This document shows, in pieces, positions 1 through 64,000 of a stretch of 64,000 nt of DNA. Below the pieces are notes generated by a model. The model had not been told where the DNA came from. It did not search any database and worked only from the letters and a program-made list of their open reading frames with translations. A program made the position numbers and the translations under genes. How positions within the stretch are numbered: the first letter of the stretch is position 1; every line of letters begins with the position of its first letter. The stretch comes from a virus: positions 50,869 through 114,868 of IMG/VR virus record IMGVR_UViG_3300021962_000041. The stretch is one strand, 5' to 3'.

Positions 1-3
1 GTT

Positions 4-62
4 AGTATGGCACGAACTGGGGGGCATCGCAACCCCCCTTGTACCAGTTCAGAGATCGTCCA
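4..62 (-). promoter_or_regulatory. Cyanophage early promoter (-10 box plus upstream 9-4-9 palindrome), for a gene left of the window
   Basis: -10 CATACT at 4-9; G6/C6 inverted repeat; GTACCAGTT half-site at 41-49, starting 37 nt from the start of the -10 as in the other copies. Confidence 0.6.
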
Positions 63-276
63 TCATCTCATTGATCTCAATCCCATCAATCTTAGGATCA
101 TCCCAACGGCAACCATCTGGGGTCTCTTTGCTACCACAATCACGAAGCAATTGCACTAATTCTTGATAGTTACTGCAGGTCTTGGCAGCATCATACAAAC
201 CCTCATCATTTCCGATCCAGAGTGCAACATTCCACGTTTCCCAGTTTGCCCAACCGTTGTAAGTTGCAGTGCTCAT
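49..276 (-). CDS. Hypothetical early protein (YNGWxNWETWNVALW family)
   Basis: 75-aa ORF directly downstream of an early promoter; motif typical of small phage proteins. Confidence 0.8.
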   Translation of the reverse strand: MSTATYNGWANWETWNVALWIGNDEGLYDAAKTCSNYQELVQLLRDCGSKETPDGCRWDDPKIDGIEINEMMDDL

Positions 277-301
277 CGGTGTCCTTCAGGTGAACGAATG
301 T

Positions 302-360
302 AATGTAGAACGGATCAGGGAGAATGTCTAGGGGGTGTGTGCCAGTTCTCAGATTGGCAC
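302..360 (-). promoter_or_regulatory. Cyanophage early promoter
   Basis: -10 TACATT (302-307); GTGCCAGTT-ctca-GATTGGCAC palindrome (339-360). Confidence 0.75.
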
Positions 361-540
361 AAGCGAATATTGATTAATCATAATGTCACGTACATTTTCA
401 CGATCGAAGCTATCGCCAGCAAAATCTGCACCCGAATTAATATACTGAATGGTGGCTTCGATGATCATAACATCCGTGGCACCCATGTCGTAGATACCAC
501 CAGGACCATAGAAAGATCTCACGTACTGAACGAAATTCAT
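349..540 (-). CDS. Hypothetical protein
   Basis: 63-aa ORF translationally coupled to the upstream ORF. Confidence 0.75.
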   Translation of the reverse strand: MNFVQYVRSFYGPGGIYDMGATDVMIIEATIQYINSGADFAGDSFDRENVRDIMINQYSLVPI

Positions 541-674
541 TACACAAACTCCGCAAGGTAGTAATCAAGGGGCAGCTCAAGTTCTGCTGCTTTCTGTTCC
601 CATTCATCCCATTCTTCAGGGGACGCATCATTCAGGAAATCTTCCCGAGTATACTCAAATGCAGGACCACACAT
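540..674 (-). CDS. Small hypothetical protein (C-terminal KAAELE..DYY..EFV motif)
   Basis: Likely start at the internal ATG (MCGPAF); C-terminus shared with the ORF at 6570. Confidence 0.7.
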   Translation of the reverse strand: MCGPAFEYTREDFLNDASPEEWDEWEQKAAELELPLDYYLAEFV

Positions 675-676
675 AA

Positions 677-871
677 TCAGATCACCGAAACGTTGACTTC
701 TTTGATGTTCAAACCACAGAGTTGGTTGTATACTCGCTTGCTGATAATGTCGCAAGCATTCTTGAGTTTTGAACGCTCATACCAAATTGTACACAAACCA
801 TCGTAGGTTTCGACACGAATTCGAATGTCTTTCACGAAGCAATTCCCGACGACGAATGTAGAATATCCCAT
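677..871 (-). CDS. Hypothetical protein (true start probably GTG near 835)
   Basis: ORF track; lies downstream of the early promoter at 860-918. Confidence 0.65.
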   Translation of the reverse strand: MGYSTFVVGNCFVKDIRIRVETYDGLCTIWYERSKLKNACDIISKRVYNQLCGLNIKEVNVSVI

Positions 872-918
872 CAGGTGGGCAATTGCAACTAGTCTTGTGA
901 CAGTTCAAAAAGTGGCAC
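860..918 (-). promoter_or_regulatory. Cyanophage early promoter
   Basis: -10 TATTCT (860-865); GTGACAGTT-caaa-AAGTGGCAC (897-918). Confidence 0.7.
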
Positions 919-966
919 AAGATCGGTTGAATTCCGATGATCTTCGTGCTAATAGGGAATTATATC

Positions 967-1019
967 ATTATCAATAAGATCTTGTTATTGAGAATCAATA
1001 AGGACTAGTAATTGAGAAT
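967..1019. repeat. ATTGAGAAT repeats (Fur-box-like half sites), left cluster
   Basis: attatcaat 967-975 (inverted, 1 mismatch), attgagaat 987-995 and 1011-1019. Confidence 0.55.
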
Positions 1020-1233
1020 AAGATCCAATGTTCGAACTGTCACATCAGAAGATATCGCTGTAATCTTTGATGCTAACATTGACATCCTCATCACCTTCTA
1101 GGTGTAGGAGTTCACGCCAATTAATACCTTCTAGTTCTAGATCTTCATAACACATAAGATCTAGTGTAACTCGTACCATGCGCTTTGCGTGTGTGGTAGG
1201 CATAAGAATCTCGTGTATGTGTACTAGATTATA

Positions 1234-1383
1234 TCATGCATAATGACGATATGCAAGCGTTTCGTAATCTTGCCCATCTCGTGCATAATCCTCGTCGAGA
1301 TCTGCATCTTGTGCATAATACTCGTCGAGATCGTATGTGTAATCTGATGCGTATGTATAGTCGAGATCGTAGTCGTCGTACAT
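1234..1383 (-). CDS. Small acidic Tyr/Asp-rich hypothetical protein
   Basis: MYDDYDLDY...; ATG at 1383 downstream of a TTGCAA-18-TACAAT promoter (1445-1416). Confidence 0.6.
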   Translation of the reverse strand: MYDDYDLDYTYASDYTYDLDEYYAQDADLDEDYARDGQDYETLAYRHYA

Positions 1384-1542
1384 AATGCTCGTCGAGATTT
1401 GTGTGATGCTTATGTATTGTAGCATAAAGCTCGACGAGATTGCAAGCCCTTATGATGCACACGTCTCGTCGAGATTCATGATAGTATATATACACTCTTG
1501 TCGAGATTTATGTGCTTCTCGTAACATAAGTCTCGTCGAGAT
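1291..1542. repeat. Array of 8 near-palindromic CTCGWCGAGAT motifs spaced 30-42 bp
   Basis: Copies start at 1291, 1321, 1357 (partial), 1388, 1430, 1465, 1497 (1 mismatch), 1532. Confidence 0.85.
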
Positions 1543-1569
1543 TCTAGCACGAACTTATAAGAATGTCAA
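1541..1569 (-). promoter_or_regulatory. Sigma70-type promoter firing into the repeat array
   Basis: TTGACA (1569-1564), 17 bp, TAGAAT (1546-1541). Confidence 0.7.
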
Positions 1570-1599
1570 GGTCTGGGAATTTCTGGGCGTCCCCGGGGG

Positions 1600-1628
1600 T
1601 TGACAAACTGCGCGTCTTATGATACGCT
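1600..1628 (+). promoter_or_regulatory. Divergent sigma70-type promoter
   Basis: TTGACA (1600-1605), 17 bp, TGn-TACGCT (1623-1628). Confidence 0.55.
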
Positions 1629-1664
1629 GGCAAAGGTTGCAATAAGAACCAGTATTTTCTTACT

Positions 1665-1717
1665 ATTCTCAATAAAACCTTTTATTTATTCTCATTTACA
1701 AAACGCTTATTGAGAAT
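1665..1717. repeat. ATTGAGAAT repeats (Fur-box-like), right cluster
   Basis: attctcaat 1665-1673, attctcatt 1688-1696, attgagaat 1709-1717 in an AT-rich tract. Confidence 0.55.
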
Positions 1718-1808
1718 CACCAAATATTTAATCTCACAATAACAATCATAACTATCTAAAATAACATATAAGATATATACAATAATTAAAGTGTTATCTA
1801 AAATATAA

Positions 1809-2618
1809 ATGTCCCAAGGAATCATCTACCTCATCATCAACAAACAAAACGGACACAAATACGTTGGACAAACCACCCAAGGAATGAATAAAAGGTGGCA
1901 ACAACATATACAAGAAGCATTGCGAATGAGTGATAAACCACTACATCGTGCTATGCGTAAGTATGGCAATCACAACTTTATGATTAAAGAAATAGATGAG
2001 TGTGATGAAAGTTTATTAGATGAAAAAGAACAATATTGGATAGAACAATATAATACCTTTGAAAGTGCAGAAGGTTATAATGCAACAAGTGGTGGAAGTC
2101 GTCCAATCTTTAGTAATGAAACAAAACAAAAATTAAGTGAAATAGCATCTAATAGAGAAAGAACAGAAGAAGAAGTTGCTAATATAAAAACTGCTTTAAC
2201 TGAAAAAGCAAAAGAAAGAAATTGGGGATTCTTAACTGATGAGAACAGAGGTAATGGTAAACACTCTGGCATCAAGATACAAGGACTGAATATCGAAACA
2301 GGTGAAATAAGAGAATGGGATAATGCCCGTGATGCTGCAGAAGAAGTTGCTGGTGATCGTAATAAGAACAGCAATATCTTATTAAGTGCTAAGAAAGGAT
2401 ATAAGTGTTATGGTTATAGATGGAAACTACTTGAACAAAAGAGTAAGAAAAAAGCAGTCAAAGCAGTTAATAAAATAACATGGCAGGAACATCATTTTGA
2501 AAGTATTGCCGATGCGATTAGAAAAGTTGGTGGTAATAGCAGGGGGACTGGACTAATTAAATCATTAAGAAGTAATGGACGTTATACTTGGAAAGGATTT
2601 ATGTGGTTTTATATTTAA
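1809..2618 (+). CDS. GIY-YIG homing endonuclease with NUMOD-type DNA-binding repeats
   Basis: GIIYLIINKQNGHKYVGQT...RWQQH...EQYWIEQYNT...GYN; C-terminal F-x-S-I-x-x-A repeats; AT-rich and opposite to the flanking genes. Confidence 0.92.
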   Translation: MSQGIIYLIINKQNGHKYVGQTTQGMNKRWQQHIQEALRMSDKPLHRAMRKYGNHNFMIKEIDECDESLLDEKEQYWIEQYNTFESAEGYNATSGGSRPIFSNETKQKLSEIASNRERTEEEVANIKTALTEKAKERNWGFLTDENRGNGKHSGIKIQGLNIETGEIREWDNARDAAEEVAGDRNKNSNILLSAKKGYKCYGYRWKLLEQKSKKKAVKAVNKITWQEHHFESIADAIRKVGGNSRGTGLIKSLRSNGRYTWKGFMWFYI

Positions 2619-2621
2619 ATT

Positions 2622-2645
2622 AAAAAACCTCCTAAAAAGGAGGTT
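2622..2645. terminator. Intrinsic terminator between convergent genes
   Basis: aaaaa-ACCTCCT-aaaa-AGGAGGT hairpin. Confidence 0.7.
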
Positions 2646-2652
2646 CTGATGA

Positions 2653-3459
2653 TTATGATGTTTTCTTTGGTCTACCTCTCTTCTTTGGTTTTGGTTGCTC
2701 TTCTTCTACCTCTTCATGAACAGTTTCAAGAGTATTCAATGCAATCTCATCAATAATAGAATCAATCAATTGTGCTGTTTCTGTATCCTCTTCAGTCTGT
2801 GATGATTCTTCTTCCTCTAATGTATCTGGGTCAATACCTTGTGCAATTAGACGCTCTCTTTCCATCTTTCTCCACATTACTAATTCGGGAGAATCATCCT
2901 GTAGAGCAACATGATCAACAAAACCTACACTTTGCATTTCCTGTTCTGCAACCATTTGACGATGTGCTAATACCTCTTCCTCAGTATAATTGGGTTCTTC
3001 AGGTGTTGGATCAAACTCCCACATTGAACCATTCCAATACCAATACAATGTACGACTATCAGGTTCTGGCATTGTCCATTTATACTTTGTTCCTAATTCC
3101 TTTTGATGTGGGAATCGTGGGCGATCAATTTCTGGATCTGGATTCAGAACCTTTTCCTTAACTTGTTCAAATCCAGATTCTAACCAATCCTGTTCACTAA
3201 TTGTCCATTTCTCAATAGGACATGATTCTAATGAGAACCTTACCTTATAAGCAAGGAAACATCCACAATGTCTACAACGTCCTTGTTTACCATCAAAGTA
3301 AGGACATTCTCTACAAATATCTAAACGTTGATTTTGAATCTCTTGACTCACAAACAACTTTTCATGTCCATTGGCAAATGCTTCTTTAATCACTTCAAAT
3401 GTGAACTTTGCCAGATTCTTACCTTGTTCTCCTAATGAAGGATATTCCTGTTCAGCCAT
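2653..3459 (-). CDS. Hypothetical protein with N-terminal Cys-rich (CxxC...CxxCGC...CP..KW, DUF6171-like) domain and acidic tail
   Basis: RLDICRECPY...CRHCGCF...ESCPIEKW. Confidence 0.8.
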   Translation of the reverse strand: MAEQEYPSLGEQGKNLAKFTFEVIKEAFANGHEKLFVSQEIQNQRLDICRECPYFDGKQGRCRHCGCFLAYKVRFSLESCPIEKWTISEQDWLESGFEQVKEKVLNPDPEIDRPRFPHQKELGTKYKWTMPEPDSRTLYWYWNGSMWEFDPTPEEPNYTEEEVLAHRQMVAEQEMQSVGFVDHVALQDDSPELVMWRKMERERLIAQGIDPDTLEEEESSQTEEDTETAQLIDSIIDEIALNTLETVHEEVEEEQPKPKKRGRPKKTS

Positions 3460-3501
3460 GTTGTTTGAATAAAAAATGCACGTATACTAATTATAACACA
3501 A

Positions 3502-4626
3502 TTATTGATAAAGTCCTTTGATATTCGTCGTTGATCCACTGACGGTGTAGTTACCACCTGTGATTGCTCTTCCTGCAGTTCCACCATTAAATGCTCCAGT
3601 ACCATTAGAATTATTACCCCAGTCTGCACCATTGGATCCTCTTTCACCATCAAATCCATTTCCACCATAAGTTGGGCAACCACCTGGGGATCCTGAAGTT
3701 GGTCCTTCTGATTGTCCTAATGTTGCAGAATCAGTTCTTGTTAAAGTATAACCCTGACCATTTCCTCCTCCACCACCAGCACCACCAGGGGCACCAGGAA
3801 CTGAAAAGACTTGTGCATATTGGCATTGACGATAATACCAGTAATAAGTCGGTCCTTTGAAATACTGGGCACAAACACCATTATTAATACAACCATAGTC
3901 TGCAGTGGCACCTGCATTACATCCAGGACAATTGTTACAACTCTGTCCAGTGTTCTGATTATAATAGGTCGTACATTGTCCAGATGTTCCTGTTGATCCT
4001 GCGGCACCTCTGGATCCACCAGCACCACCAGACCAGATTCTGGCAGATCCTCCTACAACAATTTCAACTGGTCCACCAGATGGTGAATTCACATATAATG
4101 CAGGTCCGCCATTATTACCAGTTCCACCACCACTGCTCTTTAATGCACCAGTTCCTCCCTGACCATAGATAAATCCATTCACCAGAATTTGTAAATTATA
4201 GGCAGTCGCATTGAATGATGCGGCATAGGCACCCGTCGAAACATTACCACAAGTACCTTCAATGAAGATTCTTTTTTTAATGTTCTTTGCCAGATTGTTA
4301 TTCCAATATGTTGATGCCTCTAAATTAATACCATTCGCAGATGGTGTGGATACACTATTCGCATCCGTTCCACTTTGAATAATATCATAACGCTTAATCG
4401 AATAACGGAATTGTTGCGTCTTCCAGTTTGTCTGTGTTGATGTAATGGCTTCGTTTTCAGTGCAGTTCGGTACAACAGGATTCGTATTATTAGTTGAAAG
4501 TATTCTCAATAATTCTGATGCAGAAATCGGACCAGGATTAACTGGTTGTTGGAAATCAGTTCTTAATGATGAAAAACTAATTGGACCAGATGAATATAAT
4601 GGTGTTGTTGATATGGCAACTGACAT
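3502..4626 (-). CDS. Gly-rich putative virion / receptor-binding fibre protein
   Basis: N-terminal GPISFSSLRTDF, Gly-rich repeats, Cys-rich insert; late promoter CTAAATA at about 4652-4658. Confidence 0.7.
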   Translation of the reverse strand: MSVAISTTPLYSSGPISFSSLRTDFQQPVNPGPISASELLRILSTNNTNPVVPNCTENEAITSTQTNWKTQQFRYSIKRYDIIQSGTDANSVSTPSANGINLEASTYWNNNLAKNIKKRIFIEGTCGNVSTGAYAASFNATAYNLQILVNGFIYGQGGTGALKSSGGGTGNNGGPALYVNSPSGGPVEIVVGGSARIWSGGAGGSRGAAGSTGTSGQCTTYYNQNTGQSCNNCPGCNAGATADYGCINNGVCAQYFKGPTYYWYYRQCQYAQVFSVPGAPGGAGGGGGNGQGYTLTRTDSATLGQSEGPTSGSPGGCPTYGGNGFDGERGSNGADWGNNSNGTGAFNGGTAGRAITGGNYTVSGSTTNIKGLYQ

Positions 4627-4650
4627 CGAAATAGAAGAAGATTCTTTTTG

Positions 4651-4926
4651 TTATTTAGAGTCTGTCTTCTTCAATTCAGTATAAGGTACACGTCCAGTCT
4701 CATGATACATTACCATGTCATACTTGAACTTACATTCTAATGGTTTCTGATTACACATCTTCAATGTTTGATTGATGGTGCTTTCGGTATAGGCATTCGA
4801 TCCTAATGCGAATCCTACAATACCAACTAGAACCAGTGCAGGATAATACACCAGTTTGCTTTTCACTGAAACACTGGTACGATTTCCGAGTTCAGGTAAC
4901 CCAACTTCTGTACGTGTTGTTCCCAT
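4651..4926 (-). CDS. Hypothetical membrane protein
   Basis: ORF with one hydrophobic segment. Confidence 0.65.
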   Translation of the reverse strand: MGTTRTEVGLPELGNRTSVSVKSKLVYYPALVLVGIVGFALGSNAYTESTINQTLKMCNQKPLECKFKYDMVMYHETGRVPYTELKKTDSK

Positions 4927-4938
4927 AATGATGCGTCC

Positions 4939-5190
4939 TCAATGTTGTAAAAGATTGCGGTTTGTTTTGTTTGTTTGTTTCGTTTGTTCTTGTAGTAGAT
5001 AACCTGGTACTTCATAATGATCATTCCAATGTCTTACGACCCCTGCGATAATAAAACAATTAGTAAGAAGATAAGAAAGGAATATAAAAGTCCGTACACC
5101 AGCAATGTGGTCTGCCTCTCTGTCATTTTTCGTTGCCTTCTCCCCAAGTGCTTTCGCCCATAATCTCCACATATTTTTTCTCTTCTTCAT
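4939..5190 (-). CDS. Hypothetical membrane protein (MWRLWAKALG family)
   Basis: ORF track; hydrophobic segment. Confidence 0.65.
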   Translation of the reverse strand: MKKRKNMWRLWAKALGEKATKNDREADHIAGVRTFIFLSYLLTNCFIIAGVVRHWNDHYEVPGYLLQEQTKQTNKTNRNLLQH

Positions 5191-5416
5191 GGACAGATTC
5201 TCTTGATTTTACATAGGTCAATTCATTCCATTGATTATGATAACACAGCACCATCAAACGATCATTGCGATGAATGGAACATGCCTCATAGTTTTCTTCA
5301 TTTTTTGGTTTGACTCCAATCTCAATTGTAATGTACTTCTTATCCTTGAAATACACCCATCCTTCAATATGAGGTTTCCACTTTACATAATGATTGACTT
5401 CGGGAGTATAACTCAT
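5123..5416 (-). CDS. Hypothetical protein
   Basis: ORF in a coupled operon. Confidence 0.7.
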   Translation of the reverse strand: MSYTPEVNHYVKWKPHIEGWVYFKDKKYITIEIGVKPKNEENYEACSIHRNDRLMVLCYHNQWNELTYVKSRESVHEEEKKYVEIMGESTWGEGNEK

Positions 5417-5700
5417 ACAAATGCAGACTCAAGTGGCGTTTGCTTTGGTATCATAGCAGAATATGGAGTTGTTTGTGCTATACTAACAGCGTTCCCGACC
5501 TTGCTGGAATTAATTGGGGCATAATAGGTTCGGGTCTTGGTGTTGTAGAACCCCCAAATAGAACGGACAGGATTGCCCCCATTATAATCAAAATGAGTGC
5601 AGTTCCAAATCCAAATAGAAATGACATTTCGTTTGAACTCTTCATACTCATAACGATAACCTTCGGGTGCTTGATGTGGGAATTCAATAGTCATCACCAT
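5413..5700 (-). CDS. Hypothetical protein
   Basis: ORF in a coupled operon. Confidence 0.7.
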   Translation of the reverse strand: MVMTIEFPHQAPEGYRYEYEEFKRNVISIWIWNCTHFDYNGGNPVRSIWGFYNTKTRTYYAPINSSKVGNAVSIAQTTPYSAMIPKQTPLESAFV

Positions 5701-5986
5701 ATTCTAAACCAGATTCGGCATTCATCAATTCGACAGTTGTTTGATACCCTTTGGCAATGGTCAGTTCATGAGTCTTTCCGATGTCTTCCAGTGCTTCAAC
5801 ATCGAACTCTGGTGCAGTGATCCAACTAAAACCTTTGCCAAAAGTGTTATCGGGATTGACCACATACCAATGGCAAGCAGTATCAGGAACGAAAACAGAA
5901 CATTTCTTCCAGTCATTGTCCCATTGTGGTACTTGTACAAATGATAGTGCGGCAAATAGAAAACCGAAAAGACTCAGAAACATCAT
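5684..5986 (-). CDS. Hypothetical secreted/membrane protein
   Basis: N-terminal hydrophobic signal. Confidence 0.7.
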   Translation of the reverse strand: MMFLSLFGFLFAALSFVQVPQWDNDWKKCSVFVPDTACHWYVVNPDNTFGKGFSWITAPEFDVEALEDIGKTHELTIAKGYQTTVELMNAESGLEYGDDY

Positions 5987-6143
5987 TCACAAAGATAAAC
6001 TTTTAGATACTCTGGATTGATACCACCAGCAAGCAATGTATTTAGAATTTCATCGCATTGTTCTTTGGTGACACCATCGGCAACTGCTTCCCAACCTCCA
6101 GTATAATTCTGAAGGATTTTGTAACGTGGTTCTTCTGTCATGA

Positions 6144-6413
6144 TCAGGTCAGGAAGATGTCAATGACTCGGGACTCTTCATCCTCGGCAAGTGCAAACTT
6201 AGGTGCCTTGACAATGTTAGGCATCACGCGATCTTCATATTGTGGATCAAATGGATTGGTTTCACCTTCATCAAAATTAGTCAGAAGATCAAAACACTCC
6301 TGATCATTTTCGGCAATGACACTAATCATTCCACCATACTCGGAGGAAGGAAACGGAACCCAATAATCAACAAGATAAATGTACTTCATTTGTTTTTCTA
6401 AATTACTCCTCAA
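6144..6413 (-). CDS. Hypothetical protein
   Basis: ORF; TTGACA-type promoter at about 6414-6441. Confidence 0.7.
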   Translation of the reverse strand: MRSNLEKQMKYIYLVDYWVPFPSSEYGGMISVIAENDQECFDLLTNFDEGETNPFDPQYEDRVMPNIVKAPKFALAEDEESRVIDIFLT

Positions 6414-6569
6414 TTTTAGATGAATGAGTCAGATTTGTCAACTGACGTTGTAGTTCAACTTTTACCGAAACCAGATGACCATACATAAACTTTTGATACT
6501 CATTATCCTCAATCAAAGAGATAATGTTATCAATCTGCATCAGTGCAAGAATGAGTTTTGTCTGTTCAC

Positions 6570-6752
6570 TCATACAAACTCTGAAATGTAGTAATCAACA
6601 GTTACCTCAAGTTCTGCTGCCTTGGTCTCAAAATAACTTTGAGTGTACTTACGTGCAGCCTCACGTCGTACATAGTTTTGGACTTCAACATCAGCATGTT
6701 TCATAAAGTCCTCAAAAGCAGTCATAAACTGCTTGATGTCTTCATCGTTCAT
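6570..6752 (-). CDS. Small hypothetical protein (KAAELE..DYY..EFV motif)
   Basis: C-terminus paralogous to 540-674. Confidence 0.7.
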   Translation of the reverse strand: MNDEDIKQFMTAFEDFMKHADVEVQNYVRREAARKYTQSYFETKAAELEVTVDYYISEFV

Positions 6753-6878
6753 TTGCACATCCAATGGTTTGACAATAATAGGACTCAAACATACGATTGT
6801 CACGTTGAATTAACCAATAGTTATAACTCAACATGCCAATCGCAATCAATGCACCATAAAACACATACTTCCGTGTCA

Positions 6879-7127
6879 TCAGCAAGCACCTGCCATAGGA
6901 TTGACATTCTTGACTTCAGTGTTGAAACCAGTCACTTCCCAACCCATACCAATACGCTCATCCATTTCACGCTCAAACTCACGCTTGGTGATGCACTTGT
7001 AAGACATAGCATCAACACCACGGAACTTGAGCACCTTGAACATGTGACGGGTGCTATCTTTGACAGGATAGTAATCCACAGTCATGGAGGGTTTGCCGTC
7101 GATCTTGGAGAAGGTGGAGAGTTGCAT
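6879..7127 (-). CDS. Hypothetical early protein
   Basis: ORF directly after an early promoter. Confidence 0.75.
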   Translation of the reverse strand: MQLSTFSKIDGKPSMTVDYYPVKDSTRHMFKVLKFRGVDAMSYKCITKREFEREMDERIGMGWEVTGFNTEVKNVNPMAGAC

Positions 7128-7152
7128 GGGGTGTTCCCTTGACTACCTTAGT

Positions 7153-7210
7153 ATTATAGGTCAGAAGGACGGCACCACGTCGTTCCGTAGACCAGTTTGC
7201 GAACTGTCCA
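7153..7210 (-). promoter_or_regulatory. Cyanophage early promoter
   Basis: TATAAT 7153-7158; AGACCAGTT-tgcg-AACTGTCCA 7189-7210. Confidence 0.75.
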
Positions 7211-7379
7211 TCTGCTCGAACATGGTGTAAAGTTTGTTATACAATGCTGGCACACTTCCATATTCCCGTGCAATTTGATTTTCCTCACGGAGATTCAGTA
7301 ACTGCAGTGCAGATAGAATTACACCAATTTCATGAACATTCAGTTGTACATTTGTTTCTGTCATTGTTTTCAATCCCAA
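7161..7379 (-). CDS. Hypothetical protein
   Basis: ORF track. Confidence 0.65.
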   Translation of the reverse strand: MGLKTMTETNVQLNVHEIGVILSALQLLNLREENQIAREYGSVPALYNKLYTMFEQMDSSQTGLRNDVVPSF

Positions 7380-7777
7380 CTAACATTTTGAACAAGAAAA
7401 CCAGGCATTACATAAGTCCATGCTCCAGTTTCATTACTACCACCAACTTTATACTCCCACTTGTACTCAAACTTATTGTGACTATCCCATGTCACATATC
7501 CTTTCTCCTTGTCAAATCGTCCTTTGATCGTCAAACCATGTTTGTTAGAGAAAATGTTACGAGTGCGAAGCGCACCACCAGTCTCACGGGTTTCTACAAC
7601 TTTACAGGTGTCGGGATACGTTTGAAGTCCTGCTTCAAGCAGACAAGGAGTTTCATATACAAATGGACGATACACCTTGGGTTTAACTGGTGCAGGTGCA
7701 GTTTGTGCAAATGCTGGTGATACCAATAGCAACGATGCGATTAGAAAAAACTTTTTCATCCAACTACCCTCCAACAT
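7370..7777 (-). CDS. Hypothetical secreted protein
   Basis: Signal peptide MKKFFLIASLLLVSPAFA. Confidence 0.75.
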   Translation of the reverse strand: MLEGSWMKKFFLIASLLLVSPAFAQTAPAPVKPKVYRPFVYETPCLLEAGLQTYPDTCKVVETRETGGALRTRNIFSNKHGLTIKGRFDKEKGYVTWDSHNKFEYKWEYKVGGSNETGAWTYVMPGFLVQNVSWD

Positions 7778-8070
7778 ACGGTCGCGTTTCCTTGTTTTGT
7801 AGAGGCAATGTGAGTAAATGCAGAATAACTCAAGTCAAGATCAGCATGAGAATAAGGACCGCGATCATTGATTCTTACGATTACCTGTTTGAGATTGTCT
7901 TGGTTTGTAACTCTAATTTTAGTTCCCATAGGTAGGTAAGGGTGAGCAGCAGTCCAACGATAAGCATCAAATCGTTCTCCATTTGCGGTAGTTTGTCCAT
8001 GAAATCCATCACCAATTCCATAGAATGTGGCAACTCCGCAAGTAAGACCAGCAATCAGTGTTTCAATCAT
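7756..8070 (-). CDS. rlpA: RlpA-family double-psi beta-barrel lytic transglycosylase
   Basis: ATFYG..GFHGQTTANGERFD..TAAHPYLPMGT.IRVTN...VRINDRGPY...DLDLS. Confidence 0.9.
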   Translation of the reverse strand: MIETLIAGLTCGVATFYGIGDGFHGQTTANGERFDAYRWTAAHPYLPMGTKIRVTNQDNLKQVIVRINDRGPYSHADLDLSYSAFTHIASTKQGNATVCWRVVG

Positions 8071-8288
8071 TGTTTGATCTTGAGTTCCCAAACATCACGA
8101 CTCAGAGATTGAATGGCAGAATTGATACTACCATCCAGAGAGTGAACTTTATACTCAAGTTCACCCAGTTGGCGATACAGGTTGAGACACATCAGAGTAT
8201 TGGCGGCAATACCAACAATGATGGACCAACCAACAACTTTCTCAAGATTTACATCACTCATTTTCATCAGGGGCAAAAGCAAGTTCAA
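8067..8288 (-). CDS. Hypothetical membrane protein
   Basis: ORF with TM segment and coiled coil. Confidence 0.6.
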   Translation of the reverse strand: MNLLLPLMKMSDVNLEKVVGWSIIVGIAANTLMCLNLYRQLGELEYKVHSLDGSINSAIQSLSRDVWELKIKQ

Positions 8289-8415
8289 GATAATTATAAC
8301 CGATTACCTTTCGTCCTTGATGCGAATCGGTATCGATCTTTACACCTTCGCTTTGAAGTTTATCAAGGCGACGTGCAGTTGATTCATTCAGTTTTGCAGT
8401 CCAATAGTAACTCAT
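8254..8415 (-). CDS. Small hypothetical protein (53 aa)
   Basis: Read by eye: MSYYWTAKLNESTARR...; GGAGG SD upstream. Confidence 0.55.
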   Translation of the reverse strand: MSYYWTAKLNESTARRLDKLQSEGVKIDTDSHQGRKVIGYNYLELAFAPDENE

Positions 8416-8566
8416 GAGATTCCTCCTGTTTTGTTATATTCTATCATAGAACGCCGTGCAGCGTAAGCCTCAAATTCAGATGGGAATGATGCAATGGTCC
8501 GACCATTATCTGCCCAGTACAGATACCAACGTCTGGCAAACTGTTTGATAAGAATTGGTTTGTTCA

Positions 8567-8725
8567 TCAGTCCTCAGGATAAAGTTTCCAACCATCGGGA
8601 TAAAGTCCCATCTCTTCACAACGCACCTCATAAGCAATACGCTGTAAGCAAAGCAGATCCATCGATTCAACTGCTTTCATGATAGAGCGGCGAATCTGCT
8701 TGTCTTGAATGGTGTCGGTGACCAT
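8567..8725 (-). CDS. Hypothetical early protein
   Basis: MVTDTIQDKQIRR..., follows an early promoter. Confidence 0.7.
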   Translation of the reverse strand: MVTDTIQDKQIRRSIMKAVESMDLLCLQRIAYEVRCEEMGLYPDGWKLYPED

Positions 8726-8749
8726 TGCGGTTCCCTTGACTACCTTTGT

Positions 8750-8807
8750 ATTATAGGGCAAAAGAAAGGGGTCTCAACGACCCCTGTGCCACTTGTTCAA
8801 CTGTCCA
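8750..8807 (-). promoter_or_regulatory. Cyanophage early promoter
   Basis: TATAAT 8750-8755; GGGGTC..GACCCC hairpin; GTGCCACTT-gttc-AACTGTCCA 8786-8807. Confidence 0.8.
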
Positions 8808-9699
8808 CCTTCACGATCAGGATCTCATGGGATTCTTTAGTATTGCCCCCACCAGACAGGATTCGATTGTCACCAATACGTGTCTCTCCTAATTGATAGG
8901 AATAGTGCCATTCTGGGAAATACTGATCAAAATCTTTGTAGTATTCACGGATCGTCTCACAATTGTTATAAGACAGGATAAAACTGCCTTTGTGATTGTG
9001 CAGCAGATCTCTCAGTGTTTCATGATCAAAACCAGTATGATGCACGTCAATGTTGCAGTTGGGATACATTCCCTTCAGCATTTTGTTATCAGAATCCTTA
9101 TCCAAATAGTATGGTGGATCCAGATACAGGAGATCACCAGAATGTTCTGGGATTACATCAACAAACGATGCCTTCTCTACGTGCAGATCCTTATTGGTAT
9201 ATGCTCTGATGTTGTGGACCATCTTATCCCATTTAGTCTGACTTTCATAGATCTTACTCATCCAACCCAGATACATCGGTCCATAGGACAGGTTATGGTT
9301 GAAGTAATAGTATGCTGCAGCAGTCAGATCATCCAGTTGGATTGAATCACGCTTATAATAATCAGTGTGCCAATCTTTCAGCATATCCTGAGTATACTGC
9401 CACTGCAACAGCAACTCTTTGATTTCAGCATATTTTTCCTTGGTAGGAGTCAACTCCTGAAGTTTATCTGCCAACTCATTAGGAGAAGACAGAAGAACAT
9501 TCCAGAAGTTGACCAGAGCATCAAAGATGTCGAACCCATAGACAGGAATGCCAAGTTCAGATGCCCATTTTGATTCTAAACTACCTCCACCAACAAATGG
9601 TGAGATGATACGCTGGGGATATGGAAGTCTAGGAATATATTGAGTGATAAGTTTGTATGCCTTTGACTTACCACCAGCATAACGGAGAGGTGTTTTCAT
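8797..9699 (-). CDS. N6-adenine DNA methyltransferase (Dam/D12 class)
   Basis: PLRYAGGKS, SPFVGGGS (motif I), LYLDPPY (motif IV), ILSYN, EILI. Confidence 0.92.
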   Translation of the reverse strand: MKTPLRYAGGKSKAYKLITQYIPRLPYPQRIISPFVGGGSLESKWASELGIPVYGFDIFDALVNFWNVLLSSPNELADKLQELTPTKEKYAEIKELLLQWQYTQDMLKDWHTDYYKRDSIQLDDLTAAAYYYFNHNLSYGPMYLGWMSKIYESQTKWDKMVHNIRAYTNKDLHVEKASFVDVIPEHSGDLLYLDPPYYLDKDSDNKMLKGMYPNCNIDVHHTGFDHETLRDLLHNHKGSFILSYNNCETIREYYKDFDQYFPEWHYSYQLGETRIGDNRILSGGGNTKESHEILIVKVDS

Positions 9700-10661
9700 A
9701 GACGGGGATCTGAGAACTTACTTGAAATCTTGACTGCATCAGCAATAGTTTCTTTGCCAATGCGATAAGCAGAGGCAAAGTTTTGTGCTTCACAATATTC
9801 TGCATATTTTTCTAGAATAAAGTATAGCACATAACGATTAGATTTCCTATCAGTAAATGGTTTCACCAAACCATCTTGTGAGATAACCATAGGAAGAACT
9901 TTAGTCACATAATCATAAAACTTTAGTTTTTTTCCATTTGTGAGAGTGTCAATAAATTCTTGAAGTAGAACCATTGAACGAAGTGTAGTACCATTTACGT
10001 GTTCGGCATTGGGAAATAATTTTTTCCAGAGTCTAAACCCCTTCAAAATTTTATCAAAATTGTCACTGCTATAATCAACAGTCATAAACCAAAATTGATA
10101 AAATCCTTTTAATTCCAGTGCATCGTCTTCAGTAGAACCAAAAGATCCATCCACAATAAGATTCAAAGATAAAAGAACTTCCTGAACCCAAATTGCTTCT
10201 GGTTCTTTCCAAATAACACCTGCACGAATTTCTTCCAGTTTTGAAAGTTTTTTCCTGAAAGTATTGAGTTCGGTAAAGACCTTTGCTTCTGCCTCTTCAC
10301 ATTGTTGAAGATCATAATTTTCAGGGTGCCTAATAATACAGCACATATATGGATCTTCAACTTCACTTTGAAGATACTTGATTCCTTTATGTTGTCCATC
10401 AATGATTCTTGAACCACGTTCCGATTCAGGCAGAGAATCTGGACGAATGGCAATCACCATCGGAAGAAGTAGTGACCAATTCATTTGTCCCTGCTTTTTT
10501 AACGAAGATGCAGAGATCAATCTTTGGTATTTTTCGTCTGGTATAAGTGACAGCACCTCAGTGCGTGTTAATTCTTTATATTCTAACTTGGCACCTATCG
10601 CACCAATTGGTACGTTCAAATAGGAGAATTTTTGGGCAAGTTGCCCTAAAGTGCTAGACAT
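9696..10661 (-). CDS. ParB/Srx-like (DGQH) domain protein
   Basis: KYQR...IIDGQHKG...EAKVFTELN; AT-richer than neighbours; own TTGACA-17-TATAAT promoter at about 10721-10749. Confidence 0.7.
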   Translation of the reverse strand: MSSTLGQLAQKFSYLNVPIGAIGAKLEYKELTRTEVLSLIPDEKYQRLISASSLKKQGQMNWSLLLPMVIAIRPDSLPESERGSRIIDGQHKGIKYLQSEVEDPYMCCIIRHPENYDLQQCEEAEAKVFTELNTFRKKLSKLEEIRAGVIWKEPEAIWVQEVLLSLNLIVDGSFGSTEDDALELKGFYQFWFMTVDYSSDNFDKILKGFRLWKKLFPNAEHVNGTTLRSMVLLQEFIDTLTNGKKLKFYDYVTKVLPMVISQDGLVKPFTDRKSNRYVLYFILEKYAEYCEAQNFASAYRIGKETIADAVKISSKFSDPRL

Positions 10662-10745
10662 AATCGATGCCTCCTTGGCATAGTTTTGTGTTTGTATGCA
10701 CTACTTTGTGCATACAGATATTATATATGAAATTTTTCCTATTTG

Positions 10746-11453
10746 TCAAGCAGGAACAACATCATATGGCAGGTTTTCCTGCAGGAAGGGATACAATCCC
10801 TTAGAACGCACACCATGATTCATAGAACCACAGTGCTTGCCACCACGAACCTCAAGATAAAAGATCTCTTTGTCTTCTGCACGAACAACAACCTTAGCAC
10901 CCTTTGTCACATACACTTCGTAGTCTGAATTGACATACAGATTGATAACATCTTTCATATCATAGACCAAAGCATCAGAAGTGTTGCTCTTCAGTACAAC
11001 CAACTTGTTAGCATCATAGTTATCGGTAAAGACTTTCTCCAGAACCACACGGAAATTGTCTTTATTCCGCAACCATTCGGCAGCATTCAATGCACCAGCA
11101 TAAAATGCATCAAACAGGTTAGTATCAATCATGTTCTTGTTGTCACGCTTGAATGATTTGTGAGCGTGAGCAGCAAATTGATACTGATAAAGAGGATTAT
11201 TGGTGCCATAAACAAGCGCAGAACGCTCAAGTCTAGAGAGCAAAAGTTGAATATTATTCGCAGCGCCCTTGACAGAATAACGATTATCTTCACAGATAAC
11301 ATCAGGTTTCTGTGTGCCACGGACAACATATTCAATGCTGCCAAGACGTTCTGCAAAGACTTCTTCTTTTTTATGTCCACGCTTTTTCACATGGGATGCA
11401 ACCTCATGCGTGGGAGCGTGGCGGGAACCATCGTAACCTTGAATGATTGTCAT
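10746..11453 (-). CDS. Putative PD-(D/E)xK restriction-type endonuclease
   Basis: GHKKEEVF...KPDV...YSVKG (E...PD...SxK arrangement seen in some type II REases); near an MTase. Confidence 0.55.
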   Translation of the reverse strand: MTIIQGYDGSRHAPTHEVASHVKKRGHKKEEVFAERLGSIEYVVRGTQKPDVICEDNRYSVKGAANNIQLLLSRLERSALVYGTNNPLYQYQFAAHAHKSFKRDNKNMIDTNLFDAFYAGALNAAEWLRNKDNFRVVLEKVFTDNYDANKLVVLKSNTSDALVYDMKDVINLYVNSDYEVYVTKGAKVVVRAEDKEIFYLEVRGGKHCGSMNHGVRSKGLYPFLQENLPYDVVPA

Positions 11454-11488
11454 AGTAAGTACGGATTCGTAACTTTGTTTACCTTGTT

Positions 11489-11546
11489 ATTATACTGCCT
11501 GCATCAGACGATTGGGGAAGCAATGTGACACTTGTTGAACTGGCAC
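11489..11546 (-). promoter_or_regulatory. Cyanophage early promoter
   Basis: TATAAT 11489-11494; GTGACACTT-gttg-AACTGGCAC 11525-11546. Confidence 0.8.
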
Positions 11547-11966
11547 ATTCAATTCGTCAAACAAATACTCCAGATATAGTGTTTCTTCTTGCTCCCGTGC
11601 CTCTATTTCGTGTGCTTGATGCCAATAGTCCACATTTTCCATGCATTCTTTACCATAATACATTTTTCCGCTTCGCAACCGCAGTGAACCGACTACCCAC
11701 TGCCGTAGATGGGTCAGTTCATGTAAAAGAGTTTTTATATACAACTCCTCCTCCATATGGGTGTTCAGTTCAATCAGGAAGTGACGGGGGCGATAGGTTT
11801 CACCCACAACGTCACAATACCCATAGACACACTCACGATTCAGACCACGATGCACAATATCCACCGTGATCTTGTGGCGGGGAAAGAACTTATTCAGAAA
11901 CCAAGTGGTAACATCCTCGCAGACCCGCTTGCGATAACCATATCCAGAATGCGTGATGTAAGACAT
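11490..11966 (-). CDS. Zinc metallopeptidase-like protein (HExxH)
   Basis: TLLHELTHLRQW...HEIEA. Confidence 0.8.
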   Translation of the reverse strand: MSYITHSGYGYRKRVCEDVTTWFLNKFFPRHKITVDIVHRGLNRECVYGYCDVVGETYRPRHFLIELNTHMEEELYIKTLLHELTHLRQWVVGSLRLRSGKMYYGKECMENVDYWHQAHEIEAREQEETLYLEYLFDELNVPVQQVSHCFPNRLMQAV

Positions 11967-12030
11967 TGACCCCAGTGCAGAAACCAAATGAACGAAGAAA
12001 CAAACAGGAGTTTTTCTTTAGTAGTCATGA

Positions 12031-12486
12031 TCAGCGAGCGTACAAATAACCACCTGCCCAATCAGCATTCTCAAGCAACCATTCACGATCACAGATCAGG
12101 CGCAGATCGTAGCGAACACCCTTCGCAGGAGACTTCCAAGATGCAGACTTATACACTTGACCAGTCTTTTTATCTACAAAAGCATGGACAGAGCGGGAAC
12201 CATTAGCAACCATAATGATTTTGTGGTACTTACGACCTGTTTCAGGATAGAACTCATAACCACAATTGCCGTTCTTCAGGTCTTGAATGCAATCCTTGTG
12301 ATAGGCAATACCAGTTTCAGTGTTGCCTTCCAGGCGCTTCAGAGCACTTTCGTGCATCTTGATGCTGTAATCAATGAAGTTCTGGCGGAGTGCCTCACAA
12401 AGGGCATAGGTGTGCCCCAGAACTGCCTCTGCGATGTTCTTCCGTGCCTCTGCTTGGGCGGAATACTCAGCGAAGGTGGTCGTCAT
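12031..12486 (-). CDS. Conserved cyanophage early hypothetical protein
   Basis: GRKYHKI...SVHAFVDKKTG.VYKSASWKSPAKGVRY...ADWAGGYLY. Confidence 0.8.
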   Translation of the reverse strand: MTTTFAEYSAQAEARKNIAEAVLGHTYALCEALRQNFIDYSIKMHESALKRLEGNTETGIAYHKDCIQDLKNGNCGYEFYPETGRKYHKIIMVANGSRSVHAFVDKKTGQVYKSASWKSPAKGVRYDLRLICDREWLLENADWAGGYLYAR

Positions 12487-12507
12487 TGCTTGGTTGCGTA
12501 TGTGCTT

Positions 12508-12566
12508 ATTATAGCGGCACCTAGGCACCGCTGGGAGGGTCAGTATGCCAGTTCAGAATCTGGCAC
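12508..12566 (-). promoter_or_regulatory. Cyanophage early promoter
   Basis: TATAAT 12508-12513; AGCGG..CCGCT hairpin; ATGCCAGTT-caga-ATCTGGCAC 12545-12566. Confidence 0.8.
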
Positions 12567-12700
12567 CCAGTAGTCGTCAGACTCCAGGTATCCCATCCAA
12601 TCTTTAGGATCGGAATCATACAGGGCAATTTCCCGCAGTTCATCAATCAGTTCAGACAGATCCATGAGAAGTTCCTCAACTACTTGATTATTATAGCAGA

Positions 12701-13114
12701 TCAAACTGCTAATGCGCCAGAGGGGATTTCAACAACTTCAGGAAGTTTTTCCACAAATGTATTCATGTTGTAGCATACCCATTCACCATTGCGGAAGATA
12801 TAGTGATACTCTTCACCATTATCAGGGAGAAGATACTCACACAGGTCAGCATCAAGACGAGGAGGGCATTCATCACCACGCTGAGAATAGTATTGAGGAC
12901 CATAAACACCCTTCACATCAGTATCATCCCAACGTTCATCAGTCCAGCAGCAGGACATATCACCACCATCAATCAGTTCGGCAGCAAGAGAACGAGAGTT
13001 GTAATGCGTGGTCAGAATGCGACCCAACCACTCAGGGTAACCATCCCAGTGGTGATACACAGAAAGCACAGAACCATCTTTGAGTTCAATACCAATGCGA
13101 GAGCGGGTTGCCAT
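12701..13114 (-). CDS. Conserved phage hypothetical protein (MATRSRIG..YHHWDGYP family)
   Basis: Characteristic N-terminal motif; follows an early promoter. Confidence 0.8.
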   Translation of the reverse strand: MATRSRIGIELKDGSVLSVYHHWDGYPEWLGRILTTHYNSRSLAAELIDGGDMSCCWTDERWDDTDVKGVYGPQYYSQRGDECPPRLDADLCEYLLPDNGEEYHYIFRNGEWVCYNMNTFVEKLPEVVEIPSGALAV

Positions 13115-13139
13115 TGGGGCGTCTGTCGATTACCCACAT

Positions 13140-13198
13140 ATTATAAGGGGTCCCCAGTGCCCTGAGAACCCCCTGTGTGCCAGTTTAGAAAATGTCCT
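13140..13198 (-). promoter_or_regulatory. Cyanophage early promoter
   Basis: TATAAT 13140-13145; GTGCCAGTT-taga-AAATGTCCT 13177-13198. Confidence 0.8.
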
Positions 13199-13410
13199 CA
13201 ATCGTCGTAGATTTTACACTCTGCTGCATCAGGATGGGCGTCACAATACAACTCAAGTGGTGTGGGATCATGTAAATCTTCAGGATGATTTGCTTTATAT
13301 GTCTTAAGTGCTTCTAATTCTTCTTCTGTGTGTCTCCGTGCCTGTGGAGAAATTGTAGGGTCACTCAGAAGATCCTCATCCTTCTGAATGTGTTGGTCGA
13401 TGTTTTCCAT
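13198..13410 (-). CDS. cp12: CP12 Calvin-cycle inhibitor (auxiliary metabolic gene)
   Basis: C-terminal PLELYCDAHPDAAECKIYDD, central EEELE; late-promoter-like ATAAATA at about 13431-13437. Confidence 0.93.
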   Translation of the reverse strand: MENIDQHIQKDEDLLSDPTISPQARRHTEEELEALKTYKANHPEDLHDPTPLELYCDAHPDAAECKIYDD

Positions 13411-13440
13411 AGTTTTGTATCGGGTTGATATATTTATTTC

Positions 13441-13647
13441 TCACTCACTCAAAGAATTACCACGCCAGTTCTTCGGTGGGGGAGGATCACATTTTCCTTC
13501 AAGGGAGCGAACCATTAATTCAGTAAACTTTTCCATTTTTTCTGCAGAAACTGTTTGTGGAGACCAAGTAATTGCTTGCTTGAGGGCAATAAGTTCGTTC
13601 CATTCTTCCTGAGTAAGATTTTCAGTACCAGTTTTTGCAAGAGTCAT
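13441..13647 (-). CDS. Hypothetical protein
   Basis: ORF with SD (AAGGA). Confidence 0.7.
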   Translation of the reverse strand: MTLAKTGTENLTQEEWNELIALKQAITWSPQTVSAEKMEKFTELMVRSLEGKCDPPPPKNWRGNSLSE

Positions 13648-13735
13648 AGTTCCTTTGCGATGTAACCCAATGTTAGCATTCCAATATAATACTATCTAGA
13701 AACTTAATGTTTTCTTTGGGATCACGTTACACTAC

Positions 13736-14362
13736 TTAATAATGTAACTCTGCGACATATCTTTTAAGGTAATCAATCTTGACATCAACAGATAAAATGA
13801 TTCTTTCTTTTGTTCCACCATGAACAACAGAATGCTTAAGAGGTCCACCATCTTTGAATGCAAGAATCTTACCATCTTCCCAAGTTTTTGTTTGATCTCC
13901 AACTGTAATTCTACAACCAGGATCACATGAAATTCCAAGATGCATTCTCATATAGTTATCAGTCCATCCAGTATGGGGATTAATAACAGAACCAGGAACT
14001 AATCGACTAATAAAAGAATTATGGAGTACATCTAGTTCTTCTTCATACTTTCTGAGTATTCCAGTTGTTACTGGACATTTTTTTCTAGAGTTTTCAATAA
14101 TAACTTTTAAGAATGCCATCTCTTGCTCACTAGCATAAGATGACATAAATTCACCTTCAAACTTTGTTAAGGGCGCTGCTTTCCAGTAATGTTCATACAA
14201 ATTTCTACCATCAATTTGATATCGTGGATAATCAAATAATGATAATGGTGCCTCACAAAAGTTAAGAATTTCTTCTTTAATTACTGGATAGTTCTCAATC
14301 AGTTCATTATATACTGGAACATCTTCAAAATAAGATTCCCAAAATGCTATTTTCTTGCTCAT
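13736..14362 (-). CDS. Aspartyl/asparaginyl beta-hydroxylase (AspH/LpxO-like) 2OG-Fe(II) oxygenase
   Basis: SRLVPGSVINPHTG..MRMHLG..WEDGKILAFKD..KHSVVH...RIILSVD. Confidence 0.88.
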   Translation of the reverse strand: MSKKIAFWESYFEDVPVYNELIENYPVIKEEILNFCEAPLSLFDYPRYQIDGRNLYEHYWKAAPLTKFEGEFMSSYASEQEMAFLKVIIENSRKKCPVTTGILRKYEEELDVLHNSFISRLVPGSVINPHTGWTDNYMRMHLGISCDPGCRITVGDQTKTWEDGKILAFKDGGPLKHSVVHGGTKERIILSVDVKIDYLKRYVAELHY

Positions 14363-15027
14363 TTTAAATACTTCTCTAGGTAACTTAACTTAAGATCAAA
14401 GGACATAACATATCTATCTTTCTTTCCATTATGGACTACACTATGATAGTATGGACCGCCATCTTTAAATGCTAATATTTTACCATTTTTCCACGTTTTT
14501 GTCACGTTTCCTACAGTTATCTGGCATCCAGGATCTTCCACAAGACACAAATGCACTCTCATATAATCTTTAGAGTATCCTTGATGAGGTCTAATAATTG
14601 TACCAGGAGATACCATACTTAAGAACATATTGGCGAGTATTCCCTCTTTCTCTGGTTTTTTAATAATGTTATGAATTACAGGTGTAAGGATCCATCGATA
14701 TTGATCAATCAACATATCGAGATCCTTTCCACCCTGTAACTTCTTCACGATCATATTCACTTCGTGATGGTATGATTCGCTAAATCTAGAAAGAGCTAGA
14801 ACATCCCATGTATTATCATACATTTTCACCTTTTTACCACTCTCGGGGTCGGTAATCTTATACTTTGGATAAGGATTCATCCATTTATAAGAAGATCCAC
14901 CAACCTTTGGAAATAGTTTGGATTTGATAATGAGTTCCCACTTAATAAACCTCCAATACCGCATAAATGTGCGGCATATGGGTTCATCCATTAAATAATC
15001 TTCCCAAAACTCTGGTTCCTGTATCAT
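14359..15027 (-). CDS. AspH/LpxO-like 2OG-Fe(II) oxygenase
   Basis: SPGTIIRPHQG..MRVHL..WKNGKILAFKD..YHSVVH...RYVMSFD. Confidence 0.88.
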   Translation of the reverse strand: MIQEPEFWEDYLMDEPICRTFMRYWRFIKWELIIKSKLFPKVGGSSYKWMNPYPKYKITDPESGKKVKMYDNTWDVLALSRFSESYHHEVNMIVKKLQGGKDLDMLIDQYRWILTPVIHNIIKKPEKEGILANMFLSMVSPGTIIRPHQGYSKDYMRVHLCLVEDPGCQITVGNVTKTWKNGKILAFKDGGPYYHSVVHNGKKDRYVMSFDLKLSYLEKYLK

Positions 15028-15698
15028 TCGATATCAATATATTCTTTCAGATAATCTACGCTCAAGTCAAACGAAAGATAGAGTCGATCTTGATCCTTAC
15101 TCTCGTTCTTCATGCTGATAAAGTATGGACCTTGATCTCTGAATGCCAGAATATCTCCATCACTCCAGGTTCGAGTCTCATCACCAACATTGATTGTGGC
15201 AGCATCATCATCCCAGGCAAGTCCTAGATGCACTCGTACATACTCTTTTGTCCAACCTTTGTGGCGATTAACCACACAACCAGGATAAAGTGTTCCCAGG
15301 AAAGCATTTGCCAATTTCTTATCTCGTTCTGCTCTCCAGATCAGATTATGAAGCACAGGTAGACCACGCTTACGCAGTTTCCTGATGGTATCATCAAGAC
15401 TCAGATCCAGTTTCTTCTCTTGTTCTGCCTTAAATTCAAGGAACTCTGGACTTACAGACTTCTCCTCATCAACATAACCAACAGGAAGAGTTGTCCAGTT
15501 GCCAGTATATAATGGATTCTGATCTCCAGTATCAGGATCAACAACCAAAGGATTGAAATAAGGAAGCGACCAATGTGATGCCATTGCAGCAAAATGAGTC
15601 AGTTCAATATAAAGTTTATCAAAGTTCTCAATCAACGAAGCACAAATAGGTTCTTTCCCTTGCTTCAGTTTAAAATCCCAAAATGCAGGTTCTGTCAT
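15024..15698 (-). CDS. AspH/LpxO-like 2OG-Fe(II) oxygenase, distal His replaced
   Basis: YPGCVVNRHKG..VRVHLG..WSDGDILAFRD..FISMKN...RLYLSFD. Confidence 0.82.
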   Translation of the reverse strand: MTEPAFWDFKLKQGKEPICASLIENFDKLYIELTHFAAMASHWSLPYFNPLVVDPDTGDQNPLYTGNWTTLPVGYVDEEKSVSPEFLEFKAEQEKKLDLSLDDTIRKLRKRGLPVLHNLIWRAERDKKLANAFLGTLYPGCVVNRHKGWTKEYVRVHLGLAWDDDAATINVGDETRTWSDGDILAFRDQGPYFISMKNESKDQDRLYLSFDLSVDYLKEYIDIE

Positions 15699-15725
15699 AC
15701 TTAAATCTCCACTTGTAGTATTATA

Positions 15726-16916
15726 TCACACTTCGATGACTTGACTGATACACTTACCACCAAAGGCAAATGAGTTGTTGAGAGTCCGAAGTGTTCTGTT
15801 TGGTAGTTCTAGATTCTCCTTGACAAGACATTCTTTTCTGTCAAGTGAACATTTATTTAGATTCTGGATGTGAGGGATGACTCTGTTCTTCATCGACTCA
15901 ATCGCATAGATTGTTTCAAGAATACTAGCAGCACCGATTGTATGTCCAATCTTACTCTTTGGTGCATAGATTGGAGTCTTGTCAAGAACATCTGTGATTG
16001 CCATGTATTCAATTGGATCACCGATAAATGTAGAGGTTGCATGGCCCGACACAGCATCAATAATCATGGGCATGGGACTATGCATGTCAGCGTTCTTCAG
16101 CGCCTTTGTAATCGCTATCTTGGCGCCTCTGGCGTCAGGTGCTGGAGCAGTCATGTCCAGGGCGTCAGATGCCATTCCAGAGGGGTACAGGGTGGCGTGG
16201 ATGGTGCTACCATACTCCTTTGCCTTCTGACTGGATTGTAGGATCAGGCATCCAGCACCATCACCCATCATGAAACCTTCACGCTTGTCATCAAATGGGC
16301 AGTTATAGTTTCCAAGGGCACCAAGTGCCTGAAAATATAACATCAGTTCCACGTTCACATTATAGTCAGACGATCCAACCACAACATATTCATATTCATC
16401 ACACAGGCGTTGAGCATACTCCATGGTAAACAGTGAGGTTGCACATGATGCCAACATGGAAACAGATGCTCCCATGAATCCATAATGTCCACACAGGTGA
16501 GATGGAATCATATCAGGCAGAATGTTTACCAGTTTCCGCAGATTAATTCTCTTCCGATCATACAAATCATTTACAATCTTGTTACCTGCCTCATAGGAAT
16601 TAGAAGCAGATGAGAAGATCACTGCAACTTCCTGCTGTGGTTTCAGACCAGACATTTTAAGTGCCTGCTCTACAACATGGAATGCAAGAAGTTGTGATCT
16701 TGTGTAGGTTCGCATCAATTTGGGATCAAGATCTGGCAGTTGTAGAGTTTCATAGTCTACCATCAGACCCCTGGTAATCTTTTCACCCCGTTCAATCATG
16801 GGATGAAAGTCCACAGAATAATCTACATCATCTAAAAACCTTGGAAAACAATCGCTAGGATTGTTACCCAAGGCGTCAATCATTCCATAACCAACAACAT
16901 GGACTGGATTAACCAT
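15726..16916 (-). CDS. fabF: Beta-ketoacyl-[ACP] synthase (FabF/KAS-II-like)
   Basis: Cys-His-His triad: ASCATS, GHATST..GD..E, KSKIGHTIGAA; PFD..REGF.MGDGAG; NNSFAFGG. Confidence 0.9.
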   Translation of the reverse strand: MVNPVHVVGYGMIDALGNNPSDCFPRFLDDVDYSVDFHPMIERGEKITRGLMVDYETLQLPDLDPKLMRTYTRSQLLAFHVVEQALKMSGLKPQQEVAVIFSSASNSYEAGNKIVNDLYDRKRINLRKLVNILPDMIPSHLCGHYGFMGASVSMLASCATSLFTMEYAQRLCDEYEYVVVGSSDYNVNVELMLYFQALGALGNYNCPFDDKREGFMMGDGAGCLILQSSQKAKEYGSTIHATLYPSGMASDALDMTAPAPDARGAKIAITKALKNADMHSPMPMIIDAVSGHATSTFIGDPIEYMAITDVLDKTPIYAPKSKIGHTIGAASILETIYAIESMKNRVIPHIQNLNKCSLDRKECLVKENLELPNRTLRTLNNSFAFGGKCISQVIEV

Positions 16917-17152
16917 TACTCGTCATCTCCACGATTAAAAAATGTACCAAAGAAACCAGAATCACCTGGTTTTCGGTTTTCGAGTTTGTCAAGCAAGGAA
17001 TCTGTAGTCTGTAGAGATTCAATACGACTGATTAGATCAGCGATCACACTACAAACCATCGGACGCTCTTGACGTGCAGCATATGCTAGCGCATTTCGCA
17101 GAGATTGCTCTGCTTCCTTTAACGATTCTTCAACAGATTGTGATAGTGCCAT
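16916..17152 (-). CDS. Hypothetical protein
   Basis: ORF whose stop overlaps the fabF-like start. Confidence 0.7.
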   Translation of the reverse strand: MALSQSVEESLKEAEQSLRNALAYAARQERPMVCSVIADLISRIESLQTTDSLLDKLENRKPGDSGFFGTFFNRGDDE

Positions 17153-17355
17153 ACTTCAGGGTTCTCCAGGTCTTTACAACGGGGGTAGAAGATGCCGTCA
17201 CGATAACAGGCATGTTCTGGATTTGGTTTATCATATTTTACCACATTTGGGGGATAATCTCTAACATTACAGAGTTCTCCTTGTTTTAACATAAAGTTTT
17301 CAAAACACAGACCAGCAACAAATGGGGCAAGAAATTGAAGAGTATACATCAACAA
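17119..17355 (-). CDS. Hypothetical protein
   Basis: ORF track. Confidence 0.65.
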   Translation of the reverse strand: MLMYTLQFLAPFVAGLCFENFMLKQGELCNVRDYPPNVVKYDKPNPEHACYRDGIFYPRCKDLENPEVWHYHNLLKNR

Positions 17356-18038
17356 TCATCCATTCCAAGTGGTTTGGTAACCTTACGAAGAAGGTAAGAT
17401 CCATCGCCACTATCTACCCATTCGATTGTATCACCTTCTTTCAGTTTTGCTGCTTCTAGGAGATCATCTGGGAAAGATACAAAATATTCTGTTTTGTCAG
17501 TATCAACGTCTTTTACTTCTTCAACAGGAAGAACCCATTTCTTTTTAGAAACCTCAGGTGTCCATTCATATCCACCTTCTTGGCGGATTCTTTCTACTTC
17601 GGCATCAAGTTCCGCCTTATTACACATTGCATTCAGTTCTTCTTCAGTATATTGAACACTACTCACAGTTGAACCTTTATACTCTTCTGGATAATAATTC
17701 TCTTCCCAGAAACTATTCCAGGCATTCTTACATTCTGGTGAAGAATCATCCTTGTCGCAGACAAATTTTTCACCAGTTGCAGTATAGTCAAACTTATCAT
17801 CATTCCGCAAGTCACCTACAGTTGCTTGCCAGGCAAGTTTGAACTTATCATCAAACTCTTGCAGATAATACTCAAGAAACTCATAAGCAGCAGACATCAA
17901 AAGTTCTGCTTTATCATATTCGTGTCCTTGAATTTTATCTACTGCATTATCAATAATCTCACGGGCAGAACAAATCTTGGATGTGACCATTTCAAGGTCA
18001 TTCATTGTTCGCCAAACTTTATCATAATTAACATTCAT
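17349..18038 (-). CDS. Hypothetical protein with C-terminal AbrB/MazE-like domain
   Basis: YFVSFPDDLLEAAKLKEGDTIEWVDSGDGSYLLRK. Confidence 0.7.
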   Translation of the reverse strand: MNVNYDKVWRTMNDLEMVTSKICSAREIIDNAVDKIQGHEYDKAELLMSAAYEFLEYYLQEFDDKFKLAWQATVGDLRNDDKFDYTATGEKFVCDKDDSSPECKNAWNSFWEENYYPEEYKGSTVSSVQYTEEELNAMCNKAELDAEVERIRQEGGYEWTPEVSKKKWVLPVEEVKDVDTDKTEYFVSFPDDLLEAAKLKEGDTIEWVDSGDGSYLLRKVTKPLGMDDC

Positions 18039-18178
18039 TGAGGTGGTCCTTGATTGCTTGTTCCACTATAACTGAGATCTCTTTGGAAGTCAACCCATTG
18101 AGCCACTTCCAGTTTGGATCTTCTGGATCCCAGTCCATGGTGAAAGACCCATCTTCATTCTGTGTTATCTTAAGACTA

Positions 18179-18370
18179 TCAGCACTCATCGCAGTCAGTA
18201 TCTTTATAGTGTTTACGAACCTTTTTAAGTTGTTTGAGTTCTTCCTTGATCATTTTATAGGCAGCATCACTATCAATCTTATCACCCATTTCAAGGGCAA
18301 TAATAATGTCTACACGGGTTCCAAAGTGTGCTAGTGCTTTCTCAAAACAATCTAAGTCATACATTATCAT
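18179..18370 (-). CDS. Hypothetical protein
   Basis: ORF track. Confidence 0.65.
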   Translation of the reverse strand: MIMYDLDCFEKALAHFGTRVDIIIALEMGDKIDSDAAYKMIKEELKQLKKVRKHYKDTDCDEC

Positions 18371-18587
18371 TACTCCACTTTTCTATGGTCAGAATATCTA
18401 TGCGGGCATCAACTGCATCAATAGAATTCATCAATTCATACAAACAATTAGATGTTTCCACATTTTCTGCTTCAAGTGCAATAATTCGTTCTTGAAGTTC
18501 AATCAACTTTGAATATATGTCAATTTCCTCAACGATTGGTTTTTGTGATGGTGCAACGAACCAATCAACAAATTGTTTAATCATCAT
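18357..18587 (-). CDS. Hypothetical coiled-coil protein
   Basis: ORF track. Confidence 0.65.
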   Translation of the reverse strand: MMIKQFVDWFVAPSQKPIVEEIDIYSKLIELQERIIALEAENVETSNCLYELMNSIDAVDARIDILTIEKWSNDNV

Positions 18588-18734
18588 AATACACCTACAG
18601 ATTTTAGATAGTTACGATAACCCATGTATCGTCTTATACTTGGTTGATCCTTTACGCCCAATTGATGACAGATCTCACAATAACATAACCACTCATACCA
18701 AGGAGTAGTGGGATCTAAAACATGGTATGGATAT

Positions 18735-18983
18735 TCAGAGTTTTCCACCTACTTCCCCGTTATAAGTTTTGGTTTCAGAGAAACCTTCCTGCCGTCCTTT
18801 AAGATAAAAACGGGTGCCTGATATACATGACTCTTCAGTGAGAGCTGAGACCAATCCGTTACCTTCTTTGTCATAACTATCCCAGAGAAATTTTCCCTTT
18901 ACAACATAAAAACAATCGTCAATTAGTTTCTTATCTGGAATATCAAGTGGATTGCGTTTCGTCATTCTTTTTATTGAATCCAA
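18735..18983 (-). CDS. Hypothetical protein
   Basis: ORF track. Confidence 0.65.
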   Translation of the reverse strand: MDSIKRMTKRNPLDIPDKKLIDDCFYVVKGKFLWDSYDKEGNGLVSALTEESCISGTRFYLKGRQEGFSETKTYNGEVGGKL

Positions 18984-19170
18984 AGGGTTGGTTTTCTGCT
19001 TCTTTTTCTACACGCAGTTTCTGCGCTAAAGTACAGACATTCTCGGCAACTTTAAGAATATCCTCTACTTTTGCATCATCAGGCATCCGACTTTTGATAC
19101 ATTCGTAGATAGGAAAGAAGATATCTGCTGCTTCAGTTACTTCTTCAATTGTCAGTGGCTTTGTATTCAT
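18943..19170 (-). CDS. Hypothetical protein
   Basis: ORF track. Confidence 0.65.
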   Translation of the reverse strand: MNTKPLTIEEVTEAADIFFPIYECIKSRMPDDAKVEDILKVAENVCTLAQKLRVEKEAENQPFGFNKKNDETQST

Positions 19171-19317
19171 TTGGTTTCTTTAAATCAGGGTGGGGGGCAT
19201 AGAGAGGTCCAGGATAATTACCAGCAAATTTATGATACTCTTTGAGTGCCGCAATTACTTCTGGTGTTTCTTCCCAATTCCATTCATTACCATTCTTGTC
19301 AGTAAAAGTTCTTAGAG

Positions 19318-20346
19318 TCATAGGGTAATCCAGCGATTGTTTTCAAGAGTCCATTGAGTAACTTCTGCGATACGTTCTCTAACTGTTTTAGAAGGAACCC
19401 ATCCCAGTTGCTTCATTTTATCACCATCAAGGGCATAACGCAAGTCATGTCCAGGGCGAGAAGAATGGAAATCTACAAGATCATATTTCAGTTCTTTTCC
19501 TTGGGTTTCGGCAATGATTTGTGCAAGTTCCAAGTTATTGAGCTCTTCCGCTCCGACAATGTTAAACTTAGGACACTTAGCATTACCCCAAGTAGGTTCG
19601 AACTTACCCTCATAATTCAACAGAAATAGAACAGCAGATGCAACATCTTCGGCATGAATATAATGGCGAGAACCAGGAATCGTTCTGGTGGAATCACTAT
19701 GAATCGTCACATTTTCACCATCACGAATCCGTTTGATGCACATAGGAATGTACTTCTCGGGATGTTGACGTTCACCAAACACATTCATTGTGTGAGTAAT
19801 GTAAATGGGAAGACCATAAGTATTCTCATAAGCAACCGCAAGTTCTTCACCACCTGCCTTAGTTGCACTATAAGGATTGGTAGAATTATACCGATCATTC
19901 TCCTTATATTTGATTCCATTCGGAGCAGGACCAAAAACTTCATCAGTACCGAAGTAAATAAACCTTTCCAGATTATCCTTTTGAACTCTTGCAAACTCAA
20001 GGATATTACAGGTTGCAACAACATTATCCATGACAAATTCCATGGGATAAAGAATGCTACGATCTACATGAGACCCTGCAGCAAGATGAAGAATGTAATC
20101 TACATTACCAATTTCAGAACGAACCAAAGGGTTAAGTTCTGCCTTCAAATCATGGTGAACAATCTTTACACGTTTACGAACTTCAGGATCAAATGAAAGC
20201 ATCAAATCATGAAGACGATTTAGATTGCCACTGTAATCAAGACGATCAAGTGTAATCACTTCCCAATCAGTGGTCTTAAGAATTTGTCCAATTAGATGGT
20301 GTGCAATGAATCCTGCGCCGCCAGTAATAAGTGCTCTTTTAGTCAT
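19318..20346 (-). CDS. rfbB: dTDP-glucose 4,6-dehydratase (NAD-dependent epimerase/dehydratase)
   Basis: LITGGAGFI, HLAAGSHVDRSI, GTDEVFG, PYSATK, RPGHDLRYALD. Confidence 0.9.
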   Translation of the reverse strand: MTKRALITGGAGFIAHHLIGQILKTTDWEVITLDRLDYSGNLNRLHDLMLSFDPEVRKRVKIVHHDLKAELNPLVRSEIGNVDYILHLAAGSHVDRSILYPMEFVMDNVVATCNILEFARVQKDNLERFIYFGTDEVFGPAPNGIKYKENDRYNSTNPYSATKAGGEELAVAYENTYGLPIYITHTMNVFGERQHPEKYIPMCIKRIRDGENVTIHSDSTRTIPGSRHYIHAEDVASAVLFLLNYEGKFEPTWGNAKCPKFNIVGAEELNNLELAQIIAETQGKELKYDLVDFHSSRPGHDLRYALDGDKMKQLGWVPSKTVRERIAEVTQWTLENNRWITL

Positions 20347-20682
20347 AATTATTCTTCAAATTTGTAACTGAGTTTAATATCTTTCTTTTTAAGTTTGTAA
20401 CGATCAATGTGCTTTTGACGGTGTGCTTCCGACTCAAAGAAACATTTGCGAGTTTCATTCCCTTCCTTATACACAAGTTTCCAAGGGAATCCGTCAAAGG
20501 GGAATTCTTCAGTGTGTTCCATTAGGTTGGTTGTTCTCTCCGTTGAGTATACACGAGATCAAAGAGTTCGTCAAGCACCTCTCCACACTCATGATATTGT
20601 TGACTGTCGAGAATGCATTTCTCAACTTGATAGCGACGAACCGCAGTGTAAATGAGTCTATATTGTTCGGGTGTAAAGTTCA

Positions 20683-21456
20683 TTAGAAAAAAATCCTCCA
20701 AATACCATCACAAAGTAATCCATGTCCTTGCATTGTAATTCTCCTTTCATTTTCTTCAAGAGATATGAAAGGTGCAATCTGGTGAAGCAAAACTCCCTTA
20801 AAGAAAAAAGCTTCTCCAAGATTATATGATACCACACTATCTGGTGGTCTATGATTTAGATATTCTTGATAGTGACTTAAACCCCTGACATAATCAGATA
20901 GTTCTTTATTCGTATCATATTGTTTTAGTACGGATTCATCCCATATCGCTAATCCACTACCACATTTAGGAGATTCGAGAAGTAATGTCCAGGTTAATGA
21001 ATTATGAATTGTTACATCTTTAAATTTTGCCCATACCATCCTTGCTTTTTGATGTGCATATGGTCTATCCTCATGAATTTTAAATAAAGGTTTTTGACTC
21101 AATTTCATCGTGAGTTTATTATTTAATTGTCCAGGAGGATGACCAAGTACATGAAACCCAGGATGGCCAAGATCATCTATGATTTCACATGGTCCTATCT
21201 GTTCGGTAAGTTTTTCAATAACAAGATCATAAACCCATTCAAAATTCTTTTTCAAGATTGGATTCATTTTATTCATTTGAGCAGTATATCTTTCAGAATG
21301 AGTCATTCCTTCCTGATAACTGGTAGATCCTATGGTGTAAAAATCCCAGGGTTCTGGTTCTCTCCTGACCCAATATTCATAGAGATCATCAACAATACCT
21401 ACGGCAGTTTTACATTGTTCTTCACTGAGAACTTTTATAAATCCATGTCTTTTCAT
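20683..21456 (-). CDS. 2OG-Fe(II) oxygenase
   Basis: HxD (IHED), distal H (LLHQI), RITMQGHG. Confidence 0.75.
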   Translation of the reverse strand: MKRHGFIKVLSEEQCKTAVGIVDDLYEYWVRREPEPWDFYTIGSTSYQEGMTHSERYTAQMNKMNPILKKNFEWVYDLVIEKLTEQIGPCEIIDDLGHPGFHVLGHPPGQLNNKLTMKLSQKPLFKIHEDRPYAHQKARMVWAKFKDVTIHNSLTWTLLLESPKCGSGLAIWDESVLKQYDTNKELSDYVRGLSHYQEYLNHRPPDSVVSYNLGEAFFFKGVLLHQIAPFISLEENERRITMQGHGLLCDGIWRIFF

Positions 21457-21851
21457 CGACCAGTAACATCTGCATAGTCTTGTAGTTTACCATATCGAAA
21501 ATGTAATCTCAAGCGGGGCCAATCTTCCCATTTACCTTTCCATTCAGCAGGATAGATCTCCACATATTTGGTGATCTCATGGGGTTTAAATCTACCATGC
21601 TCACCAGTAGGAATCCATTCAAAGTTTAAAAACTTACGCTTTACATCGTATCGTTCATCATCCTTTGAGATTTCCTCAAAGGTATGTGTACCGACATAGC
21701 TGGGATACCATAACTGACCCGCTGGATCTAACCAGTAGTCAGTCATTGTACCACCAATACCTTCTTCAATGTCTTTAGTTTGGCAGGTTACATTAGTAAA
21801 CTGCTCGCCCAAATCATACGATGAGTGAAAATAATCAAACATTCCCATCAC
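21453..21851 (-). CDS. Hypothetical protein (MGMFDY..QTKD family)
   Basis: ORF track. Confidence 0.75.
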   Translation of the reverse strand: MMGMFDYFHSSYDLGEQFTNVTCQTKDIEEGIGGTMTDYWLDPAGQLWYPSYVGTHTFEEISKDDERYDVKRKFLNFEWIPTGEHGRFKPHEITKYVEIYPAEWKGKWEDWPRLRLHFRYGKLQDYADVTGR

Positions 21852-22324
21852 ATTTCTCCAAGTGTATGAATGACTGGTTTTTCGTGTGCTAGGATGCGAT
21901 ACAGGTCTTCATTCTGTGCTGCTGATACAGGAATAAACTCAGTCTTATCATTAAACTCATCATCACGAATCGCTTGGTTAATCACTATTGATCCTTCTTC
22001 TCCTGACCAGGATCTATGGTAAGTTCTTTGAGGAATCACAAGAGCTCCAGAAGAACGATTAAGATGCACAATATGATATGGATATCTCCATTCAGGATTG
22101 ACTAACTCAAATGTGCGAATACCCTGCAGAACACGATTGTGATCTACCTGGTGATAATGAATATAAAACTGCTTTGCTCCTACAATATCATCAGGAGGAC
22201 TAATAGCAGGACCTTCGTGAACCACGAGGTCTGATGCATTAGATCCCTCCACAGAAATATCATAAAAGATAACTGATTGAGTTTCACGGAATACTCTGTG
22301 CTTCTTAAAAGTTACTTCGCTCAT
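21848..22324 (-). CDS. Cupin-fold protein of cyanobacterial type
   Basis: FYIHYHQVDHNRVLQG.RTFEL...LVIP..TYHRS. Confidence 0.65.
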   Translation of the reverse strand: MSEVTFKKHRVFRETQSVIFYDISVEGSNASDLVVHEGPAISPPDDIVGAKQFYIHYHQVDHNRVLQGIRTFELVNPEWRYPYHIVHLNRSSGALVIPQRTYHRSWSGEEGSIVINQAIRDDEFNDKTEFIPVSAAQNEDLYRILAHEKPVIHTLGEM

Positions 22325-22518
22325 TAGTCGTAGACGTTTTGCTCCTGTTGCAATCTATCTAGGTAGTGATAGATGGTTTCTTGTGAGTACTTAAACTCTT
22401 TAAAACGATGAGGATTATTCTTTTGCATTTTATGCAACATATTGATCCAGTCGTAGCGTTTATCTACAACCCAACCATATCGTTGCTCATCATGCATAAT
22501 ATCGTAGATAGAAATCAT
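22324..22518 (-). CDS. Hypothetical protein
   Basis: Coupled ORF. Confidence 0.65.
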   Translation of the reverse strand: MISIYDIMHDEQRYGWVVDKRYDWINMLHKMQKNNPHRFKEFKYSQETIYHYLDRLQQEQNVYD

Positions 22519-22733
22519 TGGAATCCTTTTGTTTTCTTTTTCTTTTGTGGAATGTCAAGAACTTCAACGTGACTTAAAAACTGGTCTGGTGTTTGAAACC
22601 AATGTGCCTGAACATCCATATAGTCCTCTAAAACAATGGACTTACCATTGCTATACACCAACTTATAGTGATGCCTGTCGTAAGGTTTATCGCAGGTTTG
22701 TTTGAATGTTTCAGTCATTTTGGTCATCATCAA
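22515..22733 (-). CDS. Hypothetical protein
   Basis: Coupled ORF. Confidence 0.65.
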   Translation of the reverse strand: MMMTKMTETFKQTCDKPYDRHHYKLVYSNGKSIVLEDYMDVQAHWFQTPDQFLSHVEVLDIPQKKKKTKGFQ

Positions 22734-22805
22734 AAAAACTTTTTGCAGGTGGTTGAATCAAACAATCAAGAATACTACCAATGATTAAAAAGGCAATAAA
22801 GGTTA

Positions 22806-22991
22806 TCATTGTTCTTTCACAACACAAGACGAAGTGCATTTAAGATCACCAGAAGACCCAGACACCGTAGAAGTATGCTGGGGTGTTCTCTCTGGTGTTA
22901 GATTATAAGATACAATAGCAGAAAAGAAAAACGCAAGTGTGGGAATCACAACATATTGAAGATAAGTTTTACTACTCACAAGTCTCATCAC
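22806..22991 (-). CDS. Hypothetical membrane protein
   Basis: ORF with TM segment. Confidence 0.55.
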   Translation of the reverse strand: MMRLVSSKTYLQYVVIPTLAFFFSAIVSYNLTPERTPQHTSTVSGSSGDLKCTSSCVVKEQ

Positions 22992-23160
22992 TCCAATAGT
23001 ACCTCAGTTTATCACCATCCGCAGAAATATTCAAGTGATAGATTTTATCATCTTCGGTATAAACACCAATCCAAAGTGTGCGTTCATTCATACTTTCGAG
23101 GTGAAACATTTGAATGTCTTGGAGAACAATTTCGTCGGGGTTTTCAGTAAAGCGACTCAT
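22972..23160 (-). CDS. Hypothetical protein
   Basis: Coupled ORF. Confidence 0.65.
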   Translation of the reverse strand: MSRFTENPDEIVLQDIQMFHLESMNERTLWIGVYTEDDKIYHLNISADGDKLRYYWSDETCE

Positions 23161-23468
23161 TTCAGAATCTCATCAACATCAACTTTATCACAACCAGGCA
23201 AACCTGCTTGACCAAGTAGTTCTAACACATAACCCTCAAAATCTGTGGCATCACTCTCATAGACATAATGCCCACCATTATTGTCACTCTCAGTGTAGTT
23301 GTTGAGATAATCAGCAAAGGTAACAAAGATTGCCATAGCACGGGCTTTATCATGTTGCGTGAGTGTTTTATGTGGATGTGCCACGATACACATAATCGTG
23401 TTGAATAGTTCAGCAGGAGTATAAGAAAATACTGCTGCTTCTTCGTTTAGTTTCAGTGGGTTACTCAT
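23157..23468 (-). CDS. Hypothetical protein
   Basis: Coupled ORF (ATGA overlap). Confidence 0.7.
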   Translation of the reverse strand: MSNPLKLNEEAAVFSYTPAELFNTIMCIVAHPHKTLTQHDKARAMAIFVTFADYLNNYTESDNNGGHYVYESDATDFEGYVLELLGQAGLPGCDKVDVDEILK

Positions 23469-23677
23469 TGTCCTAGTCGTAGTTTGCGTTCAGGTGAGAT
23501 AGTGAGATTAAAAGGATCATCATATGGAAAAATGTATTCTTGCATCCAACCATTTGAGAGTGATTCCCAAAAATCATCAGGGAAGTGCTCAATAGTGTCG
23601 TAACTGTCCAAAGCATACCAGAAGTTATGAAACCCGTCAAGGAAGAGTTCCCACTTTGTTGGTTCTTGGAATCTCAT
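23465..23677 (-). CDS. Hypothetical protein
   Basis: Coupled ORF. Confidence 0.65.
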   Translation of the reverse strand: MRFQEPTKWELFLDGFHNFWYALDSYDTIEHFPDDFWESLSNGWMQEYIFPYDDPFNLTISPERKLRLGQ

Positions 23678-23837
23678 TTCACATCCTCAAAGAAAATTGT
23701 ATGATACTCACCTTCTACTTCTTCAAAGGTAAAGTTTTCGTGCCAGGCATAAGGTAGCATCTCTTTGACTGTTAGAATTTGGTTTGTCTCAAATTTATCT
23801 TTGTATGGACCAAAACCAGTGTATCTAACTTTGTATG

Positions 23838-24227
23838 TCATTTCAATCTTTCTAATACACTACGAATGTGAGATATTGAAAGATAAAACTCACGAGTGTT
23901 TTGTCCCCCCATTACGATTGCGTTGAGTTCTTCAAGTGCTTCGTTGATGAGTTCTCTGCGTTCAATCACAGAAAGTTGTTGAAGTGCATCACCATTCTCA
24001 TCATAGAGTTTATCCAATGCTTCCAATGCTTTGTTCTCTGCTTCTCGTTGTGCAGCAACAGCAAGCATTTCTTCGTGAGTCATAAGTTCTCGGATTTTCT
24101 GTTTGCCGTATTCTGTGAGTTCTTGTTTCTTGGTGCGGAGTTGTTGGATTTCTTCTGGTGTGAGATCTACCCAGGGCATATCATCATTCATAATCACTCC
24201 ATATATTCGTGTTGATGTGCTTGCCAC
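23838..24227 (-). CDS. Hypothetical helical protein
   Basis: ORF track. Confidence 0.65.
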   Translation of the reverse strand: MASTSTRIYGVIMNDDMPWVDLTPEEIQQLRTKKQELTEYGKQKIRELMTHEEMLAVAAQREAENKALEALDKLYDENGDALQQLSVIERRELINEALEELNAIVMGGQNTREFYLSISHIRSVLERLK

Positions 24228-24394
24228 CGTAGAAGAGTTGGAATAGAAGATGGTTGAATGCCCATATCTTCTAATACAATCTCAAACCAATCTGCTGTAG
24301 CATCAATTACTGCTTGTGCTTCTGCTTCCTCATTAGGTGGTGCTGTTTCAAGGGCACTTTCAACCATCTTGAGTAGTTTTGTTTTGTCAGTCAT
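24194..24394 (-). CDS. Hypothetical protein
   Basis: Coupled ORF. Confidence 0.65.
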   Translation of the reverse strand: MTDKTKLLKMVESALETAPPNEEAEAQAVIDATADWFEIVLEDMGIQPSSIPTLLRWQAHQHEYME

Positions 24395-24579
24395 TCTTCA
24401 TCTTCCTCATAAGGGAACATTTCATCATACTCTTCATCAGTCAGAGTAAGATACTGAACATTAGCATTCTTGTGTTCTTCAGCATACACTAACTGGTAGT
24501 GTGCGAAAGAAGAAGGGTCTGAACTAGCAAATTCTAGCAGACCATCAACAAAACAAAGGTAGTTCATAGCACTTCCCAT
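24391..24579 (-). CDS. Hypothetical protein
   Basis: Coupled ORF. Confidence 0.6.
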   Translation of the reverse strand: MGSAMNYLCFVDGLLEFASSDPSSFAHYQLVYAEEHKNANVQYLTLTDEEYDEMFPYEEDEE

Positions 24580-24764
24580 TCAGTTTCCCAATGACAATCG
24601 TTGCTTACATTAACCCAAAAGAAGTATTTCTGGTTCTCTGATGCGAGAAACAGCATACCATCACCTTTGTCCTGCTCAACAATACAGACAGGATTTCCTC
24701 CCATCATATTAGCAAGTCTGTTTTTGGATTTGCTACTCTTCGGTTTGACGGTTACTCTTCGCAT
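24564..24764 (-). CDS. Hypothetical protein
   Basis: ORF track. Confidence 0.65.
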   Translation of the reverse strand: MRRVTVKPKSSKSKNRLANMMGGNPVCIVEQDKGDGMLFLASENQKYFFWVNVSNDCHWETEWEVL

Positions 24765-25156
24765 TGTTCTTTCTCATCAGTCAGGACAGTTCCCATCGGA
24801 CCTTTTTTAAGGCGTTCCCACTCTGCGTCTGCTTGTTGCATATCATCAAACTTCTTCCTCAGGTCTTCACCCAAAGTCAGTTCAAACTCATCAGCAACCT
24901 TACGCATATCCTCTTCTCTGCGGTCTTCACCAAATGCGAGAGCACAAGCACCTTTCATAATGTTGATGTCATCGTGTCCCATTGCACGGGCAACAGTTGC
25001 GAAAAAGCGAAACAATTGATAAGTGTTAAGGTCTTCGGCAGGAACCTGAAAAGTATAATGCTCTTCAGGGAGCATCATATCATCAAAACCACTGCTGTAA
25101 TGGGTGGAAGTCCACTCAGTATCAAACTGAACCTTGAGGGTTGCCTTGTAAGTCAT
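24752..25156 (-). CDS. Hypothetical early protein
   Basis: MTYKATLK..., first gene after an early promoter. Confidence 0.75.
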   Translation of the reverse strand: MTYKATLKVQFDTEWTSTHYSSGFDDMMLPEEHYTFQVPAEDLNTYQLFRFFATVARAMGHDDINIMKGACALAFGEDRREEDMRKVADEFELTLGEDLRKKFDDMQQADAEWERLKKGPMGTVLTDEKEQCEE

Positions 25157-25178
25157 TGGTCCTGTTTTGAATATACTC

Positions 25179-25236
25179 ATTATAGGGGTAGTTTCACCAA
25201 TTTCAGGGGTAGGTGTGCCAGTTCGTCAAGTGTCCT
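25179..25236 (-). promoter_or_regulatory. Cyanophage early promoter
   Basis: TATAAT 25179-25184; GTGCCAGTT-cgtc-AAGTGTCCT 25215-25236. Confidence 0.8.
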
Positions 25237-25642
25237 CATCATCTTCATCATCTTCATCAAATAAATCTACATCAACACCATCTGTAAGATCTTTCAATCG
25301 TTCAAAGAAATCTTCACCTAATGGAATGAGTTTCTCTTCTCCACGATCAATCCTATCACACATTTCTATCAGATACTCAAGAAACTCTTTTGGATAAGTT
25401 TCATCTAGGTTGATACTCGTCCAGAACCATTGATAACACTCTTCATAAGGATCGTCATCTGATAGTAGACCATAATTCTCATAGTTTCCACTAATGAGGT
25501 CTCTCCACATCTTGAAGTTATTCCACATTTCCCTCCAACCAGTTTGGAAGCAGTGTCCAAAATAATACTCAAACCAGTTAAGTTTTTTCATTTGGTTGGA
25601 CATAGAATAACTCATCACGCCAGTTACGACCAGCAATATCAA
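25226..25642 (-). CDS. Hypothetical protein
   Basis: ORF track (start probably MKKLNW). Confidence 0.7.
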   Translation of the reverse strand: MILLVVTGVMSYSMSNQMKKLNWFEYYFGHCFQTGWREMWNNFKMWRDLISGNYENYGLLSDDDPYEECYQWFWTSINLDETYPKEFLEYLIEMCDRIDRGEEKLIPLGEDFFERLKDLTDGVDVDLFDEDDEDDEDT

Positions 25643-25850
25643 AACTAAAACCTAATTTACCAATAGAGAATAAGAAAGAAAATAACCTACCATATCCCAT
25701 AGAGATTTGAAGATAAGGCCACTCAATCCATTTACCATACTCACCAAAATCAAAAGCAAGTTGAAGAAGTGAGTATTGTCTTCCAGTACAAAGAGTCATA
25801 TAATACTCTTTTCCATAATCGTCTCTTACACCAAATTGAATGAGTTTCAT
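25578..25850 (-). CDS. Hypothetical protein
   Basis: ORF track. Confidence 0.65.
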   Translation of the reverse strand: MKLIQFGVRDDYGKEYYMTLCTGRQYSLLQLAFDFGEYGKWIEWPYLQISMGYGRLFSFLFSIGKLGFSFDIAGRNWRDELFYVQPNEKT

Positions 25851-26041
25851 TCTTCTAGTTCCTCTGCTAGTTGTAGCATATCATTCTTATCCAAAACGAT
25901 TCTACCATCTTGAGCAGTATAATACTGAACATTTTCTGCAGTAATACGAAGAACCGCAGCGATCAGTTTTTCTTCTGTATCAGCACCAGCATTTCGTGCT
26001 TCCCAAATTCTATTCGTTAAGTCTTGTGATCTTTCAGTCAA
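25847..26041 (-). CDS. Hypothetical protein
   Basis: ORF with SD. Confidence 0.65.
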   Translation of the reverse strand: MTERSQDLTNRIWEARNAGADTEEKLIAAVLRITAENVQYYTAQDGRIVLDKNDMLQLAEELEE

Positions 26042-26052
26042 TGTAATTTCCT

Positions 26053-26238
26053 CTATTTTAAATAATGATGTTTTTCAGAATCAAAGATTGTCCATTTTGC
26101 TATTTTAAGACACATTAGCACAGTTTGGTGTTCTCGCTGATACAAGTCCCAATCTTCTTTAAGTTTTGCAGCGTATCTTCTACGATAGGCACAAGTCCAT
26201 ACATTCTTGTAGATTTGTGCCTTTTCAGTTAAAGTCAT
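26053..26238 (-). CDS. Hypothetical protein
   Basis: Coupled ORF. Confidence 0.65.
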   Translation of the reverse strand: MTLTEKAQIYKNVWTCAYRRRYAAKLKEDWDLYQREHQTVLMCLKIAKWTIFDSEKHHYLK

Positions 26239-26945
26239 CCTAAACTTCTCAAAAAATCTTTGTCAATTTCCTGATCGAAACACAAGCAATATCTTGGTGT
26301 AGATAATTCATTCTCCACCTTATGACGAATTCTACCCCAGAAAAACATATGCTGATTATTTACAAATAATTTCTTCTCTGCTTTTTCTCTGTTGTTACCA
26401 AACATTAGATAACATTCTTTACCTTCTTCCTGACGAACATCAAGTCCCCAGAGACCACGAATAATTGCTAGATTATCACGTTCTGGATCTGGATCAAGAT
26501 GCCAACCAATACCTTTACCAGGACCAACCATACTAATACCAAATCTTCTCTTAATTCCAGCCTCTCTCATTGTTGATGTGAGAATAGGAAGCAATTCAGA
26601 ATTTTCTCTATGATATCCAATCTTTTCTTCTTTGACAAAAATTGGATCTCCAAAATTTTTACCAATAATTGTGGGTGCTATTTTAACAAATGCGTCCCAT
26701 TCATCATCAGTAATTAGTTTTGCACTAAAGGGATCTCTACACTCCATAAAGATGGGAGCAATTTGCCATCCTTGATACGCAATAGCAGTATGTCCAGAAT
26801 ATCCAGTATCATATCCCCAATTACACCAATAAATCTTGTCAAAATTATCAAGAAATTCTTTTTGAATCTCTTCAAATCTTTCTTCAACTAGTTTAAGTTT
26901 TGGATTTAACTCCTCAAGAGTAAAGAATCGATCTAGTTTGTTCAT
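26235..26945 (-). CDS. AspH-like 2OG-Fe(II) oxygenase
   Basis: GPGKGIGWHLD...RGLWGLD...RHKVEN...RYCLCFD. Confidence 0.8.
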   Translation of the reverse strand: MNKLDRFFTLEELNPKLKLVEERFEEIQKEFLDNFDKIYWCNWGYDTGYSGHTAIAYQGWQIAPIFMECRDPFSAKLITDDEWDAFVKIAPTIIGKNFGDPIFVKEEKIGYHRENSELLPILTSTMREAGIKRRFGISMVGPGKGIGWHLDPDPERDNLAIIRGLWGLDVRQEEGKECYLMFGNNREKAEKKLFVNNQHMFFWGRIRHKVENELSTPRYCLCFDQEIDKDFLRSLG

Positions 26946-27604
26946 AGCATACTTCTAAAAAATACATTTGGTTTATTATTAATGTGGGCAAGGCTTTTAG
27001 ATGCAAAAACATCCATTGCTATCACTGTTCTTGGTTGAGACATCATATTCTCAACACGATGAGTAGTATTTGAGTCAAAAGTATAAAACTTATTATTCCC
27101 AAACACTTGGGTTTCTACATTACCAGACTCATCCTTCATTTGAAAGATTGAACATTTATCTTTTTCTACAGGAACATCAATACCCCACAAAACACGATAA
27201 GTATTCAATCCACCACCACCATAATCCTTATCACAATGCCAATCTAATGAAGATCCTGGATGTAATACATTGATTCCTGCAACTAATACTGCTTTAATGG
27301 AAGAAAGTGTTTGACATAATATAGGAAGATACATTGCATTGCATGGATGAAAAACTCCATGATAACTCAATGCCCCCATATGCCACCCAACATCAGTATT
27401 AGTTTGTTTGGCATCCAAATAACTATTGAATTGAATTGGATAACCTCTCTTATTTTTTGTAATATAATCTTTTTGTTGATCTGTAAAATCTCTAATTTCT
27501 AAATTTTCTCTATTTGCAATAAACTCAGCGTGAATTGCATCAAAATTATCGGACAATACCTGCAACTCTGGTAGAATCTCTGTATAGTCTAAGAAAAGAG
27601 ACAT
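26942..27604 (-). CDS. AspH-like 2OG-Fe(II) oxygenase
   Basis: LHPGSSLDWHCD...FDSNTTHRVEN...RTVIAMD. Confidence 0.82.
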   Translation of the reverse strand: MSLFLDYTEILPELQVLSDNFDAIHAEFIANRENLEIRDFTDQQKDYITKNKRGYPIQFNSYLDAKQTNTDVGWHMGALSYHGVFHPCNAMYLPILCQTLSSIKAVLVAGINVLHPGSSLDWHCDKDYGGGGLNTYRVLWGIDVPVEKDKCSIFQMKDESGNVETQVFGNNKFYTFDSNTTHRVENMMSQPRTVIAMDVFASKSLAHINNKPNVFFRSML

Positions 27605-27605
27605 C

Positions 27606-28118
27606 TTACAACCAATTAAAGTTTATATTTGCTCTATATTTAGAATCAGAAGTTGTACTTGAATTATGCTCATCATGAGCATCAAATAAAATTAATCTAT
27701 TTGCAACACTATCAACTTTTGTACCATCAGACATTCGTGTAAATCCATCACAAGTATTCAGAGAAAATATTGCTGCTTTATGTGAAAAATCATAATCAGA
27801 ATGTTTGGTATGTTCTTTTATGGTTTCAGTATTGGGATACAGATTTGCTTTAATTCTTAACCAGGATCTCAATGAATTTTCTTTATCAAGTTTTGGAGCA
27901 AAAATTTGATTTAAAAACTGAAAATGTCTACTGTTAGGAACACTAGAAATATAAAAAACATGCACAAAATATGTTGACCATATTTCTGACTCTGCTTTTA
28001 CATGTGTAACACCATCACTAAAGAACCACTCAAACCCCTCTTCATTATCAAGTATCAAATTAGAAATCTGTTTAAACTCAGACTTATCTAAAAAATTATC
28101 AATTACTTTATAAGTCAT
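27606..28118 (-). CDS. Short cyanophage-type 2OG-Fe(II) oxygenase
   Basis: YKVIDNFL...HSD...SVANRLILFD...HNS...RANINFN. Confidence 0.85.
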   Translation of the reverse strand: MTYKVIDNFLDKSEFKQISNLILDNEEGFEWFFSDGVTHVKAESEIWSTYFVHVFYISSVPNSRHFQFLNQIFAPKLDKENSLRSWLRIKANLYPNTETIKEHTKHSDYDFSHKAAIFSLNTCDGFTRMSDGTKVDSVANRLILFDAHDEHNSSTTSDSKYRANINFNWL

Positions 28119-28363
28119 ACAAATTTTAAACCATCAAGGACTTGTTGAAACTTTTCAGCACGGGTCTTATGTTCAATAACATTTTCTCCAAGCACATCCA
28201 CAATATCATCCAAGATTACATCTACTGGAGCATCAGTATCAAAGTATTGTTGGATTGCTTCGGCAAGATACCTCCGCCGTGTCCACTCTACACTATAAGG
28301 TTTGTAGTCCATAATCAAATAGTTATATGCTGCTATTATAAGGTATCTAGTCTTGATTGTCAA
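28115..28363 (-). CDS. Hypothetical protein
   Basis: ORF track (start probably MDYKPY). Confidence 0.6.
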   Translation of the reverse strand: MTIKTRYLIIAAYNYLIMDYKPYSVEWTRRRYLAEAIQQYFDTDAPVDVILDDIVDVLGENVIEHKTRAEKFQQVLDGLKFV

Positions 28364-28592
28364 TCTCTTTCAAATAATCAATCCACCACTGTGGGTCTTG
28401 CTGCATTTTCCAATTGGGAACTTCAAGACCACGCTCAAAATACCACTGCCAGATTGCTTCTTCAATTATTTCTTTAGTCTCAATAATCTTTGCCTTCCTC
28501 ATCAGAGTCTCCATATGGGTCTTCCACATAAGGTCCGTGTGGTCGTTTGGCATCTTCTCTGACATAAGTTTGCTCTTCGTTGACAGCAGCAA
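28347..28592 (-). CDS. Hypothetical protein
   Basis: ORF track. Confidence 0.55.
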   Translation of the reverse strand: MLLSTKSKLMSEKMPNDHTDLMWKTHMETLMRKAKIIETKEIIEEAIWQWYFERGLEVPNWKMQQDPQWWIDYLKEIDNQD

Positions 28593-28668
28593 TCCACAAT
28601 GAGAGTTTCATCACTAACCATATTGTAACAAGAGGTAAAAAACAAGCAATAAGAATTAAAGCTTTCAT
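28480..28668 (-). CDS. Hypothetical membrane protein
   Basis: Coupled ORF, TM segment. Confidence 0.6.
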   Translation of the reverse strand: MKALILIACFLPLVTIWLVMKLSLWIAAVNEEQTYVREDAKRPHGPYVEDPYGDSDEEGKDY

Positions 28669-28880
28669 TCTTCAATCTCCCAGCATTTTTGGAACTTATC
28701 TCTCAACTCATTGATTTTAACATTGTGTTGAAACTCCATAATGTGGTCTTTTATTTCCTTCTCCTCATCAGTGAACTCCATACGATATTTGAGTTTAGTA
28801 TCAACAAGACGCACCATTTCCATATAGAACTCGGTGCCTTTGTGAATAAACTCGTCGTATGTCAATCTCTGGTCCTCCAA
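28665..28880 (-). CDS. Hypothetical protein
   Basis: Coupled ORF. Confidence 0.65.
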   Translation of the reverse strand: MEDQRLTYDEFIHKGTEFYMEMVRLVDTKLKYRMEFTDEEKEIKDHIMEFQHNVKINELRDKFQKCWEIEE

Positions 28881-29230
28881 TCGGTTTCATCCTCATCACG
28901 TTTGAACCAATCGTGTAAATCATCTGGATTATCAAAACCACGACGACCAAATCGTTCATGACCCAAACCACCAATATCCAACTGATTCATAAAATCATCT
29001 AAGTCACCCTCAACCATATCAGGGTTTTCTGCTCTTCTTCTTGCTTGGCGGAGCATTGTGCCAGCAGAGCGGTTTGCCTTGGCAAGTTTTTCGGCCCAGA
29101 TCATATCTTCAAGACTCACTTCCTCGTGCAGAACAATCTTTTCGCAGATTGCTTCAAGACGAAGACGATACTGTGTAGAAAGCATATCGTTCTCCAGATA
29201 TAACTTATTTATTTTTAGATTGTAACTCAT
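28862..29230 (-). CDS. Conserved cyanophage hypothetical protein (MLSTQYRLRLE family)
   Basis: ORF; late-promoter-like ATAAATA near 29206-29212. Confidence 0.75.
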   Translation of the reverse strand: MSYNLKINKLYLENDMLSTQYRLRLEAICEKIVLHEEVSLEDMIWAEKLAKANRSAGTMLRQARRRAENPDMVEGDLDDFMNQLDIGGLGHERFGRRGFDNPDDLHDWFKRDEDETDWRTRD

Positions 29231-29441
29231 CCATCAACTCTTTGGCAAGTTGATTTGAGCGTCTCCACATTAAATATTTTGCCCAGGGGGTTCTCGGATT
29301 ATTCTTCAACCACCAGATTTGTCTTATGATCCTATTCTTGACAATATCAAAAACATAAACAAAAGCATCAGCAACATTTCTGTCGCTGATGATGATGTAT
29401 GCAATAATTGCAAATATAGTTAACCAAGCATAGTAAGTCAT
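29205..29441 (-). CDS. Hypothetical membrane protein
   Basis: N-terminal TM. Confidence 0.65.
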   Translation of the reverse strand: MTYYAWLTIFAIIAYIIISDRNVADAFVYVFDIVKNRIIRQIWWLKNNPRTPWAKYLMWRRSNQLAKELMDELQSKNK

Positions 29442-29631
29442 CGTCTTAGAAGTTTCAGATACTCTAGGACGTGCTCACGAACTGCCATCAATTCATTGTA
29501 GCACTTTTGATTGTGGGCACATTGACGAAGTTCGTGATCTGGTTTATGTACACTTTCAATAAACAGATCCAGTCCTCGGTTCCATTTAACGTCTGGGGCT
29601 TCGTCCATAATGTGTATCGTAGTTGTACTAT

Positions 29632-29883
29632 TTAACTGAAAAATTGTTCAACTGTTGAAGTCTTTTTCTTTGATGCTTTAACTTGTTTCAAAATGTAAGA
29701 TTTAGCAGTTGAATAATTGTTTGCTAGATGGACTTGCTGCCCATTATGAATAATAATGAACTTTTTACCATAAGGGACAGCAGCCCACATTCCATCCTTG
29801 GTTACATAACCTTCTGGATCTTTTGGTTTTGGATCAAGAACACCAGGACGAGGGATAAATGGTTTGAGAAAATTTTCACTCAT
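29632..29883 (-). CDS. Hypothetical protein
   Basis: ORF track. Confidence 0.7.
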   Translation of the reverse strand: MSENFLKPFIPRPGVLDPKPKDPEGYVTKDGMWAAVPYGKKFIIIHNGQQVHLANNYSTAKSYILKQVKASKKKTSTVEQFFS

Positions 29884-30023
29884 CCGAATATAGCAGTTAC
29901 ACTGACAACTTTAGCAGTCGGATTTCGTGCCAGAGCAGTACGCTTAGCATCTTCATAATTTGCTGCTTCGACAATTTCATCGAAGGTACGACCAGCAACG
30001 TAGAGTTGGACTTTGCAGCGCAT
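29880..30023 (-). CDS. Small hypothetical protein (47 aa, MRCKVQLYVAG...)
   Basis: Read by eye; GAGGA SD, TATAAT at 30050-30055. Confidence 0.65.
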   Translation of the reverse strand: MRCKVQLYVAGRTFDEIVEAANYEDAKRTALARNPTAKVVSVTAIFG

Positions 30024-30065
30024 TGGGGGGATTCCTCCTTGTGTGTGAGTATTATAGCAGAAAAA

Positions 30066-31247
30066 TCAGCGCCTGACAACGCTGATGGCAGGTTGACCCT
30101 GCTGAAATACGGTATCTACAACCGCCTGAACGCTCTTGGCGGTGCTGATGCCCACCTTGTCATAGACAGGCACACAGACCAGTCCAAACGTCTTCTGGGC
30201 GCCTCCCAGGCGGATCACACGCCCAATGGACTGACTGATCCCAATGTAGTCCATGTTCCGCATGAACAGAACTGCCTCCAGACCAGACACATTGATGCCC
30301 TCGGACAGAATGCTGTGGTGCAGGACCACAAACTTCTTGGAAGAGTCTTTGCCCCAAGCATTCAGAGTGTCGAAAAATACCTCACGATTGACCTTCTGAC
30401 CATCAATCACAGCACCAGTCTTGGAAGTAATATACATCCAAGAATAACCACGCTCTTTGAGGTCAGAGCAAAAGTCAGATTGAGAAACAAGGTTGATGAT
30501 CTGTTTGGTAGAACGAGCACAGATCAGGATCTTATCCAGACCATTATCGTCAATGGTTTCCAACAGGTTAGCAGAGTCACGATCAGCAATCATCTGCTTG
30601 TCCTGAACCATCTCAAGTTGCTTCACGACAACTTTAGGGGGCAATATGTAGCCTTGATCCACCAGTTCAGGTGCAGGAACGTTGCAGATCACGTTGCCAT
30701 AAACCTCAGGCATATTCATGCCAGGTTTGGAAATCGTAGCAGAATGCTTAGGAGTAGCAGTGAAGAAATAGCAGCGGTCAGCAACAGAAGAGAAGTGCTC
30801 CGTAGCAGGGAAAAAGTTACGTTGAACTGAGTTGTGCGCTTCATCAAAATAAATGGTATCGACGTTAATATCTGCCTGTTGCAGACGCTGCAGAGAATTA
30901 TAAGTGGTGAAGATCAGCTTGTGACCTTGAGTTGCCTCAACCCAAGTGCGGATCACATTAGGACGAGTGCTGCTGAAGTGGTGCGTCTCACCGCTGTGGA
31001 CATGTATCACTTGAGCATTCGTGATAAACTCAAGGAACTCGCTAGACAATTGCTCCGCCAGGAGGATGCGGGGGCAGCACACTACAATGGTCTGAGGAAT
31101 ATCTTTCAGAAACTGACGGATGGCATCAAAGATCATCGTGGGGGTCTTGCCCGCACCAGTCGGCATGATCAGTTGACCCAGTTGATACCGCTCCATGGCA
31201 TCAAGACCACGTTGCTGGTGAGGTCGGAGTTCAAACACAGGTCTCAT
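30066..31247 (-). CDS. Superfamily 2 (DEAH / ResIII-like) helicase
   Basis: LRPHQ, MPTGAGKT, FDEAH, TATP, LSEGINV, QSIGRVIR. Confidence 0.92.
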   Translation of the reverse strand: MRPVFELRPHQQRGLDAMERYQLGQLIMPTGAGKTPTMIFDAIRQFLKDIPQTIVVCCPRILLAEQLSSEFLEFITNAQVIHVHSGETHHFSSTRPNVIRTWVEATQGHKLIFTTYNSLQRLQQADINVDTIYFDEAHNSVQRNFFPATEHFSSVADRCYFFTATPKHSATISKPGMNMPEVYGNVICNVPAPELVDQGYILPPKVVVKQLEMVQDKQMIADRDSANLLETIDDNGLDKILICARSTKQIINLVSQSDFCSDLKERGYSWMYITSKTGAVIDGQKVNREVFFDTLNAWGKDSSKKFVVLHHSILSEGINVSGLEAVLFMRNMDYIGISQSIGRVIRLGGAQKTFGLVCVPVYDKVGISTAKSVQAVVDTVFQQGQPAISVVRR

Positions 31248-31260
31248 CGCGTATGAAACT

Positions 31261-31317
31261 ATTATAGCAGAAAGGGGTCCCCGAAGGAACCCCCTGTACC
31301 AGTTATGAAAGTGTCCT
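31261..31317 (-). promoter_or_regulatory. Cyanophage early promoter
   Basis: TATAAT 31261-31266; GGGGT..ACCCC hairpin; GTACCAGTT-atga-AAGTGTCCT 31296-31317. Confidence 0.8.
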
Positions 31318-34310
31318 TACGTGACTCCCGATCCTTGTACAACGAATGTATTTGTTCCTACACATAAAAGTCTAGCAACTGTTCTTTGAGCTAGAGTTCT
31401 ATTTCCTGTAGTTGCAGTACCACTAAGATACATTGTAACACCTGCACCCTGAGATAATGTTTGAGATAATGCAGTGTTATTATAAATTAACACTTCATCA
31501 CCAATAGAAAAGACTCCAGATGGAACTGTAGCAATTCCTGCAGAAGTTGAGAACGAAATATGCTTACCAGCATCACTAGCAACAAGAACATAACCACCTA
31601 AAGAAGATTGAGCATTTTGAGGATAACTCCTTACATTTCCAATAGAGTCACTAATTGTACCTGTAGATGTAATATTATCTTGAACATCTAAGGTACCACC
31701 AGCAGAATCAAGAACGAGATTTCCAGAAGCAGTATCAATTTCATTAACTGCTGTTGTACCGACTCGAATATTTTGATGATGTGATCCAGAGGCAAATGTA
31801 GAAACTCCAGTTGACTGATAAATTGCTCCACTAACTGTGAGTTTTGCATTTGTTAATGTTGTTGTCCCAACTCCAAGATTAAATTGGCTGTTACCAACCA
31901 ACCAATATTCACAAGCATTAGAAGCATTGACACCAATTGCCAATACTTTGTTACCTGCGAATGGTGGGGCAAAGAATCCATTAGCAACACTTGTGCTCAA
32001 TCCAGCTGGAGTTGTTCCTGGGCGCCCAGCAAATATGTCACCATTACTACCAGCAGTGTTTGTTCCTACACCAATGACAACATTATGAGAAACGTTTAAG
32101 TGACCTTGAGCAGAAGCTCTTCCTGCTTTATATCCAAGACAAAGATTATTGTCACCTGCAATATCAAATCCAGAGCGATCTCCAAGGAAAGTATTATATC
32201 TTGCAATTGATGTCAAACCAGAACCAACTCTGGTTCCAATCAAAACATTACTCGTTGCACCTAAACTTACATAGTTTCCAGTAATATATCCTTGCTGAGG
32301 AGATCCAGCAGTTCTATCATGAGTGCTGTTTGAATCATATTCAACACCAAGAACAACGTTTGGCCAAACAATGTATCCTGCAGGTTGCCATAAACTATCT
32401 TGATGAAAATATTCTGGTCTACGAGAACTTCTTTCCTGAATAAACGCTCCACTACCCAAATCAACATTATAAACAAGAGCTTCTCTTTCGACTCTATTTA
32501 ATTGAGGTGCATAGAAAACTGCTCTTCTCGTTGCGTTATAATTAGCACATCTTAAGTCAACAGCACCAAAAGGAGAATTAGTACCAACTCCAATAAATCC
32601 ATTTATTTTTGGATTAGCATTATTTCCAACGAGAATAACGTCTGAGTTTACAGCAACAATATCTCTTCCAAAAACTGATAAACCAGTCGCATCCACAAAA
32701 GTATTATCTGGTCCTGGAATACTATCCAGATTGGTTGTAGAACCTATTGAAACTCTATCTAGGAATAATGCTGTACTTCCATTTACAAAAGCAGCAGCTG
32801 CTGATGATGCTGTTGCGATTCCAACATTGGCAAAGTGAGCACTAATAGTCTTACCATCTAGTCCAAGACCAGCTGCTGGAAGAGTTGTTCCTATTCCCAA
32901 TATTGCGTCATTGGTTAGATATAACCTATTAAGAGAACTGATTCCTGTGGTAACATTAAGATTTGCAGGTATAGCAGGAGGATTTCCACCGCCACCGAGA
33001 GTAAATCTTGAGGATCCAGACCCAAAGGTTAATGTTCCAGCAGCAATAAAATTACCAGCAACCGTTAAATCGGAAGTAATAGTTCCTGTGCCAACAACAT
33101 GTAAATTATAACTTGGGTTTGTAAGTCCAACTCCCAGTCTTCTAGAATCTATTGATGAACCAGCAGTTAATGTTAAAGCGGCAGAATTATCTTGTCCATA
33201 AAGCCATTGGAAAGTCCCTGTACCAACGCCTGCCTGGCCAGCATGTAAAACTGAAATAATGGAGCCAGTTCCTCTATTAATAATTTCAAGGGTTCCTCTT
33301 GTCGCACCATATCTTAAATATCCAGTACTATTTCCAAGACCTACTGAATTTCCTAATGAAATTCTAGATTCTCCGCTTGGATTAACAACTTCAATAGTTG
33401 GATTAGCAGAAAGTCCGTTTTTAAAAATCTGAAGTTCTACAGTTGGGAGTGCAGTTCCTACACCGATTCTTCCAGACTCTACAGCAGCAACGGCGGTTCC
33501 ACCAACACCCACTCTAAATGTGGTTAAAATAGTGGCAACTCCAACAGTTGCAAATGGACTATTTAAAGCAGTTGCAGTTACAATTCCAACATTAATGCTT
33601 GGTTGTCCAGCTAATGAAAGTGCAGAATCTGCACTAATAGAATTACCAGTAATATCACCAAAGAAACTTCCATAAAAATTAGTTGCTGTAATACTTCCAG
33701 CAATACTAATAGGAGAAGGTAATTTGTCGTTAGGAATTGTTGGTAAAACTGATGTGCCAATAACACCATTCGTAATATTTTGTCCTGTAAGTGCTGTAAT
33801 TCCAGCTCCACTTCCAACAAAAGACGCAGCACTGACAATGCCAGATGCTCTCATGTCACCTACAGTATTAAATCCAACGCCAAGTTGTCCTACAAATGGA
33901 TTTCCACCAATTTGGAAAGTATTTCTTGGATCGATTGTTGCAATTCCAACGAATCCAGCAGCATAAATGCTGGTAAATCCTAAACCAACATCAACGTCAA
34001 CCCACTGAGATGTTGGTAGGTTAGATAATGTAGCACCATTTCCATAAAAAGAAGTAGCAGTAATTGATCCGCTACTTCCAACAACTCTAACTGTTGATCC
34101 GACTCTAAGAGTATTATTAACTGTTGCGATGCCACTTACAAAGGCATCAGTAGCAGTCATTAATCCAACTACTCTAGCATTTCCTCTTACATCTAAACGT
34201 TCGGTTGGAACTGTCGTACCAATTCCAACCAAAGTACCACGTACTACTAGATCTTTATCATCGACCTGAACACCATCACGAAAATTAAAGGACTTCCTGA
34301 TATTCGCCAT
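31317..34310 (-). CDS. Tail fibre protein
   Basis: N-terminal KSFNFRDGVQVD, repeated VGIGTTxP motifs; late promoter ATAAATA at about 34328-34334. Confidence 0.85.
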   Translation of the reverse strand: MANIRKSFNFRDGVQVDDKDLVVRGTLVGIGTTVPTERLDVRGNARVVGLMTATDAFVSGIATVNNTLRVGSTVRVVGSSGSITATSFYGNGATLSNLPTSQWVDVDVGLGFTSIYAAGFVGIATIDPRNTFQIGGNPFVGQLGVGFNTVGDMRASGIVSAASFVGSGAGITALTGQNITNGVIGTSVLPTIPNDKLPSPISIAGSITATNFYGSFFGDITGNSISADSALSLAGQPSINVGIVTATALNSPFATVGVATILTTFRVGVGGTAVAAVESGRIGVGTALPTVELQIFKNGLSANPTIEVVNPSGESRISLGNSVGLGNSTGYLRYGATRGTLEIINRGTGSIISVLHAGQAGVGTGTFQWLYGQDNSAALTLTAGSSIDSRRLGVGLTNPSYNLHVVGTGTITSDLTVAGNFIAAGTLTFGSGSSRFTLGGGGNPPAIPANLNVTTGISSLNRLYLTNDAILGIGTTLPAAGLGLDGKTISAHFANVGIATASSAAAAFVNGSTALFLDRVSIGSTTNLDSIPGPDNTFVDATGLSVFGRDIVAVNSDVILVGNNANPKINGFIGVGTNSPFGAVDLRCANYNATRRAVFYAPQLNRVEREALVYNVDLGSGAFIQERSSRRPEYFHQDSLWQPAGYIVWPNVVLGVEYDSNSTHDRTAGSPQQGYITGNYVSLGATSNVLIGTRVGSGLTSIARYNTFLGDRSGFDIAGDNNLCLGYKAGRASAQGHLNVSHNVVIGVGTNTAGSNGDIFAGRPGTTPAGLSTSVANGFFAPPFAGNKVLAIGVNASNACEYWLVGNSQFNLGVGTTTLTNAKLTVSGAIYQSTGVSTFASGSHHQNIRVGTTAVNEIDTASGNLVLDSAGGTLDVQDNITSTGTISDSIGNVRSYPQNAQSSLGGYVLVASDAGKHISFSTSAGIATVPSGVFSIGDEVLIYNNTALSQTLSQGAGVTMYLSGTATTGNRTLAQRTVARLLCVGTNTFVVQGSGVT

Positions 34311-34333
34311 CTTAAAATGTTTTTAGTTATTTA

Positions 34334-37300
34334 TCAATCTGATAATAAACCCCTTTCTCTGGCAATATTTTCTAGTCTTTCAACTTTATGGGTCAGTTCC
34401 TTAATTGATTCAATTAGAAGTGGAGTTATCTTGTGATAATCAACACCGAGATACCCATTATCTCTTTCTTTGACTGCCTCTGGAAGTACTTTTTGAACTT
34501 CTTGTGCAATCACACCAATATCAAGACCCTCTTTACCAGACTTTTCATTCCAAGTATAAGTATTACCACTCAGTGCATTAACTTTTTCAAGAGAATTAGA
34601 GATTGGAGTAATATTGTCCTTTAATCTTTCATCAGAAGTAAAGAATGCAGTGATATCCCCAGATACTGTTAAAGCACCGGTAATAGCAACTCCACCAGTT
34701 TGAGTTTCAAGTTTTTTAGCATCATCATAATAAAGTTCTACTGCTCCATTTGCTAGTGCTCTAACTCCACTTTCTGTACCATTTGGTCTTATAAAAACAT
34801 TTGTACCAGTTAAATATAAGTCACCAGTTCCACTTTCACTAACATAACTATTTGCCCCATCATGATAGATTTGTAAATCATTTGCGTCACCAAGATTGAT
34901 GATGCCATTATCTTTGAGATATAAGTCCGAACTAGATTCAATTCTTAAATCACCACCAATGTATAACTTCTTCTTAATTGCAACACCACCAGTAAAGATA
35001 ACAGATGCTGTATCAGTCGGTGTTACACCAGTTGCTTCCGTTACATTTGTATACAGAGATAGACCAGTTACCTTATGAACACCATTAGTCGTTGTATTAC
35101 TATTGAATTTCAGTTCCTTATTAAAGCTAACTGGACCATCAAATTGAGATAGAACTGTACCAGAAGAACCACCTTCAACAATAATTCTTTCCTTGGCAAC
35201 AATTTCATCAAAGACAACACTTAATCTAGATGAATCTTGTCCTGCAGTTGTTGGAATTGGAATATCAAAAGTCTTCTGAGTTCCAGATGAAGATGCATAT
35301 TTGGTATTTCCTACAAAGAAGTCACCATTACCATTCATTCCTGTGTAGGCAACATTACCACAAGACCTTTCTTGTGATTGTACCAAGAAGTCTTCTCTTT
35401 CACTTAGAGTTTTAACCTGAACCTGTGGTAAACCGGTTGAATAGTTACCAGGACCATAACCAAGATATTCAAATGTATGTCCAGAAGCACGAATAATTGA
35501 AGGTCTACGAGTTTCAATTGCAATTGGTTTAATCTTTCTAAGAATTTGACCTGTAGAATGATTTTCTCTAGGAGTTCCTAAAGCACCACGGATAACACTA
35601 ATTTCATCCAATCCAGAACCTGTTAAAGCACTGGATGTAATTCTCATGATCTCATTTCCAGATTGAATATAAGATCCCATTGGAAATCTAGTGACCGTAC
35701 CAATACCAGAACTCTTAGTTTGTACTTTAAGAATTGATTCTGTAGTTATACCAGCCTTAAGAATTAAATCATCACCAGCATAGAAAGATAATCCCCTTGC
35801 ACCAAGATTCTCAAAAGAACTATCAGAAGTTACGGCACCAGCAACTAGACCAAGATGGAAAACATAAGTTGGAGATACTGATGCATTTGTTACTGCATTA
35901 AATGTATTGACTCCAACCCTTTCTCTAACAATATAATCACCAATAACATTATTAGTGGATCCAACTAATCTAAATTCTTCTCCAGCAACCAATCCATGAG
36001 AGAATGCACATGTAAATGTTGTTATTCCACTTGCAGAATCGTATACATTTGAAGATACATTAACTGCTGGACCAACATTAATTGTATATTGACCAGAAAT
36101 AATCTTTGGATCTGATGATGTGATTGGGAAAGAAAGTTGATTCTTGGCAGGAACCGACGTAATTCTAAAGAATCCATCAGAGGTAGTGCCAATACCAGTC
36201 ACATGTAGAACATCACCAATATTTGTGTTAATACCAGCAGTTGTAATCGTTATTTTTGCGCCAGTTCCACCACCTAAAGCAGTGCTATCAAAATCTAGAG
36301 TTTCTCCATTTGTATATTGAGATCCACCATGAGTAATAGTTGCGGCAGTAACAACTCCAGAAGCAACTGTAACTCTTGCGAGAGCACCATCCCAGTTTAA
36401 AGTTGTTGTATTATAAAGTTTTACATTATGATAAGTGCCACTTTGGGTATATCCAGATCCTGGTATTAGTGTACTATAAGTTGCAATACCACCATATCCG
36501 TGGTTTCTATCAAGAGTAATCGTTGCAACACCAGCAGTTGCAGTTGTAAAGAATGTTGTTAATCCAACAATTTTTAATCCTACACCCAAATCTTTCAGAG
36601 TTTTGTCAATACTTTCTCTTGTAATACTCTTCGAGATATCATTTGTAACAACTTCACCTAAAGGACTTCTCTTGGCATAACTTTGAGTCGATTGTGGATT
36701 ATCATCAATATTATCCTTATCACTTTGTGGATATAAATCAGTAATATTTTGATTATACTTCAGATTGGTGAATTCAGTCTCGATAGCGTTTGATGAGTTA
36801 AGAACATATAGATGATAAATGCCATCCTGAATGTCTTGAATATATGGTTTAATAACTTCACTTCTATAAACATAGAGATTTGACTTTAGATCATTTCTTT
36901 CAAATCTAGGTAAAGCGGTTGTTCTAGAATTAATGTTGCTGTTAAAAGTTCCAACACCATGAACAACTCCCAGAACATCGGTAGTTGTATATCGGAACTG
37001 CATGTCATCAACGAGTTCTGTGACTGCAAAAGTTCCATTAAATCCAATATTATTTGTTGCTTGTGGGTTTGTAGTACTAGCAACGTTTTTGATATTTACA
37101 ATGTCACCTACATTTAAATTATGAGGTAAATCACAAACAACAGTGATAGTATTGGAAGCAACTGTACATGTTGTAATGAATCTTGGATTTCTATTATATC
37201 CATAATCATTTTGTCCAATAGTTGCCAAAGAGAAATCTGTATTTCTTCTTGCACCAGTGTTACTAGATTCTTGAATTACATAACCATCTGTTGGGTCTTT

Positions 37301-39724
37301 AGCATTAACGGATTCTTTAGGAATGACGAGACGAACTTTATAAAGTTTTTCATCAAGACTTCTATCATCATCAATTCTCTTGATATATGAAATATCGGTT
37401 CTTTCAGTTAAACCAGCAACTCCTTGTGTGTTAATCTCACTGAAAATTGAATTACCAGACGCTGAAACATGAACAAACCAATTCTTTTGAATTGGGTCAA
37501 ACTGAACTGGAGATCCAAGATCTCCACTATTCTTATCATTTACTCTACTTTCAATTCTAAGTTGCTTACCACCATAAATTGTCAGAGAAGTTCCATTGTC
37601 AGCGTTTGTTTTTGATGAAGCAATTTTGATCTTTTCATTATCAACTTTAATCGCATAATATAAAGTATTTTCTACAATGTTTTGTGGAAGATCTCCATTA
37701 TCACTGAAAATTCTAATTGATTCACCAGTTTGTAACTTATGTGGTTGTTGAGGTGTTCCAATGGTTAAAACACTATTAACAATATCTGATATGACTCGAT
37801 AAATTTTTCTATTTGTAGTTTGTCCAAAAGCAACTGTTGCTCCAACAGCTACCGTATTATCCATCATGCAAATCGTTGCATTTCTGATAACACCCTGACC
37901 AATATCTAGATAAAGTTGATCATTTGTTTTTGCACCAACTCTATATCCTTGAAGGATAATAGGTGGTTTTGCATCAATATCAGTATATCCATAAAGATAA
38001 AGATGACTAGAAAGACCAACATTTTTAGTTAGTGCTACATCTAAAGATGTCCAGTCAACATTGAATTGTGGATTTGTAATTGCTCTTGGTCTAATAACCG
38101 AAGTAATATAACCATGGTTATCTTTAGCAAATGCCTCTTTCTTAAATCCTTCTGCAGAAAGGGAAATTTGTCCAAAGTTGGAGTTAGAGTTGGTAATCGA
38201 TCCATCACCACCAGATAAAGAATCAAAGTGCTTGTTGAATCCGATTGCGAATACAGAAACGATCTGAACGAACGCATCGTTCGACATCTTAATGTGACTA
38301 GTTTCCCAACCTGGTCTGTAGATAGAATCTGAATCTAGGTGATAAACAGTTGCTGGATTGGTTGATGATGAACCAGATGAAAGTTCTGCACCTTTTACAG
38401 GAGTAATCGTCAAAGATTCATAAAGTCTAGAGGTAGAATTATATCTTGCAAATGCTCTATCGTCTTTTTGAAGTGAAATAGCAGTAAACTGGGCAACAAC
38501 CATCGAACGGAAACCAGCCGCCTTGCTTCCATCGGCGTGCATACCCTGCATACCCCAAACAGATCTCAACGATACGTTGAAAACATATGGAGATGCACCA
38601 GATACTGTATCAGTTTCAACTGTAACTGTTGATCCAGAAATAGTAGGAGTAGCAGGTAAGTTAACTCTTACAAATGGTAAGAGATAAGTAAAGGTTGTTG
38701 CATTAAGTACCGATTGTACTTTAGTAGAAATATTATAATCAACTGGGTCAACACCATCAATCTTAATTGGTGTTCCAGAAGTAAGATTATGAGGAACCGC
38801 TGTTGAAACAGTTACGATTGTACCAGGAGTAAATCCATCTCCTGAATATACTTCAGTAATATTGAGTGGATCTGATGCAAAGGCACCAACAATTTCATAT
38901 TCTGGACGTTGCTTTGCAAAACCTAGTGGTTCTGTTGGATATTTCTGATCAATATCTCTACCAGATGCAGCATTAAATGCATTTGATAGTTTGCTATAAT
39001 ACATGTCAAGATCAGTGAGAGCATAACCAGAAGGAATGGTTACACCATCAGCATACTCAAAACAAGTTAGTTTGTGGTGAGAGAATGTTGGTTTTGACTG
39101 ATTATTCGCAGAGAAATCAACAGGATCTGTATAAACAAGACCAGAATCATCACCATCAAACATGGAGAATTGCCAGAAATAGCAAGCACCAGTAATTCTG
39201 AACAGTGCAGAAGATTTTACAGCAGGGTCTGTAGGATTAGGAACATATTTTGCACGAATCTTGGTTTTTCTTAGGTCAAGTCCAACAATAGAGGTACCAC
39301 GAGGAACAATAACACCACCATAGATACTATTAAACTTATAAAGAATATTATCTCTTTGAGTAAGGTCAAAGTTGGATGATAAATTTAGGGTTAAAGTTTC
39401 TTGTGCCGATGTTTCTGCACCAGAAGTAGAAACAGCAGTTGCAGTTCCATTTACATCTTTGATTGCAAAACCAGGTCTGTTATCGAGAACATGCTCACCT
39501 GGGAAAAGTAGAATGGTGGTTTTTTCTACTAAATCATTATTTCCACCTCTCACATATGAGAATCTTGCGGATTCGAGAAGTGCTCTTTGAATTGTTTTAA
39601 ATGGTTTGCTCAGAGAATTACCTTGATTCTCTATAGCATCAGTAGCATCAATGTCGTTGGGGTTGACATATAGTATTCTACCTTCCGTATTCTTAACGAA
39701 ATTCTCTAACTTATTGAGAGGCAT
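34334..39724 (-). CDS. Large virion structural / tail fibre protein with C-terminal peptidase S74 intramolecular chaperone
   Basis: MPLNKLENF..PFKTIQRALLE N-terminus typical of cyanomyoviruses; C-terminal SDERLKDNI...GVIAQEV...LIESIKEL. Confidence 0.88.
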   Translation of the reverse strand: MPLNKLENFVKNTEGRILYVNPNDIDATDAIENQGNSLSKPFKTIQRALLESARFSYVRGGNNDLVEKTTILLFPGEHVLDNRPGFAIKDVNGTATAVSTSGAETSAQETLTLNLSSNFDLTQRDNILYKFNSIYGGVIVPRGTSIVGLDLRKTKIRAKYVPNPTDPAVKSSALFRITGACYFWQFSMFDGDDSGLVYTDPVDFSANNQSKPTFSHHKLTCFEYADGVTIPSGYALTDLDMYYSKLSNAFNAASGRDIDQKYPTEPLGFAKQRPEYEIVGAFASDPLNITEVYSGDGFTPGTIVTVSTAVPHNLTSGTPIKIDGVDPVDYNISTKVQSVLNATTFTYLLPFVRVNLPATPTISGSTVTVETDTVSGASPYVFNVSLRSVWGMQGMHADGSKAAGFRSMVVAQFTAISLQKDDRAFARYNSTSRLYESLTITPVKGAELSSGSSSTNPATVYHLDSDSIYRPGWETSHIKMSNDAFVQIVSVFAIGFNKHFDSLSGGDGSITNSNSNFGQISLSAEGFKKEAFAKDNHGYITSVIRPRAITNPQFNVDWTSLDVALTKNVGLSSHLYLYGYTDIDAKPPIILQGYRVGAKTNDQLYLDIGQGVIRNATICMMDNTVAVGATVAFGQTTNRKIYRVISDIVNSVLTIGTPQQPHKLQTGESIRIFSDNGDLPQNIVENTLYYAIKVDNEKIKIASSKTNADNGTSLTIYGGKQLRIESRVNDKNSGDLGSPVQFDPIQKNWFVHVSASGNSIFSEINTQGVAGLTERTDISYIKRIDDDRSLDEKLYKVRLVIPKESVNAKDPTDGYVIQESSNTGARRNTDFSLATIGQNDYGYNRNPRFITTCTVASNTITVVCDLPHNLNVGDIVNIKNVASTTNPQATNNIGFNGTFAVTELVDDMQFRYTTTDVLGVVHGVGTFNSNINSRTTALPRFERNDLKSNLYVYRSEVIKPYIQDIQDGIYHLYVLNSSNAIETEFTNLKYNQNITDLYPQSDKDNIDDNPQSTQSYAKRSPLGEVVTNDISKSITRESIDKTLKDLGVGLKIVGLTTFFTTATAGVATITLDRNHGYGGIATYSTLIPGSGYTQSGTYHNVKLYNTTTLNWDGALARVTVASGVVTAATITHGGSQYTNGETLDFDSTALGGGTGAKITITTAGINTNIGDVLHVTGIGTTSDGFFRITSVPAKNQLSFPITSSDPKIISGQYTINVGPAVNVSSNVYDSASGITTFTCAFSHGLVAGEEFRLVGSTNNVIGDYIVRERVGVNTFNAVTNASVSPTYVFHLGLVAGAVTSDSSFENLGARGLSFYAGDDLILKAGITTESILKVQTKSSGIGTVTRFPMGSYIQSGNEIMRITSSALTGSGLDEISVIRGALGTPRENHSTGQILRKIKPIAIETRRPSIIRASGHTFEYLGYGPGNYSTGLPQVQVKTLSEREDFLVQSQERSCGNVAYTGMNGNGDFFVGNTKYASSSGTQKTFDIPIPTTAGQDSSRLSVVFDEIVAKERIIVEGGSSGTVLSQFDGPVSFNKELKFNSNTTTNGVHKVTGLSLYTNVTEATGVTPTDTASVIFTGGVAIKKKLYIGGDLRIESSSDLYLKDNGIINLGDANDLQIYHDGANSYVSESGTGDLYLTGTNVFIRPNGTESGVRALANGAVELYYDDAKKLETQTGGVAITGALTVSGDITAFFTSDERLKDNITPISNSLEKVNALSGNTYTWNEKSGKEGLDIGVIAQEVQKVLPEAVKERDNGYLGVDYHKITPLLIESIKELTHKVERLENIARERGLLSD

Positions 39725-39756
39725 CTGCTTATTTTCAAAATATTTCTATGATTTAT

Positions 39757-40077
39757 TTATCCCATTAAATCTTCCTCATCATACTCAAATTCAATATCAT
39801 CTGGCATATCTTCAGGGTTCTCTAACTCAACTGGAAAAAAACAAGGATGCACTTCTTCGTCAATTAAGTAAAAAGAGTTTCTATATAAGTCTTCTGGTTC
39901 GAAAGATCTATTCTGATCTGCTGCTCTACAAAGATCCTGATCGTATAAATGTCCATCTGGCATTTCATCAAACGTAAAAGGTATATGATTGATGAAATAC
40001 ATTTTCACAATCATACTACCATTATTGTACCAGCAGTATGCGTGATCGATACGATAAGACATAGGAAAAATTCCCAT
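39757..40077 (-). CDS. Hypothetical protein
   Basis: ORF track; late-promoter-like site at about 40085-40091. Confidence 0.7.
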   Translation of the reverse strand: MGIFPMSYRIDHAYCWYNNGSMIVKMYFINHIPFTFDEMPDGHLYDQDLCRAADQNRSFEPEDLYRNSFYLIDEEVHPCFFPVELENPEDMPDDIEFEYDEEDLMG

Positions 40078-40094
40078 ATCTTATATTTATTTTA

Positions 40095-40167
40095 TACCCG
40101 TGGTCGGATTCGAACCGACACTGGAAGGATTTTAAGTCCTCTGTCTCTGCCGTTGGACTACACGGGC
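40095..40167 (-). tRNA. tRNA-Leu(TAA), short variable loop
   Basis: GCCCGTG/CACGGGT acceptor stem, GAGGA-CTTAAAA-TCCTT anticodon arm, GTCGG-TTCGAAT-CCGAC T arm. Confidence 0.9.
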
Positions 40168-40172
40168 TTAGG

Positions 40173-40245
40173 TGCTCCTTGCGTGGATCGAACACGCCTC
40201 AGGCGAATTATGAGTTCGCTGCATTCACCAGATTGCTAAAGGAGC
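40173..40245 (-). tRNA. tRNA with CAT anticodon (elongator Met or Ile2)
   Basis: GCTCCTT/AAGGAGC acceptor, GCGAA-CTCATAA-TTCGC, GCGTG-TTCGATC-CACGC. Confidence 0.9.
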
Positions 40246-40247
40246 AA

Positions 40248-40320
40248 TAGGAGTGCTGGGAATTGAACCCAGACTACCCCGTTATAAGCAGGGCGCTCTG
40301 ACCGATTAAGCTACACTCCC
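40248..40320 (-). tRNA. tRNA-Ile(TAT)
   Basis: GGGAGTG/CACTCCT acceptor, CCCTG-CTTATAA-CGGGG anticodon arm, CTGGG-TTCAATT-CCCAG. Confidence 0.88.
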
Positions 40321-40494
40321 TCAAGGGGCTTCGTTGTTTAACTCAGTGTGTATTCGTATCAGTTCGTCATCAGCGGGCATCATCATTGCTGCCTGCCCGT
40401 ATTTGTTGACAATGCCTAAACTTTCTCCATTCTCAACTCGTTCCATAAGTTCATCGAACCTCTCTTGAAACTCTTCCACTGTGAAAACTTCCAT
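40321..40494 (-). CDS. Small Phd/YefM-antitoxin-like protein (57 aa)
   Basis: MEVFTVEEFQERFDELMERVENGESLGIVNKYGQAAMMMP, read by eye. Confidence 0.55.
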   Translation of the reverse strand: MEVFTVEEFQERFDELMERVENGESLGIVNKYGQAAMMMPADDELIRIHTELNNEAP

Positions 40495-40506
40495 TTTGAC
40501 TTTTAT

Positions 40507-40716
40507 TTAGTTGTTGTCCTGACCATAGATGGCAAGATCAGCATACTCAATCTGTTCAGGTTGAAGTTGACTAGTTACAACATCCAGGACGTTCATGAAC
40601 TCCTGAACGGTCTCACACTCAACCAGACGCTCACTTCCTTGATCACTGAGAAGAAGGAAAGAGCGGGTGCATACATCAATCACAATACCCTGTACGGTTT
40701 CTTGTGCGGTGCTCAT
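40507..40716 (-). CDS. Hypothetical protein
   Basis: ORF after a TTGACA-17-TATAAT promoter (40770-40742). Confidence 0.75.
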   Translation of the reverse strand: MSTAQETVQGIVIDVCTRSFLLLSDQGSERLVECETVQEFMNVLDVVTSQLQPEQIEYADLAIYGQDNN

Positions 40717-40775
40717 GTGGTGTTCCGTTGATTACCCTCATATTATAGGGTATCCTGGATCAGGTGTCAAGCGTT

Positions 40776-41753
40776 TTAAGAAAGACTATTGATTGCGGAG
40801 ATGACCGATGCCTTAGCAGTTGTCTGAGAAGCGATCTTTCTTTCATGGTTTATAAGGCCCCATGCCTGCAAATCTTTATTTGATTTTTCATCTTTAACGA
40901 TATTTAAATCAGATCGTAAAGCATCTCTTTGAGATCGTAAAGATGTAATCTCACTTTGTAATGCAGTAATTGAACTTGCAATAGCAACACATCTTGAAGC
41001 AGTAACACTTGTATTTGATGCATAAGGGGCAACTCCTGCACCAAAATAATAACGATATGGAATGGCAGCTGAAATAGTTCTAGGATTATGATTTGATTGT
41101 GTTGCCGAAATATCTAATCTTGCAATTCCAACAGATGTTCCACCATTATCATCTTTTGTATTAACTCGTCCATATCCAGAATATGCAGAAGTTAATTCCT
41201 GACTCACATCTGGATTGAATGGATTTACTGCATCATAATTTGGCGAAAGTCCTTCAATATTGGTGTAAATTGACAATAAATCTCGATCTTGTTTAAAAGT
41301 TGTTTGAGTTGAATAATCTTGATTGAAATTAGGGGTTGAAAGAGTTGTTCCACCAGACGTTGTTACACTAGCAGCAATGCCTGGCCAACAATTTCCGTTT
41401 GTTGCTTCTAAAGATAAGGTAACAATCTGCTGTTTAATAAAATTAATTCTAGCATTAAACGATAAGATCTTATCATCTACTGTTTTACAAAATTGACGAA
41501 ATGTTTCTGGTTTTGATTTTGCCTCAGCAAAAGCATCTTGCTCTGGATCTGTGCGAGAAATTGGTGGAGGTGCTTCATTTTGCTGAACAACCCATTCTCC
41601 ACTAGCAGATTCTTGTGTTGCTGTTGTGGCAGTAATAGTTGATGGTATTTCTACACTCGCAGTGTCCTTTTCTCGCTGAGACTTGGCATTAGAATATTGC
41701 GATTGTTCTTTTGTTAAAATATCAATAGTACTTTGTGCTGCACCATCTGGCAT
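40776..41753 (-). CDS. Putative virion protein (coiled-coil ends)
   Basis: Within the baseplate operon. Confidence 0.65.
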   Translation of the reverse strand: MPDGAAQSTIDILTKEQSQYSNAKSQREKDTASVEIPSTITATTATQESASGEWVVQQNEAPPPISRTDPEQDAFAEAKSKPETFRQFCKTVDDKILSFNARINFIKQQIVTLSLEATNGNCWPGIAASVTTSGGTTLSTPNFNQDYSTQTTFKQDRDLLSIYTNIEGLSPNYDAVNPFNPDVSQELTSAYSGYGRVNTKDDNGGTSVGIARLDISATQSNHNPRTISAAIPYRYYFGAGVAPYASNTSVTASRCVAIASSITALQSEITSLRSQRDALRSDLNIVKDEKSNKDLQAWGLINHERKIASQTTAKASVISAINSLS

Positions 41754-41780
41754 TTTTTACACCTACAAAATCAATTATTT

Positions 41781-42680
41781 TTATTTAGTTTGCTCTAGAT
41801 CAGCAATTCTTTTCTTTAAATCTTCAATCTGTTGCTGCTGCTCCTTCATACCCTCAATTAAAAGTGCCACGAGATTTTCATACTTAACACCTTTGATCAT
41901 CATTTTTTGAGTTTTTGTTGCTAGATCAGGATCATCAAAAACTGGAGCATTTGGTATGATTTCAAATTCTCTCACAACTTCTGGTACAACTTTTTCCACA
42001 TCTTGTGCAATAACACCAATTTCTCCATTTGGATTTTCTTGTGCTTTTTCTGGCCAAAGATCTTCTTTCCAATTAAAAGAAACTCCTTGCAACTGAAGAA
42101 TCTTATCTAGAGCATTTTCTAATGGTTCAATATCTTTTTTTAAATTAAAATCAGAAGATGGGCAAGGAGCACAAATAGGAGCACCATTATAAGTCCAAGT
42201 TCCAGTTAATGCTCCTGTTGCAGTATTAATAGTAATTCCGGATGCACCTCCACCAATTTCAACCAATCCACCATTAAGGTCTATTCTTGCTGCATTTACT
42301 GTATAGTTTGGAGTACAAGTATTATCTTCGGGAACTGCTTTTCCTCTAAATGCATTCAATCCCTGCATAACAGCAGAAAGAGAAATATCAGATGCTCCAA
42401 TAACAGTATGACTTCCAATTGTTATATTTGATCCAACTGTACAATGAGTTCCTGTGAATAATCCTAACCCTAGGAAATTAGTTGTTAAAGGTTTATCTAA
42501 GCAAGGTCCTGCAGCAAGAGCTGCTGTTCCATATAATGCAGTTGATCCACTTCCAAAATATCCAGCATAAATTGAAGCTGTACCAGGTACTAAACTGCGA
42601 AGAAACTTTGGAAGAACTACAGCAGTGTCAAATAATGGATGAGTGACACTAAAACTAAAAACGTCTAAATCGTCGAACAT
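41781..42680 (-). CDS. Tail/spike-associated protein with peptidase S74 chaperone domain
   Basis: SDFNLKKDI...GVIAQDVEKV...LLIEGMKEQQ. Confidence 0.8.
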   Translation of the reverse strand: MFDDLDVFSFSVTHPLFDTAVVLPKFLRSLVPGTASIYAGYFGSGSTALYGTAALAAGPCLDKPLTTNFLGLGLFTGTHCTVGSNITIGSHTVIGASDISLSAVMQGLNAFRGKAVPEDNTCTPNYTVNAARIDLNGGLVEIGGGASGITINTATGALTGTWTYNGAPICAPCPSSDFNLKKDIEPLENALDKILQLQGVSFNWKEDLWPEKAQENPNGEIGVIAQDVEKVVPEVVREFEIIPNAPVFDDPDLATKTQKMMIKGVKYENLVALLIEGMKEQQQQIEDLKKRIADLEQTK

Positions 42681-42685
42681 AATTT

Positions 42686-43279
42686 TTACTTACAACTTTC
42701 TGTTACACCAGCAATAACATCGGCAAAAGGAATGCCAAGACTTTTTAATAGTGTAGATAATGGAGATCCACCTTTTTGAACTTCACCAACAATATTAATA
42801 AAATGATCGGTTACAATATTAACTTCAGCAGTTCCCTTGATACAAACTTTAGTTCCAGTTAAAGTTAATTGTTCTCCACTATGAACAACAACTGCTCCAT
42901 TTGAAGACAACATGAAGCATCCGTTGGTTTTCTTTTCACCTTGAGTTTCAATGTACATATTTTTACAAAGAAACTTGATATTTCCACCTTGAGCATTAAA
43001 AACTAGATCTCCAGTTTTAGCATTCAAAGAAAATGCAATATCTTCTTTAGATGGTTTATCTCTGTTTTTCTGTAAATTATGTCCACAAGTGATGTGATAT
43101 GGACCTTGAACGTGCTCCATTTTGGAGCCATCAGTCTTATATTTAAAGGTTGAATTAGATGCAACAGCTAAACGAAATTGCGTTCCATCATCAGCTTCTT
43201 TTGGTCCACCTGGTCCAAAAAACATAATCCCATGGGGATTATCAGTAACAATATATTCTGGGGGTCTATTTGATGCCAT
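42686..43279 (-). CDS. Putative baseplate spike-associated beta-strand-rich protein
   Basis: Position after gp5 homologues; repeated beta-strand pattern. Confidence 0.6.
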   Translation of the reverse strand: MASNRPPEYIVTDNPHGIMFFGPGGPKEADDGTQFRLAVASNSTFKYKTDGSKMEHVQGPYHITCGHNLQKNRDKPSKEDIAFSLNAKTGDLVFNAQGGNIKFLCKNMYIETQGEKKTNGCFMLSSNGAVVVHSGEQLTLTGTKVCIKGTAEVNIVTDHFINIVGEVQKGGSPLSTLLKSLGIPFADVIAGVTESCK

Positions 43280-45672
43280 TACTTAAGAACACACTGAGTA
43301 ACTTTAATTAATTGTGCTTCATTAAAATCTGGTCTATTATTGTTTGTAAGGAGATAATCGTTCTTTTCTGTAAATGCAATAATAGGTCTTACTTCTAAAC
43401 CAGCGCCTGTTTTACTATTTATTGTGATTGTTGGAACCTCTGTAACTCCACAACCTGGAGTTTCAACAACCATTGCCACAATTTGCCCCACATCTGTCAT
43501 TTGTATTTTTACCTGCAAACCAGGTATATCTGGTGTTATTGATACACTATCATTTACAGTATATCCAATTCCAGTGCTCAATATTTCAATCTCTTCGAGA
43601 CAACCAACGTACTCTCTAACATCATTTTCTACTACTTCATCTTCTACTCTTTCTTGGAATTCATCTAGTCCAGTTGGAGCGTTTACATATCCCCTTCCAG
43701 TATTAACCATAATAACCTTGATAACCTCACCAACATTATTTGTAATCGTATATGCAGATGCAAAATTTCCCTGCCCACAATTATCATTGAAAGTCACAAA
43801 TGGTGGAGAAGTATATCCCTGACCACCATATCTTAAATTAACTCCCAATACTTCCCCTACATTATTAACGATTGCATCCCCAACTGCTCCAGATCCACCA
43901 CCACCAAAGAATTCAACCTGTGGTGGTCCACATCTCCATGCACCAGTATTACACCTCAATTGACTCTCATATCTTCCAGGTAAACTTTGATTCAAATTTG
44001 TAAAATCTTTACCAAAAACTGTTGCTCCAGTAAGAATATTGTTTTTATCTAAGAAACCACCAACCTTATCTAAAACCCATTTTTCAGCTTCAGCAGCATC
44101 TGGTATCGGTATCATTTTATCAAATGCTTCTTTCATTGAATTTGTAGATCCACTACCAATTTTGAAAGATTTAATTTCTGGACAATCTGGTTTAGCACAT
44201 AAGAATGCCTCAAATCCTAAGATATAATCAACTGCTTGGAAGACAGATCCTGCAATTTTAGCAACCCCACCCAACACATCATTGATTTTATTCAGAATTG
44301 GTTTTAATGTCTTATCAATTGCTGCAGATAAGTTGTTTAGTAAAGCATTTGTAAATTGCTCAACGGCACAAAATGCTGCATTAATAACATTACCAATAAG
44401 AGAGAATAGAAAATCAGTAACTAACTGAGTTAATCCATCAATGATTTTATCAAAAGCACAAAGTATTGAATCAATAATAACTTTGATAACAGTATTTTTT
44501 AGTGCCTTTGTCAGCGAAGTCATTATTTTATTAATGATCTTTTCAATCAATTTGCGGATCAAATTAAGAATATAATTTCTCATTCTTTGAATCAATAGTT
44601 TCAAAACAGCACTAATGATTACAGCAGTATTGCCAATAATAGCAGTTATATTTCTAATCTTATTAATCGTCCCCTTAACGTAAACATTATAAAACTTTTT
44701 AGCTTCCTTCAAAAAATTGAAGAACTTTAATAGTGCATTATTAATTCCTGCAAGAGTACTTTTACCACAAGGGTCTGCCATACTATTAACTTCTTCTTCA
44801 ATCTCTTCCTCCATTGCTCTCAGTTGACTATAATTAAATCCGTCCTTACATTTTTTATCAGGTGCAGACCAACCATTGTTTGCATCACTAACTGGACGGC
44901 ACTCTGCAACTCTCTTCTTAATCTCATCAAGAATTGCTTGTTTACGTTGACGTAAACTAAGATAATTGTCTATTTGTGATCCAAATTTATCTCGTAGTTC
45001 TTGTGTAATTCCTGTCCCACCATTTGCAGTCAATCTGTCATACAAAGTTTCTTTTCCAGCATCACCAGGAAGTGTTGGATCTATTAAAGTATTCTGTAGA
45101 GTGGCAACAGAATCATGCAAGAATCCATCGACTAAGGTTTTATCTTGTAATAACTCTGTTGTACTGCGATCTTTGAATAAATTAACATCGGCATCAATTG
45201 GAAGAGGTTCAGCAAAAGGAATTACTGGAAGTGTTTGTACATTACTAGATGGAAGAATAACTTTTTGAAGTTCTGGTCCATTTCCTTTTGCTGCTTGTTC
45301 AGATAATGCTGCTTTCGTATCTGGGTTTGATGTTTTTGATGTTGCTTGCGTTCCATCGGAATATGTAATTGTTACATCAAGACCATTACTATCAACGCTA
45401 AATTTAGTATTATTTACAGGATCAACATAATTAGCGTTTGGTGGAACAACATATGTACTTGTTGTAGGATTTTTTGCTGGTGTTTGTGTTGTTGAGGTTT
45501 TATATGTTGACTCGTCCTTGGAAATATTGTTCTTTAAATCATAGAGAAGAGCAGAATCGGTGACATTAATTAAAGTTCCATTTGATTGGACTTCTTTCCA
45601 TACACCATTTATACGCTTATAAGTGATGCCCTGTACTTTTCTAGTAACATTAGCTGGTGTAACCATTATCAA
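43279..45672 (-). CDS. Baseplate hub-associated protein (C-terminal part of cyanophage gp5-like protein)
   Basis: CAVEQF, CGPPQVEFFGGGGSGA, G.GY repeats. Confidence 0.65.
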   Translation of the reverse strand: MIMVTPANVTRKVQGITYKRINGVWKEVQSNGTLINVTDSALLYDLKNNISKDESTYKTSTTQTPAKNPTTSTYVVPPNANYVDPVNNTKFSVDSNGLDVTITYSDGTQATSKTSNPDTKAALSEQAAKGNGPELQKVILPSSNVQTLPVIPFAEPLPIDADVNLFKDRSTTELLQDKTLVDGFLHDSVATLQNTLIDPTLPGDAGKETLYDRLTANGGTGITQELRDKFGSQIDNYLSLRQRKQAILDEIKKRVAECRPVSDANNGWSAPDKKCKDGFNYSQLRAMEEEIEEEVNSMADPCGKSTLAGINNALLKFFNFLKEAKKFYNVYVKGTINKIRNITAIIGNTAVIISAVLKLLIQRMRNYILNLIRKLIEKIINKIMTSLTKALKNTVIKVIIDSILCAFDKIIDGLTQLVTDFLFSLIGNVINAAFCAVEQFTNALLNNLSAAIDKTLKPILNKINDVLGGVAKIAGSVFQAVDYILGFEAFLCAKPDCPEIKSFKIGSGSTNSMKEAFDKMIPIPDAAEAEKWVLDKVGGFLDKNNILTGATVFGKDFTNLNQSLPGRYESQLRCNTGAWRCGPPQVEFFGGGGSGAVGDAIVNNVGEVLGVNLRYGGQGYTSPPFVTFNDNCGQGNFASAYTITNNVGEVIKVIMVNTGRGYVNAPTGLDEFQERVEDEVVENDVREYVGCLEEIEILSTGIGYTVNDSVSITPDIPGLQVKIQMTDVGQIVAMVVETPGCGVTEVPTITINSKTGAGLEVRPIIAFTEKNDYLLTNNNRPDFNEAQLIKVTQCVLK

Positions 45673-45696
45673 TCAACCTCTCGTATTTGATATTTA

Positions 45697-46380
45697 TTAG
45701 ACAGTTCTATCATTGATACCGATTATTCCTGCTCTAATTGCATCAGACTCTGCATCCGATATTGTTTGAGATGTAATATAAGGTAGCTTACTACTTCTAA
45801 TTTCATTTAATTCTTTTAATGTAATTGATGTATCTCCCGGACCAGTATATGTTCCGCCTGGAAGAACAGTTTGTACTGCAGGTTCTACTTGTGCATTCTT
45901 TGCTTTATTAAAATCATCTTTTGATGGAACTGCAGGTTCGGTTGGTTTTTGCCCACCTAGAATTTTATGAGAAGGTGGATTAAATCCAAAATTATAAGAT
46001 ACTACATTTCTGAATTCAGTAGATCCTTTTTGTTTTACCTCATCCAAGTCAATAACTTCACCAGGATCTGATCTAGTAAGAATAGCAGTGATAACTGGAA
46101 CCTGATTATAAGCATCCATAAAATATCCTCTAACCCATTCACCACCTGCCAATCCAGTTGTTGAACGATTAAAACTTCCTTGTGTTGTTGGTCTCTCGAC
46201 CATTGCCCAAGGTAATTTATTATCTGGAAGTTTAGATCCTGATTTATCATGAATACCAACGATTCTTACTCGAACACGATCAAACCCATCTGGATTGTAT
46301 CGATCCTCAAGTTGATTAATTGCAACTTGACCAATCCACCATTGAAAATCATCCTTTCCAGTAAAACCTGTGTTTGACAT
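45697..46380 (-). CDS. gp5: gp5-like baseplate hub N-terminal OB-fold protein
   Basis: FQWWIGQV...RVRVRIVGIH...LPWA...GEWVRGYFMD..QVPVI. Confidence 0.85.
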   Translation of the reverse strand: MSNTGFTGKDDFQWWIGQVAINQLEDRYNPDGFDRVRVRIVGIHDKSGSKLPDNKLPWAMVERPTTQGSFNRSTTGLAGGEWVRGYFMDAYNQVPVITAILTRSDPGEVIDLDEVKQKGSTEFRNVVSYNFGFNPPSHKILGGQKPTEPAVPSKDDFNKAKNAQVEPAVQTVLPGGTYTGPGDTSITLKELNEIRSSKLPYITSQTISDAESDAIRAGIIGINDRTV

Positions 46381-46387
46381 AATTCTA

Positions 46388-47626
46388 TTAACCTGGTGTA
46401 TCCTTGACTAAGGTTAAAGAAGTATATGATCTAGTCGTATCAAAATGATGACAAAGATTCAATATCAAATATTTACCACTTTCAATTTCATCATATTCAG
46501 TATCACCTTTAACATTGATGTTAATTAGTCCACCAACAAGTAAATTTGGATTGCAAGGAATCACAACATTCAACATCTTACTGAAAAGTATATTATATCT
46601 AGAGGTAGAATATGCTTGCCATTCCATTGCACTATTATTTACCTTAGTAGATTTAGATTCTAACATTCCAACATCTAAAATATGAAAATGAGTTCTTGTA
46701 AAATCAGTATCTTCCGAAACAAAATTAGATGCTGTTTTTACGGACTTTCCTAAGGTATTTGGTTTTTTAATTGGTTGATCACCAAGAATCATTTCTCCCT
46801 TATCAGTAATTTTAAAAATTAATTCAGTATATTCTAATAAACGAGGATCAAAGAAAATGTTTCTAGTGCAATAAACACCACTCTTTAAAGCATTCAATGT
46901 TGATTGATTTCTAATTGTTCTAAATGATAAAATTCTGTAATCATGATTTTCATCATTTTTTAGAATAGTATTATACTCATAAGATATTGGATAAGGATCT
47001 TGCTCTATCAATTTACTTATTGACCTAAAATGAATTCCTAATTGATTTTCAAAAAAGAAATAACCTGGAAGACCATCACTACCATAAGGAATTGACTTTT
47101 GGCATAATTCAATAATGATCTTGAATGCATCTTTACTTGATCCAAGAAAATTATAGGTGTTTAATGTTTGATCAATAAAAAGTTTATTTGGTAAAATACC
47201 AAGTTCTTTTGTCAGAATCTTTCTTACAGAGTCTGATATCTTTCCCGTATATTTTTCTGTTAAGGTTGTCTTCAAATTTTCTTCTGCAGTCTCAGACATT
47301 AAAGACATTGCAACCAGTTCACGATTTGGTTCCTTTTCGGCAACAGGAGCACCAATAACTCGTAAAGGTTTGTTATTAAAATCTAGAGTTCCTAGTTTAG
47401 ATTTAATTGAAAATGATACTTTCTCATTACCTTGTATTGGTAACTTAGACATCAATCGATTGGTATCAACTAGTGCAATATTAGCAGTAACGATTGGTGA
47501 AAAAAGACTTTCATAATAATCAAAAGAAACAGTAGATGTTTTTTGATCTATACCAGAAATTGGATAAGATGTTTGATTTTTTATAATTGATATATTTTCG
47601 TAAATTGATGGACTTACTGCTGACAT
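46388..47626 (-). CDS. Baseplate hub protein (gp27-like)
   Basis: FDYYESLFSP...YFFFENQLGIHFRSI...SGKYLILNLCHHF...TSLTLVKD. Confidence 0.75.
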   Translation of the reverse strand: MSAVSPSIYENISIIKNQTSYPISGIDQKTSTVSFDYYESLFSPIVTANIALVDTNRLMSKLPIQGNEKVSFSIKSKLGTLDFNNKPLRVIGAPVAEKEPNRELVAMSLMSETAEENLKTTLTEKYTGKISDSVRKILTKELGILPNKLFIDQTLNTYNFLGSSKDAFKIIIELCQKSIPYGSDGLPGYFFFENQLGIHFRSISKLIEQDPYPISYEYNTILKNDENHDYRILSFRTIRNQSTLNALKSGVYCTRNIFFDPRLLEYTELIFKITDKGEMILGDQPIKKPNTLGKSVKTASNFVSEDTDFTRTHFHILDVGMLESKSTKVNNSAMEWQAYSTSRYNILFSKMLNVVIPCNPNLLVGGLININVKGDTEYDEIESGKYLILNLCHHFDTTRSYTSLTLVKDTPG

Positions 47627-47633
47627 TTTTTAA

Positions 47634-49298
47634 TTATGCGAGACTTGAAAATGCGCTATTAGAATAAGAAGATCCACCACCTCCTGATGATCTTCTTTCC
47701 ATCGCTACTGGAGTGGGAAGTGGAACACCAACTGGTTGTACAAAAGTCTGAGTTACTAAGTATGTAGTTTGATTTTGTAAAGAAGATTGCTCATTACCAC
47801 GCTCTAAGGTATTCAATAAATCACCAACACTTTTGGCAACTGGATCTACTTTAGATTTTGCTGCTTTGATTTTTTTCTTTACTTCTGCAGATGGACCACC
47901 ACTTAAGTGCCCAAGAAGATATTGTTGACCATTCTCATCCATAATAATTGTAACATTTCCATAACCAGCATTTTCACCAGCTGAATATTCAACAAATTTT
48001 AACCCTGGTCCTAAAGTAATTGGTGTTCCGCTGGGGGCTGGAAAATCAAATCCTCTATGTCCTCTGCCTGCACCAAGACCATCACCTTGAGACATCTTAG
48101 AAAGAGGAACTCCCCCAATGAAAACACCATTCAAAATACTTTTTGAAAGTGCTCTACCACCACGATCACCCCATCCATTACCCCATTCAATATGTAAGTG
48201 TGGTCCAGTGGATCTTCCCGTACTTCCAATTCTACCAATAATACTACCAGGATCTACTGAAACCGACGTTGATGGACTGAGCGGATCCTGTTGTCCAGAT
48301 CTTTGTGCTCCTGGATCCATGTTGTCAAGTGGTTTACCTTTATCTTTTTTATCTAATCCAAAAAATTGCAAGAATTTGGAGAAAGACTGATTGACCTGCT
48401 CAAAGGTATCATTGATACCTTCTTTATCTGATAGAAGTTGTGCGTTTATTTTTGTTCCGAAAGAAACAGTTTGAAAATTATCAAAAGAATCTACACTTTC
48501 AATTGCCTTTGATCCCATCGGAGTTGCAGTAACTCCTCTAAATCCACCAGAAATTGTTGCTTTATTTGTGCCAGTATTTTTTGCCTTAACAGTTCCACCT
48601 TTTGCAAGTCCTTGTCGTTTTTGAGATGGTGCTTGTTGTGGCGATGGTGTTGGTGTTGGAGAGGAAGAGGATGCTGATGGTGTTGGAGATGGGGATGGAG
48701 TTGTGGCAGGATACATTGATCCTGGAGCACCAGGAGTACCAAAACCTTTATTAGGAACTGGATCTTGAGTTGGATTTAAAAATTTGTTCCAAATATTATA
48801 AGCAGCTTCTGCAATTGCAATCGTCCTATCAATCTCTTTTGCAACATATCTTCTTTCATTATCAATAGCAGACATTACACCTTGAGGATATTCTGTAACT
48901 AACCATATCATTCCCATAATTCCTTCACCAATTATTTTCAACGTCGTCTTCGTAATCTTAATTAATAAAGCATTATCAGAGAAAAATCTCTTAAGTTTAT
49001 CAATTATCTGTGGAAGATTATTAATAAACAACCCAAGAAGAACTAGACCAAAAAATTCTTTAACTTTGTCGAAAAATCCTAGTGGACCTGCAAGAACTCT
49101 TGACTTAACACTTTCAATTGTTTTTCCAATCCCAGACTCTACTTTTTGTTCTTTTTCTTTTCGCTTTTCCTGATTTTCAAAAGTAGCAGTTAATCTATTT
49201 TCTTCAACTCTAAGTTTACGCAGTTCTTTATTATAACCAACCAATGAATTTCTAAGATTGGTTGCATTAATTTTTAATCTCGTTACTTGTGCTTCCAT
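47634..49298 (-). CDS. Tail / tape-measure-associated protein with circularly permuted M23 peptidase domain
   Basis: GSTGRSTGPHLHIE precedes HRGFD...GYGN...YLLGHL. Confidence 0.75.
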   Translation of the reverse strand: MEAQVTRLKINATNLRNSLVGYNKELRKLRVEENRLTATFENQEKRKEKEQKVESGIGKTIESVKSRVLAGPLGFFDKVKEFFGLVLLGLFINNLPQIIDKLKRFFSDNALLIKITKTTLKIIGEGIMGMIWLVTEYPQGVMSAIDNERRYVAKEIDRTIAIAEAAYNIWNKFLNPTQDPVPNKGFGTPGAPGSMYPATTPSPSPTPSASSSSPTPTPSPQQAPSQKRQGLAKGGTVKAKNTGTNKATISGGFRGVTATPMGSKAIESVDSFDNFQTVSFGTKINAQLLSDKEGINDTFEQVNQSFSKFLQFFGLDKKDKGKPLDNMDPGAQRSGQQDPLSPSTSVSVDPGSIIGRIGSTGRSTGPHLHIEWGNGWGDRGGRALSKSILNGVFIGGVPLSKMSQGDGLGAGRGHRGFDFPAPSGTPITLGPGLKFVEYSAGENAGYGNVTIIMDENGQQYLLGHLSGGPSAEVKKKIKAAKSKVDPVAKSVGDLLNTLERGNEQSSLQNQTTYLVTQTFVQPVGVPLPTPVAMERRSSGGGGSSYSNSAFSSLA

Positions 49299-49301
49299 AT
49301 C

Positions 49302-51140
49302 TTATACAAAAATCCCCAACATTTCTGGTACAATTTGCATATATGGATTTGCCATATTTACACTGGAGACACTTGGTTCTTCGGTTTCGACTCCACCTGC
49401 AGAACTATATTGTGGCACTCCAGACATTGGTAAAGTTTGTGATGGTAAGTTTATTGGTACTATTGATGATGTTGCACTTCTCTTAACTGGTTTTTTAATG
49501 TCAGAATGCAATACAAGTTCTGGAGAAACCATATTTGAACTCATTCTTCTCTCTGCATATCCACCATTTCCAATTTCTTTAGTTTTTTTAACCCTCTCTT
49601 CATTAACAAACTTATCTAATTGACCTTTAAATGTTGTTAGTTGAGATGCAAGAATTTGTAATGCACTCTTCATTGTTGAGTTTGATACTACCAGTCCCCC
49701 AACAGCATCAGAAAAAGTAGTCCACATTCTTCCAGCATTATTATTAATATCTTTCAAAAGTGGTCTGAACATCATTGCTGCTGATGCACGAATAACTTCT
49801 TCACCAGGAGCAAGCATCGCTGGAACACTATCAACACTTCCGGATCCAGTGCCACCAACAGTTCCACCTAATGATCTTTTAATTGGTGGTTTTTGGCTTT
49901 TTGCCTGTTTTACAATATCAATGATATTTTGAGCACTAGATGGTCTTGCAGATCCAGATCGTAATGCTGACAATTCTTCAGCAGAAATTGTTGTTTTATT
50001 TCCTTTTAAATTTGTAAATGTTCTAATACCAGAAGCTGCAGCGGGAGCTGGGACTGGTTTCGGTGCTCTCAATCCAAATTTTGCTAATCCAGAAGAAATT
50101 GTAGCAAGAATTCCACCTCCTATAGCACCAGTTGCAACTAATCCACCCAATAAAGGTAGAAGAACAAATGCTCCAAAATTTGTTACATCATCTGATGTTC
50201 GACCTTGATCCGTTGGTATTGGGTATATCTTTCCATCAGACCCACGATAAAAACGTTGTGGATCAAATTGACGAGTAGGTTGATCACCAGGTTTTGGTTG
50301 ATTGACTGGTGTTGGTCTAGGAATTAAACCAAATAGTGGAGAAAAAACTCTGGTTCTTTTTAAAGTTTCTGCAAGTTTTTCAGCAGCGGCACCGCCAATA
50401 TCTTTTATGCAATTTAAAACTGGACCACATCCCCCGCCAGCAGGTCCGCCTCCACTAGGTCCACCTCCCCCTCCTGGTTTTCCACCACCTGGTGGTTTTG
50501 GTGGTCTCTTAAATAAATCAACTATTCGTTTTAAAGCACTAACAATCTTTAAGAGTTTATATGCACCATAAAGAGCAAGTAACTCTTTCCAATGATTTGC
50601 AACAAATTTGAAGAATTTAGCAAGTTTTTGTTGATTTGCTGGATTTTCTAACCACTTGAACGCATTATTAACCAATAATCCAGTTACAATAATACTAAAG
50701 AAATCTAATATTTTTTGGAATATACTTTTTGCTGGAGTTGTTACAACATCAAAGGTTCTCATAATACCAGAACCAAATTGTCTTACAGACTCAATAGCTT
50801 TTTCTTTTGCTCCTGCCCTTTCTCTTGTTACTCTTATTTTGCTAGCTCGTAATGCCTGTCTCTTTTCAGTGATCCTATTTGCAAAATCAAGAGATAATTG
50901 TTTTTGAATTTCGATTAGAATTCTATTTGTTTCTTGTAAATTTACATCCAGACTCGTTGTTTCTGCCTTTAGACTAGATCCTACAGTACCACGTCTTTCG
51001 CCGCCAATAAAACTAAAAGTAGATCTTTTTAATCTTGGACTAGAAGCAATCTGAGCACCAGTCATTACCGAAGAAGATATGTTTCTTCTACTTAACTTTG
51101 GTAATGATGGTGCTCTGTAAATCTGGTTGTTAAATTCCAC
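49302..51140 (-). CDS. Tape-measure-like / baseplate hub protein
   Basis: Helical N-terminus, GGTVGG..DSVPAMLAPGEEVI motif; follows gp26-gp51. Confidence 0.7.
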   Translation of the reverse strand: MEFNNQIYRAPSLPKLSRRNISSSVMTGAQIASSPRLKRSTFSFIGGERRGTVGSSLKAETTSLDVNLQETNRILIEIQKQLSLDFANRITEKRQALRASKIRVTRERAGAKEKAIESVRQFGSGIMRTFDVVTTPAKSIFQKILDFFSIIVTGLLVNNAFKWLENPANQQKLAKFFKFVANHWKELLALYGAYKLLKIVSALKRIVDLFKRPPKPPGGGKPGGGGGPSGGGPAGGGCGPVLNCIKDIGGAAAEKLAETLKRTRVFSPLFGLIPRPTPVNQPKPGDQPTRQFDPQRFYRGSDGKIYPIPTDQGRTSDDVTNFGAFVLLPLLGGLVATGAIGGGILATISSGLAKFGLRAPKPVPAPAAASGIRTFTNLKGNKTTISAEELSALRSGSARPSSAQNIIDIVKQAKSQKPPIKRSLGGTVGGTGSGSVDSVPAMLAPGEEVIRASAAMMFRPLLKDINNNAGRMWTTFSDAVGGLVVSNSTMKSALQILASQLTTFKGQLDKFVNEERVKKTKEIGNGGYAERRMSSNMVSPELVLHSDIKKPVKRSATSSIVPINLPSQTLPMSGVPQYSSAGGVETEEPSVSSVNMANPYMQIVPEMLGIFV

Positions 51141-51309
51141 TAGATTGCTGTGCCTTTAAGTTTTCTTCTTCAATATAATCTTGAAGCAGACCAATATAAA
51201 CTTCACGCTCCCAAGGCATCATATTTTCAATCTCTGTCAATGAATATTTATGATGCTGCATGAGGGCAAAATTAATTTGGTAGTATGACTCAAGACTAGT
51301 ATGAGCCAT
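51130..51309 (-). CDS. gp51: Baseplate hub assembly chaperone gp51-like
   Basis: Read by eye: MAHTSLESYYQINFALMQHHKYSLTEIENMMPWEREVY. Confidence 0.85.
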   Translation of the reverse strand: MAHTSLESYYQINFALMQHHKYSLTEIENMMPWEREVYIGLLQDYIEEENLKAQQSSGI

Positions 51310-51311
51310 AC

Positions 51312-52034
51312 TTAGATGAAAAAAGCAGCTAGACCCTCCAGGACAACTTCACTTTCAACTTTTGTGTTTGGATTCTTAACCTTAATTGTATGAGCAAGTT
51401 TAGGCATTGTCACAAAGAAGTTTTCAATTTCTTTAAACTGCTTTGTGTTCATTTGTTCCACAAACTCTTCAAGTTCTTCTTTGCTGCAATCCGATGCACT
51501 CCAAGATTCCTCTTGATCATAAACAGTATCAATACAAGAAATAATTAAGGAAAGTGATTTATCAACATCAGTATTCTCTTCAGATACCTCGAAATTATTT
51601 TCAACAAATTGCTCAAGTGATGGATACTTAAGTTTCATTGAAAGGTTATCATCAAGTTTAATAATGTTAGTGTGTGCAGGATCTTTCTGAACTTTAATAG
51701 TATCAATCGCAATTTCTTCCTTCACTTGTGTTGTACCATCATCAGGACAAGTTACATTAACCTCAACAGTTTCACCAACTGACTTGGCACGAACATTAAG
51801 GAAGAGATATTCAATATCAAATGTTGATAGTTCTGACACTTTTACAGTTTTAGTCAGAATACAATCTGATAAGATTTGAACAATTGCGCTTGAAATTTGT
51901 TTCGTATCTTCGGATTCTAGTGCAATTAAAAGAATTTTTTCTTCTCTAACTAGGAAAGGACGATATCTAATTTTTTTCCCAGTAGAAGGCAATTCCAACT
52001 CATATGTTGGAGTATTAATTTTTGGTAAAGGCAT
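51312..52034 (-). CDS. gp26: Baseplate hub subunit gp26
   Basis: MPLPKINTPTYELELPS...YRPFLVREEKILL...DIEYLFLNVRAKSVGE; late promoter CTAAATA at about 52062-52068. Confidence 0.92.
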   Translation of the reverse strand: MPLPKINTPTYELELPSTGKKIRYRPFLVREEKILLIALESEDTKQISSAIVQILSDCILTKTVKVSELSTFDIEYLFLNVRAKSVGETVEVNVTCPDDGTTQVKEEIAIDTIKVQKDPAHTNIIKLDDNLSMKLKYPSLEQFVENNFEVSEENTDVDKSLSLIISCIDTVYDQEESWSASDCSKEELEEFVEQMNTKQFKEIENFFVTMPKLAHTIKVKNPNTKVESEVVLEGLAAFFI

Positions 52035-52078
52035 AATGACCTATAGAACTTCAGTTGTGATTATTTAGACCCAATTAT

Positions 52079-52855
52079 CTACCTAATAAATCCATCAGTA
52101 AGAACTTCATTTCTAGTTTTGGGGCGATTTCCTGATGTTGGCGCCTTTGGAACTTCTGGTTTTTGTGGTGGTGGAGTTGGTGCTTCTGGACTTTGACTTT
52201 GTTCTTGTTTTGGCACAATAAATCTACCAAGAACATATCGATCATAATTCATTGTCACAGTAACTTTCATCAATTCACTAGGTCCATAAGCAACTGGAAT
52301 ACTAGTGACAGATTTTGGAAATGCATTAACTAATTGATATTGTAATCTCGTGCTTCCAGGAACGTTATATCCTCTGTTAAATTTTGTAATGAATAATTGA
52401 CTGGTTTTATAGTTTTCGGGCCAATTGAATCTCCGATATGCATATGGAAGATCTGAAGATGCTGCTATTTCAGAATTTCCACCAACATAATTCATCCAAA
52501 ATTCAAAAAATTGAAGAACCTTATATTCTGTATCAATATAAAAAGTAAAATCAATATCAGTATATAATCTAGTATGGGCAAATTCTTGGGGAACTCCCAT
52601 ATAATTATCTTTCACTTCTGCGGTAGCATATGTTGAAGTTGGTAGAGTTGCATCAGAACAAAGTAGACCTAAAGTTTTTCCAAATTCAGATAAATTAATT
52701 TGAGGACCCCATGATGCAGTTTTTAATTTTGTATAAAAATCTGAATTGAATTGACCAATATGCACCTGATAATAATTAGTCATTGCAATTTTGCCAAAAT
52801 AAGTTTTGGCATTTGCCATAGTCACATTTTCCACTGGTTGCGGAGTATTAGGCAT
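52079..52855 (-). CDS. Baseplate tail-tube initiator (gp54 / gp19-fold)
   Basis: LLCSDATLP...RLYTDIDFTFY...FFEFWMN...AFP...VTMNY. Confidence 0.75.
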   Translation of the reverse strand: MPNTPQPVENVTMANAKTYFGKIAMTNYYQVHIGQFNSDFYTKLKTASWGPQINLSEFGKTLGLLCSDATLPTSTYATAEVKDNYMGVPQEFAHTRLYTDIDFTFYIDTEYKVLQFFEFWMNYVGGNSEIAASSDLPYAYRRFNWPENYKTSQLFITKFNRGYNVPGSTRLQYQLVNAFPKSVTSIPVAYGPSELMKVTVTMNYDRYVLGRFIVPKQEQSQSPEAPTPPPQKPEVPKAPTSGNRPKTRNEVLTDGFIR

Positions 52856-52890
52856 CTAAATATTTTTACTTGATTTATTTAAATATTTAG

Positions 52891-53328
52891 ATGTCGTATA
52901 AAGGAAAATATCAACCATCATATCCACAAAAATACAAAGGAGATCCAACAAATATCATTTACAGGTCATTATGGGAAAGAAAGTTTATGGTCTATTGTGA
53001 CCTCAATGAAAATATTCTAGAGTGGGGATCTGAAGAAATTGCACTTCCTTATCGTTCACCAATTGATAATCGAATTCATAGATATTTCCCAGATTTTTAT
53101 ATTAAAGTAAAAGAATCGACTGGACATATTAAAAAATATTTGATAGAAGTTAAACCCAAAAGACAAACCTTACCACCACCAAAACCAAAGAGACAGACAA
53201 AAGGATATATCTATGAAGCATATGAATATGCAAAAAATCAGGCAAAATGGAGAGCAGCAAAAGAATTTTGTGAAGACAGAAACTGGGATTTTAAAGTTCT
53301 AACCGAGGACGAACTAGGTATCAAGTAA
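52891..53328 (+). CDS. gp4: Head completion nuclease gp4
   Basis: YRSLWERKFM..CD...WGSEE...HRYFPDF...IEVKP...NQAKW; CTAAATA at 52857. Confidence 0.92.
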   Translation: MSYKGKYQPSYPQKYKGDPTNIIYRSLWERKFMVYCDLNENILEWGSEEIALPYRSPIDNRIHRYFPDFYIKVKESTGHIKKYLIEVKPKRQTLPPPKPKRQTKGYIYEAYEYAKNQAKWRAAKEFCEDRNWDFKVLTEDELGIK

Positions 53329-53723
53329 TGCCAAGAAAAACTCTAAAACAAAGACAAAATCCAACAGATGATAAGAATAGTAGAGTTAGATCCGTAATTG
53401 ACAATCTTCAAGGAAATGAAGATCCTGATGATTTAATGCTAGAAATTATGAACGTTCTAACAGAAACTAATAAAGGACCAAGAGTTGGAAAATATTATAC
53501 TTTTGTTTATCTACCAAAAACACCAAATATTACATATGACCAAAATCCTCTTGTTGCGGTAACCGAAGTTTACGGTTGGGGATTTAAAGGTATTAATTTT
53601 CATTGGGGAGAATCTCGTCAATATACTTGGGACGAGATTGCTGGAGGTTTATATGAGATTTATGCGGAAGAAATTCCAGATCTTATAGAGGTTCCTTTTG
53701 GAAAAATCCGTCTAAATAGTTAA
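53328..53723 (+). CDS. gp2: DNA end protector gp2-like
   Basis: GKYYTFVY.PKT...YDQNPLV...GFKGINFHW. Confidence 0.75.
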   Translation: MPRKTLKQRQNPTDDKNSRVRSVIDNLQGNEDPDDLMLEIMNVLTETNKGPRVGKYYTFVYLPKTPNITYDQNPLVAVTEVYGWGFKGINFHWGESRQYTWDEIAGGLYEIYAEEIPDLIEVPFGKIRLNS

Positions 53724-53735
53724 AAAATTAGCCAA

Positions 53736-54677
53736 ATGGCGCAGGTATTAAGGTATCCATACGACTTATATACTCAAGAGACAGATTATCTGCAGATAAC
53801 TTTGCGTAGAAGAATACAGGCAACTAAAAATTTAGAAGAATTTAATTCCAATTCTTTGATAAGACCTAATGGTGCATATAAAGGTAGTCCTGGGGCAGAT
53901 GTTTCTAATGTTGGAAAAAAAGTATCTAGTGGTTTTGTAAGTCAAGTTGGTGACATAATTCTTTTACCAATACCATCAAGTATTGCGGATAGCAATAGCG
54001 TAAATTTTTCAGAAGATAAGTTAGATGCAATAACAGCACAAGTTGCTGGTGCTGCTTATAATATTATGACAACTCAAACACCGGGACAAACTGATATTAC
54101 TGGTTTTTTAAATAAACTTGGTGAAAATACTTTAAAGGGATTAAAAGGTGTATTTGGAAATGCTGATGACCTTAGAGCAATATATCTAACAAAATTAGCG
54201 GCAGAGGCAGCTGGACTTGCTGGTATTGGAAATATTAGTCTAGATCAAATTTTAGCAAGATCTCAAGGAAAAATCTTGAATCCAAATATGGAGTTATTGT
54301 TTAATGGTCCAACAATTAGATCATTTAAATTTTCATTCAAATTTACCCCAAGAAGTAAAAAAGAAGGAGATCAAGTAAAATTGATTATTGGATCATTAAA
54401 AAGACACATGGCACCAACTCCTGCTGGAAATTTCCTTGGAACACCAGGACAATTTGATTTAACTTATAGAAGTGGACCAGATAATCATAAGTTTCTAAAC
54501 AAAATCAAAACTTGTGTGCTTCAGGATATGTCAGTGAATTACACTGGTGAAAATGTTTATGCAACATATGAAGATGGAACACCAGTTTCGATGATTATGG
54601 ACTTGACATTCAAAGAACTAGAACCTATCTATTCATCTGATTATAGCAATGATCCAAACGAAGGAGTAGGATACTAA
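53736..54677 (+). CDS. gp48: Baseplate tail-tube cap gp48
   Basis: LRYP, NPNMELLFNGP..RSFKFSFKFTPR, CVL..VNYT, L.FKELEPI; CTAAATA at 53712. Confidence 0.9.
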   Translation: MAQVLRYPYDLYTQETDYLQITLRRRIQATKNLEEFNSNSLIRPNGAYKGSPGADVSNVGKKVSSGFVSQVGDIILLPIPSSIADSNSVNFSEDKLDAITAQVAGAAYNIMTTQTPGQTDITGFLNKLGENTLKGLKGVFGNADDLRAIYLTKLAAEAAGLAGIGNISLDQILARSQGKILNPNMELLFNGPTIRSFKFSFKFTPRSKKEGDQVKLIIGSLKRHMAPTPAGNFLGTPGQFDLTYRSGPDNHKFLNKIKTCVLQDMSVNYTGENVYATYEDGTPVSMIMDLTFKELEPIYSSDYSNDPNEGVGY

Positions 54678-54679
54678 AA

Positions 54680-55330
54680 ATGGCAAACTATTTTTCTTAT
54701 CTACCAGATTTAGAGTATCAATCATTTTTAAGCAATAAAACTTCTGATAGAGATTATGTTTTAGTCAAAAATCTCTTTAGAAGAGTGAAACTTCGTGATG
54801 ATATATACAATTCTCTAACAGCATTTACAAAATATCAAGTTCCTGATGGATCTCGTCCAGATACAGTTGCAGAAGAACTTTATGGTGATGCTAATTATGA
54901 TTGGGTTGTCTTAATCACTGCAAATATTATACATCTAAGAGACGAATGGCCTCTTTCAAATTCACAACTTTATAATTATGCAGAAAACAAGTACGGAACA
55001 ACTTTGACTGATGTTAAATTTTACGAAACTAAAGAAGTACGAGATTCTTTAAATAGACTTATTTTACCTGCTGGTAAGATTGTATCTTCAAATTTTACTA
55101 TTCCAAATCCATCAAATCCAAATGCTAATTTGAATCCAGTAAATGCTGTTTCAAATTACGAATACGAGACTAGATTAAATGATGCAAAAAGAAACGTTTA
55201 TGTACTGAAACCAATTTATCTGCAGCAGTTCTTACTTGACATGAGAACAGTGATGGATTATCAAGAGTCTTCACAATACGTCAGTGAAAAACTTATTCGT
55301 ACTGAGAACACCAGAATCACTATGCCATAA
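54680..55330 (+). CDS. gp53: Baseplate wedge subunit gp53
   Basis: YFSYLPDLEY, KNLFRR, RPD.VA..LYG....DWVVL..ANI...EWPL, NYEYE..LND.KR. Confidence 0.92.
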   Translation: MANYFSYLPDLEYQSFLSNKTSDRDYVLVKNLFRRVKLRDDIYNSLTAFTKYQVPDGSRPDTVAEELYGDANYDWVVLITANIIHLRDEWPLSNSQLYNYAENKYGTTLTDVKFYETKEVRDSLNRLILPAGKIVSSNFTIPNPSNPNANLNPVNAVSNYEYETRLNDAKRNVYVLKPIYLQQFLLDMRTVMDYQESSQYVSEKLIRTENTRITMP

Positions 55331-55909
55331 GAGTTCTAAACTCTTATCAAAGATCATCACATATCGGTGTTTGCGGGAGCGTTCTTTCCATTCTCCTGCA
55401 GCACCTTTAACTTTGCCTCTAGAGTGTTTAGTTCCGTCTGCATAGTAGAAATCTTTCTTTGGGTCTGAAAGTCCGCAATATTTAAAATTACAAGCGCGAT
55501 AGATTGTACCATGATGGAAATCACTATCAGCGTAAGAGATGATTGCCTTAACTTTTGTATCCTTCCGTAACTGTCTAATCGCTCTTGAAACAAACCAAGA
55601 AGTGATATTATATTCGGTTCCCTGGGTTTCAGGGTGGATGCAAAGTCGTGAAAGTTCAAATAGTCCTTCTTGCTCATTCCGTTCTAGTCCAAATGCTCCT
55701 TGTGCAATTTCAGGAACAGGGAGTCCTGTAAATACACAGACTCCCTGAATACCGCCAATATTCAACGGGCAAAAGTCATTACCCTTATAAAGACCGTAAT
55801 TGTATCCTGATCTAAATCCTTTTGAAAAGTCTTTAAGATAATGAAACCGCAGAAGTAACTCTGCGGCTTCGGATTTACTTACACGATCAATGTAGTAATC
55901 TCTTTTCAA
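55271..55909 (-). CDS. Mom-like GNAT DNA-modification acetyltransferase
   Basis: RFHYL, ELSRLC, SWFVSRAI, IISYADS..HHGTIYRACNF.YCG, KHRY. Confidence 0.75.
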   Translation of the reverse strand: MKRDYYIDRVSKSEAAELLLRFHYLKDFSKGFRSGYNYGLYKGNDFCPLNIGGIQGVCVFTGLPVPEIAQGAFGLERNEQEGLFELSRLCIHPETQGTEYNITSWFVSRAIRQLRKDTKVKAIISYADSDFHHGTIYRACNFKYCGLSDPKKDFYYADGTKHSRGKVKGAAGEWKERSRKHRYVMIFDKSLELLWHSDSGVLSTNKFFTDVL

Positions 55910-56829
55910 TCTTCTGCGAGTTTGGCGAAGTACGACAGAGCATCATCATCCTCATCTTCTTCCACTGCAGCACGGCGAGTGGGTTGCAGATTGTTGAGTT
56001 CGGTGCGAAGGTCTTCAGTCAGTTCACGAGTGGAACCACGGGTGTTATCCTCTTCATCAAACTCTTCAGGATCTTGATAACGAGGAGTGCCTTTGTTACC
56101 AAGCACGTAGTCAAGACGCTTCTTCAGTTCATCATAGGACTTGAACTGATCGGCAGCAACGAGTTCGGCAAGAGAATACTGCTTCTTCCACACTGCTTCC
56201 ATTGCATCGTCATCGTCCAGAAGAGCTTCAGGACGGGCAAACTCGGAGGAGTCATAGTTGCGATAACCAGCAACGTTCTTTGCCTTCAGTTTGAAGTTAG
56301 CACCTTGCCAGAAGTCAAACGGATCAATCGCTTCCTCATCTTCAAACTCAGGTTGCATCGCAGCAGTCAGTTTGTCAAAGATCTTCTTACCATACTTGAA
56401 CAGGAACACCTTACCTTCGTTCTGAGGATTCGCAGGATCCTTCACCACATAGATGTTGGACACATAGGTCAGTTTACGCTTCTGCTTACGTGCCAGTTCC
56501 TTACCAGCATCAGTGCCATTGTTCCAGAGTTCGGAGTTCAGTTCTGACACAGGATCCTTCTGACCCAGGGTGGTGAGGGAGTTCTCGATGTACCAACCAC
56601 CAGGACCTTGGAAGGCGTGACTGTAGAGTTTCACGAAGGGCAGGTCTTCGCCGTTGGGAGCGGGGAGGAAACGGATCACGGCATAACCATTGCCGCTCTT
56701 ATCTACATCCAATTTCCACAGGCGGTCATCACTAGAACCGCTACTAGTATTCATTTTTTCAACTTCTTTGACCAATTTGGCAGTAAGATTGCCCAGTTTG
56801 GATTGCTTTTTAAGGTCGGAAAACGACAT
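55906..56829 (-). CDS. gp32: Single-stranded DNA-binding protein gp32
   Basis: DDRLWK..DKSGNGYAVIRFLP, HAFQGPGGWYIENSLTT, GANFKLK, acidic tail; TTGACA-17-TATACT promoter 56901-56873. Confidence 0.96.
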   Translation of the reverse strand: MSFSDLKKQSKLGNLTAKLVKEVEKMNTSSGSSDDRLWKLDVDKSGNGYAVIRFLPAPNGEDLPFVKLYSHAFQGPGGWYIENSLTTLGQKDPVSELNSELWNNGTDAGKELARKQKRKLTYVSNIYVVKDPANPQNEGKVFLFKYGKKIFDKLTAAMQPEFEDEEAIDPFDFWQGANFKLKAKNVAGYRNYDSSEFARPEALLDDDDAMEAVWKKQYSLAELVAADQFKSYDELKKRLDYVLGNKGTPRYQDPEEFDEEDNTRGSTRELTEDLRTELNNLQPTRRAAVEEDEDDDALSYFAKLAED

Positions 56830-56890
56830 TTGGATTACCTCGGATAGTTTGGATTCGGGGGATTACTCGGATAGTATAGCGAAGATTGAA

Positions 56891-57223
56891 TCACCTGTCA
56901 ATGAATTGTTTGAGTGACTCAATGGTCTTGTTCATACTACTGAATAAAACTTGCATATCAGTTTCTGGTGGGAATCCCATCAGTGCCACTGATTTGCGTA
57001 GGTTCTCTTTCATTTCAACCGCTTCAGGGTCGTCTGAAAGGGACAACCTAGTATACATCACTCTCTGCTTTTCTAGCAAGAGCTCAAGTTTCTCAATGTG
57101 TTCCAGTTTGGTCTCACGGGGCATTATACCGAAAGTGAGAATACTTCCATAAATTTCTTCTTGTAACTTGTTGATTTCTCTCAGTTCGTCTTGAATAATA
57201 TCGGAATCGAAAAAGCTACTCAT
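56891..57223 (-). CDS. DUF1825-like hypothetical protein
   Basis: FFDSDIIQ...RLSLSDDPEA; conserved position upstream of gp32. Confidence 0.75.
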   Translation of the reverse strand: MSSFFDSDIIQDELREINKLQEEIYGSILTFGIMPRETKLEHIEKLELLLEKQRVMYTRLSLSDDPEAVEMKENLRKSVALMGFPPETDMQVLFSSMNKTIESLKQFIDR

Positions 57224-57806
57224 CTATAATTTCCCGTAAAATCTTTTTAAATTGGAACACATCAATATTTAGAAATGGATTATATTTTTTAATTTTCAAA
57301 CTTACGGATTCCCACACCGGGTCCAAAAGTTTCTTATCAAACGTTTTCCCGAACAGGAATATTTTATCATAGATCACTAGGGTTTCTAGGCAAATTTTCC
57401 CGCCCAGGAACTTTTTAAGAACGGGTGGATGACCTCTGGAACAATTCAAGGCATCGTCTAATTTTGTCTCCGAGAACAATTCGCTGCTTTGTTCTTTGAA
57501 CAAGTAAGTTAAACTCTGCTGTCTCCGCATCCAATCTGCGTAAGTCCTTTCTCCAGAACTTATAATTTCTCCAATCCATAGGTTTTGTGGGTTGTCTGCA
57601 GATACAAAGTTTGATAGTAAAAAATCTACGATTTCTTGATCGGAATATTTTCTCGATGTTTTTTCAAACCAATACTTATCTTTTCTTTTATTAAAGGAAG
57701 TCATGGTTGCCCTTGACTTACCCCCATACTTAAAAAAGTCATATTTACTATTCGTAAAATGACTTTTCATCGAAAGATAAGTTTGATATGTCTCAAAAGG
57801 ACTCAT
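57216..57806 (-). CDS. gp59: Helicase loader gp59
   Basis: YLSMKSHF...YDFFKYGGK...KRKDKYWFEK...ETLVI. Confidence 0.88.
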   Translation of the reverse strand: MSPFETYQTYLSMKSHFTNSKYDFFKYGGKSRATMTSFNKRKDKYWFEKTSRKYSDQEIVDFLLSNFVSADNPQNLWIGEIISSGERTYADWMRRQQSLTYLFKEQSSELFSETKLDDALNCSRGHPPVLKKFLGGKICLETLVIYDKIFLFGKTFDKKLLDPVWESVSLKIKKYNPFLNIDVFQFKKILREIIDE

Positions 57807-58063
57807 AATGGAAGTCGTGCTCTCGAAGTTTTTTTCATGAAGTTGAGACGGGTTGCATCCCATTTCAGACGCTCTTTCAAAGGTTTTGAAATGAGCTTTA
57901 CAACAGATTCTACCTCAAGACTATTAATTTCGCAATAGTGAACAATTGCATCAATATAATTGAAGTTTTCTTCAGCAACAATCTTCTCAATCTCAAGAGC
58001 AAACTTGGAAGGTGTTAGAAACTTATTTTCTATAGCCTGTTCTAGTTCTTTATTTGGTTCCAT
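57803..58063 (-). CDS. gp33: Late transcription coactivator gp33
   Basis: KFALEIEKIV...YIDAIVHYCE...LISKPLKERLK.DA..LNF. Confidence 0.88.
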   Translation of the reverse strand: MEPNKELEQAIENKFLTPSKFALEIEKIVAEENFNYIDAIVHYCEINSLEVESVVKLISKPLKERLKWDATRLNFMKKTSRARLPL

Positions 58064-58730
58064 AGAGCTCCAGTTTATCTCTAACAAACGTTCTAATGTA
58101 TTTGCTGAGGAGTTTGATGTATTTTGATTTGTCTCGTTCTTCATAGACGACGCATTCTCCATTTTCACAAGCCATGATGATTACAAGTTTTTTGACTGAA
58201 ATACCAGTCAGTTCGTATAGCATACAACCATATGCCATACATTGAACAAAATAGTGTTCGATCCACTCTCGTGGTTTAGGTTTTTTAGAAGTCTTAAAGT
58301 CGATTATTGCTAACTCGCCGTCATATTCGGCAATGCAGTCAACTGTCCCAGCAATTCCCAGTTGTTTACTATAAAGGGACCCTTCAAGGGCGTAAATATT
58401 ATTTATACGATTAAATTCCGCCTTCGCAATCTTAAACAGAAAATCCGCCATAGGCGCAACAGGAGGGAGATCCTTATTATCCAGATAGTTTTCCACAAGA
58501 GAATGCATATCCGTGCCCCGAGAAGTAGCCGCTTTAGTAATCTTTTGCGCCTCCTCCTCACCAACCTTTTTGCGCCAGTTATCGAAGATTTCACGATTAA
58601 AATGACTAGTAACAGAAGTAATCGAAACTAAACGAAGAAGTTCTTCGTCATCTGGAACCTTGTAATAACGAACACCATCTATAGTTTCACGCTCCAACTT
58701 AGGGAGTTCAATATCAATATGATTAAACAT
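58050..58730 (-). CDS. Cas4-like PD-(D/E)xK exonuclease
   Basis: SITSV, RGTDMH, AGTVDCIAE..IIDFKTS, YFVQ..AY. Confidence 0.88.
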   Translation of the reverse strand: MFNHIDIELPKLERETIDGVRYYKVPDDEELLRLVSITSVTSHFNREIFDNWRKKVGEEEAQKITKAATSRGTDMHSLVENYLDNKDLPPVAPMADFLFKIAKAEFNRINNIYALEGSLYSKQLGIAGTVDCIAEYDGELAIIDFKTSKKPKPREWIEHYFVQCMAYGCMLYELTGISVKKLVIIMACENGECVVYEERDKSKYIKLLSKYIRTFVRDKLELYGTK

Positions 58731-59488
58731 TAAAAACCAGATTCCATTTTTGCAATGATGTATTCCTTAACAAGTCCAGAACGAACGATGTCTTCTACAC
58801 CAAATTCAATTATATCAAAAGAAGGCATTTTACGCAAGACCGACATAAAATCGACGATGCCATTACGCTCGTTTGTTTTCTGTAAATCAGACTGGGATGC
58901 ATCACCACAGAAACAAATTTTGGTATTTTCCCCTACACGAGTAATGATAGAATCAAGTTCGTGGAAGTTTAGGTTCTGAAACTCATCTACAATCACAATA
59001 GCATTATCAAGAGTCGTTCCACGAAGGAATGAAGTGCTCCAGAACTTAATGGTTTCTTGTGACTTGAGATTTCCATAGAGCATCTCAAAGTCAGCATCAG
59101 AGGGCATCTGGAACATATACTTCACCATATTCTTATAAGGAATCTGGTAAATATCTGCCTTGTCATCATGAGTTCCAGGCAGGAATCCAATCTCACGAGT
59201 GGCAACTAGTGAACGAACAAGATAAATTCTTTCATAAGGAGTAGATTCATCAAGAACATCTGCAAGAGCATTATAAAGTGTGATGAATGTTTTACCAGTT
59301 CCTGCACATCCATAGGCAACAAGATGTTTACCGTCAGCATAGGAATCAAAAAGTCGTTTTTGATTATCAGTAAGAGGATCAATCTCAACTAAGTATTCTG
59401 CACTTAAAGGTTTTCTCCTCTTCATTTGCTTTGCAGTCAGACCAACTCCGATTGGTTGATCAACATTTCCTCTTTTTCTTCTTGCCAT
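58730..59488 (-). CDS. phoH: PhoH family ATPase
   Basis: GCAGTGKT, IGFLPG, FLRGTT, VDEFQN, GDASQSDL, DIVRSGLV. Confidence 0.95.
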   Translation of the reverse strand: MARRKRGNVDQPIGVGLTAKQMKRRKPLSAEYLVEIDPLTDNQKRLFDSYADGKHLVAYGCAGTGKTFITLYNALADVLDESTPYERIYLVRSLVATREIGFLPGTHDDKADIYQIPYKNMVKYMFQMPSDADFEMLYGNLKSQETIKFWSTSFLRGTTLDNAIVIVDEFQNLNFHELDSIITRVGENTKICFCGDASQSDLQKTNERNGIVDFMSVLRKMPSFDIIEFGVEDIVRSGLVKEYIIAKMESGF

Positions 59489-59736
59489 TAGAGTTTCTTT
59501 ACACGAGAGCCAGGTGCTTTTGATGCTTTATGGAGCACATCATTCCATCCAGGATTACGATTAACCAGTTTATCCCTCCACTCACCAACTTCTCCAGGAG
59601 AAGGGCAAGTTGAAGGATCAGACCAATCTCGAATCCAATCTGGATTATCATTTTTCCACTGGTCCCAGTCGTGGATGCTCATTTCCACTTCTTTCTGTTC
59701 ACCAGTTTTTGTATTCACTACAGGATATGTTGCCAT
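59488..59736 (-). CDS. FmdB-like conserved cyanophage protein
   Basis: MATYPVVN.KTGEQKE...GWNDVL; conserved position between thyX and phoH. Confidence 0.7.
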   Translation of the reverse strand: MATYPVVNTKTGEQKEVEMSIHDWDQWKNDNPDWIRDWSDPSTCPSPGEVGEWRDKLVNRNPGWNDVLHKASKAPGSRVKKL

Positions 59737-59763
59737 TGTTATAAATTCAAGATATTTTATTTA

Positions 59764-60420
59764 TTAGTAAATCCAACCTTCAAACTTTGTCCACTCAAGT
59801 GCTTCTGCTACTGAAGGAAATTGTTCAATGAATACATTCTTACAAGCAAGTGCAATATCCATATGTTCTTTTTGAGTGCCATTGGCAGAGCGAAGATTGA
59901 TGTAATGTATCCATGACCTGCAAGAGCCGCTCATATAGATGCGTGTGGGCGTCGCCAAGGGCAATACAAACCTTGCACACTCCTTTGCTACTCCATGCGC
60001 TAGGAGTTCCTTGTAGAGTTGCATAGAGTGTGCAAAATGATCTTGAATCTTACTTTGAAGAGTCAGTTTCTCATACTCACCAATATCATCAATTGAGTTT
60101 TGACGATTCTTGGTATCTTGACGACGAAGTTCAGGAACAGGAATATAATCACTCAACAGAGAAGAGTCTGCATAACGCTGTGAAAATTCTTGATATGTGA
60201 AACTCCTGTGGCGCAAAATTTGAGCTGCGATACCACGATTTGTTTCAATTTCAAGAGTCATAAAAGACTGCTCAAAAACAGACCAATGATTATGCTTAAT
60301 GCAATAAGCAAGCAACTTGGCATAGTTTTCGTTGTCTTGATTCGCAGGGTTGCTAACTCTAGCAACATACGCCATTGTTTTTTCTGCATCGGGTGTTACA
60401 CTGATGAGTTTTACTGTCAT
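59764..60420 (-). CDS. thyX: Flavin-dependent thymidylate synthase
   Basis: HWSVFE, QILRHRSFTYQEFSQRY, ARFVLP, HYINLR. Confidence 0.96.
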   Translation of the reverse strand: MTVKLISVTPDAEKTMAYVARVSNPANQDNENYAKLLAYCIKHNHWSVFEQSFMTLEIETNRGIAAQILRHRSFTYQEFSQRYADSSLLSDYIPVPELRRQDTKNRQNSIDDIGEYEKLTLQSKIQDHFAHSMQLYKELLAHGVAKECARFVLPLATPTRIYMSGSCRSWIHYINLRSANGTQKEHMDIALACKNVFIEQFPSVAEALEWTKFEGWIY

Positions 60421-60659
60421 TTCTTTCCAAATCCTTTGAATGTGTGTGCTTCTAGTTTTGCAACTTCTGCTTCTGCTTCACGAAGACGCTTTTTCATATC
60501 ATGCATTTCTTCTTCGCTATACAAATGATTTTGTGCTACAAGTCTCTTCATTAATTTTAAGAGTTCTTTTGCTTTTTTAGTCTGCGTATCCATCATCATC
60601 ATCAAAAATCTCGTCGTAATCTGAAACAACCTTAGGTTGTGGTTTGTATGCAGAAACAT
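60417..60659 (-). CDS. Hypothetical protein (start probably MDTQTK)
   Basis: ORF coupled to thyX. Confidence 0.6.
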   Translation of the reverse strand: MFLHTNHNLRLFQITTRFLMMMMDTQTKKAKELLKLMKRLVAQNHLYSEEEMHDMKKRLREAEAEVAKLEAHTFKGFGKK

Positions 60660-60738
60660 CAGAATAAACTTCTGCTTTTAAAGAATCTACCAAAAGTTCC
60701 AGATTACGGACAATTAGTTTTAGTTTGTCTCTGTCCAT
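60577..60738 (-). CDS. Small conserved hypothetical protein (MDRDKLKLIVRNLE...)
   Basis: Read by eye, 53 aa. Confidence 0.65.
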   Translation of the reverse strand: MDRDKLKLIVRNLELLVDSLKAEVYSDVSAYKPQPKVVSDYDEIFDDDDGYAD

Positions 60739-60769
60739 AAGATAGTATTCTCTTTGAATATCATAACAT

Positions 60770-60797
60770 AAAAAAAGGAGGGGATCAACCCCTCCTT
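60770..60797 (-). terminator. Intrinsic terminator
   Basis: AAGGAGGGG-ttgat-CCCCTCCTT followed by a T-tract on the minus strand. Confidence 0.8.
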
Positions 60798-60801
60798 AGC
60801 A

Positions 60802-60975
60802 TTATTGACTTAATATATTTCTACAGATCTTTCTACAACTTTGTTGATTGTCATCACACTCAATTAAACAATTAAAATAGTCATTAACTAAATCATTTTG
60901 CTCGTTACATCGGTCCACAGTATCCTCAAATTGTTTCCATCCAGCCAGTTGATTGTAAGAAATTAAATTGTGCAT
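60802..60975 (-). CDS. Small Cys-rich hypothetical protein (MHNLISYNQL...DYFNCLIEC..CRKIC)
   Basis: GGAGG SD before MHN. Confidence 0.7.
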   Translation of the reverse strand: MHNLISYNQLAGWKQFEDTVDRCNEQNDLVNDYFNCLIECDDNQQSCRKICRNILSQ

Positions 60976-61121
60976 AATTACCTCCACGCACAAAGAATGG
61001 CATAACAAAGGAGTTTTCGTTCATTTGTAACACCTCAAACATCCTAGCATTATATATGTATTTTGTGTGGATTTTCTAATATTAAGCAACAAAAATTTAT
61101 GCCTACGAGTTTATACTTATT

Positions 61122-61145
61122 AAAAAAGGAGGGTTGCCCATCCTT
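61122..61145 (-). terminator. Intrinsic terminator ending the riboswitch-associated operon
   Basis: AAGGA-TGGG-caa-CCC-TCCTT followed by a T-tract. Confidence 0.6.
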
Positions 61146-61237
61146 GATGATTTACTTATAAAGCCACTGAATGTATGATGACAGCAGTATAGTCATCAAC
61201 GCAATCGCAGCAGTTGAAGATACAATAACTTGTGCCA

Positions 61238-61336
61238 TCACTTTACTCCAACTAGTTGTGCTAGTTGTGCTTGATGACGACGCTCTTCTTTTTGCTTTTG
61301 TTCTTTAATAAGTTGAAGGAAGTTAAGTTTTTTCAT
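61238..61336 (-). CDS. Small basic peptide (MKKLNFLQLIKEQKQKEERRHQA...)
   Basis: ATGA overlap with the upstream peptide. Confidence 0.55.
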   Translation of the reverse strand: MKKLNFLQLIKEQKQKEERRHQAQLAQLVGVK

Positions 61337-61491
61337 TGTGCCACCTCCGCATTTCTGCAGGGGCGATATGCTACACCACGATATTTGTTTTGTGGATGAG
61401 CAGGAGCGTGTGTTTGGGTATACCAAGACACATACTCTTTCTTTGCATCTTCGGTGTCATATTGACACCCTCTGTAAACGACTTTAGACAT
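61333..61491 (-). CDS. DUF4278-like 'downstream peptide' (two YRG motifs)
   Basis: MSKVVYRGCQYD...KYRGVAY; AAGGAG SD; directly 3' of a riboswitch-like aptamer. Confidence 0.8.
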   Translation of the reverse strand: MSKVVYRGCQYDTEDAKKEYVSWYTQTHAPAHPQNKYRGVAYRPCRNAEVAQ

Positions 61492-61523
61492 TAGGTTTTC
61501 TCCTTAATTTTGAGGCTAAAGAG

Positions 61524-61692
61524 CGTTCCTTCAGTCGGCTTTTGCGTCTATGGGACAAGTTTTTGGAGAGACCTGTTTAATCTCCCAAATTAGATCATTC
61601 TTTGCTTGTTTAGGAATATCAGTCTTTTGGACTCTTCCTACCATCAATTGTGCTTGTAGGCAAGTGAGAATGATTGCTTCCATAGATGAACG
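61524..61692 (-). ncRNA. Glutamine-riboswitch-like aptamer 2 (Downstream-peptide/glnA type) with ORF-containing P2 loop
   Basis: 5' CGTTCA-TCTATGG ... CCATAGA-CGCAAAAGCCGAC-TGAAGGAACG 3'. Confidence 0.65.
61531..61683 (-). CDS. 50-aa hypothetical protein nested in aptamer 2 (MEAIILTCLQAQ...TCPIDAKAD)
   Basis: Read by eye; ATG within the P2 5' strand, TGA within TGAAGGAACG. Confidence 0.65.
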   Translation of the reverse strand: MEAIILTCLQAQLMVGRVQKTDIPKQAKNDLIWEIKQVSPKTCPIDAKAD

Positions 61693-61948
61693 TTCCGTTC
61701 CGAGTCGGCTTACTTCCGTCCTATTTAATTTTTAGCACCTTGTAATCACATCCTTTCGGAGTTCTAATAGCAATTGGTCTTCTTTTCTCTGGTGAACAAC
61801 ATCGTCGTTTTTAACGATGTCCATTAGTTCCCACGCTGCGTTACAACTTATTGTGACTGGAAATTCAGTCTTATTAGGTTGTGGTGAAGCAACAGAAAGA
61901 AGTGGAACCCATGCTAAAAGCAAAAGTGCTTTAGTCATAGGATGAACG
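61691..61948 (-). ncRNA. Glutamine-riboswitch-like aptamer 1 (glnA type) with ORF-containing P2 loop
   Basis: 5' CGTTCA-TCCTAT ... ATAGGA-CGGAAGTAAG-CCGACTCGG-AACGGAACG 3'. Confidence 0.6.
61732..61938 (-). CDS. 68-aa putative secreted protein nested in aptamer 1
   Basis: Signal-like N-terminus MTKALLLLAWVPLLSVA; two Cys. Confidence 0.7.
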   Translation of the reverse strand: MTKALLLLAWVPLLSVASPQPNKTEFPVTISCNAAWELMDIVKNDDVVHQRKEDQLLLELRKDVITRC

Positions 61949-62004
61949 TTAGGAGGGTATTATACTCCTATTCATTGTATATAGGTGAAAAATATCTTGA
62001 AATA

Positions 62005-62018
62005 GTAACAATAGATAC
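62005..62018. promoter_or_regulatory. NtcA-binding site (GTA-N8-TAC)
   Basis: GTAACAATAGATAC; AT-rich -10-like TATATACAAT starting 21 nt downstream on the minus strand. Confidence 0.6.
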
Positions 62019-62113
62019 AAAAATGTATCCATATTATACTAAAAAACGTGAAGATTTGTGAAAACCCTCACGCGAGAAAATTTTGCCGGAAAAATTTTGC
62101 CTTATATGGGGAA

Positions 62114-62482
62114 TTACTTTCGCTTTTTGGTTTTGGGTGCCTGATAACCCCAGAGTTTAGGATTGATACGACCATATCCAAAGTCAATGTTCTTTAGGTT
62201 TTCACGAAACTTATCCCAGTACATATCAAACAATTTGATACGACCACCTCGTGTCAGATCAAAACAAATCTTATCATCTACAATATACTTGATAATGTAA
62301 GCATCATTTGGTGCTTCTTTGGTACAGACATCAGCATACGAACCATTTTCAATTAGAATTTCACATCCATAGCGAGACTTGCAAGTTTCTTTTTCTGCTG
62401 GTGTCCAATAGTCCATATGCTTTTCCGTATTGTGGGTTTTTTCAACTACATCACGAACTTGACTCACGAACGACCTCCCCAT
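62114..62482 (-). CDS. Conserved cyanophage hypothetical protein
   Basis: FDMYWDKF...GYGRINPKLWG. Confidence 0.7.
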   Translation of the reverse strand: MGRSFVSQVRDVVEKTHNTEKHMDYWTPAEKETCKSRYGCEILIENGSYADVCTKEAPNDAYIIKYIVDDKICFDLTRGGRIKLFDMYWDKFRENLKNIDFGYGRINPKLWGYQAPKTKKRK

Positions 62483-63063
62483 TGAATATCAGGATATGCT
62501 TCAGAAACTACTTCTTTCGTAATCTTATACTTATCAGAAAGATTCTTATCCTTTACAAGACAAATAATTTCTGCTTCAAGAGGATGAAGTCCTTCAAGAA
62601 TATTAATGAACATTGTTTCACGACGAATATTATTCAGACCATCATTACCACCTTTAATAAAGTGATAGAAATTTACATATTCTCTACGAATTGTGGTATG
62701 CCCTTGCTTGTCACTAGATCCCAAAGAGAAAGATCCCGTTTCATGCATTCTACGAATATCTTCGGTAATCTTTGTACTTAAAGATCCGCTGTAAGAAGTT
62801 TGTTCTGAATATCCAGAGTAAGGAACTGCACCAGTTGGGAGAACAGAGATAATAGATTCATCAAAGTTCCAAATTAAAATGGCTTTAAGTGAAGGATGCT
62901 CATATTTTTTAAGAACTTCTATCTTTTTGGTATTACTCTTCTGCCTAGATACCAAATCCAATACTTCAAAAGTAAATGGATTATTAGGAAGTTCTACAAT
63001 AGGTGTTTCTTTTACTACCTTTGGTTTAGTCGTCGCCGTCTTCTTCTGTGTCGTCGTAGTCAT
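62464..63063 (-). CDS. Conserved T4-like hypothetical protein
   Basis: LIWNFD...LP.G.VPY...RRETMFINILEGLHP.EAE...KDK. Confidence 0.8.
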   Translation of the reverse strand: MTTTTQKKTATTKPKVVKETPIVELPNNPFTFEVLDLVSRQKSNTKKIEVLKKYEHPSLKAILIWNFDESIISVLPTGAVPYSGYSEQTSYSGSLSTKITEDIRRMHETGSFSLGSSDKQGHTTIRREYVNFYHFIKGGNDGLNNIRRETMFINILEGLHPLEAEIICLVKDKNLSDKYKITKEVVSEAYPDIQWGGRS

Positions 63064-63256
63064 GATAGTTCTCAAAATTAAATGCAATCACCTCATCTGG
63101 AATCAGGTTACCCTGGTTATCGAACATTTCGGGGTGAGGTCTAGGAATTTCCCGATAGTTCATCATATATTCTCGTGCTACCCAACCTGCCATTATCCCC
63201 ACTATAAGAAACAAAAAGGTTAGAAAGGAACCGAAAACTAAACTAACTGCTAACAT
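63026..63256 (-). CDS. Hypothetical membrane protein (HPEMFD..G motif)
   Basis: N-terminal TM. Confidence 0.7.
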   Translation of the reverse strand: MLAVSLVFGSFLTFLFLIVGIMAGWVAREYMMNYREIPRPHPEMFDNQGNLIPDEVIAFNFENYHDYDDTEEDGDD

Positions 63257-63494
63257 TTCTTTTACCTCGGGAAACTACTTTTTTCTTCCTTGACTTAAAG
63301 GAAAATTCAAAATAGATAGTGACTTCCCGATTTAGAAAGCAAACTATCTTCTCAAAGATAATGTGGAATGGTTGAGTTTGCTTTCTTTTCCCTCCATTAA
63401 GTATGAGTTCAATACCACGATTGAAGTGGTCTTCAGTTTTATTTAGGTCACGACTTGATGACTTGTTGTTCTTTGAGGAATTTGATTGTGTCAA
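63243..63494 (-). CDS. Hypothetical protein
   Basis: ORF track. Confidence 0.6.
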   Translation of the reverse strand: MTQSNSSKNNKSSSRDLNKTEDHFNRGIELILNGGKRKQTQPFHIIFEKIVCFLNREVTIYFEFSFKSRKKKVVSRGKRNVSS

Positions 63495-63690
63495 CGGATC
63501 CTCCTATTTTTTTATCATCACAAATGACTTGTGGAAAAGTAGAACCCTCACCAAACTCGGCATAGAATTCCTCTCTAGTAAAGTCTTGTCCTAAAGTATA
63601 CACTACAAACTTCTGTTCTGTCAACTCTAATACTTGTTTGACTTTACTGCAATACGGACAATCTTCTTTTGAATAGACTGTAAAGTTCAT
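63448..63690 (-). CDS. nrdC: Glutaredoxin
   Basis: YSKEDCPYC...STFPQV...IGG. Confidence 0.92.
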   Translation of the reverse strand: MNFTVYSKEDCPYCSKVKQVLELTEQKFVVYTLGQDFTREEFYAEFGEGSTFPQVICDDKKIGGSVDTIKFLKEQQVIKS

Positions 63691-63723
63691 AATTCTTTAA
63701 TAACTTATACTAATTTATAAGAG

Positions 63724-63822
63724 AAAAAAGGGGAGTATAAAACTCCCCCTGTTAACCACCAACTCACCTCTCCCACCACAGAGAGGGTCTTCATTCCCAA
63801 AGATACGAGGATGTTGAAGACC
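63724..63822 (-). ncRNA. Putative ~100-nt small RNA (promoter, two hairpins, terminator)
   Basis: GGTCTTCA...TGAAGACC stem; CTCTC-tgtggtgg-GAGAG hairpin; GGGGAGT-tttat-ACTCCCC-T6 terminator. Confidence 0.6.
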
Positions 63823-63827
63823 TTGAT

Positions 63828-63856
63828 ATTATAAGGGAAAATAGTAAAAATGTCAA
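63828..63856 (-). promoter_or_regulatory. Perfect-consensus sigma70 promoter
   Basis: TTGACA (63856-63851), 17 bp, TATAAT (63833-63828). Confidence 0.85.
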
Positions 63857-63857
63857 A

Positions 63858-64000
63858 TCAACCTTGAGATTCGGTCCAGGTTACTCGTCCAGCAATTGAT
63901 CTCTGTTGCCCAGAAACATTTGTGGCGAACACAGTTAATGTGTCGGGTCCATCAGGATATATACCAGGACCACCAAGAATACTATTACCAAGTTCACGAC
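63858..64000 (-). CDS. C-terminal fragment of a probable virion structural protein (runs off the window)
   Basis: ...RELGNSILGG..IYPDGPDTLTV...RVTWTESQG*. Confidence 0.65.
   Translation of the reverse strand, partial: RELGNSILGGPGIYPDGPDTLTVFATNVSGQQRSIAGRVTWTESQG

Follow-up and report, generated by a model that had tools for sequence, protein, structure and literature searches.

Auxiliary genes of cyanophages are known to serve photosynthesis, carbon, phosphate and nucleotide metabolism, and the clearest lipid genes in phages are desaturases. What, then, would a cyanophage do with an enzyme that builds acyl chains, encoded next to a row of putative hydroxylases? The question is raised by a four-gene block on the minus strand (positions 13736-16916) of a stretch of 64,000 nucleotides, hereafter the window, which covers positions 50,869 to 114,868 of the IMG/VR record IMGVR_UViG_3300021962_000041. 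The virus is an uncultured T4-like Synechococcus myovirus with S-SKS1 as its nearest isolate, and the block comprises a FabF-like beta-ketoacyl synthase (KAS) followed by three AspH-family (PF05118) paralogues, H1, H2 and H3. We give an even chance to the reading that the block is an auxiliary cassette in which KAS would act in host fatty-acid synthesis and the hydroxylases on acyl chains or lipids. If true, the reach of aquatic T4-like phages into host fatty-acid synthesis would extend beyond tailoring to the building of the chain itself, and some of the many unexplained 2OG oxygenases of marine phages would gain a first testable substrate hypothesis. As a small soluble enzyme, KAS lends itself to straightforward assays and the question to a direct test.

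Organization and integrity of the cassette

KAS (396 aa, 15726..16916) is preceded by a small phage gene of 78 aa (phrog_1179, 16916..17152), which forms the upstream edge of a variable slot and is joined to KAS by TAATG coupling. A spacer of 27 nt (15699..15725), carrying a GGAG ribosome-binding site 8 nt ahead of the H1 ATG, separates KAS from H1 (224 aa, 15024..15698), and H2 (222 aa, 14359..15027) and H3 (208 aa, 13736..14362) follow with an ATGA overlap at both the H1/H2 and H2/H3 junctions. The downstream edge of the slot is a conserved phage gene of 68 aa (phrog_14124, 13441..13647), beyond which lies the auxiliary gene of the Calvin-cycle regulator cp12 (13198..13410; PF02672, E 5e-13), a marker of the cyanophage context; all of these features are on the minus strand. 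An ORF and profile check thus reproduced the gene positions, the 27-nt gap, the ATGA joins and the cp12 neighbour of the initial annotation of this DNA. Two extra tandem PF05118 paralogues (26235-26945 and 26942-27604, minus strand) are found about 10 kb off, unlinked to KAS.

No minus-strand terminator was found inside the block, and a promoter scan gave 27 counts against 20.6 +/- 4.8 in shuffles, i.e., no better than the shuffled sequence. Compared with a 91%-identical relative (L017), dN/dS is 0.048 for KAS, 0.062 for H1, 0.050 for H2 and 0.061 for H3; values around 0.05 indicate strong purifying selection, and hence all four are real, maintained genes. Translational coupling is kept between these relatives although synonymous change is saturated (dS ~1). 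The 78-aa gene, KAS, H1, H2 and H3 would form a co-transcribed auxiliary cassette in the early or accessory region of the genome.

The ketosynthase and its viral clade

Membership of KAS in the beta-ketoacyl synthase superfamily is clear, as both of its domains exceed the Pfam gathering scores (PF00109, E 1e-20, 74.9 bits; PF02801, E 8e-24, 84.3 bits; cut-off 20.8). The catalytic residues align with those of Thermus thermophilus FabF (1j3n), and the alignment confirms the intact Cys-His-His triad (C158, H292 and H325) that had been read from the sequence at the outset. These three residues, together with K320, F383/F385 and the C-terminal NNSFxFGGK, are invariant in 20 family members that are 53-84% identical to the KAS of the window, as are the Thr pair and the gating FGFGG loop. 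Triad, Lys and gating loop are those of an elongating (decarboxylating) ketosynthase of the FabF/FabB/PKS-KS type, and invariance at such identities is the pattern of an active enzyme rather than of a binder. KAS is predicted to be an active condensing enzyme of the decarboxylating, Cys-His-His type.

FabF is the top match of KAS in both PDB and NCBIfam. With the structures from T. thermophilus (1J3N) and E. coli (1KAS/2GFW), KAS has in common the thiolase fold, both Pfam domains, the triad, the catalytic Lys, the GDxxE motif, the C-terminal FGFGG gating loop and the HxTxT motif (HATST in KAS, HGTST in 1j3n). However, the phage protein is only about 25-30% identical to FabF, falls in a separate, virus-dominated clade and is encoded without ACP or other fab genes. 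It scores 181.6 bits against the FabF equivalog model (TIGR03150), well below the cut-off of 493.75, and lies at a similar distance from PKS ketosynthase domains. FabF models nevertheless outrank every PKS model: the PKS-type model NF005490 gives 106 bits against a cut-off of 445, so that KAS does not classify as a type II PKS KS-alpha/CLF, and neither a second ketosynthase nor an ACP that would point to CLF pairing was found in the record.

The phylogeny against FabF that had been proposed together with the initial annotation places KAS within a virus-dominated clade, with a branch (SH-aLRT 99) splitting the viral type from eight cellular ketosynthases, a comparison set that includes four canonical FabF and excludes cyanobacterial FabF. 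On this tree, the clade appears to be a deep, virus-dominated sister of FabF. The family counts at least 155 stretches in IMG/VR and, among the matches listed, appears almost wholly viral. The low FabF score (182 bits vs 494), the low identity and the separate clade within this comparison set together lead us to reject a recent capture of a host fabF.

Three AspH-type hydroxylases

The three paralogues all belong to PF05118, scoring 51.6 (H1), 71.7 (H2) and 102.4 bits (H3) against a cut-off of 22.6 (E 1e-13 to 3e-29, the latter for H3). H2 and H3 carry the full two-His Fe(II) site and the 2OG-binding Arg (human H679, H725 and R735). In H1, the first His, the equivalents of R688 and H690 and the 2OG Arg are kept, and every H1 orthologue has Ile where the second His would be; H1 is under purifying selection despite the missing iron ligand. 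The initial description of three dioxygenases therefore stands at the level of the family, and the full AspH metal site is present in two of the three. H2 represents the copy type kept in relatives with a single hydroxylase. H1-H3 would be soluble AspH-type Fe(II)/2OG oxygenases, among which H1 may be a non-catalytic or altered partner.

Among characterized proteins, human AspH (5APA, 5JQY) is a close likeness. Its alignment with H3 spans 105 residues (E 4e-14, 55 bits), with H3 matching H679, H725 and R735 and sharing the two-His site (PHTG...H), the 2OG-binding Arg and the R688/H690 equivalents. The phage proteins differ from human AspH in being soluble, about 210-225 aa long and devoid of the TPR and membrane domains, and in the loss of the second His in H1. 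LpxO (lipid A 2-hydroxylase) and OlsC (ornithine-lipid 2-hydroxylase) belong to the same Pfam family and set a precedent for hydroxylation of acyl chains by AspH-type enzymes. LpxO is membrane-anchored; no long hydrophobic stretch is visible by eye in the phage proteins. Membership in the LpxO (NF033391) or OlsC (NF052565) models was rejected at 18-36 bits against cut-offs of 450-500. Of the LpxO likeness suggested earlier, the common family holds, but the resemblance is weak and is exceeded by that to human AspH.

AspH-family genes also occur in other T4-like cyanophages. The "TlmH" genes of the Prochlorococcus phages P-HM1, P-HM2 and MED4-213, which lack a ketosynthase, are about 28% identical to H3. 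The same phages encode ACP and ACPS (Sullivan et al., 2010; PMC3037559), and TlmH of P-HM1, being adjacent to neither, was set aside as a member of an ACP locus. AspH-like genes are reported to be core genes of pelagimyophages (PMC7029224), and 2OG oxygenases overall number 1-24 per cyanomyovirus genome (PMC3037559, PMC9602691). Sequence-profile comparison of the AspH cluster (c4) with the neighbour families c1, c2, c36 and c37 gave no significant match; c1 and c2 have 2OG-oxygenase folds according to structure prediction.

Linkage between the ketosynthase and the hydroxylases

If the block were a dedicated module for hydroxylated acyl chains, as was initially supposed, KAS and AspH genes would be expected to travel together. 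AspH genes flank KAS in 9 of 81 loci, all from one cyanophage subclade, and in the remaining 72 the 7 kb around KAS are free of them. Bounded by the 78-aa gene on one side and by the 68-aa gene with cp12 on the other, the slot holds KAS alone in two loci (L010, L013), a hydroxylase alone in two others (L102, L104), and KAS with one, two or three hydroxylases elsewhere; the 78-aa gene adjoins it whether KAS is present or not. No c4 AspH-type gene adjoins KAS in the three complete KAS-bearing genomes. The co-occurrence check thus speaks against an obligate operon, since KAS-only and AspH-only versions fill one and the same slot. What survives of the dedicated module is the tight coupling and conservation of the four genes and the link of the KAS family to lipid enzymes.

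The order of the pair also varies, with AspH genes downstream of KAS in the window type and upstream in a second type (G002), which indicates independent juxtaposition. Given how abundant 2OG oxygenases are in cyanomyoviruses, a common insertion hot-spot may account for part of the adjacency. The AspH genes may best be described as a mobile, multi-copy phage family that is facultatively joined to KAS.

Lipid-enzyme context and missing partners

Fatty-acid desaturases are encoded in 16 of 41 KAS-bearing records, in 14 of them as a PF00487 desaturase that usually lies 1-8 kb away from KAS. In two records (G002 and G009), an acyl-ACP desaturase is translationally coupled to KAS and an ACP lies upstream, within a same-strand array of ACP, 2OG oxygenases, KAS, acyl-ACP desaturase and PhyH; the desaturase gene (PF03405, E 2.5e-52 in G002) begins before KAS ends. 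Also encoded in G002 are a P450 and two AspH-like proteins, and the ACP of this record carries a DSL motif. A 2OG oxygenase of one of four families (c4 AspH, c2, c36 of PF13640, and c182) directly adjoins KAS in 16 of 38 lineages, and wherever the locus has a single oxygenase, this is the direct neighbour of KAS (five of five lineages). Arrays of c1 oxygenases were set aside as KAS partners because they follow a block of AdoMetDC-like, small-protein and amidinotransferase genes that looks separate; the amidinotransferase match (PDB 1bwd and 5wpi, E ~1e-22) belongs to a block that travels apart from KAS.

A search of the genome for partner genes, likewise proposed at the outset, found no ACP, PPTase, malonyl transacylase, acyltransferase, ketoreductase, dehydratase, thioesterase or desaturase in the 114.9-kb record (~53% complete by CheckV), and no ACP is present in any of the three complete KAS-bearing genomes. 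The use of host ACP is thus the natural inference. The 78-aa gene, which contains a DSL tripeptide, was considered as a cryptic ACP and rejected: the record gives no PF00550 signal, and the gene also flanks slots without KAS.

Proposed function and alternative explanations

The frequent proximity of the KAS family to lipid desaturases and oxygenases suggests that the viral KAS probably re-tunes host fatty-acid synthesis. With no ACP, PPTase or malonyl transacylase encoded by the phage, KAS would most likely plug into the host type II fatty-acid synthase, condensing host malonyl-ACP with acyl-ACP and so keeping up or shifting elongation during infection. The hydroxylases, when present, would most plausibly act on acyl chains or lipids supplied via KAS, and this is the weakest step of the scheme. 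A bolder version would see in the viral FabF-like clade and its varying oxygenases and desaturases a phage toolkit for placing non-native acyl chains (hydroxylated, desaturated or shifted in length) on host ACP. Here, KAS with H1-H2-H3, H1 serving as a non-catalytic subunit, would yield hydroxy-fatty acyl groups that remodel host thylakoid or outer-membrane lipids or LPS, e.g., sustaining photosynthetic membranes or blocking superinfection; we consider this extension rather improbable.

A serious competitor, to which we attach a fair though lower probability, is that KAS and the AspH genes entered a single insertion hot-spot as independent passengers, KAS working alone on the host fatty-acid synthase and the AspH paralogues being unrelated to it in role. 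That they adjoin would then be due solely to the hypervariable slot between the 78-aa gene and cp12. The AspH paralogues would, like AspH and CinX, beta-hydroxylate Asp or Asn of proteins or peptides from phage or host, or consume 2OG, a means of manipulating host N-status signalling proposed by Sullivan et al. (PMC3037559). The slot in its every combination, the complete genomes in which KAS has no c4 neighbour, the extra copies 10 kb off, the AspH genes of KAS-less phages (PMC3037559; PMC7029224) and the better match to human AspH than to LpxO or OlsC, with the R688, H690 and R735 equivalents kept, are what one would expect from such passengers. They would not by themselves lead one to expect that KAS has been joined independently to four oxygenase families, on either side, that the coupling outlasts synonymous saturation, or that the AspH genes of G002 sit within an array of ACP, desaturase and PhyH.

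The cassette reading must also be weighed against a specialised metabolite, made by KAS alone from a non-fatty-acid starter and tailored by the oxygenases along a minimal pathway of polyketide-like or hydroxy-acid type. The distance of KAS from housekeeping FabF, similar to that from PKS domains, is compatible with this, as are the P450, PhyH and many oxygenases near KAS in related phages and the amidinotransferase module of other lineages. Yet the tailoring and loading enzymes are missing from the record, the complete genomes have no ACP, FabF models outrank the PKS models, the recurrent partners are fatty-acid-type desaturases, and the amidinotransferase block travels separately, all of which makes such a pathway unlikely. 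Least probable is a KAS that serves as a non-catalytic decoy or inhibitor, sequestering host ACP or partners of the host fatty-acid synthase, with the hydroxylases irrelevant: strong divergence from FabF and the lack of encoded partner enzymes would suit it, but the invariance of the Cys, the two His, the Lys, the Thr pair and the FGFGG loop speaks against it.

Distribution of the viral ketosynthase

Both fabF and AspH genes of phages have appeared in earlier literature. A fabF was noted in freshwater pelagimyophages of group PMP-D (Zaragoza-Solas et al., 2020; PMC7029224), likewise T4-like aquatic phages, where it occurs alongside a desaturase and where AspH-like genes are common, and phage fabF also appears in virome AMG lists (e.g., PMC10653327). 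These are annotation mentions, likened here by description, and they come without the cyanophage triple-AspH cassette or an analysis of the viral clade. Together with the at least 155 stretches in IMG/VR, the pelagimyophage fabF tempers the initial remark that ketosynthases fall outside the usual auxiliary genes of cyanophages. A megablast search with the block in 50,697 phage records, a set that may omit near-identical records, gave no match, and tblastn of KAS against the same records returned only matches of at most 34% identity, seemingly bacterial FabF/FabB in mis-labelled records, which indicates that the gene is absent from the cultured phages of that set.

A further evolutionary point is a probable virus-to-bacterium transfer into Deinococcales. 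Bacterial MAGs with a viral-type copy (218-250 bits) also hold a canonical FabF (559-612 bits).

Organization of the cassette and its source

The cassette occupies the minus strand of the window, itself part of a 114.9-kb IMG/VR record that is ~53% complete, and its four genes lie exactly where the initial annotation had placed them: a FabF-type beta-ketoacyl synthase gene (KAS, 396 aa, 15726-16916) followed by three AspH-family paralogues, H1 (15024-15698), H2 (14359-15027) and H3 (13736-14362). Both ketoacyl-synthase domains are present in the KAS product according to Pfam, and PF05118 (Asp/Asn beta-hydroxylase) is above threshold in all three paralogues. The tight coupling and the proximity of cp12 proposed earlier are confirmed by the sequence of the junctions: 27 nt containing GGAG separate the KAS stop from the H1 start, ATGA overlaps join H1 to H2 and H2 to H3, and cp12 is located 330 nt downstream of H3. 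TAATG couples KAS to a 78-aa gene upstream, and the block holds no minus-strand terminator-like site. The source is an uncultured T4-like cyanomyovirus, since its UvsW-type helicase shares 75% identity with the Synechococcus phage S-SKS1 protein. Upstream of the cassette, at a distance of 2.4 kb, is a gene for an NAD-dependent nucleotide-sugar epimerase/dehydratase (19318-20346, minus strand; PF16363 and PF01370, phrog_540). It recurs near KAS in related contigs, with conservation of 95-98% in the closest five viral loci, of 90% in L104 and of about 42% in L009, L011 and L012.

A viral clade of ketosynthases

The top NCBIfam model for KAS is FabF (182 bits vs a cut-off of 494), and the closest solved structures are the FabFs of T. 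thermophilus and E. coli (115-120 bits). A search of 5.8 billion proteins returned 344 relatives, the best 120 of which are 51-95% identical, nearly all metagenomic and carried on contigs as long as 205 kb, and at least 155 IMG/VR stretches encode the family. PHROGs holds no family matching KAS, and no copy above 34% identity was found among the phage records searched. Across 20 aligned members, each 53-84% identical to the window protein, C158, H292 and H325 are invariant, so that the Cys-His-His triad first noticed is indeed intact, as are K320, HATST, GDxxE and the C-terminal NNSFxFGGK; this conservation predicts a decarboxylating condensing enzyme of the active type. A branch of the trees (SH-aLRT 99) separates every viral copy, together with the stand-alone metagenomic relatives, from eight cellular ketosynthases, four of them canonical FabFs, with cyanobacterial FabF not among the eight.

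Viral-type copies also occur in three Deinococcales MAGs (L125, L126, L127) and a Flavobacteriales MAG (L128), where they are 41-49% identical to the window KAS, nest within the viral clade and represent a second ketosynthase alongside a canonical FabF (TIGR03150, 218-250 bits vs 559-612 bits for the canonical enzymes). The surroundings in L127 are plainly chromosomal (HrcA, PASTA, NUDIX, solute-binding protein), and these copies look like virus-to-cell transfer.

Linkage between ketosynthases and oxygenases

Phage fabF and phage AspH-type oxygenases are kinds already known: fabF appears in virome lists of auxiliary metabolic genes (PMC10653327), fabF with a desaturase has been noted as peculiar to freshwater pelagimyophages, and AspH has been reported as core to pelagimyophages (PMC7029224). 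No functional study was found in the literature. The dedicated module initially proposed does not hold as an obligate unit. AspH-type genes flank KAS in only nine of 81 loci compared around KAS homologues, all within a single KAS-tree clade of 21 rows, and their number varies from three (window type and its 91%-identical relative L017) to two (L006, L020) or one (L021), with two on the opposite side of KAS in L085. The variable slot between the 78-aa gene and a 68-aa gene plus cp12 contains KAS only in L010 and L013 and a hydroxylase only in L102 and L104; lone AspH-type hydroxylases are further found in other, unrelated settings (L097-L101) as well as in P-HM1, P-HM2 and MED4-213. Because each gene type is retained without the other, an obligate KAS-AspH module is ruled out. 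As an accessory set, the AspH trio is facultative and co-transcribed.

A looser link is supported across 38 KAS lineages (clusters at 90% identity), in 16 of which a 2OG-oxygenase gene directly adjoins KAS. These neighbours belong to four families: AspH-type c4, c2, PF13640-type c36 and c182. The clusters c1 and c2 have no Pfam match; both carry HxD...H...R motifs, and confident models predict 2OG-oxygenase folds, c1 resembling AspH 5apa (TM 0.55/0.63) and c2 resembling proline 3-hydroxylase (Z 9.0) and AspH (Z 8.2). The complete 145-kb genome G005 has 11 oxygenase-like genes, eight of them no more than 6 kb from KAS. Oxygenases are very numerous in cyanomyovirus-type phages (PMC3037559; PMC9602691), and a shared hot-spot therefore accounts for part of this adjacency. 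The c1 array is preceded by a block, apparently a separate module, of AdoMetDC-like, small-protein and amidinotransferase genes. Downstream of KAS at L031:7639-9209 and its equivalents (G005, about 87.7-93.4 kb), the AdoMetDC-like gene, a 161-aa protein and the amidinotransferase (PDB 1bwd and 5wpi, E about 1e-22) probably form a separate module for guanidino or polyamine tailoring, found in many freshwater-type phages and followed by 3-5 tandem AspH-fold oxygenases.

Lipid context and possible substrates

The family's clearest lipid-type setting is a same-strand array (L012:513-10801, contig IMGVR_UViG_3300042860_004240; sister locus L022), seen in contigs G002 and G009. It comprises an ACP, several PF13640 oxygenases (four in L012), KAS, a soluble acyl-ACP desaturase (PF03405, E 2.5e-52 in G002) and a PhyH-family dioxygenase, and the 5' end of the desaturase gene overlaps the 3' end of KAS. 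In L012 and G002 the array additionally includes a cytochrome P450 and a pair of AspH-like genes, and the ACP there has the canonical DSL motif. Of 41 KAS-bearing records, most of them fragments, 14 contain PF00487 membrane fatty-acid desaturases, mostly 1-8 kb from KAS. ACP is rare in related records (three of 40) and missing from all three complete genomes; the window's own record contains no ACP, nor any PPTase, malonyl transacylase or desaturase, and host ACP is thus, as proposed, the likely partner of KAS. Among cyanophages, ACP was reported in 2 of 153 genomes by a 2023 review that does not list ketosynthase (PMC10452541), and Sullivan et al. (2010, PMC3037559) listed two asparaginyl hydroxylases, ACP and ACPS as found in P-HM1 and P-HM2 alone; the P-HM1 hydroxylase does not adjoin ACP or ACPS. 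KAS is best read as a predicted active, virus-clade FabF-like enzyme using host ACP on fatty-acyl chains. A PP-binding domain also lies within a 331-aa ORF of the KAS-bearing phage at L109 (G024:C1:72826-72987), ~34 kb from its KAS.

An acyl or lipid substrate is the favoured, though unproven, guess for the trio; the main rival is that it acts on a protein or peptide. Over 105 residues, H3 aligns with the oxygenase domain of human AspH (E 4e-14), and both H3 and H2 keep its two-His metal site (PHTG...H), 2OG-binding Arg and R688/H690 equivalents, residues whose roles we take from AspH structures, whereas the lipid hydroxylases LpxO and OlsC match H1-H3 weakly (18-36 bits vs cut-offs of 450-500). 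Family membership holds for all three proposed hydroxylases, but the complete two-His site only for H2 and H3, the second His being replaced by Ile in H1 and all its orthologues. H1 is under constraint like that of the other cassette genes (dN/dS 0.062 vs 0.048-0.061 for the other three). A further pair of PF05118 paralogues, arranged in tandem (236 and 220 aa), is encoded at 26235-27604 on the minus strand, ~10 kb from the cassette.

Follow-up and report, generated by a model that had tools for sequence, protein, structure and literature searches.

Small-protein genes within the P2 hairpin loops of a putative two-core glutamine-I riboswitch leader in cyanophages

Riboswitch aptamers are usually treated as compact non-coding modules and the searches designed to find them assume this to be so. 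The glutamine-I (glnA-type) riboswitch, represented by the Rfam family RF01739, has been described in association with the leaders of DUF4278/IF17-like genes, and in the model for the gifB/IF17 leader of Synechocystis the ribosome binding site is paired with the C after helix P1 and the next few nucleotides (Klahn et al. 2018, PMC6212724). Glutamine aptamers also occur in succession; 157 doublet glutamine riboswitches have been catalogued as pseudo-cooperative systems, in which the two units are treated as independent and nested genes are not mentioned (Sherlock et al. 2022, PMC9481103). No published account of an aptamer bearing genes in the manner described below was found in the literature searched, outside which Ames & Breaker (2011, PMC3127080) might mention large P2 insertions.

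The leader analysed here lies at positions 61948-61524, on the minus strand, of a 64,000-nucleotide stretch of freshwater cyanophage DNA (hereafter referred to as the window) and belongs to a small nitrogen-related operon. Two glnA-type aptamer units are followed by a Shine-Dalgarno (SD) sequence and a DUF4278-like gene, and the P2 hairpin of each unit holds one complete gene, ORF1 (68 aa) in the first and ORF2 (50 aa) in the second. The leader shares with the gifB/IF17 leader the location 5' of a DUF4278/IF17-like gene and the predicted kind of expression platform, with the C after P1 and the next nucleotides set against the ribosome binding site (PMC6212724); in the nested reading given below it would also share the core CGUUC-A-P2-CGGAAGUA-P3-GAAG-GAACG-C, with a shared helix in the place of P3. 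We consider it probable that this phage micro-operon is headed by a two-core glnA-type riboswitch with a real small-protein gene in each P2 hairpin loop.

Organisation of the leader and identity of its aptamer cores

The features of the locus are given below. Every element named in the original prediction was located on the minus strand where it had been placed, and the coordinates were rechecked by extraction of the helices.

62005-62018, minus: candidate NtcA-box-like site GTA-N8-TAC, read in the sequence upstream of the leader
61950-61970, minus: 5' hairpin UAGGAG/CUCCUA with loop UAUAAUACC, ending 1 nt 5' of the aptamer
61944-61948, minus: P1 strand 1, CGUUC (unit 1), invariant in all relatives
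61937-61942, minus: P2a 5' strand, UCCUAU, including the first two nucleotides (AU) of the ORF1 start codon
61732-61938, minus: ORF1, 68 aa, in the P2a loop (translation)
61719-61724, minus: P2a 3' strand, AUAGGA, pairing with UCCUAU, 212 nt between
61711-61718, minus: J2/3 of the putative outer core, CGGAAGUA, E-loop strand of the glnA consensus (RF01739 consensus match)
61703-61710, minus: S1, AGCCGACU, 5' strand of helix H (cross-unit covariation); formerly taken as the unit 1 P3 hairpin
61696-61700, minus: P1 strand 2, GAACG (read in the sequence, helices extracted)
61695-61688, minus: junction palindrome GAACGUUC, joining unit 1 to unit 2
61688-61692, minus: P1 strand 3, CGUUC (unit 2; read in the sequence, helices extracted)
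61680-61686, minus: P2b 5' strand, UCUAUGG, containing the entire ORF2 start codon
61531-61683, minus: ORF2, 50 aa, in the P2b loop; UGA stop at 61533-61531 inside CUGAAGGAACG
61547-61553, minus: P2b 3' strand, CCAUAGA, pairing with UCUAUGG, 126 nt between
61541-61546, minus: J2/3 of the putative inner core, CGCAAA, degenerate relative to CGGAAGUA
61533-61540, minus: S2, AGCCGACU, 3' strand of helix H (cross-unit covariation); its last U is the first nucleotide of the ORF2 stop
61532-61529, minus: J3/1, GAAG (read in the sequence; RF01739 matches of relatives)
61528-61524, minus: P1 strand 4, GAACG (read in the sequence, helices extracted)
61499-61524, minus: expression platform from predicted folds, anti-SD GCUCUUUA (61524-61517) with SD region UAAGGAGA (61506-61499)
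61333-61491, minus: DUF4278-like (IF17-like) 52-aa gene (PF14105 and phrog_5049 matches)
61336-61238, minus: micro-ORF, 32 aa (phrog_545, E 2.9e-4), its ATG overlapping the DUF4278 stop (ATGA)
61241-61152, minus: hydrophobic micro-ORF, 29 aa, overlapping the 32-aa micro-ORF, same operon

All the conserved core elements of the glnA class were found in the leader. Each P1 strand, CGUUC and GAACG, is present twice and all four copies are invariant in the relatives. P2 begins right after CGUUCA and closes just before CG(G/C)AA, in the same register as in relatives with short loops, the loops being 212 and 126 nt long as against the usual 3-12 nt. The unit 1 core reads CGGAAGUAAG-CCGACUCGG-AACG, with its last nucleotide at 61696; it contains CGGAAGUA and lacks GAAG, while unit 2 contains GAAG and carries CGCAAA in place of CGGAAGUA (GGAAGUA being absent).

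No glutamine riboswitch was reported by Rfam in the native window, either at the gathering threshold of RF01739 (35 bits) or up to an E-value of 10, because of the inserts in the P2 loops. With the 3' half of unit 1 from the window set at the end of a stretch, RF01739 was the sole family matched (truncated, 13.2 bits, E 1.7), and CGGAAGUA falls at the RF01739 consensus positions both in this match and in those on relatives. Natural short-loop relatives with the same cores served as the collapsed-loop test of the Rfam models. These matched RF01739 with 28.9-44.9 bits, many of them above 35: unit 1 of DSL-LC02, DSL-LC03, S-SRM01 and P-SSM2 with 28.9-35.6 bits, unit 2 of S-CREM1 with 33.5 bits, and the short-P2 core of unit 2 with 35.1-44.9 bits in 16 of 20 IMG/VR loci. 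The expectation that the inserts would blind covariance searches to this arrangement, and that the cores would be recognised once the loops were collapsed, was thus supported. Both the glnA and the Downstream-peptide (glutamine-II) types had been proposed for the aptamers; the former assignment holds, while the Downstream-peptide model RF01704 gave no match in the window up to E 10, its sole match being unit 1 of the relative P-SSM2 with 26.4 bits, below the cut-off of 33. Consensus elements and family matches together support the identification of the cores as glnA-type glutamine aptamer cores, the binding of glutamine by the phage variants being putative.

The layout is common to hundreds of cyanophages. 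The same halves flank homologous ORFs in all 80 loci fetched out of 393 IMG/VR relatives obtained by protein search, in at least 120 further contigs identified by pattern search, and in the isolates P-SSM4, P-HM2, P-SSM2, S-SRM01, DSL-LC02 and DSL-LC03. Both nested gene families were found in marine (P-SSM4, P-HM2, P-SSM2) as well as freshwater phages. A search of 185,579 cellular species genomes returned one match, on a short (3.7-kb) MAG scaffold that is probably phage DNA; the layout is confined to phage.

Downstream of the aptamer units, an AAGGAG SD precedes the 52-aa peptide (61491-61333), which carries two YRG motifs and matches phrog_5049 (E 3.6e-11) and DUF4278 (PF14105; E 5.6e-5, 23.9 bits against the Pfam gathering threshold of 25.3). 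Pairing between the anti-SD and the SD is predicted in the minimum free energy (MFE) fold and in both constrained folds, and this platform agrees with the gifB model (PMC6212724). With the 3' half of the aptamer held, the modelled accessibility of the SD rises in 27 of 32 freshwater relatives (0.09 to 0.34); the same model gave no consistent trend of sequestration in the marine relatives.

Of 174 related loci, 130 carry GTA-N8-TAC no more than 130 nt upstream of unit 1. At the position of the 5' hairpin, a stem of at least 5 bp is present in 95 of 104 unique upstream segments (37 of 104 when shuffled), with about 50 different arm pairs among the relatives, and the hairpin is retained in the constrained folds of the window leader. 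The proximal TATAAT (61964-61959) is doubtful as a -10 box because it lies inside the loop of this covarying hairpin; other promoter candidates are TTCACA-18-TATAAT at 62062-62033 and a TATATA motif at 61983-61978. Related sequence from the region is present in the RNA libraries of three studies, as metatranscriptome contigs from which transcript ends and levels are not readable and whose uncovered flanks are uninformative, and in these contigs 7-20 nt replace ORF2 precisely at the P2 stem. The end of one metatranscriptome contig near 61953-61962 falls within the 5' hairpin and was given no weight.

Long-range P2 stems and the genes they enclose

The long-range P2 stems had been expected to covary in related phages, and they were found to be both conserved and covarying. 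For P2b, the 205 ORF-bearing phage loci comprise 61 distinct haplotypes; pairs 1-5 are paired in 92-100% of the loci with three to four pair types each (CG, UA, UG, AU), and a mean of 5.36 of 6 positions is paired as against 4.34 with shuffled partners (maximum 4.69 in 2000 shuffles) and 2.2-3.6 in slid registers. The stem is found unconstrained by RNAfold and RNAalifold, and the latter, run without constraints, recovered P1, P2 and a covarying extension of P2. For P2a, sequences that differ among relatives still pair (UCCUAUG/CAUAGGA, UCCAAUGAUA/UAUCAUUGGA, UCUCAUGCU/AGUAUGAGA). These patterns across relatives show that both stems are maintained by selection.

The P2 5' strands of both units contain the AUG of the enclosed ORF, as had been proposed; the A and U alone of the ORF1 codon are paired and all three nucleotides of the ORF2 codon. 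The enlargement of the P2 loops to hold whole conserved protein genes was likewise substantiated and recurs in the relatives. ORF1 has an N-terminus that resembles a signal peptide and two conserved Cys residues. It is intact in 21 of 21 freshwater copies (68 aa) and across 63 loci (66-72 aa). Its marine homologues form the family that includes PSSM4_169.2 and PHM2_179 (hhalign 99.4%, E 3e-21). The freshwater and marine families of ORF2 are also homologous (hhalign 97.9%). The interior of ORF2 has a dN/dS of 0.12 (dS 0.93), its variability at the three codon positions is 0.136, 0.064 and 0.306, and its AlphaFold2 model is a helical hairpin (pLDDT 82.9). An ORF runs in the same frame from the AUG in the stem to the stop in the core in 200 of 205 loci, with lengths of 50-64 aa; the predicted reading of ORF2 through the 3' core to a stop within it (UGA 61533-61531) is therefore borne out. 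The last codons, I-D-A-K-A-D-stop, are at the same time the aptamer core, and here pS falls to 0.12 (codons 44-50) as against 0.53 in the interior, the third positions of codons 45-48 and 50 being without any variation. Both nested ORFs thus evolve as proteins, and ORF2 is under additional RNA-level constraint where it overlaps the core.

Neither ORF matched any Pfam family; in PHROGs ORF2 weakly matches phrog_504 and ORF1 matches none, and no PDB structure was matched below E 2 when the ORF2 model was searched with Foldseek. No clear SD precedes the nested ORFs, whose translation we infer from their sequence conservation. The two ORFs were also considered as paralogues, an idea rejected for the freshwater families, which are unrelated by hhalign; the comparison of the marine ORF1 and ORF2 families (hhalign 76.6%, E 2e-5) is suggestive of kinship between those two.

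It may be argued that the nested genes are passengers lodged harmlessly in terminal loops, as homing-endonuclease genes sit in the loops of group I introns, with the riboswitch governing the DUF4278 gene alone and no selected coupling. ORF1 and ORF2 are each present in some close relatives and missing in others, with 113 loci having a short unit 1 and 63 an ORF-bearing one, and, among the matches listed, unit 2 is found in its short form as often as with an ORF; the sensor is thus not dependent on the genes, and coupling need not explain their presence. The exact replacement of ORF2 at the P2 stem in the RNA-library contigs fits the same picture, as does a third loop in one relative (L031), located between the units, which bears a homing-endonuclease-like gene (matching phrog_314 alone, and nothing in Pfam). 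Against this, the AUG lies within the P2 5' strand in every lineage, ORF2 crosses the core in a constant frame to a constant stop, both gene families are old and common to marine and freshwater phages, and a ribosome on the nested ORFs must physically unfold the sensor whatever their origin. Passengers without coupling are thus considered a rather doubtful explanation, though the best placed of the alternatives.

Helix H and the probable interlocking of the two units

The original prediction envisaged two independent tandem aptamers. This was not borne out by the 8-nt segments S1 (61710-61703) and S2 (61540-61533), which pair with each other across the units. In the relatives, C at the first position of S2 is accompanied by G at the eighth position of S1 in 53 of 53 loci, U by A in 52 of 57, and G at the eighth position of S2 by C at the first position of S1 in 17 of 17; S1 was absent from every search pattern used. 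The pair 49:96 of an alignment of 58 rows (A7) is UA in 27 rows, AU in 18, GC in 12 and other in 1. Formation of a P3 hairpin by each unit on its own was rejected, since variant lineages break the hairpin pairs and keep the S1:S2 pairs: the outer pairs of the two hairpins are unpaired in 36 and 40 of the 58 rows, and the 2-bp hairpins are disrupted in S-CREM1, S-SRM01 and over 120 variant contigs, where double changes preserve the pairing across the units. On this covariation, one interlocked double-core sensor is the preferred reading of the leader.

Since all four P1 strands are invariant, covariation cannot tell a nested P1 from tandem P1s with a pseudoknotted helix H. From helix H, and from the way in which the strands of the known three-way junction are connected, we infer a nested fold. 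The outer core would consist of strand 1, P2a, CGGAAGUA, helix H, GAAG and strand 4, with the full glnA consensus; it is under this reading alone that the E-loop strands CGGAAGUA and GAAG co-occur in one core. Within helix H would lie a degenerate, permuted inner core made up of the strand 2:strand 3 hairpin, for which a GAA loop (61695-61693) is available, together with P2b and CGCAAA. In 109 of 118 short double units the MFE fold has the nested P1 pairing, and enforcing this pairing gives a lower energy than the tandem one in all 118.

Two independent tandem aptamers, each with its own P1, P2 and mini-P3, acting pseudo-cooperatively and holding the genes in their P2 loops, would accord with the doublets catalogued earlier (PMC9481103) and with the single short-P2 units that reach the Rfam threshold by themselves. 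Enforced tandem P1s are also slightly lower in energy in the full 488-nt leader of the window (-119.7 vs -116.6 kcal/mol for nested), in the unconstrained MFE of which strand 1 pairs with the junction palindrome. The broken P3 hairpins count against such independence, as do the complementary places in which the units are degenerate (unit 1 without GAAG, unit 2 without GGAAGUA) and the near absence of ORF-bearing unit 2 without unit 1. Alignments over both units also score more (44.9 bits here; 44.0 bits over 99 nt, PMC9964418). Independent units are accordingly regarded as unlikely.

Far less probable is the view that the aptamers are relics, destroyed as sensors by the ORF insertions, with their halves kept only as translation-initiation regions or coding sequence. 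The missing Rfam match of the native sequence, the departure of the cores from the consensus, the start codons in the 5' halves and the coding nature of the unit 2 3' half could be so explained; compensatory changes nevertheless preserve the long-range P2 stems, and helix H in the ORF-bearing S-SRM01, the third positions of ORF2 codons 45-48 and 50 are fixed although the interior varies, and the 5' half CGUUCAUCUAUGGAA is identical across 82 loci with differing upstream sequences. That the inserts are structured RNA domains rather than genes, as the stability of the leader relative to shuffles (z = -4.19) and some internal stems with covariation in RNAalifold might suggest, is highly improbable in view of the dN/dS, dS and codon-position variability of ORF2, its frame kept over varying lengths and its confident helical-hairpin model.

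A proposed circuit and comparison with known systems

The interlocked double-core sensor suggests how the leader might operate. The nested AUGs, with the approximately 15 nt on each side needed for the ribosome footprint, lie within P1/P2 strands, and the reading frame of ORF2 continues across CGCAAA, S2 and some of GAAG; folding of the sensor would therefore preclude translation of the nested genes, and vice versa. Bound glutamine would stabilise the sensor fold and close the nested ORFs, and would withdraw the C after P1 from the anti-SD, so that the IF17-like DUF4278 gene would have its SD exposed; like the gifB leader, this would be an ON switch. The sensor would be unfolded when glutamine is low or when ribosomes occupy the nested ORFs. 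Nested microproteins and DUF4278 peptide would then be expressed reciprocally in a nitrogen-dependent manner, the reciprocal control being our interpretation. The P2 stems consist of 5-7 mostly A-U pairs, few for the closing of loops as long as 126 and 212 nt, which counts against this explanation. It is offered as a tentative possibility that an interlocked two-core glutamine sensor shares nucleotides with two microprotein genes, that ligand and ribosomes compete for it, that the transcript toggles between the nested two-cysteine microproteins at low glutamine and the IF17-like DUF4278 peptide at high glutamine, and that a large share of T4-like cyanophages may read host nitrogen in this way.

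A validated aptamer class here tolerates, and has long retained, whole protein genes in its hairpin loops, with codons shared with the ligand-binding core and the two cores apparently fused through a swapped helix. Standard scans will go on missing such sensors; P-SSM4 and P-HM2 have no glutamine riboswitch annotated at the locus, and one gene is unannotated in P-SSM2. The layout would represent a natural case of ligand sensing and translation competing on one RNA, and suggests that a widespread circuit may allow cyanophages of marine and fresh waters to read host glutamine, and hence nitrogen status, and to adjust accordingly the amounts of two microprotein families and of a putative, IF17-like inhibitor of glutamine synthetase.

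Unlike other members of RF01739, the phage leader has two cores and a shared helix instead of a P3 hairpin, P2 loops of 126-212 nt that each hold a conserved protein gene with its start codon in the stem, and a native sequence invisible to the family model. It resembles the tandem glutamine riboswitches in having two glutamine aptamer units in succession, and short-loop relatives of the locus are presumably among those doublets, but differs from them in the covariation that denotes pairing between the units (PMC9481103). The two homologous cores appear to act as one unit before a single platform, with a Watson-Crick helix shared between them and strands apparently swapped. In the tandem glycine riboswitch, two homologous ligand-binding cores likewise form one folded unit with a single expression platform, but both of its aptamers have complete junctions of their own and are held together through tertiary contacts.

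Genes in the loops of structured RNAs are known from the group I introns of T4-like phages (td intron/I-TevI), in which homing-endonuclease ORFs lie in peripheral loops, the ORF start is sequestered in RNA structure and ORF translation and RNA folding interfere. The phage leader similarly places a protein gene in the terminal loop of a structured functional RNA; the RNA of the td intron, however, is a ribozyme and its ORFs are mobile endonucleases, whereas here it is a putative metabolite sensor and the ORFs are conserved microproteins sharing codons with the sensor core. In the Salmonella mgtA leader with its mgtL ORF and in the classical leader-peptide attenuators, translation of a short ORF alters the fold of the leader; these ORFs are regulatory leader peptides in which codon content matters, unlike the 50-72-aa proteins of the phage leader, which are under purifying selection and set inside the aptamer itself.

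Organisation of the leader region

Every element described in the original prediction of tandem glutamine-riboswitch-like elements with nested ORFs was found on the minus strand, and the helix coordinates were rechecked by extraction. The leader comprises two glnA-type units (glutamine-I, RF01739), with ORF1 and ORF2 lying in the loops of their P2 stems, P2a and P2b.

Elements of the leader, in window coordinates (units 1 and 2 by sequence reading; CGUUC and P2 strands also by extraction)
62005-62018, minus, GTA-N8-TAC (NtcA-like box), 70 nt before CGUUCA
61950-61970, minus, 6-bp hairpin UAGGAG/CUCCUA, ending 1 nt before the aptamer
61948-61944, minus, unit 1 CGUUC (P1 strand 1)
61942-61937, minus, unit 1 UCCUAU (P2 5' strand)
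61938-61732, minus, ORF1, 68 codons
61724-61719, minus, unit 1 AUAGGA (P2 3' strand)
to 61696, minus, unit 1 3' core: CGGAAGUA, then AGCCGACU, then CG-GAACG
61695-61688, minus, palindromic junction between units
61692-61688, minus, unit 2 CGUUC
61686-61680, minus, unit 2 UCUAUGG (P2 5' strand)
61683-61531, minus, ORF2, 50 codons
61553-61547, minus, unit 2 CCAUAGA (P2 3' strand)
to 61524, minus, unit 2 3' core: CGCAAA, then AGCCGACU, then GAAG-GAACG
61491-61333, minus, 52-aa peptide with two YRG motifs, preceded by an AAGGAG Shine-Dalgarno (SD); end of leader

The window sits in a 115-kb IMG/VR cyanomyophage contig and encodes thyX and three tRNAs. The 52-aa peptide resembles DUF4278 (Pfam E 5.6e-5, slightly below the cut-off; phrog_5049 E 3.6e-11), and its gene is followed by two micro-ORFs (61152-61336, minus). 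One is a basic 32-aa frame that weakly matches phrog_545 (E 2.9e-4) and whose ATG overlaps the DUF4278 stop; the other is 29 aa long and hydrophobic.

Of 104 unique related upstream segments, 95 have a hairpin at the 61950-61970 site, built from about 50 different arm pairs; thus, transcription probably begins upstream of this hairpin, and the TATAAT carried in the loop may not serve as a -10 box. Of 174 related loci, 130 have a GTA-N8-TAC-type site in the 130 nt upstream of unit 1, usually 54-63 nt ahead of CGUUCA. Adjoining it is a conserved CTTGAC-TA(T/A)ATA resembling T4-type late promoters. Further upstream, a terminator-like hairpin (62073-62046, minus) after a 122-aa gene (phrog_485) is overlapped by a strong promoter-like TTCACA-18-TATAAT (62062-62033, minus). 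In P-SSM4, the riboswitch operon is closely preceded by a manA RNA (RF01745, 184 bits; L085:419-604), which overlaps the annotated CDS PSSM4_169.1 (474-647), and the same pairing of elements recurs in the related loci L214 and L224.

Genes within the P2 loops

ORF2 is intact in 84/84 and ORF1 in 21/21 freshwater copies. The ORF2 interior has a dN/dS of 0.12 at dS 0.93, with variability of 0.136, 0.064 and 0.306 at the three codon positions, and in 200 of 205 loci the reading frame opens with an AUG in the 5' strand of P2 and closes at the stop within GAC-UGA-AGG, despite lengths of 50-64 aa, as had been predicted for whole ORFs starting in the stem and, for ORF2, ending in the core. Judged by these coding signatures, the P2-loop inserts are genes. 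The value of pS drops to 0.12 in codons 44-50, the stretch shared with the aptamer core, and codons 45-48 and 50 show no third-position variation, pointing to a second, RNA-level constraint on the shared nucleotides. By profile comparison, the freshwater and marine versions of each family are related (ORF2 97.9%, ORF1 99.4%); in both ORF families the N-terminus is hydrophobic and two cysteines, spaced by about 35 residues, are conserved. The AlphaFold2 model of ORF2 is a helical hairpin (pLDDT 82.9), and searches for structural or family matches to the nested proteins gave nothing informative.

The long-range P2 stems, absent from every search pattern, were expected to covary, and do so. P2b has 61 distinct haplotypes in 205 ORF-bearing loci; pairs 1-5 are formed in 92-100% of these, with CG, UA, UG and AU all represented at positions 3-5. 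Over the first 6 positions, a mean of 5.36 are paired, versus 4.34 with shuffled partners (maximum 4.69 of 2000) and 2.2-3.6 in slid registers. Short forms of unit 1 show rich P2 covariation, and the ORF-bearing forms keep the pairing despite differing stem sequences. Unconstrained RNAalifold on 34 freshwater sequences recovered P1, P2 and a covarying P2 extension, and RNAfold predicts the 7-bp P2b in the window. This covariation argues that the long-range P2 is under selection.

Rfam found no glutamine riboswitch in the native window, either at its gathering threshold or with E relaxed to 10, in line with the expectation that ordinary covariance searches would miss the arrangement; RF01739 was the sole family reported when the unit 1 3' half ended the searched stretch (13.2 bits). 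Natural short-P2 relatives served as the loop-collapse test and gave the anticipated glnA match, with scores of 28.9-44.9 bits: unit 1 with the same flanks scores 28.9-35.6 bits (DSL-LC02, DSL-LC03, S-SRM01, P-SSM2), S-CREM1 unit 2 33.5 bits, and the unit-2 core exceeds the 35-bit threshold in 16 of 20 IMG/VR loci (35.1-44.9 bits).

An ORF2 protein-guided search identified 393 IMG/VR relatives; in all 80 fetched loci the 5' half CGUUCAUCUAUGGAA is invariant and the 3' half AUAGACGCAAAAGCCGACUGAAGGAACG is present with few changes. A pattern fixing CGUUCA and the 3' core only, spaced 145-175 nt, occurs in at least 120 contigs, mostly marine. Both units bear genes in the isolates P-SSM4 (PSSM4_169.2/169.3) and P-HM2 (PHM2_179/180). 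In P-SSM2, unit 1 is short and is the only unit detected by Rfam, and unit 2 holds an unannotated ORF (49 aa; NC_006883; L086:941-1090). Among 185,579 prokaryote species, one genome each, the ORF-bearing pattern had one match, on a 3.7-kb scaffold from an Acetobacteraceae-labelled MAG (L477, JBIPLY010000594.1), probably a mis-binned cyanophage fragment. Among metatranscriptome contigs (freshwater, aquaculture) are variants that keep ORF1 and carry a P2 loop of 7-20 nt in place of ORF2, exactly at the P2 stem (joints 61547/8 to 61685/6).

Pairing between the two units

The units depart from the glnA consensus at complementary places, unit 1 lacking GAAG and unit 2 having CGCAAA for CGGAAGUA. 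Each J2/3 is followed by an 8-nt segment, S1 (61710-61703) in unit 1 and S2 (61540-61533) in unit 2; both read AGCCGACU in the window. Small P3 hairpins of their own were rejected for S1 and S2, being broken with the cross pairs intact in S-CREM1 (S1 AGCCGACG, S2 CGCCGACU) and S-SRM01 (S1 CGCCGACU, S2 AGCCGACG). In two IMG/VR scans aimed at S2 variants, with S1 unconstrained, C at S2-1 accompanied G at S1-8 in 53/53 loci, U at S2-1 accompanied A at S1-8 in 52/57, and G at S2-8 accompanied C at S1-1 in 17/17. In 58 aligned short double units, the counts are UA 27, AU 18, GC 12 and other 1 for cross pair 49:96, and AU 47, CG 6, GU 2 and other 3 for pair 40:103; the pairs of the own hairpins fail to form in 36 and 40 of the 58 rows. 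Covariation thus indicates that the units are interlocked through a shared helix H (S1:S2). The predicted tandem aptamers are present as two units; their independence is not borne out, as S1 and S2 pair across units and their own hairpins are broken in variant lineages.

In the known glutamine-I three-way junction, J2/3 leads through P3 and J3/1 to the P1 3' strand. Taken with helix H, this connectivity implies a nested fold, in which P1 strands 1 and 4 (61528-61524) would form an outer core with the full consensus, and strands 2 (61700-61696) and 3 (61692-61688) an inner hairpin. For 118 short units, the nested fold is the MFE in 109 and, when enforced, lies below the tandem fold in all 118. 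For the full leader of the window, the models are undecided (enforced nested -116.6, tandem -119.7). Tandem P1 pairing with a pseudoknotted helix H may also apply, being compatible with the data because the P1 strands never vary. The nested fold would have inserts in all three terminal loops, namely ORF1, ORF2 and, in the related locus L031, a gene like those of homing endonucleases. This 193-aa ORF (L031:609-1190, likewise in L036; phrog_314 E 1.6e-6, no Pfam match) lies exactly between units 1 and 2, a position that in the nested fold is the loop of the inner P1 hairpin.

Probable regulation and relation to known riboswitches

An anti-SD, GCUCUUUA (61524-61517), follows strand 4 and is paired to the SD region (61506-61499) in every fold computed. 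On holding the aptamer 3' half, modelled SD accessibility rises from 0.09 to 0.34 in 27 of 32 freshwater relatives, with no such trend in the marine relatives in the same modelling. The freshwater rise fits the gifB ON-switch model, in which the C that follows P1 is pulled away on glutamine binding, releasing the ribosome binding site (PMC6212724). The glutamine-bound fold would withdraw this C from the anti-SD, opening the DUF4278 SD. The nested AUGs and their surroundings lie inside P1/P2 strands and ORF2 further crosses CGCAAA, S2 and GAAG, so that folded sensor and ribosome would be mutually exclusive. On reaching the stop codon of ORF2, a ribosome would in addition mask strand 4 and the greater part of the anti-SD. 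Most likely, the nested microproteins and the IF17-like (DUF4278-like) peptide would be expressed reciprocally, depending on glutamine. That the nested genes are passengers merely lodged in permissive loops retains real weight, since relatives differ in ORF carriage.

Published accounts (Weinberg 2010; Klahn 2018, PMC6212724; Huang 2019; the S-CREM1 paper, PMC9964418; a tandem-riboswitch review, PMC9481103) describe compact aptamers and independent, pseudo-cooperative doublets. Our search of the glutamine-riboswitch literature found no mention of nested genes or inter-unit pairing, consistent with the original prediction, which named no description of the gene-within-aptamer arrangement and allowed that one might exist. 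Thus, the glutamine-I (glnA) core is known, whereas the nested genes and the helix between units, as read from sequence, appear to be new features of the window's leader relative to compact, independent-doublet glutamine riboswitches.
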